Positions 1-41,223 of a stretch of DNA of 41,223 nucleotides are shown here, piece after piece. The position numbers and the translations under genes are program-made. The DNA is from a virus (taxonomy: Duplodnaviria > Caudoviricetes). The DNA lies in the IMG/VR virus record IMGVR_UViG_3300023283_000110, positions 1-41,223 of that record; one strand, 5' to 3'. The notes below the pieces were generated by a model, which made no database searches, had not been told where the DNA came from, and saw only the letters and a list, made by a program, of their open reading frames with translations. The first letter of the stretch is position 1; the number at the start of each line of letters is the position of its first letter.

Positions 1-543
1 GAAGGCGCTGACCTTTCAGGAGCCAATTTGGAAGGCGTGAAGTTTCAGGGTGCTAACTTTGAGAAGGCGAAAATGGCAAATATAATCCTTTCAAAGGCCA
101 ACCTTGAAGGTGCAAACCTTAAATTTGCAGACCTGAGTGGCGCAGAGCTCAAGAAAGTCACCCTCTTTAACGCAAACCTTAGATACGCAAGCTTTGAAGG
201 TGCTAATTTAAAAAAGGCCAACCTTGAAGACGCTAACTTTGTCCTCGCAAACCTCCGGGGCGCGAATCTTTCCGGCACAAACCTTTCAGGGGCAGACCTT
301 CAAGGCGCGGACCTGACCAAAGCCAATCTTGAGGACGCAGAGCTAACGGCGGCAAATCTTGGAGGCGCAGAGCTTGCAGACGCCAACCTGACAGACGCCA
401 ACCTTATAGGTGCAAACCTTGAAGATGCCGACCTCACAAATGCCATCCTTGAAGATGCTGACCTGACAGACGCAAATCTTAAAGATGTTAACTTTGAAGA
501 TGCAAAGGTGAAAGGTGCAAACCTGACAGAAGCTAAGCTTTGA
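1..543 (+). CDS. Pentapeptide-repeat protein, 3' part (5' part at 41107-41223 across the circular junction)
   Basis: Open frame from base 1 (EGADLSGANLEG...) with continuous A[D/N]LxX repeats; N-terminus inferred from the identity of the window end with paralog 1159-1833. Confidence 0.9.
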   Translation, partial: EGADLSGANLEGVKFQGANFEKAKMANIILSKANLEGANLKFADLSGAELKKVTLFNANLRYASFEGANLKKANLEDANFVLANLRGANLSGTNLSGADLQGADLTKANLEDAELTAANLGGAELADANLTDANLIGANLEDADLTNAILEDADLTDANLKDVNFEDAKVKGANLTEAKL

Positions 544-575
544 CGTAACATCAGCACCTCGGATATAATAGAGCT
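540..575 (+). promoter_or_regulatory. Sigma70-type promoter, probably giving a leaderless mRNA
   Basis: TTGACG(540-545)-N18-TATAAT(564-569), then 6 nt to ATG 576; no Shine-Dalgarno. Confidence 0.7.
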
Positions 576-1139
576 ATGGCAAGAAAAAAAAGAGGCCGAC
601 CAAAGGGCGTAGGCCCACGCAAGCAAAAGCCTGAATCAAGTATGAACGGCCGCGAGGGCGAGCTGCCACGGCTGACAAAGCGTCAATACGAATTTGCCGT
701 TAAATATGCCGAGACAGGCAACGCTTTTCAGAGCTACAAACAGGTTTACAACGCGTCAAACGACCAGACGTGCCACGCTGGCGCGCACCGGGTCCTCAAA
801 AACCCCGCCGTCCAAGAATGGCTTGAAGCTTTCGCAGTCGAAGCCGTCAGGCGCGGCGGGGATGCAGTGCTGAGAAACGTTGCCGAATTTGAAAGCCTGA
901 AGCGCGGCGCAATAACCGAAAAGCAGTGGAACAGCGCTATCAGGGCGCAGGAAAATATCGCCAAACTTGAAGGCGCCATGCAAGACAGCGTTGTTATCGA
1001 GCAAAAAGAGCAACTGCCGCAGGCAATCGCCGCCATGCAAGAGGCTGGCATGATTGACGAAAACAAGGCCAAAAAACTCAAAGTGCAACTCGGCCTTGAA
1101 GAGCCGCAAACGATAGATGCAACCCCGGCAAACACCTGA
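576..1139 (+). CDS. Terminase small subunit-like protein with N-terminal AT-hook-like motif
   Basis: LTKRQYEFAVKYAETGNAFQSYKQVY...AHRVLKNPAVQEWL resembles the Terminase_2 HTH; AIRAQENIAKLEG helix; KKRGRPK at N-terminus. Confidence 0.7.
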   Translation: MARKKRGRPKGVGPRKQKPESSMNGREGELPRLTKRQYEFAVKYAETGNAFQSYKQVYNASNDQTCHAGAHRVLKNPAVQEWLEAFAVEAVRRGGDAVLRNVAEFESLKRGAITEKQWNSAIRAQENIAKLEGAMQDSVVIEQKEQLPQAIAAMQEAGMIDENKAKKLKVQLGLEEPQTIDATPANT

Positions 1140-1158
1140 CCCAAAAGGAGAACTCACC

Positions 1159-1833
1159 ATGACTGAATTTAGCATTTACGACCGTCACACCTATAAAGTC
1201 ATCTACACCGCCGAGCCTGATTGCGACCCGGCTTTATCAGAACGCACTAAATTTGTACTCGTGGTTAGGCAAGCTTTAAAAGAAGGTGTATCGCTTGAAG
1301 GCGCTGACCTTTCAGGCATAAGTCTCCGAAACGTAAACCTTCAGGACGCGGATCTAAGGTGGGCGAACCTGCTAGATGCAGACTTTACATACGCCGACCT
1401 GGAAGACGCTAATCTTGCAGGCGCAAACCTTGGCGGCGCGGATTTAAGAAAAGCCAACCTTAAAGACGCAGAGCTGAAAGGCGCGAATCTTGAAGGCGCT
1501 GATTTAAGAAAGGCCAACCTTGAATACGCCAACCTAGAAGAAGCAAACCTGCAAGCCGCCAACCTAGAAGGCGCTGGTTTTAAAAAAGCCAACCTTAGAG
1601 GCGCAGACCTGACGGAAGCAAACCTGGAAGACGCACATCTGGAGGATGCAAATCTTGGAGGCGCGGAGCTCAGAAAAGCCAACCTGACAGACGCCAACCT
1701 TATAGGTGCAAACCTTGAAGATGCCGACCTCACAAATGCCATCCTTGAAGATGCTGAACTGTTAGGCGCGAATCTTGAAGGCGCTGATCTTGAAGGGGCT
1801 TTCCTTCAAGGTACGGGACTGGAGACAAGATAA
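1159..1833 (+). CDS. Pentapeptide-repeat protein
   Basis: RBS AAAGGAG at ~1144-1150, ATG 1159; ~45 aa head then A[D/N]LxX repeats. Confidence 0.92.
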   Translation: MTEFSIYDRHTYKVIYTAEPDCDPALSERTKFVLVVRQALKEGVSLEGADLSGISLRNVNLQDADLRWANLLDADFTYADLEDANLAGANLGGADLRKANLKDAELKGANLEGADLRKANLEYANLEEANLQAANLEGAGFKKANLRGADLTEANLEDAHLEDANLGGAELRKANLTDANLIGANLEDADLTNAILEDAELLGANLEGADLEGAFLQGTGLETR

Positions 1834-1873
1834 TTAATGTTCTCATATCCTAACTACCAGAGGAGAACTCACC

Positions 1874-2554
1874 ATGATCAAGTACAATATCTATAGCAGC
1901 GTAGACCCTTCACACTTTACCCCTGTCGCTCTAAACCGCAGCAGCCGTATGCCGGAAAAACTAAAAAAGCGCATGCTTATCGAATATGCTATCCGGAAAC
2001 GCCAGAAGCTGAAACAGGCTGATCTTGATGGTGCAGAGCTTCCATATATGAATTTCAAGAACGTTAACCTTGATTTATCAAGCTTTGAAGAGGCTGATTT
2101 AGGGCATAGCGATTTTGAAGGCGCGAGTATGGTGGACGTTAACCTGAAAAAAGCCAATCTTCAGTATTCCTTGCTGGATCATGCAGATCTGACATTCGCT
2201 AGTCTTAAAGGCGCTAACTTGAGAGGCGCCAAGCTTGCACTGGCGACGCTTAGATATGCCGACCTCACAAAGGCAAATCTGGCAGGTGCGGATTTTGAGC
2301 GTGCTGACCTGAAAAGTGCGAACCTTGAAGGCGCTGACCTTGCACATGCCAACCTGGAAAGCGCTAATCTTGCAGGCGCAAATCTTGAGGGTGCTGACCT
2401 GATGGAAGCAAACCTTGAAGATGCCGACCTCACGGATGCCAATCTTAAAGGCGCTATCCTTATAGGGGCCAAGCTACCCCGCGGCTCTGTAAATCCTGCG
2501 CCCGCCGAGACCCGCGCTGAGGATACCAGACTTACAGACCCCCGGCCGGAATAA
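1874..2554 (+). CDS. Pentapeptide-repeat protein with C-terminal KLPRGSVNPAPA peptide
   Basis: RBS GAGGAG; A[D/N]LxX repeats. Confidence 0.92.
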   Translation: MIKYNIYSSVDPSHFTPVALNRSSRMPEKLKKRMLIEYAIRKRQKLKQADLDGAELPYMNFKNVNLDLSSFEEADLGHSDFEGASMVDVNLKKANLQYSLLDHADLTFASLKGANLRGAKLALATLRYADLTKANLAGADFERADLKSANLEGADLAHANLESANLAGANLEGADLMEANLEDADLTDANLKGAILIGAKLPRGSVNPAPAETRAEDTRLTDPRPE

Positions 2555-2587
2555 AAAACCGGCCACAACCCAGAAAGGAAACCGAAA

Positions 2588-2740
2588 ATGACACACGATA
2601 AACGCGAAACAATCAAAAACATCAAATACCCGGAGCTCTGGCACGACACGCAAGCAGATCTTGACAGGGATGCGCTAATCCTCGACGTGATAAGCCTCGT
2701 GATGATCGCCCTGAGCCTGCTGGCGTTTATGCTTGTCTAG
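2588..2740 (+). CDS. Small protein (50 aa) with C-terminal transmembrane helix
   Basis: RBS AGAAAGGA; MTHDKRETIKNIKYPELWHDTQADLDRDALILDVISLVMIALSLLAFMLV; not in the ORF track. Confidence 0.6.
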   Translation: MTHDKRETIKNIKYPELWHDTQADLDRDALILDVISLVMIALSLLAFMLV

Positions 2741-2763
2741 TTTAAAAAAACTCTGAAAGCGCG

Positions 2764-2792
2764 TTGACACACCATGACCAATCCGCTACCAT
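2764..2792 (+). promoter_or_regulatory. Sigma70-type promoter
   Basis: TTGACA-N17-TACCAT. Confidence 0.7.
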
Positions 2793-2798
2793 CAAACT

Positions 2799-2889
2799 AT
2801 GGACTCTCAATGTCCACCTCTTTTTGGGTAATTAGAGCAGCAGTGCTGATTCTGGTTTTGCATTCCTTCTCTGGAATTAGCACTGCTTT
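2799..2889 (+). ncRNA. Candidate small RNA (or 10-codon leaderless micro-ORF plus long hairpin)
   Basis: Follows the promoter; short hairpin TGGAC/GTCCA; long stem AGCAGTGCTGATTC/GAATTAGCACTGCT with a pyrimidine-rich loop. Confidence 0.4.
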
Positions 2890-2940
2890 CCCCACCCCCG
2901 CTCCAGCAAAGACACCACCGAAAAAAGACAACAAAGAGCC

Positions 2941-2969
2941 TTGACAGTGTCGTTTAACTTTGCAACACT
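2941..2969 (+). promoter_or_regulatory. Putative promoter overlapped by inverted repeat CAGTGT...ACACTG
   Basis: TTGACA-N17-AACACT upstream of the RBS of gene 3000. Confidence 0.5.
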
Positions 2970-2999
2970 GGATTTGATAACCCGAAAGGAGACCTGATC

Positions 3000-4325
3000 A
3001 TGACTAACAAGCACAAAATCACCAGGCTGACGCCTGAGCAGAAGGCTGACCTCCCTGTTTTCCGCCAGCAGTATCTTGACATGGCGCAATCAAAAGAGCC
3101 TGTTGACCGCGGTAAACTGGAAGACGCGATTGGCAGGGCTTACAAGTACATAGGAAAAGAGCAGCCGGCCGTGATTGTTCTGGAAAGCCCTTTGCAGTGC
3201 ATGGCAGCGATTGCGGTTCTTAAGTCTTTAGGCTTTGAAGAGCAATCCAAAGACAAGACATCAGACCAACTCAGGGGCCGGCTCAATCACCAGCTCAATC
3301 ACCAGCTCAAGGACCAGCTCACGGACCAGCTCTGGTACCAGCTTAGGGGTCAGCTCGAGGACCAACTCAGGGGCCAGCTCGGGAACCAGCTCAATCACCA
3401 GCTCAGGAACCAGCTCGGGGACCAGCTCAGGGACCATCTCAAGGACCAGCTCTGGTACCAGCTTAGGGGTCAGCTCACAGTCAATCTCGACCAACAGGTC
3501 CCGGACCAGTTCAGAGCCAAGTTCGTAAATCAGCTCATGGAGCAACTCTACTGGCAGGTGCTGGATCAAATTAAAAGCCACATCCACGCTCAAACTAAGC
3601 AGGTACTCGACGGTCAGACCCCAATACGGCTCCATGGCCAGCTCGAAGTTAATATCAGCAAGCAGGCCATGGATCAGGCCAAGCCATATGTAAGGAGGCA
3701 TATGTGGGGCTCGCAAGATTTTTACTGGATCGCGTGGGCCCGCTTTGCTCAAAAGATCGGTGTGAAACTTGACGAAGACACTAATTATAAGCTGACAACC
3801 ATGGAAGATATCTCGCAGCAATGTGAGTGGTGGTGGCCTTTTGAGGGCCTCTGTATTGTCAGCCAGCGCCCGACCAACATTTGCTGGGACTCTGAAGGGC
3901 GCCTGCATAACCTGCAAGGACCTGCGGTTGAATATGCTGACGGCTACGCTCTTTACAGTATCGAGGGCGTTTCAGTGCCCGAAGAATGGATCAAGAATCC
4001 TGAAAAGCTCAGCGCGCATGAAGCCCTCAACTGGACCGACACCGAGCAACGCGCAATCGCCTGCAACCACGTTGTCGGCTGGAACCGCATCCTTGATGAG
4101 CTTGAGGCTGTAACCATAGACAAGGATGAAGATCCAATGATCGGCGAGCTTGTCGAAGTAACCTTGCCTGACCACGGCAAGCAACGCTTTCTGCGCGTCT
4201 TGTGCGGGACAGGCCGAAACTTTGCGATAGGGGTGAGTAATGAGTATGATACCGCCCTTGAGGCTAACGCCCAGACCTATGGTTTACCCCCGGAAGTTTA
4301 CAAGCAACTTGAATTCAGGACTTAA
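3000..4325 (+). CDS. DUF6745-like protein with central QLxx tetrad repeats
   Basis: N-terminal LTPEQKA; C-terminal WWWPFEGLCIVSQRP...DSEGRLHNLQGPAVEYADG motif. Confidence 0.75.
   Translation: MTNKHKITRLTPEQKADLPVFRQQYLDMAQSKEPVDRGKLEDAIGRAYKYIGKEQPAVIVLESPLQCMAAIAVLKSLGFEEQSKDKTSDQLRGRLNHQLNHQLKDQLTDQLWYQLRGQLEDQLRGQLGNQLNHQLRNQLGDQLRDHLKDQLWYQLRGQLTVNLDQQVPDQFRAKFVNQLMEQLYWQVLDQIKSHIHAQTKQVLDGQTPIRLHGQLEVNISKQAMDQAKPYVRRHMWGSQDFYWIAWARFAQKIGVKLDEDTNYKLTTMEDISQQCEWWWPFEGLCIVSQRPTNICWDSEGRLHNLQGPAVEYADGYALYSIEGVSVPEEWIKNPEKLSAHEALNWTDTEQRAIACNHVVGWNRILDELEAVTIDKDEDPMIGELVEVTLPDHGKQRFLRVLCGTGRNFAIGVSNEYDTALEANAQTYGLPPEVYKQLEFRT
3263..3480 (+). repeat. Degenerate 12-bp coding tandem repeat (GACCAGCTCAGG-like)
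   Basis: Encodes DQLRGQLEDQL...; includes a duplicated GGACCAGCTCTGGTACCAGCTTAGGGGTCAGCTC block. Confidence 0.9.
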
Positions 4326-4360
4326 CACTAACCACCAACCACTAGCAAAAGGAGACTAAG

Positions 4361-4717
4361 ATGAAGACTGTTAACACGATTGCCGCGCAAGGCGACATGG
4401 TGATACTTGACTGCGAGGCCCTAAACTTAGGGGGCGTCCCGGATGATGCCCGCAAGGTTACACCTGAATCGGGCAAGTACGTTGTGACCCACAGCGAGAC
4501 CGGCCACCATCACACTGTCATGGAACGTGACGTACAGATGTACGAGGCGGCCGACAATGAGTTTGTCGCGTGGCTGAAGTGCATTAACGATACCGTCATT
4601 GAACACAACCGCTCTTTCGACACCCATGAGTCTGCTGGCCTCAAGGCAGGCAGGACGTACCGCATCAACCGCCAGCAAGAGTTCATGCCTGACGGCTGGC
4701 GCAAGCCGATTGACTAG
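4361..4717 (+). CDS. Small His-rich hypothetical protein, of the type commonly adjacent to DUF6745-like genes
   Basis: AAQGD...HSETGHHH...H...H...RQQEF motifs; strong RBS. Confidence 0.7.
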   Translation: MKTVNTIAAQGDMVILDCEALNLGGVPDDARKVTPESGKYVVTHSETGHHHTVMERDVQMYEAADNEFVAWLKCINDTVIEHNRSFDTHESAGLKAGRTYRINRQQEFMPDGWRKPID

Positions 4718-4727
4718 GAGAAGAGAT

Positions 4728-4928
4728 ATGACCCGGTTTTTAACCGAAACAGGTACGTTTCTCGGCAAGCTTGGCGCTTATGTGCTCGCAATGATTGTCG
4801 TTTTCTGGCCCTACATATTCGGGCTGGTGATAATGGCACGCAAGGAAATGTGGCTTGAATTCGTTCTTTCAACGTCTTTCTTTCCGCCAATCGCTTGGCT
4901 TTATGGCGTGTGGGAAATTTTGACCTGA
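4728..4928 (+). CDS. Small membrane protein
   Basis: RBS AGGAG, ATG 4728; two hydrophobic segments. Confidence 0.65.
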   Translation: MTRFLTETGTFLGKLGAYVLAMIVVFWPYIFGLVIMARKEMWLEFVLSTSFFPPIAWLYGVWEILT

Positions 4929-4948
4929 CCAACCCGAAAGGAGCAACT

Positions 4949-6286
4949 ATGGCAGAAACTTTATTCTCGGATCTAACGCCTGAGCAGGAGGCTGACCTCC
5001 CTGTTTTCCTCCAGCACTATTTCGATATGGCGCAATCCGCAACACCAATGGACCGGGAGGCCATAACCAAGGCAATCGGAGACGCCTATCAGGAAATTGG
5101 CTGGGACCGCCCGGACGTGATCGTTCTGCAAAGTCCGTTGCAGGCCCAAATCTTGCTGCATCTTTTGGAAAATCATGACAATCTCGATATCACCCACGAG
5201 ATTCAGAGGGCACTTCACTCTGAAACCAGGAAGAATTGCAACATCAGCTGCCGCCTCTTTGAAGCGTCTAATGGAGTCAACATACTCTCTGACCGCAAGA
5301 TATCGCGGCAGCTCATAAGGTTCGATCAGCTCGAAGAGCTCGAAAGAGAAACGAGTAAAACCTATCTAAAAGACCAGCTGATTGGGAAAGACCTTATTGA
5401 AGATTTTGGGAAACAACTTTATTATCAAATGAAGTATAATTTATCTCACCTTACCGACAGTCATTATAATTATGAGGTCAGCGCTCAGACTCAAATAGCG
5501 TTCATATTCCGTCTTACAAAGTTAATCCGGTCCAAGCTTTCCAGACACATGACGCCCCTCACAGTCAAGACTAATGATCAGCTGAGGGACGATAATGAGA
5601 ATATATTTAAAAATACATCCATCGAGTCTAATTACATTGATAACCCTGTTAGCTCATATAACCTTTCAAACTTACGTAACCTTGACTGGATCGCACATTA
5701 CCGCTTTATGCAAAATCTGGGGGTTAACTTTGACGAAGAGGCCGGCCGGCGCCTGACCATTGTGGAAAATATCGCGCAATTGTGTGAAAGGTGGTGGCCC
5801 TATGAGAACATATGCTTTGTCAGCGAAAAGCCGCAGAAAGTATGCTGGGACTCTGAAGACCGCCTGCATAACCTGCAAGGACCTGCGGTTGAATATGCTG
5901 ACGGCTTTTCAGTTTACGCTGTCGAAGGCGTGCGGGTGTCTGAATCGTGGATAAAGGACCCGTCATCACTGAGCCCGTCCGAAGCACTTCTGCTGAGAGA
6001 CACGGAAAAACGAACAATTGCCTGCAACCACATTGTCGGGTGGGACCGCATACTCGACAATCTAGACGCTGAAACGATTGATAAAGACGAAGACCCGATG
6101 GTTGGTGAGCTCGTGGAAGTGACTTTACCAGACCACGGCAAGCAGCGTTTCTTGCGTGTATTATGTGGCACAGGCAGGCGCTTTGCAATCGGCGTCAGCA
6201 ATGACCACAACACAGCACTTGAGGCTAACGCCCAGACCTACGGACTGCCACCCGATATTTACAAGCAACTTGAATTTAGAACCTGA
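4949..6286 (+). CDS. DUF6745-like protein, paralog of 3000-4325 with an unrelated central region
   Basis: RBS GAAAGGAG, ATG 4949; same N-terminal LTPEQ and near-identical C-terminal domain ending YKQLEFRT. Confidence 0.75.
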   Translation: MAETLFSDLTPEQEADLPVFLQHYFDMAQSATPMDREAITKAIGDAYQEIGWDRPDVIVLQSPLQAQILLHLLENHDNLDITHEIQRALHSETRKNCNISCRLFEASNGVNILSDRKISRQLIRFDQLEELERETSKTYLKDQLIGKDLIEDFGKQLYYQMKYNLSHLTDSHYNYEVSAQTQIAFIFRLTKLIRSKLSRHMTPLTVKTNDQLRDDNENIFKNTSIESNYIDNPVSSYNLSNLRNLDWIAHYRFMQNLGVNFDEEAGRRLTIVENIAQLCERWWPYENICFVSEKPQKVCWDSEDRLHNLQGPAVEYADGFSVYAVEGVRVSESWIKDPSSLSPSEALLLRDTEKRTIACNHIVGWDRILDNLDAETIDKDEDPMVGELVEVTLPDHGKQRFLRVLCGTGRRFAIGVSNDHNTALEANAQTYGLPPDIYKQLEFRT

Positions 6287-6314
6287 CTTAACCAACCCGA
6301 AAGGAGACTAACCA

Positions 6315-6917
6315 ATGACTAAGCAAGATATACCGGGCCGCATCCGCAAAAACGGCAGAGACGTCGATCCTTCGCTGTACACGTGGGACAGCCGCACAAA
6401 AAGCCTCTTGACCAGAGAAAACGGCCTCAACCTGCTTTTTGAAGACGTCGATCATGTGACGTTCATCACTGGCGACAACTGCGAGTTTGTCACCGGCAGA
6501 AACTGCACTTTCATAACTGGCGACTCCTGTAGCTTTGAAACTAAGTATAATTGCAACTTCATTACCCGCAGCGAATGCGATTTTAAGACCGGGCAAGGTT
6601 GCAATTTCAGAACCGGCGACGCCTGCTCTTTTGAAACCGGCTCGTTCTGCATTTTAGATGCAGGATCTCACTGCATTTTCCGCACCGGCGAGGGCTGCAC
6701 CTTTGACACAGCCTCACACGGCAACTTCAGGACCGAGGACGATTGCACCTTTAATGTTGGTGATAACTGCTGGATTAAGCCCGGCGACGATTGCGTTGTC
6801 TCAAAAAGGTTTAGCTCAACAACCTACCCGTCCACCACGCGGGGCGACATTATTCAGACCAGCGAAATGGAAGGATTTACAGTCAAGACAGCCGAGCTCA
6901 AGGATATGACAGAATGA
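6315..6917 (+). CDS. Cys-rich octapeptide-repeat (CxFxTGxx) protein, probable beta-solenoid
   Basis: About 13 tandem 8-aa repeats, e.g. TGDNCEFV TGRNCTFI TGDSCSFE. Confidence 0.75.
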   Translation: MTKQDIPGRIRKNGRDVDPSLYTWDSRTKSLLTRENGLNLLFEDVDHVTFITGDNCEFVTGRNCTFITGDSCSFETKYNCNFITRSECDFKTGQGCNFRTGDACSFETGSFCILDAGSHCIFRTGEGCTFDTASHGNFRTEDDCTFNVGDNCWIKPGDDCVVSKRFSSTTYPSTTRGDIIQTSEMEGFTVKTAELKDMTE

Positions 6918-7321
6918 CGACACCGGCCCAGCTGGACGCACTGGACTATATCACACCGCGCATGAGTACGCAGGAAAAGCGCGTACATGCCCTTATGGAG
7001 CAAGATAACGGCGTAACCACTGACGACGTGATAAAACGCCTTGGCTTTGACAAAAGCAGCGCCAACCGCACGCTTTCCTATCTCAGAATGAAGGGCCTTG
7101 CCGAGATATCAGGCCAGCGAAAATCAGCATTAACCGGCCGCAACCAGAGCATCAACGTCACTAGCGACAACTACATGACGCCGGGGTGGCAGCCCGCCAC
7201 GACTTGGAAAGACAAATGCGACGCAATCTACGAGCTGGTCTTTGATGACGGCCTTGACGGAGGCTATGCAAACTCACCGTTGGGAGTTTTAGAAGATATC
7301 CGCGCCATTCTGGCTGACTAA
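6914..7321 (+). CDS. Winged-helix DNA-binding protein
   Basis: VTTDDVIKRLGFDKSSANRTLSYLRMKGLAEISGQRKS HTH-wing pattern; ATGA overlap with upstream gene. Confidence 0.7.
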   Translation: MTTPAQLDALDYITPRMSTQEKRVHALMEQDNGVTTDDVIKRLGFDKSSANRTLSYLRMKGLAEISGQRKSALTGRNQSINVTSDNYMTPGWQPATTWKDKCDAIYELVFDDGLDGGYANSPLGVLEDIRAILAD

Positions 7322-7447
7322 AAAGGCTTTGCGGTAAAAACCGCCGAGGATTGACGAGAAAGCCACCTTTTTGATTCAGATGATTACACACCCATCCTTA
7401 ACCATCTTTGCCTCTGTGTGGAAATCCTCGCGCCGTGTGGAGCAATC

Positions 7448-7954
7448 CTAGCCCACGTTATCACCCTCATCAGACTCGATGCGCTTTAAATCTGTCTTCA
7501 CGCCAATCTGTTTGAGATCATCCGCGGGCGGTTCCGGCTTCTCATCACCCTCGCGCTGCTGGCGCTCATATTCGTGGACGATCATGGCCGATGGGCTCCA
7601 ATTATCAAAGCGGGTTTTTTTGTATTCATCAAGGCAGCGGATGTACTCGGCGTGGCTGATCTGACGCGGGGGCGGGTTGAGGATTTTTTCAATGTCAGCG
7701 ACCACTGGGCATTCACCCTTTTGAAGCATGTGGCTGCGCAGGGCGTAAATCAGGTCATCCACGCTATACCGCCCCTCAAAGTACTTGCGGAAACGGCGGT
7801 ACTTGGCCTCAAGACTGGGCGGCTTGCCGTAGTGCCGCGCTTCATCCAACACATCCGCAAGCTCGGTACTAAGCCTCGCCCTTTCTGATTCGCTCCACGA
7901 GTTTTCCGGTTTCGTCGATGTAGTCATCAGTTCTTGATTTTCCGCGCGCGGCAT
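7448..7954 (-). CDS. Hypothetical protein downstream of the replication initiator (helicase-loader position)
   Basis: RBS GAAGGGAG before ATG 7954; overlaps the 3' end of the initiator gene; function from position only. Confidence 0.55.
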   Translation of the reverse strand: MPRAENQELMTTSTKPENSWSESERARLSTELADVLDEARHYGKPPSLEAKYRRFRKYFEGRYSVDDLIYALRSHMLQKGECPVVADIEKILNPPPRQISHAEYIRCLDEYKKTRFDNWSPSAMIVHEYERQQREGDEKPEPPADDLKQIGVKTDLKRIESDEGDNVG

Positions 7955-8582
7955 CGGTTTCTCCCTTCGGTTTGAACAGTCCTTGCCAGCCGTTCGTGAC
8001 TGACGTTTCGATAATCTGGTTCGGATCATATCCTTCAGCAGCCCAGCTCTCAAGTTTTGACACCTGCTTCTGCGCCTGACGCTCCGTTAACTTCTTGCGC
8101 AGTTCCTTGCGGTGCTGCACCCACTCGTCCCACTTGGCCGGATCTATGCAGTCTGGTAATTCTTCGGGTACCGATTTGGTGTATCCGCTCTTTCTATCCA
8201 GTTGATTCTCTTCCATTGATTCTCTTCCTATGGGATACGACACATCTGTCGTGTCAGGATACGACATATCTGTCGTGTCCTGATATACGGTTTCGTGTAT
8301 CAGAAAACGGTATCTGTTCGCTTTCCGAAGGCCCGGCCTTTCAACGTGCAACATGCCATAATCTTCCAGTTCCTTGATGTAACGCTGCACTTGCCTGACA
8401 CTAGCGCCAAGCTCGTCTGCCAGCGCGTCCTGACCCGGATAGGCAACCCCCGTGTTTTTGTCCGCATATTGGCACAGCCGGGCATAGCAAAGCTTGGCTC
8501 CCGGGCTTATGTTGCCGTCACGCATGATGGCGTTCGGAATGAAAGACCCTGTGAAAAAGCGAAAAGGGTTGAAAAATTGCAT
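7869..8582 (-). CDS. Phage replication initiator (N-terminal HTH_36-like, C-terminal O-like domain)
   Basis: ISPGAKLCYARL...AYPGQDALADELGASVRQVQRYIKELEDYG; WDEWVQHRKELRKKLT...SVTNGWQGLF; internal direct repeats. Confidence 0.8.
   Translation of the reverse strand: MQFFNPFRFFTGSFIPNAIMRDGNISPGAKLCYARLCQYADKNTGVAYPGQDALADELGASVRQVQRYIKELEDYGMLHVERPGLRKANRYRFLIHETVYQDTTDMSYPDTTDVSYPIGRESMEENQLDRKSGYTKSVPEELPDCIDPAKWDEWVQHRKELRKKLTERQAQKQVSKLESWAAEGYDPNQIIETSVTNGWQGLFKPKGETDAARGKSRTDDYIDETGKLVERIRKGEA
8233..8280. repeat. Two 24-bp direct repeats with internal palindrome inside the initiator gene (candidate iterons/origin)
   Basis: GGATACGACACATCTGTCGTGTCA / GGATACGACATATCTGTCGTGTCC; each contains ACGACA-N4-TGTCGT. 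Confidence 0.7.
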
Positions 8583-8593
8583 AATACATTCCT

Positions 8594-8965
8594 TTACAGT
8601 TTCGGGTAAAGATGAAGTAAGTATTCTCTGAAAGAATCGTGTCCGGCATCAGCCTCAATTGATACAAAATCGATAGCGTACTGGCCTCTCCGTGAATGGT
8701 GCGCAAACTCTAGGCCTCCGGTATTTATAAGACTCTCTCTTTCAAGTTTTTCTAGCGCTCTATTAACTTCATCCTCTATGAAATAGGGAAATAATTTTGC
8801 AAATACGCTGCCGTTAAGAAAAACCCAGACAGGCTCGTCTGGATCTTTGGATCTATAACCAGTTACGGCGTTCTTCTCACTCCATGCGTAGATGTTTTCA
8901 AAGAGAATTGCTGCGTCTACGCCAACAATTGATGCAAGCTCAGCATTAAAATGATGATTTGCCAT
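8594..8965 (-). CDS. Winged-helix protein resembling the N-terminus of phage replication proteins
   Basis: HHFNAELASIVGVDAAILFENIYAWSEKN...FPYF..DEVNRALEKLERESLI; visibly AT-richer than neighbours. Confidence 0.6.
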   Translation of the reverse strand: MANHHFNAELASIVGVDAAILFENIYAWSEKNAVTGYRSKDPDEPVWVFLNGSVFAKLFPYFIEDEVNRALEKLERESLINTGGLEFAHHSRRGQYAIDFVSIEADAGHDSFREYLLHLYPKL

Positions 8966-8986
8966 AATATTGTTCCTTTCTTTTGA

Positions 8987-9259
8987 TCAGGCGGCGAATT
9001 TGTAGCCGTGGCTTTCGACTCTCATGTAGTATTGCAGATCAAGAATGGTGTAGTAGGTCCGCCCCGAGTCGTCCCGCGGCTTGCCTCTCGGTCTGTGAGC
9101 GATCCTTCTGCTGCGGACAAGCTCAAGAAAGGCCGGGACAGACATGCCGAGATAGACAGCTGCCTCGGTTGTCTCCAGCGGTCCGCTGTAAAATTCGTCC
9201 GGCTCTGGGTAAAAGTCGCCGGCAGCCCGCGGTATATCGTGATTTATCGTCTTCACCAT
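8987..9259 (-). CDS. Excisionase-like HTH DNA-binding protein
   Basis: LETTEAAVYLGMSVPAFLELVRSRRI. Confidence 0.7.
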   Translation of the reverse strand: MVKTINHDIPRAAGDFYPEPDEFYSGPLETTEAAVYLGMSVPAFLELVRSRRIAHRPRGKPRDDSGRTYYTILDLQYYMRVESHGYKFAA

Positions 9260-9684
9260 AAGCTCCCTCCTTTCGGAACGTTGTAGTAGGTTAGAATTGC
9301 TTCGACCTCATCGACGCTTTTGGCAACGCAGACGGGGATCCCGAGTGCCTCGATTGACTGAGTAACCTCTTTCTGGCGGGGACTCTGGCTGCCGCCTTTT
9401 TTCTTTAGCTCAATGTAGAGCGTCCGCTGCGACAAACAGTTATTGTCGGTAAATCCGCGGTAATGTATCAGCAGGTCAGGCCAGCCTGACTTGACGCCGC
9501 GCAGCTTCCGGGCCTGCGCCCGGATCATCCCGGCCTTGCCCTTGCCACCGTCGTTGCGCTGCTCGACAGTCGTCCACGTATCGGGCGGCAGAACCTTCTC
9601 AAGATATGAGGCAACGGCTTTGTGAAGGTTGTCCTCGGATCCCGTCCAGTCTCTGGCGGTCATCCGCCATGGCAGGCTAGCCAT
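9253..9684 (-). CDS. VRR-NUC-like PD-(D/E)XK nuclease
   Basis: SEDNLH...GVKSGWPDLLI...YIELKKKGGSQSPRQK; ATG 9684 overlaps upstream stop. Confidence 0.85.
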   Translation of the reverse strand: MASLPWRMTARDWTGSEDNLHKAVASYLEKVLPPDTWTTVEQRNDGGKGKAGMIRAQARKLRGVKSGWPDLLIHYRGFTDNNCLSQRTLYIELKKKGGSQSPRQKEVTQSIEALGIPVCVAKSVDEVEAILTYYNVPKGGSLW

Positions 9685-9874
9685 CAGAATCTTCCTGACT
9701 TTCCAGATAAAAGTTGACAACATCCTTTATGAACGCACTGACGTTGCCGCCGTAAACCTCGTTCAACGACAGCTTTTTGATTTTCCTCTTCATAGACTCC
9801 GGACACCGGAACGCCACAAAAGCCTCGCTCTCGGTCTCGCCCGCGGCCGCATCCAAGTTTTTTTCATTTTCCAT
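9677..9874 (-). CDS. Ribbon-helix-helix transcriptional regulator
   Basis: FVAFRCPESMKRKIKKLS...NVSAFIKDVVNFYL; RBS GGGAGAG. Confidence 0.7.
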   Translation of the reverse strand: MENEKNLDAAAGETESEAFVAFRCPESMKRKIKKLSLNEVYGGNVSAFIKDVVNFYLESQEDSDG

Positions 9875-9885
9875 AACTCTCTCCC

Positions 9886-9948
9886 TTGACTTGATGAGTT
9901 GATTTGTATAACTTTATGGATGTTATCCAATTAACAAAGGAGTGTCAA
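9886..9948. promoter_or_regulatory. Overlapping divergent promoters with a central inverted repeat
   Basis: + strand TTGACT(9886)-N17-TAACTT; - strand TTGACA(9948-9943)-N17-TAACAT(9925-9920); palindrome TGGAT-GTT-ATCCA 9917-9929. Confidence 0.6.
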
Positions 9949-9950
9949 CA

Positions 9951-10190
9951 ATGAACAGCCTTGCGATGAAAGAAAGCGAGCAGGATGTAAAGGTCGAGCG
10001 CGATCTTCATCAGGCGCTTTTGTGCCTTAAGGATGCAAACGCGATGATGCTTGATCATAACTTTGAGGCCGATGAAGCTTTTTACAGGGAAACAGAGCAA
10101 TACCTGAAGGGAATGTTTCAGCTGATAATCTCTCTCATGGCCACAACAGACACACGCAAATCACTGGATGGTGAGACAGACGATGTCTAA
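9951..10190 (+). CDS. Hypothetical protein
   Basis: RBS AAAGGAG, ATG 9951; first gene of the rightward operon. Confidence 0.6.
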   Translation: MNSLAMKESEQDVKVERDLHQALLCLKDANAMMLDHNFEADEAFYRETEQYLKGMFQLIISLMATTDTRKSLDGETDDV

Positions 10191-10572
10191 AACGTTCTAC
10201 ATCTACGATCCGGGCCATATTCCCAACGTTGCCGAGCACGTGCGGCACCAGGTCGAGGCTGGCAAGCCGCAGGTTGTCAAGTGTGCCGCCTACGACGACA
10301 AGCGCAGCAGCCAGCAGAACGACTTTTACCAGAAGCTGGTGCGCGAGTTTGCCAATTACAGCGGCGAGCAGGATATGGAGTACTGGAAGGAATATTTCCG
10401 GTACAAGTTTCTGGGCTCACGGATCGTCAATGTTGATGGCGTGACAAAAGAGCCACCAATTTCAACAAGAGACTTAACCGTCGACGAGTTTGCCAACTAT
10501 CTCGACAAGATTCAGGGGTATTTGGCAACCGAGCACGGCTTTGTCCTGCCGCCGGAGGAGAGGCCACGATGA
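10183..10572 (+). CDS. NinB/YbcN-like recombination accessory protein
   Basis: KRSSQQNDFY...WKEYFRYKFLG...STRDLTVDEFANYLDKI...GFVLP. Confidence 0.75.
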   Translation: MSKTFYIYDPGHIPNVAEHVRHQVEAGKPQVVKCAAYDDKRSSQQNDFYQKLVREFANYSGEQDMEYWKEYFRYKFLGSRIVNVDGVTKEPPISTRDLTVDEFANYLDKIQGYLATEHGFVLPPEERPR

Positions 10573-11363
10573 CAAAGACAATCGAGACCATGAGTTACCG
10601 CGTCCGCTTTAACAACACAGGCGGCAAGCATTACTACGAAGCTCAACCCGTCAGGAAAAGCTCTACTCACGACAAATGGGTTAAAGTGCCGGGTGTGACA
10701 ACGATCAAAAACCTTCTCGGCAAGGACCACCTCATCTACTGGGCTGCCAAGGAGTGCGCCAACTTTCTGCAAGAGAACTGGCAGGCAGGACAGGCTTACA
10801 CGCAGGAAGAGATTGACGACAGGGTTGAGCGCATGAAAAAAGCACACGTCCGCAAGCGCGATGACGCCGCGGAACGCGGAACCGAAATTCATGAATTGCT
10901 TGAGAAGAAATACGTGGCTGCGATCGAGGGCAGAAAATTTACCGCGTCTTCGGAAGAAACCTACGCCAACGAGGCCCTCAAAGCTTATGAAGCCTACCTT
11001 GAGGCCCACAGTCTTAACATCAAGCCGGTTGCGGCCGAGAAAATCATATTTGACCCGGATCACTGGTATGCGGGCACCGTGGACCTGATTGCCAGAGTCA
11101 ACGATGAGCTTGCAGTGGTTGATTTCAAGACAGGCAGCGGCATATACGCCGACATGGGCATTCAGCTTGCAGCTTATGCCATGGCCTACCAAAAGATGGC
11201 ACGCGAGGATGTGAAAAAGCGGATTGTCTTTAACATCCCGTCCTCAGGGAACAAGGTGAGTCATGCAGTCTTTGAGAATGATTACGCGGATGGATCCGCC
11301 TTTCTCGCGTGCCGCTCACTTTACAAATGGAAAACCAACCGCCTTAAACCAAAGGAGAAGTAA
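10569..11363 (+). CDS. PD-(D/E)XK exonuclease
   Basis: PGVTTI, RGTEIHELLE, YAGTVDLIA, VVDFKTG, QLAAYAMAY. Confidence 0.85.
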   Translation: MTKTIETMSYRVRFNNTGGKHYYEAQPVRKSSTHDKWVKVPGVTTIKNLLGKDHLIYWAAKECANFLQENWQAGQAYTQEEIDDRVERMKKAHVRKRDDAAERGTEIHELLEKKYVAAIEGRKFTASSEETYANEALKAYEAYLEAHSLNIKPVAAEKIIFDPDHWYAGTVDLIARVNDELAVVDFKTGSGIYADMGIQLAAYAMAYQKMAREDVKKRIVFNIPSSGNKVSHAVFENDYADGSAFLACRSLYKWKTNRLKPKEK

Positions 11364-12029
11364 ATGACAACCTTAGTCGCAAAATCATCAGGGGGACAGG
11401 ACTTTGAGCTCCCCGAACCGGGGACACACCTTGCCCGTTGCTACCGGATACTCGACCTTGGAACACGCAAAAGCGAGTATCAGGGCAAGATCGACTTTAA
11501 AAGGACGATCAACGTGGGCTGGGAACTTCCCAATTCGACTCTTGATAACGGAGCCCCTCACGTCGTCGGCCAATACTATACGCTAAGTACAAACCCAAAA
11601 TCCAAACTTCGCCCGGTACTTGAATCATGGCTAGGCCGCAACCTGACACGTGACGAAGAGGCCAAGGGCTTTGATCTTATATCGCTGCTCGGCAAGCCCT
11701 GCATGCTGAATATCGTGCACAAGGAAAAACAGAACGGTTACACAAAGGCTGATGTGACCGGGGTTATGTCGGCCCCGGCCGGGACAGACATGCCGCCACA
11801 ATACAACGAGTCCGTTCTTTTCTCGCTCGACGATTTTGACAAAGAGACCTTTGAGAAAATCCCGGAAGGTTTGCAGGCTATGATCAAGGAATCGCCCGAG
11901 TACAGAAAAGTAACCGGCCAAAAACCCGCACAACAGGCTGCCCCTGAAAGTCCGCCAACCCCGAAGCAGGCCCCGAAACAGACTCAGGATCACGGGGAAG
12001 CTTTGTCGGATGACGAAATCCCGTTTTAG
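11364..12029 (+). CDS. Putative phage single-stranded DNA-binding protein
   Basis: GTHLARCYRILDLGT N-terminus, LLGKPCMLNIVH, flexible linker and SSB-like acidic tail DDEIPF. Confidence 0.75.
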   Translation: MTTLVAKSSGGQDFELPEPGTHLARCYRILDLGTRKSEYQGKIDFKRTINVGWELPNSTLDNGAPHVVGQYYTLSTNPKSKLRPVLESWLGRNLTRDEEAKGFDLISLLGKPCMLNIVHKEKQNGYTKADVTGVMSAPAGTDMPPQYNESVLFSLDDFDKETFEKIPEGLQAMIKESPEYRKVTGQKPAQQAAPESPPTPKQAPKQTQDHGEALSDDEIPF

Positions 12030-12043
12030 GAAGGAGATTAGCC

Positions 12044-12280
12044 ATGCACTCGCTGAAAGACGCAAAAGCGACCGTTACCGAAGAGCAGGACGCCTCTCTC
12101 GATGCAATGTATGAAAGCCTGAAAGATACTGTCCGCCTTGAAAGGAACGAAATACGCGAGCGCGAGGCGGACATCCTGCGGAAGATCGAACATCTGAATA
12201 TGCGCCTTAAGGAAATCGAGATGAAATACCTGAGACTTGAAAGGAAGACCCGCAATGCGGACAAGACTCAAAACACCTAG
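12044..12280 (+). CDS. Small coiled-coil protein
   Basis: RBS AAGGAG; heptad-like charged helix. Confidence 0.6.
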   Translation: MHSLKDAKATVTEEQDASLDAMYESLKDTVRLERNEIREREADILRKIEHLNMRLKEIEMKYLRLERKTRNADKTQNT

Positions 12281-12440
12281 GTACAGCATGATTCAAAACG
12301 TCAGATTCTGGCTCAACCAGTCAGATAACAGGGATGTTGTCCCGACGCCGAACTGGCTGCTTGCCGTCTACGCCGTTGTTGTCTTTGGCATGATTGTCTG
12401 GGCTTTACACGTGGCCAGCGTCCCGGTACAGCAGGTTTAA
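12255..12440 (+). CDS. Small membrane protein (start uncertain)
   Basis: One hydrophobic helix WLLAVYAVVVFGMIVWAL; overlaps upstream gene. Confidence 0.5.
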   Translation: MRTRLKTPRYSMIQNVRFWLNQSDNRDVVPTPNWLLAVYAVVVFGMIVWALHVASVPVQQV

Positions 12441-12448
12441 AGGTTTCT

Positions 12449-12473
12449 CCTGCCGCTTGTAAGCCGCGGCAGG
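12449..12473. terminator. Hairpin between convergent operons
   Basis: CCTGCCGC-N9-GCGGCAGG; no clear U-tract. Confidence 0.45.
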
Positions 12474-12521
12474 CCTCAAGCAAAACTCTGGACAGGTAGT
12501 CCTCTTTTTTGCCGGAGATCC

Positions 12522-12791
12522 TTACCGCATCTTCGCCATCTCCCGCCACTTAAAGTGAACTTTCTTGTGGCAGTTACTGCAAAGTATGTCGCACTTCGCC
12601 ATTTCTTGACGGATTTCCTGCAAGTCCTCCCACGTCTGGGCACTGCGGATCTTGCGCGCAACGTTGAACTCTTTCGTCTCAGGATCGCGGTGGTGAAACT
12701 CCAACACCGAAGGATGATCCTCACCACAACAAAGACACGCCAGCGATTGCTTGTGAGACCTCCACCACCGGCTTATGTCACGCTGCGCCAT
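12522..12791 (-). CDS. HNH endonuclease
   Basis: CLCCG...LEFHH...KCDILCSNCHKKVH. Confidence 0.85.
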   Translation of the reverse strand: MAQRDISRWWRSHKQSLACLCCGEDHPSVLEFHHRDPETKEFNVARKIRSAQTWEDLQEIRQEMAKCDILCSNCHKKVHFKWREMAKMR

Positions 12792-12983
12792 CTAGCTCCC
12801 ACGCCTTCGCTCTTTCAAACGCCAGAGATTGAGCACGTCCCGGAGGGAATCCCTCTGTAAGCGGCGAGGATGCTTCTGTGTGCGTTCTTCTTCCTGAAGG
12901 ATCAAAGATGCCTCGTGACACCTTTCCTGCCACACACGTTCATCTGTGAGCTTCTCATTGATGCGCTGCTGCTTCTTAGTCAT
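12792..12983 (-). CDS. Small basic hypothetical protein
   Basis: Abuts HNH start; overlaps upstream stop. Confidence 0.5.
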   Translation of the reverse strand: MTKKQQRINEKLTDERVWQERCHEASLILQEEERTQKHPRRLQRDSLRDVLNLWRLKERRRGS

Positions 12984-13132
12984 TTTTTGTGCCCCCGCTT
13001 TGTCAAATCCCGGGCCAGCTTTTTGCCAGCCTTGCGTTTGTCGCGTTTCTTAAACCATTTAAGCGGCAGAAGGCGGGCGAGCCACGTGCCACCTTTCATC
13101 TCGTTGTCGTTTGCGCCGGTATGTTTGTTCAT
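12980..13132 (-). CDS. Small basic hypothetical protein (50 aa)
   Basis: MNKHTGANDNEMKGGTWLARLLPLKWFKKRDKRKAGKKLARDLTKRGHKK; start and stop both overlap neighbours; not in ORF track. Confidence 0.5.
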   Translation of the reverse strand: MNKHTGANDNEMKGGTWLARLLPLKWFKKRDKRKAGKKLARDLTKRGHKK

Positions 13133-13629
13133 CACTCAGGCCCTCCAAAGGCTGGTTCATTCGGCGGCGGTCCTCTGCCGATGACAAGATCTCCGTTGGA
13201 CAGACTCCATAGCTGATATGTCGTCCGCGCCCCCGTGAACGGGTTGGTGGTTGTCAAATAGGTGCGCTGCTCGCGGACAAAGCCCAGTCCGTCAGCAAAT
13301 CCGAGCGTCACGTCATCGTCATCTTCAATCAGCGCAAACATCTTTATAATACCAAGGTTACCAAAAGGATTGCCGAAAACAACCTGCAAGCGGTTATTGG
13401 TCCACTGACGCCCGGTAACAACGTTCACGAAACACGTCTGCGGTCCTTCAAAATTGAAGTGATCGTAAACAACGCCGCCGAACAAATCCCCTGTTGCCTC
13501 ATCAACCATGGCGAGCTCAACCTCATCACCCCGGATAAAGACCTGATCCCGCGGCCTCGCAGGCGCAAGATTCAACTGCTCCGCAACGTAAATCTTGACC
13601 GATCCGTCTGTTCGTCCCTCAAATGCCAT
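13132..13629 (-). CDS. GNAT-fold-like phage protein
   Basis: GGVVYDHF...VFGNPFGNLGIIKMFALI...GLGFVREQ pattern resembles phage GNAT-like proteins. Confidence 0.55.
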   Translation of the reverse strand: MAFEGRTDGSVKIYVAEQLNLAPARPRDQVFIRGDEVELAMVDEATGDLFGGVVYDHFNFEGPQTCFVNVVTGRQWTNNRLQVVFGNPFGNLGIIKMFALIEDDDDVTLGFADGLGFVREQRTYLTTTNPFTGARTTYQLWSLSNGDLVIGRGPPPNEPAFGGPE

Positions 13630-14427
13630 TCATGCCCCGCTAAAAGGTGGTTGTGGTCCCGCCGCTGCCGTGGCGCCGTTACCCGCAAAATCCCACTCAG
13701 GAAACCGGCCGCCCGGGGAGTTATTAAACTCAATATCGCCCGGCTGGCCGGAAAGGTTTATCTCGTTAGGCGTCAGCGTCCGAAAGTCCATATAACGGTC
13801 CTCGCGGATGATCTTGTTCTGCACGTTTGAGTCACTTAAATCAAAGGTCTCGCCCGGCCTGACGTGAATCTGCGCAATGCGGCCGACAAACTGGTTCTGG
13901 TTTGTTACGTCCCGCGCTACGTCGGCGACGTCCATAAGAGACCTGGCAAACGAATTGCCTGTATCCGTCGAGGGACTTATGGTGCTTACCGTCTTGCCAG
14001 ACGTGTCAGACCAATGCAGGTACTGATACGTGGATGACGCAACGTCGATTGAAAACGCCCACATGTTCCACTCGTTTGCGTCCCCCGTCGTTGATGTCGT
14101 GCCGTCAAGGTTGGTGTTCTCACTGGTGTCATTGCCAGTGACCCGCATTGCGCCGGTATTTGTCTGCTGAAATCTCACAATAATACTGTTAAACACGAAC
14201 TTCCCGGACCCAAAACCGCCGATCTCTGTATAAACCGCCTGACTGCCGGAGATGTTTGTCGGGTAGATCCAGAAAGCAACGAAGTATTTGTCCTGATCAT
14301 CCGGCGAGAATGTCCCAAGGCTGTCCACCAAAAACCCGCCCCCGTCGAAAAATGACGACCCGAAGTTAGGGACAAGAGGGAAACGAAAATATGAGGCAAG
14401 TCGGCCGGGATGAGAAATCTGCGTCAC
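13630..14427 (-). CDS. LamG/concanavalin-like beta-sandwich protein
   Basis: FVAFWIYP, ANEWNMWAFS, FVGRIAQI; GTG 14427 overlaps upstream TGA. Confidence 0.6.
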   Translation of the reverse strand: MTQISHPGRLASYFRFPLVPNFGSSFFDGGGFLVDSLGTFSPDDQDKYFVAFWIYPTNISGSQAVYTEIGGFGSGKFVFNSIIVRFQQTNTGAMRVTGNDTSENTNLDGTTSTTGDANEWNMWAFSIDVASSTYQYLHWSDTSGKTVSTISPSTDTGNSFARSLMDVADVARDVTNQNQFVGRIAQIHVRPGETFDLSDSNVQNKIIREDRYMDFRTLTPNEINLSGQPGDIEFNNSPGGRFPEWDFAGNGATAAAGPQPPFSGA

Positions 14428-15206
14428 TTTCCGCCGCCTCCGCCCGAGCCGGATGTGGCATTCGGCCCCCACTTCCCGGTCAAATAATCCGTTTCCAGAA
14501 GACTCGCATCGCTGTCAGACAAAACAGTGTTGTAGATGATACACTCGGCAACCTTGCCGCCAAGCAGGTTGTTTCCCGCGCGGTTTTCCATAACGGCAAA
14601 TTTGGTGCCGCTGGCAATTGTATTGGTCCAGCCGCCGTCACTGGCCTTAAGATTGCCGTCAACATATATGGCAACACCGCTAGACGTATCAAGCGTCAGC
14701 CTGTAGATATGCCAGCCCGCATAAGGACCGTCCGTAAACGAAGGGTTTGATCCGCCAAAATTGTTTCCATTAAGACGGCCGTCGAACTGGCCACTATTCC
14801 CTGCATCAACCTGAAGATCAGTGTTGCTGCTGTTACCGCTAAAGCTGTAGATGCTGTCAAAAGCATTATCGACAAGATCAATGCTGCAAAGATAGAAGAT
14901 TGTCATCGCAGACGGCGTCGTAAAGCTCCCGCGGTTAAGCGAGTCACTGCTGAACGTCAGAACATTGCGGCCACCCAGCGTATTCATACCCGTCTGCGGT
15001 TGATCAGCAGTGGTGGCCTGACTCAGGTTCTGACCGCTCCCGGTTTTGTCATCCCACGACTCGACGTCGCTGCCCCCCTGAATCGTCAGCGTGCTCTCGT
15101 CATCAGCGTCAAACCACGCAAACAGACCGTCAAAATCCTCAGGGCTAAGGCCGCGGGTTGACTTATTCACACGGATTAAACCCCCGGGGCTAACGATCTG
15201 CGGCAC
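14424..15206 (-). CDS. LamG/concanavalin-like virion-associated protein
   Basis: LFAWFDADD...VESWDDKTG...IYVDG...GKVAECIIYNTVLS. Confidence 0.7.
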   Translation of the reverse strand: MPQIVSPGGLIRVNKSTRGLSPEDFDGLFAWFDADDESTLTIQGGSDVESWDDKTGSGQNLSQATTADQPQTGMNTLGGRNVLTFSSDSLNRGSFTTPSAMTIFYLCSIDLVDNAFDSIYSFSGNSSNTDLQVDAGNSGQFDGRLNGNNFGGSNPSFTDGPYAGWHIYRLTLDTSSGVAIYVDGNLKASDGGWTNTIASGTKFAVMENRAGNNLLGGKVAECIIYNTVLSDSDASLLETDYLTGKWGPNATSGSGGGGGK

Positions 15207-15207
15207 A

Positions 15208-15444
15208 CTAATTCTCCAACTGTTCTTTCAGGTCAAGCAAGTCATCCTGCCACGCCTTGTAGGCCGGACACCTGCTCTCGAAACTGCATTGATCAAGACC
15301 TGACGGGCAGCAACACTGAGCGAGCTCCTGCCTGACACGCTCCCCGGGGACAGGAAACGCAGGACAACTCTCAACGCGGCTTTGACAAGCGGTCAAGAGT
15401 ATCACGAAAAGACAAAGGAGGCTGAGCCGAAATATTCGCATCAT
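15208..15444 (-). CDS. o-spanin (Rz1-like lipoprotein)
   Basis: Signal peptide with lipobox LLTAC; overlaps the 3' end of the upstream TM gene. Confidence 0.7.
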   Translation of the reverse strand: MMRIFRLSLLCLFVILLTACQSRVESCPAFPVPGERVRQELAQCCCPSGLDQCSFESRCPAYKAWQDDLLDLKEQLEN

Positions 15445-15568
15445 CCCTCATATCTCCAAGCTTGCCAACAGCCGCGTCACGTTCGGCTTCAATCTTCCCT
15501 AAACGCCGGATGACGTAAAATAACGCCGCGAAAGCGACAGCGTTCAGGACGAGGCTTGCGTAAAACAC
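15371..15568 (-). CDS. i-spanin (Rz-like)
   Basis: N-terminal TM helix then helical region; overlaps the lipoprotein gene. Confidence 0.6.
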   Translation of the reverse strand: MFYASLVLNAVAFAALFYVIRRLGKIEAERDAAVGKLGDMRDDANISAQPPLSFRDTLDRLSKPR

Positions 15569-15582
15569 GCCCGGCGGAAATT

Positions 15583-15789
15583 CTAGTCGTTAACCCGGAT
15601 GTCAACAGGATCGACACAAAGCTCACCGGCAGGCGCGTCTTCGCTGCAAACCGGGACAAACTCCGTGCGGGCCTGCGTTCCGGCACCACCGGCAAAACCG
15701 ATCAGCAACAAACCCAGAAAACCCAGAATCCCGAGATCAAATAAAACAGGTGACCGCTTCCGGCCGCCACCCTTACGTCGTTTAGCCAT
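15583..15789 (-). CDS. Small membrane protein in the lysis cassette
   Basis: MAKRRKGGGRKR basic N-terminus, then TM helix. Confidence 0.5.
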   Translation of the reverse strand: MAKRRKGGGRKRSPVLFDLGILGFLGLLLIGFAGGAGTQARTEFVPVCSEDAPAGELCVDPVDIRVND

Positions 15790-15973
15790 TTTTCTTCTCC
15801 TCTTTGGTTGTGATCGCGATGATCGATACAATTGCCGCAACTCCTGACACAATATGCGTGACAAGCTCCGGCTGGATGGTCACACCGATCGCGCCTGCAA
15901 GAAGCGTAATGCCAGTGCGGATGGTTGACGGCTCTCTCAAGCGGTCAAGCAAAGTTTGTAAAAGCTGTCTCAT
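15782..15973 (-). CDS. Holin
   Basis: 63 aa, RLREPST motif, two TM segments, charged C-terminus, next to endolysin; RBS GGAGAGGAG. Confidence 0.7.
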   Translation of the reverse strand: MRQLLQTLLDRLREPSTIRTGITLLAGAIGVTIQPELVTHIVSGVAAIVSIIAITTKEEKKNG

Positions 15974-16006
15974 AAAACGTTCTCCTCTCCTGAAAGGATT
16001 GTATCA

Positions 16007-16480
16007 TCACGTCAATTCCTTGACAATGTTCGCCTTACGGACAAAATCAGAAACCTTGCCCTTCCCCTGCGGCGTGTTGTAGACACGCTTCCAGTATTCC
16101 GCCATGTTCTCAATGTCGGCAGGCTGCGGCAACGGTTCAGGATCGCGGTAGTATTTGAGTCTGACCATCGCAGCCGAGTACCAGTGGTTGGCAATCATTT
16201 TATCCGGCGTCGGCGCAAAATCAGGCGCAATCAGCGTCAGAACGCGTTCGGCAAGCTCCGGCCTGTAATCAAGAAAATTCGTCCATATATCTTCATGTGT
16301 CGCAGGCTCAACCTGCCCAAGGCCTCTCGCGGGCCCCGAAGGCCGCTGTCTGACATACATCAGATCAGATTCAGTCGCCATCGTGTAAAGAACAAGACGG
16401 TCGGCGCTCCGGGATTGCATGCCAAGAAGAGAATTGACCGGCCTGATAACATGGCGGCAAAGATACTCAGGATTGATCAT
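16007..16480 (-). CDS. Endolysin, lysozyme/transglycosylase-like (alternative start 16504)
   Basis: TMATES...GPARGLGQVEPATH...AEYWKRVYNTPQGKG. Confidence 0.75.
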   Translation of the reverse strand: MINPEYLCRHVIRPVNSLLGMQSRSADRLVLYTMATESDLMYVRQRPSGPARGLGQVEPATHEDIWTNFLDYRPELAERVLTLIAPDFAPTPDKMIANHWYSAAMVRLKYYRDPEPLPQPADIENMAEYWKRVYNTPQGKGKVSDFVRKANIVKELT

Positions 16481-16532
16481 TAGGAACCCACTCGTCCATT
16501 GCATTTCACTGACTTTATCCTGACCCGCCCCA

Positions 16533-16796
16533 TCAGCTTCTGTCCTGCTTGTTCTCGACCTTGCGCTCGATGCGCTCGCAAAGCCTTGAAAGATCATCGA
16601 TCTTGGTGTTGAGATTTGCAGTTTCCGTGTGCTGAACTGCCTGATTCTTCTGCTGCTCGTGTTGCTGCTGCTCAATAAGGTCAACGCGGGTGTGCAACCT
16701 CCGCCAGCCCCACGCAAGAACCGCACCCGCCCCGGCGACAAGCCAGTTAATGCCGCGGGCAGCCATTTCAGCGGCTTGGTAGAGAGGGTCAGACAT
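16533..16796 (-). CDS. Single-TM coiled-coil protein (holin/antiholin-like position)
   Basis: One TM helix followed by coiled coil, directly upstream of endolysin. Confidence 0.55.
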   Translation of the reverse strand: MSDPLYQAAEMAARGINWLVAGAGAVLAWGWRRLHTRVDLIEQQQHEQQKNQAVQHTETANLNTKIDDLSRLCERIERKVENKQDRS

Positions 16797-16842
16797 TACC
16801 TTTGCTTTCTTTCATCAGAGCCTACCACAGCTTAAAGCAATA

Positions 16843-17355
16843 TTAAAGCTGCAAGGCAACCTGCGTGGCCAGAGACAGAACAAAACCCGTTACAAGCTCC
16901 GCCGTCAGAGTGTTGTTGCGGAAAACCCGCCTTAAAAGACTATGCCGCGCCGCCCAGTACCACAGCCCTATAGACATGCCCGCCAAATGGACGAGGATTG
17001 CCGAGAGAGGGGGAGAAATGAACATGAGGATTATAGACACAGGCCAGACTAAAAAGAGCCCTCTCCAAGCCATATAGAAGGCTTCTTCCCTAACCGGGCC
17101 CTCTCTCGTGCCAATATCGAATATCTCACCCCACCCCGGCGTGATGCCAATGTAGGTTGCGGGTATTGCGGCAAGGCACAAACGCCAGTCACCCGTGTAA
17201 TACCAGTAGATGCCACCCTGAAGGGCCGCGTACTGAAAACGTCCCGCAAAAGTGCTCGGCAGTTTAAGCCAGCCGGGGATGCTGCCACCGCGGACGGCAA
17301 AAGACAGGCTGCCAAGAAGGGCTACAGCGGGTAAAAGCAGAAAGTCGATGTTCAA
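16843..17355 (-). CDS. Multi-pass membrane protein
   Basis: Several hydrophobic helices. Confidence 0.6.
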   Translation of the reverse strand: MNIDFLLLPAVALLGSLSFAVRGGSIPGWLKLPSTFAGRFQYAALQGGIYWYYTGDWRLCLAAIPATYIGITPGWGEIFDIGTREGPVREEAFYMAWRGLFLVWPVSIILMFISPPLSAILVHLAGMSIGLWYWAARHSLLRRVFRNNTLTAELVTGFVLSLATQVALQL

Positions 17356-17376
17356 GTCCTTATAACGGCGTTATCA

Positions 17377-19266
17377 TTATCCCAGCTTCCATATTCTGGC
17401 ATCCAGATATACTTCTTCCCAATCCGTAATCCCCGCGGGGCTGCCCCCGCCATTGGTATTGTTGGTGATCTCTACATGATTCTGGATTTCCAGAACTGAT
17501 TCTTGAGTTAACGTAAAACGCCCGGTCATGGAGCAATACCCCTGCTCTTCAGCTCCCGGGTCAGGATCCTCGGTATCAGACCCGGTTAACCCGCGGGGCG
17601 GAAGATTTGAACCGGCTGTTGTATCCCTTAATCTCAGGGATGCACTATTTACAATAAAGATCGTGACCCAGCATTCTATGTCGTAGGTCCCGGCAGGTAA
17701 TGTAATCTGGTTTGAACCGATAGACGCGCCCGAGATTTCATTGGTAAGTACCGTATTAACGTCCCGCTGATTCCACGTCGCCGAGGCCAGACCCTGACCA
17801 AATGTCCCGGAAGATTTCTGGTCCTGTACGTGCAGAAGCTGAAAAACGTCTTGTATCTCTTCAACTGTACGCTGAGAACTAAAGTTTCTAATACGTCTCA
17901 CATTCGAGTCGCTGTCGGTATCAACCTCGCCGATTTTCTTGGAAAATTCATAGTCGCTTGCGTCGCTGCTGAGAAGAACCTCGGCGTCATCCGTCGTATC
18001 AAACCCGAAATCAACAGCCTGAGTCTCGGCGTCCTTGATGATAAAGTAATTGTACAGTGTGTCCGGGGCCAGACCGCCTTTCTTGACGTTATCACCCCCG
18101 CCACCAATATCCGACGGAAAAGCGCTGTCAATCGTCATCGACGTGCCGCTGGCAATCGCCGTGATCTTGCGCGCGACACTCTCGGAGTCGCTAAACAGCA
18201 CGTCATCAACCTCAAACTCGTTGTCAAAATCCGTCCCCGAGCCTGTAACGTCAGTCCCCGACGTCGTGAACGTCCCGGTCATGGTCTTGATGGCCATGCC
18301 GCCCTGACCGTCACCCTCAGCCCACGAATCATCAATCTTCTTGGTGAAAGCTGTCCCTGTCACCGCATAATCTTTGCTGCCACCCGCGTTTGTAACCGCA
18401 GCCGTCCCTTTTTGAGCGTCGATATCGTGATTTGAGTCAGTGGCGTTTATGGTCAGGTTTAAACCTCCGACAAACTCGTCAAGAATAACCTCGCTGGTCT
18501 GCGGATTGATGACGACGTATGCATCCTCAGTCGCGTCATAGGTCATCAGCACAGGCCGTTCCGCCAGTATATCACCGGTCCCGACGTTCTCGTTATTGCC
18601 TTTCTTGAGATCCTTCGCCCCCGTGTCATCCCAGTTAACCGTCGCCGCCCCCTCATTGTCAGTCTGCGGGTAAAAGATGAACAGAGGGCCTTCTTGAAGA
18701 GCCGAAACCCGGTAGCCCGGACTCGTCACGATATAATCATCATCCGAAGCCTCATCGGTCCCGAAAATAACCTGCGGGGCTGATTGAACCACAACCCAGC
18801 CGTTTGTCCCGTCAGCAACAAGAAAAAGCGTCTGCTGGGGAGACAGCGTAAACGTCTCGTCTTCATCAACCGCATCCCCGTTCGTCGTCACAAGAATCTT
18901 CTCGGTCCCGTCCGCATCAATAGTCAGATCCGCATTACCAACGTTCTGAATGACAACAAAGAACCCGGCCTGCGCCGTCCCGGTCGGAAGCAACGTAACG
19001 TCAGAATCAGTGCGGATAACAGCCCCCTGATCCGACTCCTGAACCGTGTAGGGGCTGGACTGGGTGTTGATGCCGTTAAAAGCAATCGCGTCAAATGCAT
19101 CAGCTATGTTGGTGTTTACCGTCTCAATCGCCGTCTTGAGCGGATCAGGAAGCTTCGTCTTGATCGTCTCCCACTTAACCCTGTTGGCCTCGGTTTCCGA
19201 GCCGTCATCAGGCGGCGGCGAATTGTTGTAACCGGAGACTGTGACGCTATCATAAGGATTTGACAT
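17377..19266 (-). CDS. Tail fibre protein
   Basis: Gly/Thr/Asp-rich modular protein after the ejection genes; KKIDDSWAEGDGQGG, TTSGTDVTGSGTDF and QITLPAGTYDI motifs typical of fibres. Confidence 0.75.
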   Translation of the reverse strand: MSNPYDSVTVSGYNNSPPPDDGSETEANRVKWETIKTKLPDPLKTAIETVNTNIADAFDAIAFNGINTQSSPYTVQESDQGAVIRTDSDVTLLPTGTAQAGFFVVIQNVGNADLTIDADGTEKILVTTNGDAVDEDETFTLSPQQTLFLVADGTNGWVVVQSAPQVIFGTDEASDDDYIVTSPGYRVSALQEGPLFIFYPQTDNEGAATVNWDDTGAKDLKKGNNENVGTGDILAERPVLMTYDATEDAYVVINPQTSEVILDEFVGGLNLTINATDSNHDIDAQKGTAAVTNAGGSKDYAVTGTAFTKKIDDSWAEGDGQGGMAIKTMTGTFTTSGTDVTGSGTDFDNEFEVDDVLFSDSESVARKITAIASGTSMTIDSAFPSDIGGGGDNVKKGGLAPDTLYNYFIIKDAETQAVDFGFDTTDDAEVLLSSDASDYEFSKKIGEVDTDSDSNVRRIRNFSSQRTVEEIQDVFQLLHVQDQKSSGTFGQGLASATWNQRDVNTVLTNEISGASIGSNQITLPAGTYDIECWVTIFIVNSASLRLRDTTAGSNLPPRGLTGSDTEDPDPGAEEQGYCSMTGRFTLTQESVLEIQNHVEITNNTNGGGSPAGITDWEEVYLDARIWKLG

Positions 19267-22200
19267 TATTCGGACCTTCTTTCTGCTGGAATTGCGATGC
19301 CCTCACGGCGCAGGACCGGCTCGGGGACACCCTGTAGAAGCTGTAAGAATAACTCATTTCGCTGCTTAAGTAAATTATCCATCCGCTCGCGTTTTTGTTC
19401 AGCTGATAAGTCTTCATCGTTTGAAATAAGCTCAATGGCACGGCTTATCTTGCCGCTTTGCTGAGAGCCATCCCGCAAAAACTTCCGCAAACTTAAAAGC
19501 TCAAGCTCTTCATCACTGACATCCGGTCTGCGGGCCTCGTTTTTCATTTTCCTGACAGTCGAGGCAACTTCCTCGGATGCTGCTCTTAGCTCAAAAAAGT
19601 CGTTCATAAACTGGGTTGATGAAGCAGGGCTGCGCTCGGTAAAAACATCAAGGATCGGAAATTCGCTTACAGGCGTTGCTGGCCTTTCCCCACGTTCTGC
19701 TTCGTCACGGGCAAGCATATCCAGCCCCCACAAAACATGTGAGGCTATTGATCCGAAATAACCACGGGTAAGAAATTCAGCTTTTTTGGGGCTCACCTCA
19801 ACCCCGAGATTATCACTCAAGATCTGAGAGAGCTCGACCGCCGTGTCACTTGTAAAGGCATCAAACTGCTCTGAAGGCCGGACATTCTCAAGGTCTCTGG
19901 GAATAACCGGGGCGCCGGTGAAGAAAGATTCGTTTGCAATCTCGGTCTCGACCAGTGGCCTGACTGCCTGCGGTATGGGGTTAACTGATAACATGTCATT
20001 CGCAACCTTCATAACCCGGTCAGCAAATTCCGGGCCGTTCTGATCCGCGGCCGCATTCATCATGATCTCCGGCATAGTGGCAAATACTGCTCCGGTCTCA
20101 AAGCCTTTCGGGATCATAAACGGCTGATCCCGGTCTACATCAAATGTGTCGGCAACCTGATCCGGCAAAAATAAAACCCAGTGCTGATCCTTGACCCAGT
20201 CAGGTAATGCCTGATAACGCGGATCCTTGCGGTTCTGGGAGTGAAGCGCCAGACTCGGAATGGTCAAGGCTGTCAGGCCCTTAATTGCTGTCCGTGACGG
20301 ATTCTCGCGCGCCGCGCGGTAGATACGGTTAAGACCCTGCATACGCGCATTGAGGAAAGGAATGGACTGAGTGAAAAATTTCAGTGTCTCGCTACTGCCG
20401 CGGAGTGAAAAGTCGGTTGAAATCTCCCGCGCCGCAAAGGCTGCATCGCGTGCCGTCTCCCCAGCATTTAAAGCATTACGAAACTCGCCGAGACGTGATG
20501 ACATCTCGAAAGATGAGGAAAGTTTCTCCGCAAATTCAGAGAGCCGTCTTGGAGAGTCCAGAACATTACCGGGATTCAGGCCCGCATCTTTATAAATCCT
20601 CTGAAGATTCGTTCCGGTCTGGACCTCACCAGCATATGTTGTCGCAAATCCGCCACCGTTGCGCATGAGATTCCAATAATTCTCGTCCTCACGCACACGG
20701 GTATTTAAACCACGGATCGTATCAACAACAGGCGTAAATCTGAAATCAGACTGAATAAAAGCCTGCTCAGTATCCTTAACTGCATTTCTTATCATAAAAT
20801 CAGGCGTTATCGACACGCCTTTTCTTAAAACATTTGCAGGCAGACTGAATATTTGAGTCGCAAAACCCAATGAACGTGGCGAGAAAGACTGCATGGCCTT
20901 ACGGAAAACCGGGTCATTTATCTCAAAAGCAACACGCTCGCCATTCCTGAAAACAAAGTCTACGTTCTCGGACGCCTCCCGGTTGAAGCTCAAAACCCCC
21001 GTCAACTCTTCATCAAGATCAATGCCTGACTTTGCGGCCGCCTCTTTGACCTTGTCATCAAGAACCTTGGCAAATTCAAATTTCCCTTTTGGAGCGCGTT
21101 TTGCAATATCATCAAAACCAAATTCCTCGATCATATTGTAAACATTGTTCTTTGCCTGATTTCTCAATGTGATGTCAGTCCACAAAAGTGTATTGCGGAC
21201 AATGTTTTCCTCTATCTCATTAAGCGCCGTATCCGATCCTTTGAGCCGCCTGAGGGGCGATCCGGTTGACAGCTTTCCAAGTGTAACACCTTCACCGTCG
21301 ACCGCTGCCCGGTAGAATGGAACGAAGCTGTTCCCAAGATCTGTAAATTTTTGTTTTTGGCTGGCACTTATCACGCCACCTTGCTCGGCAAAATCAAGCA
21401 TCCGCTGATTAAAGGACTGAAATTCGTCAAAGACCTCCCGAAATTCCGGGTTAGCCTTCTCAAGATTCACCATGGCATCGATTTCAACATCACTGAAAAG
21501 CTCTTCACGCCCCTGATTCTTCAACTCCCGCGCGCGGCGGCCTGCAAAGTAAAGCATCGCTTCATTTTTCTTCCCCGTCAGTGGTGAGAAAATCTCGTTC
21601 AGCCCTTTACCGCTAACGCCAACGCTTCCGTCGTCGTTAAACTTGACTGTCCCCCGCTTGAGAACGTGCTCAAAAACCCCTCTGGACCCGGCAACAAGCC
21701 GCATGTCTCTGTAAGGAGTAAGATCGGCCGGGATTCCTTGCCGTTGCGCACCACGCTCTGCCAAATTCCTGATGGGCCGGAGCCGGTCAAAAATAGACGC
21801 TGTCGCACGCTCTTGAAAAGAAAACGACTCAAGATCTGCGCTTTCAGTGAGTGCCCGCGGGCTTTCCTTGCCAATCTTGGACCTTGCAAGCTGCAAAGCC
21901 TCGTCGTCACTGGCCGGTGCGACGTTGTCGAAATTCCTCTTTGCCTGCTGCCGGAATCTTGATTTTGTCTCCGCCAGGATATTACTTCTTTTGGCGAAAT
22001 CATTAATGACCTTTTCAGCTTCGCGGCGTGCTGTTTGCGCGCTTAGAAGGGGTGATGTTCCTGTTACGATCCCGGCTGTATCAACCAGAGTCCGGAGATC
22101 CTGTTTGAGACTTGCTGCGCTTGACGGAGACTCACCAAACTCTATTGCTGTTTGTTCTGCCGCATCAAACGCGCCTTCAAAGGGAGCCAGCATAAAGCGG

Positions 22201-22850
22201 CTGACTAAGTCCAGTCCTGAAACACCGCTACCAATGACAGCCTCATTTAAGGTTCTTGATATACTAAAGTCTGAGGCGTCCTGCCGGAAAACACCGCTCT
22301 CCCGAAGCTGGTTTTTAAACTCCCGGGACAAACCAAACCCTTGAAAAGTCTCTCCCCCTGCTAATGCATCAAGCGCACCTTCACCAAAAGCCTGACCAAT
22401 ATTGATGATGGATTGACCGGCCTGACCAACAGCATCGAGGGTTGATTGACCAGCCTGACCGACAGCATCAAACGTTGAGGCATCACTAAATGCGTCTACC
22501 GTGCCATCAATAAAAGATGAAAAAGGATTATCGTCTGAGACACTTTCAGCGCCGTCCTCTTCAACCAGCTCAAAGCCGTCGGGAATACCACGTTGCGTGT
22601 CCGGGGGAGAAAGAGTGAAAGGCCCTGTTCCGAATGGATCCGGGGCCGCACCCGTTGCCTGACCTTGCTCACCGGGTGATACCAGTTCAAAACCTTCGGG
22701 CACCGTATTCTGCTGGTCCGTGGCAGCATCCGTGTCTGCCACTGTGCCAGCTTCCTGACCGCTCTCCTCTTGAGGGACCAGTTCAAAACCTTCGGGGATG
22801 CCGCTTTCTTGATTTTCCGGCTGACGGTTCCCGGGGTTAATATTAGACAT
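19266..22850 (-). CDS. Large internal virion/DNA ejection protein with LPD38-like C-terminal domain
   Basis: 1194 aa; AREISTDFS..G, IPFLNARMQGL, LPDWVKDQHWV, IPKGFETG, NESFFTGAPVIP. Confidence 0.75.
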   Translation of the reverse strand: MSNINPGNRQPENQESGIPEGFELVPQEESGQEAGTVADTDAATDQQNTVPEGFELVSPGEQGQATGAAPDPFGTGPFTLSPPDTQRGIPDGFELVEEDGAESVSDDNPFSSFIDGTVDAFSDASTFDAVGQAGQSTLDAVGQAGQSIINIGQAFGEGALDALAGGETFQGFGLSREFKNQLRESGVFRQDASDFSISRTLNEAVIGSGVSGLDLVSRFMLAPFEGAFDAAEQTAIEFGESPSSAASLKQDLRTLVDTAGIVTGTSPLLSAQTARREAEKVINDFAKRSNILAETKSRFRQQAKRNFDNVAPASDDEALQLARSKIGKESPRALTESADLESFSFQERATASIFDRLRPIRNLAERGAQRQGIPADLTPYRDMRLVAGSRGVFEHVLKRGTVKFNDDGSVGVSGKGLNEIFSPLTGKKNEAMLYFAGRRARELKNQGREELFSDVEIDAMVNLEKANPEFREVFDEFQSFNQRMLDFAEQGGVISASQKQKFTDLGNSFVPFYRAAVDGEGVTLGKLSTGSPLRRLKGSDTALNEIEENIVRNTLLWTDITLRNQAKNNVYNMIEEFGFDDIAKRAPKGKFEFAKVLDDKVKEAAAKSGIDLDEELTGVLSFNREASENVDFVFRNGERVAFEINDPVFRKAMQSFSPRSLGFATQIFSLPANVLRKGVSITPDFMIRNAVKDTEQAFIQSDFRFTPVVDTIRGLNTRVREDENYWNLMRNGGGFATTYAGEVQTGTNLQRIYKDAGLNPGNVLDSPRRLSEFAEKLSSSFEMSSRLGEFRNALNAGETARDAAFAAREISTDFSLRGSSETLKFFTQSIPFLNARMQGLNRIYRAARENPSRTAIKGLTALTIPSLALHSQNRKDPRYQALPDWVKDQHWVLFLPDQVADTFDVDRDQPFMIPKGFETGAVFATMPEIMMNAAADQNGPEFADRVMKVANDMLSVNPIPQAVRPLVETEIANESFFTGAPVIPRDLENVRPSEQFDAFTSDTAVELSQILSDNLGVEVSPKKAEFLTRGYFGSIASHVLWGLDMLARDEAERGERPATPVSEFPILDVFTERSPASSTQFMNDFFELRAASEEVASTVRKMKNEARRPDVSDEELELLSLRKFLRDGSQQSGKISRAIELISNDEDLSAEQKRERMDNLLKQRNELFLQLLQGVPEPVLRREGIAIPAERRSE

Positions 22851-23947
22851 CAGTTATTGGCCCTGAGCCTGACACGTTGACCGTTCGGCAATATAAACTC
22901 GGGCACGCCCTCGTTGTTTACCCCGGCAAACTGTGAGCCTGACGGAAGCCTGCCAATTACTTCACGGGAAATGCCCTGACTCCCTGCCTCCGAAGCGCCC
23001 TGATTGGCCGGGCCTGACGCACCCTGATTACTTGATGTTCCATCAGGCAACGTCGCGGATTGCGGAAGTTCGACACCGAAATTTCTCGCAGATCTTGCAA
23101 CAGCATCCGCAGTTGAGTTTGAAGATCCGCTCTGGATAAGACGTTCAGCCTGTCTTGCAATAGAAAGTACCTGTTTTCGGTCTTCGGCGTTATCGATTGA
23201 AATTTGGCCGGTCACTGGATTAACAAATCCCTCAAAAAGCTGGGCAGTGGTTTTGAGAATTGTGCTACTGACCTCGTTTTTAACCTCACCAGTCTCGGAA
23301 AGAAGATCCGAACGGGATCCCGAGACTGACTCAAGATCAATTTCTCCTGTTGACTGATTGCGTTGGGCAAAAACGCCCGTCGGTATACCACGTTCTGCTT
23401 TTTCGGAAGGCGTCAAAGGCTGAAATTGCACGCCGGGCTGTTCAATACCAGCCGTCGCCTGTGCTTGCTCGGGCGCAACCCCGCCCTGCGTCAGCTGGTT
23501 TACTTCGGCAATTCGCTCTGTCGCCTGCTGGCGGCCCGCCAGCTGCCCTTCGAATTGACTGGTTTCTGCGAGCCCCGGCCCAGTGGAGACCTCCCGAATC
23601 CGGGCCGCAAAAGGCTCAGGATTAAAGCCGACGGATTGAGCTCCCGCAGCGACGGCTCTCTCGACGGTTTGCGACAGGCCTTTCAGCCCTGCTTCTGCTT
23701 GCTGAATCGCTTGTTGGGAAGCACCCGGTTTTGATCTTGCGATCTCTAAATTCTGTTTTGCCTCCCCAAGCGTCTTAACAGATTGCTCAAAAAGCTGGTT
23801 GAATCTTTCAGTATCAAATTGCTCTTCAGCCAGATCAACCTGCCGCTCTTGCTGATTAACCCGTTGCTGTTGCTGACCAACACGCTGGGATCTCAGAAAT
23901 GCATCAGCAAAAGCACCAGCTGCCAGTCCCTGACCAATATCAGACAT
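22850..23947 (-). CDS. Internal virion/ejection protein
   Basis: Gln/Ala/Gly-rich helical protein between two other ejection-type genes. Confidence 0.6.
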   Translation of the reverse strand: MSDIGQGLAAGAFADAFLRSQRVGQQQQRVNQQERQVDLAEEQFDTERFNQLFEQSVKTLGEAKQNLEIARSKPGASQQAIQQAEAGLKGLSQTVERAVAAGAQSVGFNPEPFAARIREVSTGPGLAETSQFEGQLAGRQQATERIAEVNQLTQGGVAPEQAQATAGIEQPGVQFQPLTPSEKAERGIPTGVFAQRNQSTGEIDLESVSGSRSDLLSETGEVKNEVSSTILKTTAQLFEGFVNPVTGQISIDNAEDRKQVLSIARQAERLIQSGSSNSTADAVARSARNFGVELPQSATLPDGTSSNQGASGPANQGASEAGSQGISREVIGRLPSGSQFAGVNNEGVPEFILPNGQRVRLRANN

Positions 23948-25089
23948 TAGTTAACCTCCTTAATCTCAATGGGCAGCTTGCTGTAATCAATGAACGCAAT
24001 GTTGTTTCTGACGTGGACCGCATCAGGAACCATCCTGAAGATATCTTCCGCCATGACGCCCTGATAACGGCGCGGACTGTCAACGTAAGCCCACTCATAA
24101 ACCGGAATGGCACCACTGTCATCAACGAGCCTTACATTTTCCTTCACCTTCCAGTCACTTGCCGCAAGAGCGGCTAATTCAGGGAACAGGAGAGCGCTTG
24201 TTTCCGCGGCAGCAAATGCCGATCCTGCTCCCGCGCCGCCAGCAAGACCCAGACCGGTGGCAAGCTCACCACCAAGCCCGGATAAGCTGGGACCTAGCAG
24301 CTGCCCTCCGATAGTACCTAAAAGACCTCCGCCGCCGGCCGCGCTCTCCGCAGCAGCCTGAAACTGACGCTGGGCTATACCTCCCAAAGCCCTTTGAACA
24401 TCACTGACAAGGCCTGATCCCAGTTGTGCAATGAAGTTAAGTTCATCAAGCTGAACACCAGTTGCTGCCCTGTTAAGAGACTCTGCATTATTCAAAAGCT
24501 GCAAGGCACTTTGAGCCTGCGCTGTCTCTGTCTGAAAACGCTGGTTGATAAGATTGCGGGTAATATCCAGTTCCTGAAGGAATGACTGAGCGTTAGACTG
24601 GGCCTGCTGCCCACTTAATTCGTCAATACTCTGCTGGAACGCCGATTCCTGACGGGCCTGCGCATCAGAAGCAAAGCTAGACCCCGCGATCCGCCTGCGG
24701 GCCAGATTCTCTCGCAAATCACCCGTTTCGGCCTCGCGGCGCTGCTCAAGGCGGGTAAGGGCATCCTCGAAGACACGGTTTCTCGCTTCCGTCAGTCTGC
24801 CAAAACCCGGCTCCACTTGTGGTAATAACTCGTTGTTTATCGCATTCAGCTGCTGATCAAAGGCCGATTCAAACAAAGGCGCAATGCGGTTGGAAACGAT
24901 ACCCGACTGATTCCGAAAAGACTGGCTTAGCTGATCAACAAGCGCCTGCCGCTCAGGCGTCGAGGTGATATTAACGTTTCCGCGTGTTCCGGGCCCAAGA
25001 CGGCCGCGCAGACCACCGAAGTTAAAAGGCTGAAAAACATCCCTGCCACCAGGAGGCTCAGGAGCACCACCGCCGAATAAACCACCCAT
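23947..25089 (-). CDS. Ejection protein with C-terminal peptidase S74-like domain
   Basis: MGGLFGGG start, Gly/Ala hydrophobic stretch, SDWKVKENV...VYEWAY...GVMAEDI...PDAV. Confidence 0.7.
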   Translation of the reverse strand: MGGLFGGGAPEPPGGRDVFQPFNFGGLRGRLGPGTRGNVNITSTPERQALVDQLSQSFRNQSGIVSNRIAPLFESAFDQQLNAINNELLPQVEPGFGRLTEARNRVFEDALTRLEQRREAETGDLRENLARRRIAGSSFASDAQARQESAFQQSIDELSGQQAQSNAQSFLQELDITRNLINQRFQTETAQAQSALQLLNNAESLNRAATGVQLDELNFIAQLGSGLVSDVQRALGGIAQRQFQAAAESAAGGGGLLGTIGGQLLGPSLSGLGGELATGLGLAGGAGAGSAFAAAETSALLFPELAALAASDWKVKENVRLVDDSGAIPVYEWAYVDSPRRYQGVMAEDIFRMVPDAVHVRNNIAFIDYSKLPIEIKEVN

Positions 25090-25643
25090 TACAGCTTCCC
25101 TCGCGATTCAAATAAAAGTTTCTTGCGGCCCATAGCTTCATGGCTTGTACCGATCCGCTTTATAATACCATGTCTTTCGATATGTGTAAAAAAGCTTTTC
25201 GTATCTTCATCGACAATAATCATCATCGGCACCTTCTTCCGCAGTTTATCAATAAACTTGACCGCCGCCTCGATTTTGTTGCGCGTCGTCGCCCACTCAA
25301 ACCATATAACGTGAGGCTCGATATAGCCATAGCGCTGGTTGAGGAACACACCTACAAGACCCACAGGCCGGTCGTCCATTTCAAGCATGTAAGCCTCATC
25401 AAGCGTCTCGATCTGTTTGTCAACAATTTCATTAAAATCTTCAATTTCCAGCCCGGCCGGGAACGTCTTTTCAGGAAAACTGCCCTTCACGTAAGCCGCC
25501 CACAGCCAACGCCTGTCATCCGCAGCAAGAGGCCGCGATACAGGCTTGCGCTTTAATGTCCTCTTGAGCTTTGGCTTGACTTTCGTTTGCGTTTTTGCCT
25601 GTTTCTTCGCTTGCTTGCCGGTCTTAGGGCTGCGTTGCGGCAT
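25089..25643 (-). CDS. GNAT-like virion assembly protein (T7 gp13/P22 gp14 position)
   Basis: DDRPVGLVGV...IEPHVIWF; lies between nozzle and ejection genes. Confidence 0.5.
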   Translation of the reverse strand: MPQRSPKTGKQAKKQAKTQTKVKPKLKRTLKRKPVSRPLAADDRRWLWAAYVKGSFPEKTFPAGLEIEDFNEIVDKQIETLDEAYMLEMDDRPVGLVGVFLNQRYGYIEPHVIWFEWATTRNKIEAAVKFIDKLRKKVPMMIIVDEDTKSFFTHIERHGIIKRIGTSHEAMGRKKLLFESRGKL

Positions 25644-27210
25644 TAAAACCTATCCCTATTTCGTTAAGGGCCCATGCTGTTTTCGAGTCAACCGTCACCT
25701 GCACCTGAACGTCGTTATTTTGCCCGGCAGGCTGAATCGGCTGGCGGATAAGGCGGTCCCGGAACGGGGCATTGAAGAAAAAATCGCCGCCAAAGAACGC
25801 CTCGTTATTGAAAAAAGACCCACCCGTTATCTTGGGAACGTCTATATTAATTTCCTGATTAAACGCCGTCTCACCGCTAAAACGGAACTGAATGTTAATT
25901 GTAAAGTCCTCAGACGCTCTCAGGTATTTGACATAGCCGTTGATGGCGTAAACATCCGCGTTTGTATCCAAAGACAGCAACTTGGACCGCCACCGTGTTT
26001 TTATCGACTCGCTACCAGCATCACCTTCAAAGCCAGTCCCTTCAAGCCTGTAGAAATTGCCCTCGGCATCACCGAAGAAGATATATTCCAGACCGTCAGA
26101 AGGATCAAACATCGGCATCACAGCCGTCGGCTGGAAGCTGCTTATGTGTTCCGTCGTCCATTTAATCCACGGAGAAAGATTTGATTCCTGCAATGACGGA
26201 TCAAATTGCCAGACCCGCGGCTGATCAGCGGGGAAATAGTACCCCTTAAGCGTCCTCTGATTAAAAACATTCGTCCAGTTACGCACTGAGGCAATGCTTT
26301 GCTCTATCTTAAGGCTCAAATCGTCTCTCTGAACGTTCCCGAACCGGTCCGTATCTTTCAGCGATTCAATCCGCCCTTGACGCCCGTAGGCCACATCGTT
26401 CCCGATAAAAACAAGCGATTCATTCCCCACAGCACCCGATTCACGGTAAAGAGAGTCAATCGAGAAATTCTGAGCGTTGTTGCCGCTGAGCCGGTGAAAC
26501 TGCCCGCGCTCGGTCGAGATCCCCATGATACCAAAGATTTTGACAATACCGTTGATTGACTTTAGATCAGGCATAACAAGGAAAAACGGATCATCCTGAC
26601 CAATCGCCGTCGAAGGCTTGTCATCAACACTCAAAGTCTCATTATCCGAGATCCGGCTTCCTGCAAGCAGATTAGGCGTTGGTGTCGAGTTTGAGATGAT
26701 GTTGGCGTAAAAAGCCCGCTCGTTCGCCACCTCGATATACTTTGCGAAAAACGGCGTCTCAAGGCTTGTGTTCATCGTGGTGTAGTCAGACCCGTCCCAT
26801 TCCCCGACAGGCTCGCGCAGCTCTAAATCAGAAACCAGAACCTTGTTGCCAAGCTCCCAGAAGTGCTCAATCCGCCCTCTCAGCCGCGCATTGCGGTTTA
26901 CGTCCGCGATCTCGGTAAAATCCGTACCGCCGTCCCATTCATAAAGCTTGCCACCGGCCTGAACGACAGCCGACGTTTCGTTATTGGTTTTCTTGAGACT
27001 GACAAGCCCGCGGATTTCCTGACCGTTCGGAACCTGACCGATTTTATCAAACGGGGCGCGGGGCTTTAGCTGGCGGTCAACGATATCAAGCGCATAATTC
27101 TCTCCGTCAACGGCTTCACGGCCGCGAACCTCGTCAACGGCTGCCGACGTATTCAGGCCACCGCCGAATTTCAGAACAATCTGTCCTTCATTAACCTGAT
27201 CAGTGGGCAT
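25624..27210 (-). CDS. Tail nozzle (tail tubular protein B/P22 gp10-like)
   Basis: 528 aa beta-rich, starts FGGGLNT; follows adaptor. Confidence 0.7.
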   Translation of the reverse strand: MPTDQVNEGQIVLKFGGGLNTSAAVDEVRGREAVDGENYALDIVDRQLKPRAPFDKIGQVPNGQEIRGLVSLKKTNNETSAVVQAGGKLYEWDGGTDFTEIADVNRNARLRGRIEHFWELGNKVLVSDLELREPVGEWDGSDYTTMNTSLETPFFAKYIEVANERAFYANIISNSTPTPNLLAGSRISDNETLSVDDKPSTAIGQDDPFFLVMPDLKSINGIVKIFGIMGISTERGQFHRLSGNNAQNFSIDSLYRESGAVGNESLVFIGNDVAYGRQGRIESLKDTDRFGNVQRDDLSLKIEQSIASVRNWTNVFNQRTLKGYYFPADQPRVWQFDPSLQESNLSPWIKWTTEHISSFQPTAVMPMFDPSDGLEYIFFGDAEGNFYRLEGTGFEGDAGSESIKTRWRSKLLSLDTNADVYAINGYVKYLRASEDFTINIQFRFSGETAFNQEINIDVPKITGGSFFNNEAFFGGDFFFNAPFRDRLIRQPIQPAGQNNDVQVQVTVDSKTAWALNEIGIGFNAATQP

Positions 27211-27946
27211 CGGATATAAAAGGGTCTGTTATGTTAAAGTTGTCAGTGGAATGAAATGGTTTGTAGCCTGTTTTGCGCTTGTTTGGATTCAGATATGCCG
27301 CTGCAAGCGCCAGCGCCCGGTTGTAGGCCGTCGCCCTGAATGTTGGCAGACCAAAAACCTCCTCCTGATCCTTGTTACGCCTCTTGAGCTCCCACCGCTC
27401 GGCAACCACGACAACCATCTGATCCAAAACGGTATCGTTAAAAGGCATTGGATCACTTGCATCCGTCAACCGCAGGGAACGGTCATAGAAAAACTTGTAA
27501 ATGCGCCCTGCATCTTCGTCCTGCGGGATTGTATCAAGGTAGAATTTGCCGTTATCCGGCCTTGTGGCTGCGAAGTTGGGAACGCCCTCGTGATTTTCCG
27601 GGAAAGGCTGGCTGTTTCTCAGCGCCATAAATCCGCCCGGGAATAGATCAATGTAGCGCCCCTGATCCTCGTCCAGCATCGGCCACTGAATCTGAAGATA
27701 ATCAGACGGCGGGTCGTATTCGCGCTGGCCCGAGACAAGCGTTATGCTGCCTTCCTTCTGCTCTTGCGGCATCGGGCGGCCGACAAGCTCGAAAAGATGC
27801 GATATCTCAAGATTCCAAAACTGCTGAACAAGGTCGATATCGTTCTGACGCGCCGTATCAGTTAACGACGTCAGATCAGACAGATCGCCTTGGACCAGAC
27901 CAACGTGTTTGAAAACACGGTTAATGCCATCAAGCAAAGTCGCCAT
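27200..27946 (-). CDS. Head-tail adaptor (tail tubular protein A/P22 gp4-like)
   Basis: MATLLDGINRV..., ITLVSGQREYDPPSDY, G.PNF; position after capsid. Confidence 0.7.
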   Translation of the reverse strand: MATLLDGINRVFKHVGLVQGDLSDLTSLTDTARQNDIDLVQQFWNLEISHLFELVGRPMPQEQKEGSITLVSGQREYDPPSDYLQIQWPMLDEDQGRYIDLFPGGFMALRNSQPFPENHEGVPNFAATRPDNGKFYLDTIPQDEDAGRIYKFFYDRSLRLTDASDPMPFNDTVLDQMVVVVAERWELKRRNKDQEEVFGLPTFRATAYNRALALAAAYLNPNKRKTGYKPFHSTDNFNITDPFISDAH

Positions 27947-28529
27947 TTACATGAGCTTCCGCAACGCGCTGACGAAGTTTGTTTTTCTTGTCAGTTTTCT
28001 GATACGGAATACCGTGATTCGACAAGAGGGTTTTCATTTCCAGATAGGACAAGTCGTCCACCGGAATATCGGTAAGTGTCTCAGAAGGCCGCGCCTGAAA
28101 CTCTTTTCCTGAGCCCTGAACCTTCTGCGGATAGTGTTTAGCTTGCTGCTTGTCAGCACTGTCCCGCTCACTTTGTGGTACCGCGACGACGTCATCCGCA
28201 CCGGATGTGTCTTGTGAGCCATCAGTAATGGTATTCCCGTTTGGCTTCGCGTCTTGCGCGGTAGCCTCGTTTTCCTGATCCGCTTGCAGCGCGGCAGTTT
28301 CGCCTTTTGAAAATTCAAGGCTGCTTACAAAAGTCCGGTATTTCTGCTGAACCTGCGGATTTTCCGGGTTAACGTTGTTAATCTGTAATAGCTGGCGCAT
28401 ATCAGTCGCCTTCATGCCCGGCTGCCACTGTACATTAAAACACCGGCAAAGAAGCTCAAGTTCCTTGCGCCTGAGTGTTTGCAGCGGGCCGCGGTCGTCA
28501 TAGGCATTTTGAAATCTTTGAATCGTCAT
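27930..28529 (-). CDS. Hypothetical protein with two short helix-extension-helix (SAP/HeH-like) motifs
   Basis: LRRKELELLCRCFNV and LSYLEMKTLLSNHGIPYQKTDKKNKL joined by a low-complexity linker. Confidence 0.55.
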   Translation of the reverse strand: MTIQRFQNAYDDRGPLQTLRRKELELLCRCFNVQWQPGMKATDMRQLLQINNVNPENPQVQQKYRTFVSSLEFSKGETAALQADQENEATAQDAKPNGNTITDGSQDTSGADDVVAVPQSERDSADKQQAKHYPQKVQGSGKEFQARPSETLTDIPVDDLSYLEMKTLLSNHGIPYQKTDKKNKLRQRVAEAHVNGDFA

Positions 28530-28551
28530 TGTCTAACCTTTCGGGTTGTGT

Positions 28552-28581
28552 AAAAGCCCGGGGGTCTTCCCCCGGACTTTC
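28552..28581 (-). terminator. Intrinsic terminator after the capsid gene
   Basis: Minus strand AGTCCGGGGG-AAGA-CCCCCGGGCT followed by TTT. Confidence 0.75.
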
Positions 28582-28591
28582 ACGGTTGTCG

Positions 28592-29683
28592 TTATGCGGC
28601 GTTAATGTCCGTCGCACCTGACCTGATGGCACGGCCCCAATCGCTATTGAGGACCTTACCTGTATGCCAGGCTTTCCACGCCAAGGTGGAAATCTCATTG
28701 TACGGATCACTTGTTCCGCCTGTTCCACGTTCTTTCGGAATCAGCTCGACTGCGCCCAGCTCATCACCCGTCCGGAAGATACCGTCCGTGTGCTGAACAC
28801 CGAGACCGACAGAGCCCAACGCCTCCTGACCGTAAATCACAGTCGTAAAGAGATCGATGTTGGACCCGCCCGTACTCCTCAGGCCGGTTGACCCGAGTAA
28901 CGCACCGGCGTTGGCATCAACTGATGCGGTCGGCGTCTGAATAAACCGGACACCGACACCGGCAGCCTGCACGATGCCAAACTCACCAAGGACAGTCGCC
29001 GTCTGCGTGTGGTACTTCTCGATAGACGTGAAGTTAGAAAACTTCCGGATATCGCTGGCCACAAACGGACTGCAAATTCCCCAGTAACCCGGCAGAACCG
29101 GCGCAGTGCCGATATTCTCAGTTCCGGCAGTCATTGGCGTAAACACCATCGCGCTGTTGTTGATCAGATCCTGAACAACACTCTCAACGGCATTGGCCGT
29201 CAGAGCCGAATCGACTGCACCATCCGAAGCATCACCGCTTGCGAAAACCTGCGTGAGGTTGTCTTCAGCTTCGTTCCGCTGAAGCGCATTAAGTGACTCT
29301 CCGGCATTACGGCCGATTGCGCGCATCAGGGCATCCATCTCTTGCGTGAAATTGAAAACATCGTCTTCCTCGTTGAGGATGATAAAGTTTCCAAATTTCG
29401 AGACAGTCGCCGTGATGTCAGTTACAGACGCTGTATCAGCATCACGTCCCTGCATGTAGGATGCAGTGCCGGTCAGCTCACCAAGCGCCGTCGTCTGGAT
29501 TGTTAGATCTTCCACGCGGCGCCATTTGACGGTTGCCGAGCCACGGTTCTTTTCAAGCGTGGCGGGCATTGTTCCGGCAAAGTATGGAGCAACCTTTTGC
29601 GCCTCACGCAAAAAGGTCTGCTGGAAGATCACATTAACGGGCTTCGGTAGTTCCGAATCCGTTGCCGAGATTGTCAAAGCCAT
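28592..29683 (-). CDS. Major capsid protein, N4-gp56-like
   Basis: TVKWRRVEDL, KFGNFIILNE, GEFGIV..GVRFIQTP, GGTSDPYNEISTLAWKAW. Confidence 0.85.
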   Translation of the reverse strand: MALTISATDSELPKPVNVIFQQTFLREAQKVAPYFAGTMPATLEKNRGSATVKWRRVEDLTIQTTALGELTGTASYMQGRDADTASVTDITATVSKFGNFIILNEEDDVFNFTQEMDALMRAIGRNAGESLNALQRNEAEDNLTQVFASGDASDGAVDSALTANAVESVVQDLINNSAMVFTPMTAGTENIGTAPVLPGYWGICSPFVASDIRKFSNFTSIEKYHTQTATVLGEFGIVQAAGVGVRFIQTPTASVDANAGALLGSTGLRSTGGSNIDLFTTVIYGQEALGSVGLGVQHTDGIFRTGDELGAVELIPKERGTGGTSDPYNEISTLAWKAWHTGKVLNSDWGRAIRSGATDINAA

Positions 29684-29710
29684 AATTTACTCCTTTACAG
29701 CTTTAATCCT

Positions 29711-30397
29711 CTAGCCCAGACCACCACGTTTAAACTGTTCAAACTGGGCCTCTGTCATTTTCGACAGACTGCTCATTGAAGGTTCATCCGAAGATTGCTG
29801 GGCCGAAGATTTGTTACTTGCAGTGCGGACTGCCGCAGCAACAGCTTCATGATCACCCGTAGCCTTCTCGTCAGGCTGCTGGCGCAAGGACTCGGCAAGA
29901 GATTTGTTAATGCTCTTTAAGACCTTGTTCCAGCCTTCCTTGTTGGTATGACGCTGCTGCCACGCCTCTTTGAGGCCCGGTTTCTGCATCGCCATCCCTT
30001 CAAGAAAAGCTCTGGCATGCTCTTCACTCAGCGGAAGATCGCCTTTAACAACTTCTGCCGCCTCGGAAAGCTCCTGATTGATCTTTTCCCTGTAAAGCTC
30101 GGCCACCATAGGATCAGGTTGCTGACCCGTCTGCTGGCCTGTTTGCTGTGCTGCCCCCTGCTGTCCGCTGTCACCCTGTGATGACTGCGCATCAGCCGAA
30201 GGGGCTTGCTGCTGCGGTTGCCCGCCGGTTTGACTGGACGCAGATTTTGACTCGTATTCTTTCAAAATATCGTCCAGAGATTTGTCTTGTTGCGCACCAG
30301 TGTCCTCGGATGACTGCGTATCGGCCTGAGGCTGCTCAGCAGTCTGGCCTTGTGCGGTCTCGTCGGGTTTCGTGGTCGCATGTTGCGTGTCTGACAT
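29711..30397 (-). CDS. Scaffolding protein
   Basis: Acidic, Gln-rich, directly upstream of capsid; ends LSKMTEAQFEQFK. Confidence 0.7.
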   Translation of the reverse strand: MSDTQHATTKPDETAQGQTAEQPQADTQSSEDTGAQQDKSLDDILKEYESKSASSQTGGQPQQQAPSADAQSSQGDSGQQGAAQQTGQQTGQQPDPMVAELYREKINQELSEAAEVVKGDLPLSEEHARAFLEGMAMQKPGLKEAWQQRHTNKEGWNKVLKSINKSLAESLRQQPDEKATGDHEAVAAAVRTASNKSSAQQSSDEPSMSSLSKMTEAQFEQFKRGGLG

Positions 30398-30407
30398 AAA
30401 TTAACTC

Positions 30408-30665
30408 CTATTCTTCAGACGTGGCTTTCCCGGCCCCTTGGCCGAAGAAACTCATAAAATACTCGTACATCGCGCGCCGGCCTGACTCATAAATCCAGTC
30501 ATCCCGGGTTACCTCCCTAGCCTTCTCCCTGCCCTGAGAGCGCGAGGGCCTGTAACGCGGCAGGTGCGGCGTTTCCAGCTCCATCAACAGGTCCCGGAAC
30601 TGGCTGTCCACTCGCAGCGCCTCCAGCCTGTCCCTGAGATGAGCTGGTAAAGAGTGGGTCGACAT
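30408..30665 (-). CDS. Small conserved head-module protein overlapping the portal 3' end
   Basis: WIYESGRRAMYEY motif; typical portal-scaffold position; 149-nt overlap. Confidence 0.55.
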   Translation of the reverse strand: MSTHSLPAHLRDRLEALRVDSQFRDLLMELETPHLPRYRPSRSQGREKAREVTRDDWIYESGRRAMYEYFMSFFGQGAGKATSEE

Positions 30666-32427
30666 CTGTCACTCCTGCGTTAATGAATATCTGTTTTTGC
30701 AGCTCTTCGTAGTTAAGCGGCTGCCCGCCAAGCTGCAACTTCAACTGATCAATGTTTATGCTTTGCTGTATCGCATTCATGAACCGAGCTTCTTTTTCCT
30801 GCTCTTCAAGCGGTCCGCCCGAACCAAATGCCTGGAATAATACGTTATCCGGCAAAGCATCTTTTGTTATATTAACATAACCTCCGTAAACCTCAATAGG
30901 CATGGTCACTTCATTGCGGCCGATTGTTTTCTGCCCCATCTCATATTCAAGCTGCAAAAGCGACGTCATCGGACCGTCGAGTGTCGCCTTGACGTAATCA
31001 ACCGTGCGGATTGTCCCGCGTTGCAGCTCCGCCTGCTTTGAAAACGCCGTGGTATGCGATTTTGTCTGCTGCCCAAGCCGCGGCGCTGTAATTCCGGTAA
31101 GATCCGAGTACTGCTGGACAAGAAGCGTGTAAACCTGCAAGAGGGCACTTGGATTCGAGATATCATTATGAACGTTAAGATCGCCCGCCGTTCCCCAGAT
31201 TGCCCACGGCTGGACAACCGGTCCGCCTTCAGCCTCAAACGTCGCATCATCCTTGTCGTAGCCAACGGGCGGCCCGACGTTCAGGAGTGCGCTCGCCGAA
31301 ACCATGTTAAGCTGAAAGCTGGCCGCGTGCTGGATTGGCTGGGCTTTCATAAGCGGTGACATCGAGTAGGGCGAATCAATCTCTTCGTCGTGGTAGGGGA
31401 AGGTCAGGTATGTCGAGCGGTTAACGCTGCGGAAACGGAACCGGACCGTCGTCGCCGCCTGTTTGTTATCTTTTTTGCCAATGGCGACTGTTGCAATCGC
31501 ATTTGGGATGTAGATCGACCCGGTTGTCTTGCGGGAGACAACAAAGTCACCCTCCATTTCAACGAGCTCAACTTCTCCCTTGTCATCGCCTTCGAAACCC
31601 TTGATTGCCGCAGGCATCCAGCCGCCGTCAAACTCTTCGGGATCATTTGAACCGGATGAGGCGGCAAGCACGAGATCTTCAAACTTAACCTTTTCCTCGT
31701 AGATCGTGCTGGGCCCGATCATGTGGCCGGCACTCAGAATCTCGTGTTCTGTCTCGTCAAGATAGGTTTTTTTGATTGACCGCGGGACGAAAACAGGAAT
31801 TTTCTGCGTATCCTTGACGATCCCGCGCGCTGTCTGCATAAAGATCTGTTTTGCAACGGGGCGGACACGGCCGACACCGACGCCGTACCGGAACGCTTCG
31901 CCATTCACAAGCTCGACGTTACGCCGGAAATCATATTGCCTGTGGAAATGCTCAAGGTACGATCTGGCAATCTGGTTTGCGTTGTCCTGATTGATCTTTG
32001 AAGGAACCTCGTTCTCGTCGCCTGCAATCAGGCTCTGAAAATCAACGCGGTTAAGGTAATCGTCCGACAACTCAGCCTGCGCCTGAAACCAGGGCCCTGA
32101 ATCAGGGAACATCAACCTGCGGGCATCGGCGTTAAGAATCTCAAGCGTCTCGGCCTGAAGCGGCAGCTCGTATTCGGGCATCCACGCTCTTTCGTGAACC
32201 GCCCTGCCGCGCTGGTTTTGCTTGTAGGAAATGTCAGGCTCCATCGCGACTTGACGGTCAACTTCCTTCCACTGCTTTTCAAGCATTTTGCGCGTGTTGG
32301 AGTTCTTTCGCTTGTCGCGCGTGGCCACCACAAAGTCAGCGATCTGATCAAAATCACGCTTGTCAAAGCGTGGCTTCTTTTTCGCAGTGCCGCCGCTTAT
32401 CTCGCGGACATCATCCTGACTACTCAT
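30517..32427 (-). CDS. Portal protein
   Basis: 636 aa after TerL; EAFRYGVGVGRV; Gln/Gly/Ala-rich C-terminus. Confidence 0.75.
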   Translation of the reverse strand: MSSQDDVREISGGTAKKKPRFDKRDFDQIADFVVATRDKRKNSNTRKMLEKQWKEVDRQVAMEPDISYKQNQRGRAVHERAWMPEYELPLQAETLEILNADARRLMFPDSGPWFQAQAELSDDYLNRVDFQSLIAGDENEVPSKINQDNANQIARSYLEHFHRQYDFRRNVELVNGEAFRYGVGVGRVRPVAKQIFMQTARGIVKDTQKIPVFVPRSIKKTYLDETEHEILSAGHMIGPSTIYEEKVKFEDLVLAASSGSNDPEEFDGGWMPAAIKGFEGDDKGEVELVEMEGDFVVSRKTTGSIYIPNAIATVAIGKKDNKQAATTVRFRFRSVNRSTYLTFPYHDEEIDSPYSMSPLMKAQPIQHAASFQLNMVSASALLNVGPPVGYDKDDATFEAEGGPVVQPWAIWGTAGDLNVHNDISNPSALLQVYTLLVQQYSDLTGITAPRLGQQTKSHTTAFSKQAELQRGTIRTVDYVKATLDGPMTSLLQLEYEMGQKTIGRNEVTMPIEVYGGYVNITKDALPDNVLFQAFGSGGPLEEQEKEARFMNAIQQSINIDQLKLQLGGQPLNYEELQKQIFINAGVTDVDPLFTSSSQGQAGGAASGQPVPGPVDGAGNAAPAALQALALSGQGEG

Positions 32428-32716
32428 ACCGGCCTGTTCCTACGTTTGCCTCAATAAACCGCTCGGCGCATTTTTTTGCGTCATCGATTCGCTGATTTTG
32501 CGTTGTCCCCTCACCGAAATTAACATACAACGGCTGGGCAATGTCGGGTTTGTCTCTTGCCACCATCCAGAACAGCTTGTAATGCGGCTGCTCGTGCTCA
32601 AGATCGCCGTTTGAATAACCCTCGGCCACGTAAATTTCCGCGTTGCGGTGGGTAAACCGCGCCACGGGCTTTGCGCTGCGTTCCCGGGCAAATTCCTCAA
32701 ACCTGTCTACGTCCAT
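32420..32716 (-). CDS. Hypothetical protein between TerL and portal
   Basis: ATG 32716 overlaps TerL end; stop overlaps portal start. Confidence 0.6.
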   Translation of the reverse strand: MDVDRFEEFARERSAKPVARFTHRNAEIYVAEGYSNGDLEHEQPHYKLFWMVARDKPDIAQPLYVNFGEGTTQNQRIDDAKKCAERFIEANVGTGRYE

Positions 32717-34125
32717 TGATTCGCTCTCATCGGCGCAATTGAGCCGTCTCTGGCTTTCGACCGTGTTTCCGGCTGGCGTGCATACCGTTTCATCATAACA
32801 GCGTAAAACGTTGCGCACAAGACATCATCTTTGCGGTCAACTATGCGTCCTTCTTTACGGTGATACGAGCGAAATTCCTCAAACCACGGCGTCAGGTGAT
32901 TAAATACCTTAAACCGCCCAGTACGCATTCTTTCAAGGACATCCAGAACAACAGGCTCTTTTGCTTGCGACCCGCCGGTTTCGTTTTTGTAGCGTGCCGA
33001 GCGGTTGAGCATGTTGACATCGTGTTGTTTGTATTGCTTGTAAAGCGGCTCGCCGTCGGCCTTGCCGCGCTGAAGGCCGTCATGCGGCCATGCAACCGGG
33101 ATCCACTTGCCGCGGGTGTTTATCGCGTGTGCGTGGTAGACGGGAGTCTCGTTGCTTTTCCTGTAACAGTCCCACACGTAGATGATATCCGCGTCTTTGT
33201 CCCACGCCAGCCACGCTGTCGCGGCCGGATGGTCAATGCCGAAATCAATCCCGGCGATATGAAAGAAATGTTTGGGAATCTCGAAGGGCTCGCACTTAAT
33301 CTGCGACTCCGGCACGGTAAAGACGCGTCCCTCGCCCATCATCGGCACGCCAAGCGTACGGGTTTCCAGTTCGTGTTCGGGGTAACTTTCAGCCAGCCGT
33401 TTCTTCTCTTTCTCGTCAAGATGCGGGGCATCATCCCACGTCGCCCCGATCCAGTAAATACCTGACGTTTTGGGCTGGGTGAAATGGCGGATAAAATCGG
33501 TCTCGCCCAGAAGCGGCGTCAGGGTCGAGAGAATAATTCCCCCTGTCCGAAACACCCGGGTCTGGCACTCCGAGTAGATCCCTTTTTCGTTTTGCGTCTC
33601 ATCGGGCTGCTCATCCAGCCAGACAACGTGCGGGGCGGATCCCTGCCATTTCCGCCAGCCCTGCTCGTAGGTCTTAAAAAGGCACCTCGAAATACCGCCT
33701 GACTTGTGTTTGACCTGAAGGTAGTCAACGACGTCACCGATCCCGGATTGCCTGATACTGGGCTTGCCGTAAATCCTGTCTTTCGGGATAAAGCCGGTCC
33801 CCAGCAACTCGCCAAGCCCGCCCAGCAGAACAGGCTGTGTAAACTCGCGCTGCGTTTCGTTCGTAATCGAGCCCACCCACGCCTTGACGGCACCTTTGAA
33901 CCGCACACCTTTCCACCACGACGGATATTCGCCCGTCAGGTGAACGGCGACCTCATATCCGCCCGTCAACGTCTTGCCAACACCATTTGCTGCCATCAGC
34001 AGCCGTTCAGCGTTATCTGCCCCGGCATTGTGAAATTCTGTCTGCCAGGGATACGGCGTATGCTGCCAGAGCTTGTTGGTCTCAAGCGCCGAGCTGACGA
34101 GATTAATGGCCTCTTCCAGTTTCAT
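32707..34125 (-). CDS. terL: Terminase large subunit
   Basis: Walker A AANGVGKT, Walker B VVWLDE, motif III TLTP, nuclease GIDFGIDHP and KDDVLCA; ATG 34125 overlaps upstream TGA. Confidence 0.93.
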   Translation of the reverse strand: MKLEEAINLVSSALETNKLWQHTPYPWQTEFHNAGADNAERLLMAANGVGKTLTGGYEVAVHLTGEYPSWWKGVRFKGAVKAWVGSITNETQREFTQPVLLGGLGELLGTGFIPKDRIYGKPSIRQSGIGDVVDYLQVKHKSGGISRCLFKTYEQGWRKWQGSAPHVVWLDEQPDETQNEKGIYSECQTRVFRTGGIILSTLTPLLGETDFIRHFTQPKTSGIYWIGATWDDAPHLDEKEKKRLAESYPEHELETRTLGVPMMGEGRVFTVPESQIKCEPFEIPKHFFHIAGIDFGIDHPAATAWLAWDKDADIIYVWDCYRKSNETPVYHAHAINTRGKWIPVAWPHDGLQRGKADGEPLYKQYKQHDVNMLNRSARYKNETGGSQAKEPVVLDVLERMRTGRFKVFNHLTPWFEEFRSYHRKEGRIVDRKDDVLCATFYAVMMKRYARQPETRSKARDGSIAPMRANQWT

Positions 34126-34766
34126 GCCTTGTAACTCTCCCACATGCGTTTTGCCCAGCCTTCAGTATCGGGCGGCTTTGGTTGACCGTGAAAAGCAATC
34201 ACCCGCGCGTCACACGGCCGCACAGTCCTGATGTTCTCGGCCTTGTAGGAATAAACCCCGTCTTCCGCCGTATACATCCCGTGAGGATAACGGCTGATAA
34301 ACCTCTGGTCGCTTCCACGGAATTGGGCCCGCTTGTCGGGCCTGTCAATCATAAAATGCCGCCATATCGTGTCGATATCGTCACTCTCCCCGTCCGCCGC
34401 CGGAACCCAGATAAGGCTGGAATTCGATTCTTTCCACTGTCTTTGCTTGTTAAACTCCTGAATGAGATACAGTCCGTCCCGGTTTTTGAGCGGGGCCGGG
34501 TCATCCAGCAAAAAGCAGTCGAGATCGATATACAAAAACGGCCTCAGGTCTCTGTTCCACGGGGCGAAAAGCTCCATCTTGGCCCACCAGCCTTCAAGGT
34601 TTTCTTTAAGCGGCCTCGCCGTTACGGTTTTGCGTTCCGTACCCGTGTCTGGCTGATCGGTCAGCACGACGAGTGACTCCCCGGGATCAACGGAGGCTAT
34701 CATATTTGCCATCACCCGGACATACTCAGGCCCGTAACGTTTTCCCTGCCGCACGCACACCATCAT
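34122..34766 (-). CDS. Glycosyltransferase (GT-A fold, GT8-like)
   Basis: GKRYGPEYV, GWWAKMELF, YIDLD (DxD), NSS, SDQRFI, FHGQPKP. Confidence 0.75.
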   Translation of the reverse strand: MMVCVRQGKRYGPEYVRVMANMIASVDPGESLVVLTDQPDTGTERKTVTARPLKENLEGWWAKMELFAPWNRDLRPFLYIDLDCFLLDDPAPLKNRDGLYLIQEFNKQRQWKESNSSLIWVPAADGESDDIDTIWRHFMIDRPDKRAQFRGSDQRFISRYPHGMYTAEDGVYSYKAENIRTVRPCDARVIAFHGQPKPPDTEGWAKRMWESYKA

Positions 34767-35398
34767 TTTTGAAATACCCCCAAAAGATCCGCTGTCCGGC
34801 CCGACATTGACCTGACGCGCCCATGAAAGACCTCGCGGGCTGCCATTTGCCAGTATTTAGGCGCCCCTTTGCGGTCAGGAACCTCGCTGACGAAATTGCC
34901 TTTTACCCAAGGCGGGTCAAAGTAATGCCCGCTGTTATCAAGCGGGATCCCGGCAAGTACAATGCGCTGATAGCCAAGCGCAAGCCCGGTATAGACCGCG
35001 TTAAGTCCGCTTGACCCGTGACCGGGCCACGGCCAGCGGTAATCAGCCCCGCCAAAGCAGCTATGCGTCACAGGCGGCATCTCGCGGTCGTGTTCCCGCG
35101 TGTAGCGCGGCCGCCTCGCAGCCCGCCACCTCTGAATCATCCGCGAATCGTTGCTATACCAGTGATCAACGCGCCCCGGAAAGTGCATGCCAACGTCGTT
35201 GACGCACATCACATCGTGATAGAGATTAGATTTGTAGAATGTCTTGATATCCTGCCAGACGCAGCGCGCCGATCCGGCGATCAGAAGCAGCGGGCTTTCA
35301 GCATAACGGTTAGCTATGTCAGGCCACGCGCTATCCGGCACTCCCCGGCCCTTGAGAGTCTCCAGACTCATCAGCCTTTCTTTCCTCGCTGTGCTCAC
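34763..35398 (-). CDS. Maf/MptE-like or sialyltransferase-like glycosyltransferase-related protein
   Basis: LLIAGSA, MCVND, SSGLNAVYTGLALGYQRIVLAGIPL..GHYF. Confidence 0.55.
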   Translation of the reverse strand: MSTARKERLMSLETLKGRGVPDSAWPDIANRYAESPLLLIAGSARCVWQDIKTFYKSNLYHDVMCVNDVGMHFPGRVDHWYSNDSRMIQRWRAARRPRYTREHDREMPPVTHSCFGGADYRWPWPGHGSSGLNAVYTGLALGYQRIVLAGIPLDNSGHYFDPPWVKGNFVSEVPDRKGAPKYWQMAAREVFHGRVRSMSGRTADLLGVFQK

Positions 35399-36062
35399 GC
35401 CCGAACCTGTACTTGCCTTCGTGATAGAGCTCGATTGCCGGGTCTACAACGACCGTGCCGCCAAGCTCCCGCCACATCTTGCACAAATTGTAATCCTCCG
35501 ACAACTCGATAACCGTCCCGTCTTCTTCTGTCACCAGCGGAAACCGGAAAACCTGATACATCTGCCTCAGCGAACCGTCCTCGCGCGCCCCGGTATACTC
35601 GATCTCCGGGAATTTCTGAATGATCTTGGTGAAAACAGCCCGGTCAATCATCATGAAACCGGTGCCAGCGTAATCGACCTCGAAAGGCTCTTGGCCGAAC
35701 GAAGCACGGTCAACCAGAGATCCGTTCCGCCACGCCGCATACGCCGCCCCGAATTTCTTCATCGGGTAAATCCCGGCCGTGATCCCGGCCAGCCCGGTAT
35801 TAATGTTCCACAGCCGCGCAATGTCATCAGCCGTGAAGTTACAAATGTCAGCGTCAATAAACATTAATTTCTGAAAACGTGACTCAAGAAAATCAGCCAC
35901 AATGGTGTTCCGGGCCCGGTGGACCGCAGACTCATTCACAATCTTGTCCGCGTCAAAATCAAGACCTGAGGCGATAAGAGCTTCCTTGGCCGCATCCCAG
36001 CTCTCAAAGAATCCCCCCTCGGGAGACCCGCCATACATCGGTAAACCAAATAAAACAGACAT
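35331..36062 (-). CDS. Glycosyltransferase (GT2-like)
   Basis: NESAVHRARN, LMFIDADI, AGTGFMMIDRAVF, LSEDYNLC, L.HEG. Confidence 0.8.
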   Translation of the reverse strand: MSVLFGLPMYGGSPEGGFFESWDAAKEALIASGLDFDADKIVNESAVHRARNTIVADFLESRFQKLMFIDADICNFTADDIARLWNINTGLAGITAGIYPMKKFGAAYAAWRNGSLVDRASFGQEPFEVDYAGTGFMMIDRAVFTKIIQKFPEIEYTGAREDGSLRQMYQVFRFPLVTEEDGTVIELSEDYNLCKMWRELGGTVVVDPAIELYHEGKYRFGREHSEERKADESGDSQGPGSAG

Positions 36063-36367
36063 CAGGTTGTCCGCGCTGCGACCTTCTCGCCCTGCTTGAT
36101 CCCGACGTACTCTACAGACCCGGCAGGCAAGATCGGACTGTTGGTATCAGCCGTGGGCGAAGAGCCGATATCGATATGGGCATCCGTCGTCGCCGCAATC
36201 CTCACAAACGTCGTGTTGTTGCCAACGCCGGACGTGTCAAACGTGTTCTGCGACGTGCCGCTCAGCGTCAACGTCTCCGTCGCCCCGTAGCGGTCCGCCG
36301 CCTGAATAACCTGATCGCTCTTGTCACGTGCAAGAACGATAATCTCTGTCACACTAAAATTCGCCAT
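36062..36367 (-). CDS. Small beta-rich phage protein, first gene of the late operon
   Basis: RBS GGGAG, ATG 36367; VRIAATTDAHIDIGSSPTA...LPAGSVEY. Confidence 0.65.
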   Translation of the reverse strand: MANFSVTEIIVLARDKSDQVIQAADRYGATETLTLSGTSQNTFDTSGVGNNTTFVRIAATTDAHIDIGSSPTADTNSPILPAGSVEYVGIKQGEKVAARTT

Positions 36368-36380
36368 AAAATCTCCCGGT

Positions 36381-36444
36381 AAAAGAGTGAGGGGCAAAGG
36401 GCCTTATGCTAGGTGACGGGTCATGATCCAGTGCCCCCCACAGT
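36381..36444 (-). ncRNA. Candidate hairpin small RNA/leader A
   Basis: CTGTGGGGGGCA-[~30 nt]-CCTTTGCCCCTCACTCTTTT directly after promoter TTGCTT(36477-72)-N17-TATGGT(36454-49). Confidence 0.5.
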
Positions 36445-36487
36445 TCGCACCATAGTCCAAAACTAACTCAAAAGCAAGCTCTAATCA

Positions 36488-36545
36488 GAAAGAGTGGGGG
36501 GCAAAGGCGCTTGTCGTAGCTAGTTAGCCCCGATGGCCCCCACAG
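36488..36545 (-). ncRNA. Candidate hairpin small RNA/leader B
   Basis: CTGTGGGGGCCA-[~26 nt]-CCTTTGCCCCCCACTCTTT directly after promoter TTGAAG(36579-74)-N18-TATCCT(36555-50). Confidence 0.5.
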
Positions 36546-36601
36546 CTTTAGGATAAATCCAAAGCTTACCTAACTTCAACCGTGCCAAGATCTCACCATC
36601 C

Positions 36602-36626
36602 TGTCAACTAAAAACCTCTGTTGACA
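36602..36626. promoter_or_regulatory. Back-to-back TTGACA -35 elements (inverted repeat)
   Basis: TGTCAAC-N11-GTTGACA at the divergence point; -10 boxes weak. Confidence 0.4.
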
Positions 36627-36649
36627 CCACCACCTTTTTCATGCCAAAA

Positions 36650-37025
36650 AGGAAAGTGAACCGCGTGGGCGGGTAATACGCTTGCGCGCGGTTGAGTACA
36701 GGGCTACAAGGGGCCGAGGCCGCAGCCCAACCGCAGTCCGAAAGGCAGAAGCGGGGCCTCAGGCAGACAAGCATTGATCTGTCTTCAAGTAGCTGCCAAC
36801 CGCATGCACCAATGCTACCAGTGACATGCGGGCCTGTTGCGACGGCATGGCTCCGACGATCATCTGATCCGAGCTCATACCAAGAGGTAACCAGGCATCA
36901 GGACCAGCCAAGGTTTCTTTTTTTTTGAGGAAACCGGGGCTGGTCGTCCTATGCCTGATGCTCAAACATTCACCAACGATCATCCGGGTGGCGGCAAGAA
37001 AGGAAAGAGCAGGCAAGCTCTCCTT
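36650..37025 (+). ncRNA. Candidate large structured RNA or structured leader of the methyltransferase (strand inferred)
   Basis: About nine consecutive stem-loops, including a GAAA-capped stem; no convincing ORF. Confidence 0.5.
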
Positions 37026-37034
37026 ATAAATTAA

Positions 37035-38231
37035 ATGCCTATACTCGACTGGCTGGGCCGTGAAGAGGATGTGAAGCAGGCGGAGGCTGTGCCCTACCGC
37101 CTTTTGGAAGCTGCTCCCGATCACGCATACGGGGACGGGGACGCCGGGAATATGCTGATACAGGGCGATAATCTGGAGGCCCTGAAAGCCCTGTTGCCCT
37201 ATTATACCGGGCAAGTAAAATGCATCTTTATTGATCCGCCCTATAACACGCGCCGTGCTTTTGAGCATTATGATGACAATCTGGAACATTCAAAATGGCT
37301 GTCCATGATGTATCCCCGTCTTGAATTATTGCGGGAACTGTTGGCCGAAGACGGCTCTATCTGGGTGACTATTGATGATAATGAGGCTCATTATCTCAAG
37401 GTTATAATGGATGAAATTTTTGGCCGGAAAAACTTTATAGCGAATTGTATATGGCAAAAAAAGTATACAAGGCAAAATGACGCTCGATTTTTTAGCGACA
37501 ATCATGCCCATGTTTTTTGTTTCTGTAAAAATATAAAAAGTTTTAAAATTAATAGACTCCCTAGAACAGAAAAGATGGATTCAAGGTACAAAAACCCAGA
37601 CGCTGATCCAAGAGGTCCGTGGACATCTCATGCACTACAAGTCAAAACACCAAATGAGTCATACATATATGAAATTACCAATCCAGCAGGTGAAACTTTC
37701 TATCCGCCTCGCGGAACAAGTTGGATGTGCTCCAAAGATAGATATGAAAAACTGGTAGCCGATAATCGTATTTGGTTTGGTAAAAATGGTAGTAATGTAC
37801 CACGCAGAAAAAAGTTTCTCTCGGAAATTAATCGTGGATTAGTGCCAGTTACTATATGGCACCCAAGTGAAGTAGGGCACAATCAAGGTGCAAAAACAGA
37901 ATTAAGAAAATTGTTAGATAAATCTTTTTTTGACACACCCAAACCAGAAAAACTTCTAAAGCACATCTTGTATATAACAACAAACAAAAACGATCTTGTT
38001 CTTGATTCATTTTTAGGCTCTGGCACAACAGCCGCTGTGGCCCATAAAATGGGACGACAGTATATCGGCATCGAAATGGGTGAACATATCGAGACCCATT
38101 GTATACCGCGTCTGAAAAAAGTCATTGACGGGGAACAAGGCGGCATATCCGAGGATACGGGCTGGGAAGGCGGCGGCGGATTTCTCTATTATAGATTGAG
38201 CAGCCGATTTTACCCGGATACGACCGCATGA
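37035..38231 (+). CDS. Orphan N6-adenine DNA methyltransferase (beta class, type III Mod-like)
   Basis: NMLIQGDNLEALK, IDPPYNT, TPKPEKLL, DSFLGSGTTAAVAHKMGR, GGGGF; no restriction subunit in window. Confidence 0.9.
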   Translation: MPILDWLGREEDVKQAEAVPYRLLEAAPDHAYGDGDAGNMLIQGDNLEALKALLPYYTGQVKCIFIDPPYNTRRAFEHYDDNLEHSKWLSMMYPRLELLRELLAEDGSIWVTIDDNEAHYLKVIMDEIFGRKNFIANCIWQKKYTRQNDARFFSDNHAHVFCFCKNIKSFKINRLPRTEKMDSRYKNPDADPRGPWTSHALQVKTPNESYIYEITNPAGETFYPPRGTSWMCSKDRYEKLVADNRIWFGKNGSNVPRRKKFLSEINRGLVPVTIWHPSEVGHNQGAKTELRKLLDKSFFDTPKPEKLLKHILYITTNKNDLVLDSFLGSGTTAAVAHKMGRQYIGIEMGEHIETHCIPRLKKVIDGEQGGISEDTGWEGGGGFLYYRLSSRFYPDTTA

Positions 38232-38506
38232 CCTGCAATGTGATTGCTTTTGCTGGATAAAGGCCGTTTGAATTGGCTGGAGGAATGTTGGGCAATAGCA
38301 AAAATGAGAGAACCCGAAGGGGTGTCCCCCCACCCTTGCCTTAGCGGGCAACAACCTAAAAGATCATTTACTTATAGCAACATATTGTTACTGATGCCCT
38401 ACCCATTGACTGATGCCAACCCATGGCATGGGGTAGGGTGGATGGATGAGTGGCGGTTGCTGCTTGCCGCAAGCTTTCCAACCCCGGCGGGCTAAGCACG
38501 TAACAT

Positions 38507-38610
38507 TAGCCTAACCTCCCCGCCCCGTAGCCTAACCTCCCCACCCCGTAGCCTAACCTCCCCACCCCGTAGCCTAACCTCCCCACCCCGTAGCCTAACC
38601 TCCCCACCCG
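38507..38610. repeat. Five tandem 21-bp repeats
   Basis: TAGCCTAACCTCCCC(A/G)CCCCG starting at 38507, 38528, 38549, 38570, 38591 (last copy 20 bp). Confidence 0.97.
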
Positions 38611-38946
38611 CTGCCTGCAGCAACCCTCTTGCCTGCCTGCCTTGCTAACCTTGCTAGCCTGCTAACTGCCCGCTGAAACCCGCTCTATTGCCCCACTTGC
38701 CTCTGCAAGGCCATAGGATTGCCACACAGCTTAAGAAGCCTCAGAAGGATCATACACCCATCCAGACACCACTAAGCCGCCATACGGCAATCCTCAGGCT
38801 TTAAGTGTGAAGCAGGGGTAAGAACAAAATGAGAACAGGCTGGTGACAGGCTGACCGCAGGATGAGCCGGGCTTCTGGACCGAAAAAGGGTTTTTTAGGC
38901 TGTTTGAAGTGGGCTTGAGTAGACGCCGAAAACCTTAATCCGGCGG

Positions 38947-39068
38947 CCTCAACAGCCCCCAGCAAGTCTCCAGCCAACACCCTCAAGACCCTCGGGACAC
39001 CCTGGACCCTCAAGACCCTCAACAACCTCCAGCCCAGTCTCCAGCCAACAACCAACAGCCAGCCACCA
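38947..39068. repeat. C/A-rich short direct repeats
   Basis: AGTCTCCAGCCAACA at 38965 and 39036 flanking several ACCCTC(AAG) units. Confidence 0.8.
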
Positions 39069-39139
39069 GTCTTCTGTGTCTTACGGCTGGGCTTAATACG
39101 TAACTTTTGTTACCTGCTATGGATCGCTGGTTGTAGTCT

Positions 39140-39175
39140 TGCATTTTGCAATGCAATTTGCACTGCATTTTGCAA
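39140..39175. repeat. Three tandem 12-bp TGCAWTTTGCAM units
   Basis: TGCATTTTGCAA TGCAATTTGCAC TGCATTTTGCAA. Confidence 0.85.
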
Positions 39176-39283
39176 GTGTTTGCCGGTGTGGTTTTAGGGG
39201 AGCTTTGCGATGATTTTTGCCAGCCGCGACCCGTTGTTTGCGGGGATTTTTGCAAAAAAATGAAAAAAATTGGTGGTTGGTGC

Positions 39284-39311
39284 TTGACACTACCGTTTAA
39301 CCTGTTACACT
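39284..39311 (+). promoter_or_regulatory. Strong early promoter
   Basis: TTGACA-N16-TACACT with TG extension; A-tracts upstream (39254-39269). Confidence 0.7.
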
Positions 39312-39367
39312 AGGCTTAGAACTTAACGGGCCAGCAGGCCAGCAACCACCCAAAAGGAGATTTAGAG

Positions 39368-39643
39368 ATGACTACCGAAAACAAGACCAGAACCTTTCCA
39401 GCAACCGTTCACATGCACCCCAGCGGCTACAGCCGCAAGCCGTGCAGCTTTGTCATCGAAGACGAAAGGCATCTTCAGCGCTGCATTATGGATGAGGAGC
39501 TTCGACGTCAAGACGATTTTGACGAATTTATGGAGCGCCACGGGATTCCCGAAGAAGAGCGTTTTAGCGTCAGCAATTTTGTGGACTATTTCGACGAATT
39601 CGCGCGATACGTCGAAATTGAATATGGCGTGGACAACGCCTAG
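39368..39643 (+). CDS. Acidic hypothetical protein, first early gene
   Basis: RBS AAAAGGAG; Asp/Glu-rich. Confidence 0.7.
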   Translation: MTTENKTRTFPATVHMHPSGYSRKPCSFVIEDERHLQRCIMDEELRRQDDFDEFMERHGIPEEERFSVSNFVDYFDEFARYVEIEYGVDNA

Positions 39644-39745
39644 CTTGTGCTTGACGCGTGGCTAGCTGGCCAAGGCTGGCTAGCCTCCGGCAAACATGAG
39701 ATTGCCTTAAACCAACCTTACCCAAAAGGAGATTTAGAGATGACT
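39631..39745 (+). repeat. ~115-bp intergenic element, copy 1 (two hairpins plus RBS)
   Basis: Near-identical to 40217-40332. Confidence 0.92.
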
Positions 39746-40240
39746 ATTGTTAGAATCGAACACGCAATTGAGGCATATGAACTTTATATCCTCGATGTAG
39801 ATTGCGACGCAAACACGCCGCCCGGACGGCAACAGCGTCTGGCCGTTGAAAAAGCGGTCAAAGACGGCTTGAGCCTGAAAGACGCGGATCTGTACGACTA
39901 TACGTTGTCAGCAACAAGTCTCGCAAACACTGATCTTCGACGCGCTAACCTTGCATACGCCAAGCTTAGAGACGCGGATCTGCGGAAAGCCAAACTTCAA
40001 CAAGCTGACCTTGAAGGCGCTGACTTGGGGGGCGCCAACCTTCAAGAAGCAAACCTTAAAAGCGCTGACCTGCGAGGCGCCAATCTTGCAAGCGCGGATC
40101 TGCGGAAAGCCAACCTGGAAGACGCTAACCTTGAAGGCGCTGAGCTGATAGGCGCGTTCCTCCGGGACGCTAACCTTGAGGGCGCTAACCTTAAAGGTAC
40201 GTGGAGAGAAGAGCAGGGACAACACGTAACTTGTGCTTGA
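39740..40240 (+). CDS. Pentapeptide-repeat protein
   Basis: RBS AAAAGGAG, ATG 39740; A[D/N]LxX repeats. Confidence 0.9.
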   Translation: MTIVRIEHAIEAYELYILDVDCDANTPPGRQQRLAVEKAVKDGLSLKDADLYDYTLSATSLANTDLRRANLAYAKLRDADLRKAKLQQADLEGADLGGANLQEANLKSADLRGANLASADLRKANLEDANLEGAELIGAFLRDANLEGANLKGTWREEQGQHVTCA

Positions 40241-40332
40241 CGCGTGGCTAGCTGGCTGCTGGCTGGCTAGCCTCCGGCAATCACAAGATTGCCTTAAACT
40301 AACCTGACCCAAAAGGAGAATTTGAGATGACT
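40217..40332 (+). repeat. ~115-bp intergenic element, copy 2
   Basis: Near-identical to 39631-39745. Confidence 0.92.
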
Positions 40333-41025
40333 GAATTTACCATACAAGAAGCCACAATCCGCAAACTTTACGCAGCGTCACTTTGCGCTGAGACTAAAAG
40401 AGCCGATCGTGCTTATATGCAAGGCGTCTTCGTCGAGTTTGAGTCGCCCGCAGGTGTGCGGTTTACGGGCACTGACGGAGATGTACTTGCAAGCCTTGAA
40501 GGCCGCCTTAAAGAAGAAACCGGGTCTTTTGAGTCGTTCACGATCCCGGCAAGCTTTATACAAAGCCTACTCAAACCTGCAAGCAAAAAGGACTCCCGGA
40601 CCGCGACTGTAACGCGCGACTTTGATAGCGGCGAGATAACGATCTCAGTCACATCAGCGGATAGCGGTGAAACATCCGGCAAAAGCGCTGAAATTGATAA
40701 AGTGTTTCCTGACTACAGAAAAGCCCGTCCTGATGAAGACACAATGAAACCGTGTGATTCAATCAAATTCGATCTCGCGAAAATGAAGTTATTTGACAAA
40801 ATCAGCAGGGTTTTAAATCCGGCTATCTCAAGCCACGATATAAGCTTTTTCTTCTCGGGGAATAATGAAGTGATTGTCTGCAGGATGCGCGGCTATGCAG
40901 AAGATGGTTATTTCTTGCTGATGCCAATGCAAACAACGCCCGACTCCGACAGAGACAAACTACCTCGCGGCTCTGTGAATCCTGCACCTGCTAAGGATGA
41001 AGAGAAAGAGCAGGACTCAGTCTAA
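40327..41025 (+). CDS. Truncated DNA polymerase III beta-clamp-like protein with C-terminal KLPRGSVNPAPA peptide
   Basis: DRAYMQGVFVE, GTDGDVL, FPDYRK and LLMPM parallel DnaN domain II-III motifs (R..L.GV, ATDG.RL, FPDY, .MP). Confidence 0.7.
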   Translation: MTEFTIQEATIRKLYAASLCAETKRADRAYMQGVFVEFESPAGVRFTGTDGDVLASLEGRLKEETGSFESFTIPASFIQSLLKPASKKDSRTATVTRDFDSGEITISVTSADSGETSGKSAEIDKVFPDYRKARPDEDTMKPCDSIKFDLAKMKLFDKISRVLNPAISSHDISFFFSGNNEVIVCRMRGYAEDGYFLLMPMQTTPDSDRDKLPRGSVNPAPAKDEEKEQDSV

Positions 41026-41040
41026 CCTCAACCACAAACT

Positions 41041-41082
41041 GCCCCCGCCGGGTGTCTCAGGATAAACGGCGGGGGCCTTTTT
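41041..41082 (+). terminator. Intrinsic terminator
   Basis: GCCCCCGCCG-N16-CGGCGGGGGC followed by CTTTTT. Confidence 0.7.
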
Positions 41083-41106
41083 AAACAAACGTGAAAGGAT
41101 TTGAAG

Positions 41107-41223
41107 ATGACGACATTCACAATTTATAACTGGCATACCCAGAAACCTATCTACACCGCCGAGCCTGATTGCGACCCGGCTTTATCAGAACGCACTAAAT
41201 TTGTACTCGTGGTTAGGCAAGCT
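41107..41223 (+). CDS. Pentapeptide-repeat protein, 5' part (continues at base 1)
   Basis: RBS GAAAGGA, ATG 41107; MTTFTIYNWHTQKPIYTAEPDCDPALSERTKFVLVVRQA, open to window end. Confidence 0.85.
   Translation, partial: MTTFTIYNWHTQKPIYTAEPDCDPALSERTKFVLVVRQA

What the first reader, a model, noticed from the sequence alone, without database searches (positions are those of the whole stretch)
36381..36579. Tandem promoter + hairpin RNA cassettes with conserved stems and variable loops
Seen on the minus strand: two units 107 bp apart, each a sigma70-like promoter with a similar spacer (TTTGGA before -10), followed within 4-5 nt by CUGUGGGGG(G/C)CA, an unrelated 26-30 nt interior, and CCUUUGCCCC(U/C)CACUCUUU. 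The ends pair into a ~10 bp stem. Interior A: UGGAUCAUGACCCGUCACCUAGCAUAAGGC; interior B: UCGGGGCUAACUAGCUACGACAAGCG. The complement of A reads like a translation start (AGGTGA-cgggtc-ATG). Inference: a constant scaffold carrying a variable guide, i.e. a two-member family of ~60 nt antisense or guide RNAs. Alternative: tandem late promoters with attenuator leaders, since unit A ends 14 nt before the first late gene. No Cas or recognisable effector is nearby. This is my best candidate for an undescribed system.
Basis: partly seen in the sequence, partly recalled or inferred. Interest (0 to 1): 0.8.

Follow-up and report, generated by a model that had tools for sequence, protein, structure and literature searches.

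The report
Phage mini-RNAs copying unknown prophage RNA
An uncultured phage carries two back-to-back promoter-plus-hairpin cassettes whose stem matches the end of a neighbouring folded RNA element shared by about sixty prophage and genome loci and absent from the RNA family catalogue, and the cassettes likely gate the phage's virion genes while releasing short RNAs.

Summary
The two units are real: a minus-strand duplication with promoter-like sites, a 9-10 bp closing stem, a 2x2 loop, GG/CC and a U-rich tail. No target beyond chance was found for either interior, and no homologous cassette was found in the collections searched. The 'programmable guide' reading is therefore unsupported. Unit A ends 14 nt before the first late gene, so it is probably that operon's leader.

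The surprise lies next door. 36655-36985 (+) is a ~330-nt structured RNA with about 60 distinct relatives in alphaproteobacterial prophages and genomes, strong covariation, no Rfam family, and frequent placement beside replication genes. An internal segment co-varies as a direct repeat with a segment at its own 3' end and has no partner on the same strand, which suggests pairing with the opposite DNA strand, as ColE1 RNA II does. The cassettes' 3' arm matches this RNA's last domain: ranks 1 and 2 of 5313 hairpins.

Best reading (0.4): a borrowed RNA module used as a late-operon attenuator that sheds ~60-nt RNAs. Main rival (0.27): free decoys or regulators of the large RNA. No transcript was observed.

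The parts
36550..36579 (-). Promoter-like site of unit B (-35 at 36579-36574, -10 at 36555-36550)
   Evidence: sequence, coordinates; below the threshold of the scan; activity untested
36487..36546 (-). Unit B, predicted ~60-nt RNA: 9/10-bp stem, 2x2 loop, GG/CC, 26-nt interior, U-rich tail
36449..36477 (-). Promoter-like site of unit A (-35 at 36477-36472, -10 at 36454-36449)
   Evidence: activity untested
36381..36444 (-). Unit A, predicted ~64-nt RNA with the same scaffold and a 30-nt interior; ends 14 nt before the first late start codon
36062..36377 (-). Ribosome-binding site and first gene (101 aa, no family) of the late block that runs on to terminase, capsid and tail genes
   Evidence: distant homologues in L029, L080, L081
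36602..36626 (.). Two back-to-back TTGACA hexamers (minus 36607, plus 36621) between the cassettes and the large RNA; possible divergent promoters
   Evidence: inference
36655..36985 (+). Large structured RNA element, about 60 distinct homologues, no Rfam family at gathering score
36839..36864 (+). Internal segment 'seg1' of the large RNA, with two variable blocks
36891..36963 (+). Last domain of the large RNA (long hairpin); its closing stem and tail are what units A and B resemble
36965..36984 (+). Terminal segment 'seg2', a co-varying direct repeat of seg1
37035..38231 (+). DNA methyltransferase gene directly behind the large RNA, with a low-GC central part

Best explanation
The two units are duplicated promoter-plus-hairpin cassettes whose closing stem and tail match the last domain of the neighbouring ~330-nt structured RNA family, and they likely serve as the promoter-proximal gate of the late operon, shedding ~60-nt RNAs when polymerase stops at the U-rich tail and giving late mRNA when it reads through.

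Shown: the duplication, the stem, the match to the last domain, and the 14-nt gap to the first late gene.
Inferred: that the promoters fire, that the tails terminate, that a phage or host factor recognises the stem/2x2 loop/tail and controls read-through (as Q does at lambdoid late promoters), and that the interiors drift because the arms, not the loops, carry the function.
For the large RNA itself, the likeliest role (inferred) is to fold and pair seg1 with the template DNA strand at seg2, holding an R-loop open near replication genes.
For: Geometry: there is no room for a separate promoter between unit A and the RBS. The slot upstream holds the large RNA and a methylase on the opposite strand.
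Arms are conserved between units while the interiors are not significantly alignable, and no target was found.
Arm match: a profile from 59 homologues, window excluded, ranks B and A first and second (17.7 bits) of 5313 long-interior hairpins in 552,717 bases; a true family member is third (16.8) and the best non-member scores 9.5. A motif-plus-stem scan of 1,797,206 bases gave 36 hits: 35 on the family's last domain and 1 on unit A. 7 of 9 hits of the two-unit model in 80 loci fall on that domain (best E 0.063).
In homologues the last domain likewise often lies shortly before a downstream gene. The phage has a P22-like terminase and an O-like initiator, a layout in which late transcription is classically gated by a promoter-proximal terminator (PMC4825925, passages).
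Against: No Q-like protein was recognised among the 44 and 50 ORFs scanned, which overlap and are not all ORFs. Related phages with the same late block have no such cassette upstream, so the gate is not a conserved feature of the group. The promoters are below the consensus threshold and the hairpins are atypical terminators with 30-33 nt interiors. A second, upstream copy (B) is not needed for gating. The reciprocal model of the last domain, dominated by its core sequence and built with a poor structure, does not find the units. The two-unit model missed the domain in other searches. The profile columns were chosen after the resemblance was noticed, and the weight for the two C's was set by hand.
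Confidence: 0.4

Rival explanations
1. The units are free, trans-acting copies of the last domain. They titrate the protein that binds it, or pair with seg1, and so tune this phage's large RNA or interfere with the same RNA in competing prophages.
For: Adjacent, divergent placement and a shared stem and tail. Within the large RNA both interiors find their best bare duplex at the same site, seg1 (A -24.9 kcal/mol, 23 of 4098 genome windows as good; B -21.4, 98 of 4098). The window's allele ranks first of 60 for both. Shuffled interiors are both first and as strong in 1 of 400 (A) and 15 of 400 (B).
Against: Against seg1 alone, 80 of 5000 (A) and 466 of 5000 (B) shuffles do as well. With structure included, binding is -1.1 and -3.2 kcal/mol, no better than controls (296 and 192 of 750 windows as good). 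Neither unit is complementary to the second variable block. No such unit lies near other family members or in 20 phage records that carry the RNA.
Confidence: 0.27
2. The units are programmable antisense/guide RNAs (anti-sRNA or C4 style) whose variable interiors silence host or foreign mRNAs.
For: Constant arms around largely unpaired interiors; an anti-Shine-Dalgarno-like stretch in A. Precedents: 51-60 nt prophage anti-sRNAs near late promoters (PMC4104026, passages) and C4 loops (PMC5320573, passages).
Against: Best duplexes in the own genome (-33.0, -31.0) lie within 8 shuffles each. There are 35 near-matches to A's complement in 34 of 401 genomes; among the 30 fetched, only one pair is homologous and none exceeds 20 of 30 nt. 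B's complement matches 2 of 401 genomes. No effector gene was recognised. The host is unknown, so its transcriptome could not be tested.
Confidence: 0.13
3. An ordinary duplicated promoter-terminator cassette (PeSL-like); the short RNAs are by-products and the resemblance to the large RNA is incidental.
For: Such cassettes exist in phage accessory regions (PMC2839356, abstract). The slot is variable among relatives. No homologous unit was found in any collection searched.
Against: An 8-bit gap over 5310 background hairpins and 35 of 36 motif hits on one family are hard to ascribe to chance. The interiors are far larger than terminator loops.
Confidence: 0.12
4. The signal acts as DNA: inverted-repeat arms bound by a protein (repressor, replication or packaging factor), copied from the large element.
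For: The last domain is an inverted repeat that scores on both strands. The locus is within 2 kb of a conserved terminus-like motif and 21-bp tandem repeats.
Against: G-U pairs far outnumber A-C in covarying columns on the + strand (e.g. 17 vs 0), as expected for a folded single strand. The units sit exactly between promoter-like sites and U-rich tails.
Confidence: 0.08

Closest known systems
Lambdoid late promoter with promoter-proximal terminator and Q antitermination (PMC4825925, passages)
   Same: Promoter, short leader and stop signal directly ahead of the late operon; a shared promoter spacer that could bind a factor
   Different: Two tandem copies; large-interior hairpin related to another RNA family; no Q recognised
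EHEC prophage anti-sRNAs AgvB/AsxR (PMC4104026, passages)
   Same: 51-60 nt size, location by the late promoter, constant plus variable parts
   Different: There the 5' 14-18 nt vary and the 3' part is constant; here both ends are constant and pair; no target found
P1/P7 C4 and P4 CI antisense RNAs (PMC5320573 and PMC4825925, passages)
   Same: Terminal stem enclosing loops; the large RNA has the layout repeat-hairpin domain-repeat, like seqA-CI-seqC
   Different: No Rfam C4 match; the variable blocks of the repeats have no complement in the enclosed domain; the units have their own promoter-like sites rather than being processed out
ColE1 RNA II primer (PMC5043065, passages), for the large RNA
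   Same: Long folded non-coding RNA near replication functions, predicted to hold a hybrid with its own template
   Different: No sequence or Rfam relation; found in prophages; allele-specific two-block repeat; R-loop and priming untested
Rfam Betaproteobacteria-1 (RF02932)
   Same: Weak matches to the 5' ~100 nt of the large RNA in the window (E 0.068) and in L146 (E 0.012)
   Different: 22-32 bits against a gathering score of 49.4; not hit in 5 other loci or 10 further short loci; model is 120 nt and lacks seg1, the last domain and seg2
PeSL cassettes of T4-type phages (PMC2839356, abstract)
   Same: Repeated promoter plus stem-loop in an accessory region
   Different: Only two copies, large interiors, ahead of late genes, shared stem with a separate RNA family

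Membership tests
Any Rfam 15 family (units A, B) | Score at gathering threshold | tested here: not met
   0 matches in the window; none over the units at E<=10
CRISPR/TIGR-type guide arrays | Array of identical repeats under one promoter with a nearby effector gene | tested here: not met
   Two units, each with its own promoter-like site; the arms are inverted, not direct, repeats; no effector among ORFs scanned. Family features are recalled.
Prophage anti-sRNAs (AgvB/AsxR) | Variable 5' seed on a conserved 3' part | tested here: not met
   5' arm is conserved and paired
Prophage anti-sRNAs (AgvB/AsxR) | Hfq binding and pairing with a host sRNA | not testable with these tools
   Host unknown; no binding data
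C4/CI antisense RNAs | Loops complementary to repeated targets up- and downstream | tested here: inconclusive
   Bare duplex with seg1 p=0.016 (A), 0.09 (B); not supported once structure is included; weak pairing to seg2
C4/CI antisense RNAs | RNase P processing from a longer leader | not testable with these tools
   No RNA data
Lambdoid late-promoter/Q system | Promoter and stop signal directly before the late operon | tested here: met
   As sequence pattern only:
Lambdoid late-promoter/Q system | Q-family antiterminator gene | tested here: not met
   None among ORFs scanned with PHROGs and Pfam; a divergent factor is not excluded
PeSL cassettes | Strong sigma-70 promoter with a compact terminator stem-loop, many copies | tested here: not met
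   Not listed by the scan; two copies only
Betaproteobacteria-1 (large RNA) | Gathering score 49.4 bits | tested here: not met
   22.0 and 31.9 bits at best; 0 at gathering in 20 loci
ColE1-type primer RNA (large RNA) | Persistent RNA-DNA hybrid that primes replication | not testable with these tools
   Indirect only:
Last domain of the new large-RNA family (units) | Closing stem, inner CC and 3' tail | tested here: met
Last domain of the new large-RNA family (units) | Conserved inner core strand | tested here: not met
   Model R2 does not hit the units; the core's invariance is partly forced by my search pattern

The most novel reading that the evidence does not exclude
Alphaproteobacterial prophages carry an undescribed ~330-nt RNA that uses an allele-specific internal guide to pair with its own template DNA and open or prime replication without a protein initiator. 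This phage additionally makes two free mini-copies of the RNA's last domain that act in trans as decoys or immunity factors against that RNA: an RNA-only origin with RNA-only antagonists.
Probability: 0.25. Interest if true: 0.9.

Novelty: new variant of a known kind. Interest (0 to 1): 0.7.

Why it matters
A well-covarying RNA of this size that is missing from Rfam and spread through alphaproteobacterial prophages is a ready experimental target. Its co-varying direct repeat, with no same-strand partner, predicts a testable RNA-DNA pairing, and compensatory swaps between natural alleles test it directly. The two cassettes show the RNA's last stem reused as a stand-alone module, which points to the part that a protein or RNA polymerase probably reads. 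If only the cautious reading holds, this is an unusual late-operon attenuator plus a new RNA family of unknown function.

Tried and rejected
Homologue searches for the units, all empty or chance:
- IMG/VR patterns: 2 and 4 hits with no cassette context on inspection.
- Metagenome pattern: 1 hit, an unrelated G/C-rich hairpin.
- GTDB pattern: 0.
- BLAST of annotated phages: 0.
- Model R1: 0 outside the units in 94 loci; 0 of 30 related phage records; 0 of 5 and 0 of 151 alphaproteobacterial genomes; 0 of 20 phage records that carry the large RNA.
- Scaffold pattern: 2 of 401 genomes, both inside ORFs and without the stem.
- R1 rests on two sequences and is insensitive, so these results mean 'not found', not 'absent'.

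Expression and variation: no RNA holder listed. Three DNA runs of one study, one possibly the source, show no differences over the units where they cover them; they are not independent.

Leads rejected:
- Pairing of B with the repeated early-gene leader at 39648 and 40234 (-31.0, -30.4) is within the shuffled range.
- The excess of A-complement matches over the reversed control and the deficit for B look like composition effects. The 'start-like' calls (7 of 30) are inflated because the pattern holds an in-frame stop. The start-codon check had an offset error and was redone.
- A trans partner for the large RNA's variable blocks was not found within 1.4 kb or in 7 phage records plus the window.
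- RF02932 search of 3 genomes and 14 controls rang nowhere and is uninformative.
- Resemblances to tRNA-Ala ends, boxA/boxB, put RNA, hairpin ribozyme, Y RNA and IS110 bridge RNA were considered from recall and dropped. Only the bridge-RNA idea was touched by data: no covariation with outer flanks.

Literature: searches listed no paper on either element. PMC12191101 and PMC4496710 (passages) held nothing relevant. The supplement of PMC5737381, which may describe Betaproteobacteria-1, could not be read.

Full report
Setting. The window is a whole 41,223-base virus record. It has a P22-like terminase (best named relatives 42-47% identical), an O-like initiator, recombination genes and a long minus-strand virion block that begins at 36367. 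Relatives in IMG/VR share the late block at roughly 40-60% protein identity. In several of them a conserved motif precedes the late genes. In the window it lies at 38266-38323, and a regular expression finds it in L028, L029, L030, L050, L080 and L081. The DNA between this motif and the first late gene differs from phage to phage. Here it holds a methylase, a structured element and the two units.

The observation. Both units are as described, and the repeat is beyond chance (0 of 300 shuffles). Each folds into a 9-10 bp stem, a 2x2 pyrimidine loop and a GG/CC pair with pair probabilities above 0.9, around a mostly open interior. The interiors do not align globally (1424 of 10000 shuffles as good); only the last 14 nt show a weak match (8 of 14). 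The promoters are plausible but below the tool's threshold. Unit A ends 14 nt before the first late start codon, with the ribosome-binding site in between.

Guide hypothesis. No target was found in the phage or as a shared gene in 401 alphaproteobacterial genomes. No effector was recognised, and no further units were found (see Tried and rejected). Rfam has no match. The host is unknown; alphaproteobacteria were searched because the neighbouring element's relatives are there.

The neighbouring RNA. 36640-37035 folds far better than shuffles (z -4.7 on +). A weak plasmid hit and a phage hit gave a seed pattern. After filtering 142 rows (78 rejected), 64 distinct candidates remained including the window, one of them spurious. 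The filter also dropped some genuine members. In an alignment of 63, many column pairs covary with 90-100% complementarity, including crossing sets (82:124, 84:122, 85:121 with 110-113:153-156). G-U exceeds A-C on the + strand (35 members shown). These counts are not corrected for relatedness, and the core's invariance is forced by my seed pattern. Rfam gives 0 matches at gathering in 20 loci and only weak matches of the 5' part to Betaproteobacteria-1. I scanned 20 neighbouring proteins chosen by eye from 14 loci. In 5 loci the RNA follows a primase that matches only the first half of its profile; in 4 it precedes an initiator or primosomal gene; in 1 an SSB; in 3 terminase or tail genes; 3 proteins had no family.

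Its odd feature. An internal segment (seg1) and a segment at the 3' end (seg2) co-vary by identity, not complementarity, in two blocks (84-97% identical columns). 59 of 64 candidates have at least 7 of 10 matches in the second block. The complement of seg2 pairs best with its own seg1 in 46 of 60 alleles and within the top five in 56. Mismatches are G(seg1)/A(seg2) 158 times against A/G 15 times, as expected if seg1 pairs with the strand complementary to seg2. The pyrimidine counts go the other way (C/T 11, T/C 5), and many G/A sites are near-fixed. No same-strand partner was found within about 400 nt in 50 elements or within 1.4 kb, and none stood out in 7 phage records. I infer pairing with template DNA, or with a cis-antisense RNA. 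The nearest precedent is ColE1 RNA II (PMC5043065, passages). The layout also recalls P4 seqA-CI-seqC (PMC4825925, passages).

Link between the units and the RNA. The two-unit model put 7 of its 9 weak hits in 80 loci on the RNA's last domain. A 3'-arm profile from 59 homologues ranks the units first and second of 5313 hairpins, 8 bits above the best non-member. A motif scan of 1.8 Mb returns 35 last domains and unit A; B is missed because of its C-C mismatch. Against this, the units lack the inner core and are not found by the reciprocal model, and the profile was chosen after the fact. Both interiors pair best at seg1 within the RNA, but the signal disappears when structure is included, so antisense control of the neighbour is possible but not supported well.

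Mechanism and verdict. Geometry makes unit A the probable leader of the late operon, and arms conserved around drifting interiors point to a module read by shape or by arm sequence. I commit to a borrowed RNA module acting as a promoter-proximal attenuator that sheds short RNAs (0.40). Free decoy or regulator of the large RNA (0.27), programmable guide (0.13), ordinary cassette (0.12) and DNA site (0.08) remain. The cassettes work like a lambdoid late leader but fail its Q test. The large RNA belongs to no catalogued family by the tests run. My literature searches listed no description, but the library is partial and one relevant supplement was unreadable. No transcript was observed for any part.

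Noticed in passing
window 36655-36985 (+); L110, L114-L137, many of L140-L256: Undescribed ~330-nt structured RNA family in alphaproteobacterial prophages and genomes with a co-varying two-block direct repeat; deserves its own study.
   Followed up: yes
window 38266-38323 (-); L028, L029, L030, L050, L080, L081; similar by eye in L004: Conserved non-coding motif ahead of the late genes in this phage group, probably a packaging or terminus signal, or a late promoter.
   Followed up: partly
window 38507-38611: Five 21-bp tandem repeats, iteron-like; run X1 shows a 20-base omission at 38487, and a contig of X2 joins across 38327-38581.
   Followed up: no
window 39640-39745 and 40225-40332; also 1134-1175, 2975-3016, 6295-6321: Repeated leader with a hairpin and the same ribosome-binding context in front of several early genes, a cassette-like arrangement.
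   Followed up: partly
window 28-543, 1117-2554, 39647-40240: Several pentapeptide-repeat stretches and genes in the early region.
   Followed up: no
window 3000-4325 and 4895-6286: Two paralogous DUF6745 proteins, the first with a 12-bp tandem repeat tract at about 3241-3552.
   Followed up: no
window 576-1139 (+): Terminase small subunit-like gene (just under the Pfam cut-off) far from, and opposite in strand to, the large subunit.
   Followed up: no
window 37035-38231: Orphan DNA methyltransferase with a low-GC centre, 53-57% identical to plasmid enzymes; an Agrobacterium plasmid copy of the large RNA also lies beside a methyltransferase, but in the opposite arrangement.
   Followed up: partly
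L118, L123, L132, L134, L137: Primase genes of about 305 aa that match only the N-terminal half of longer primase profiles and end just before the large RNA.
   Followed up: partly
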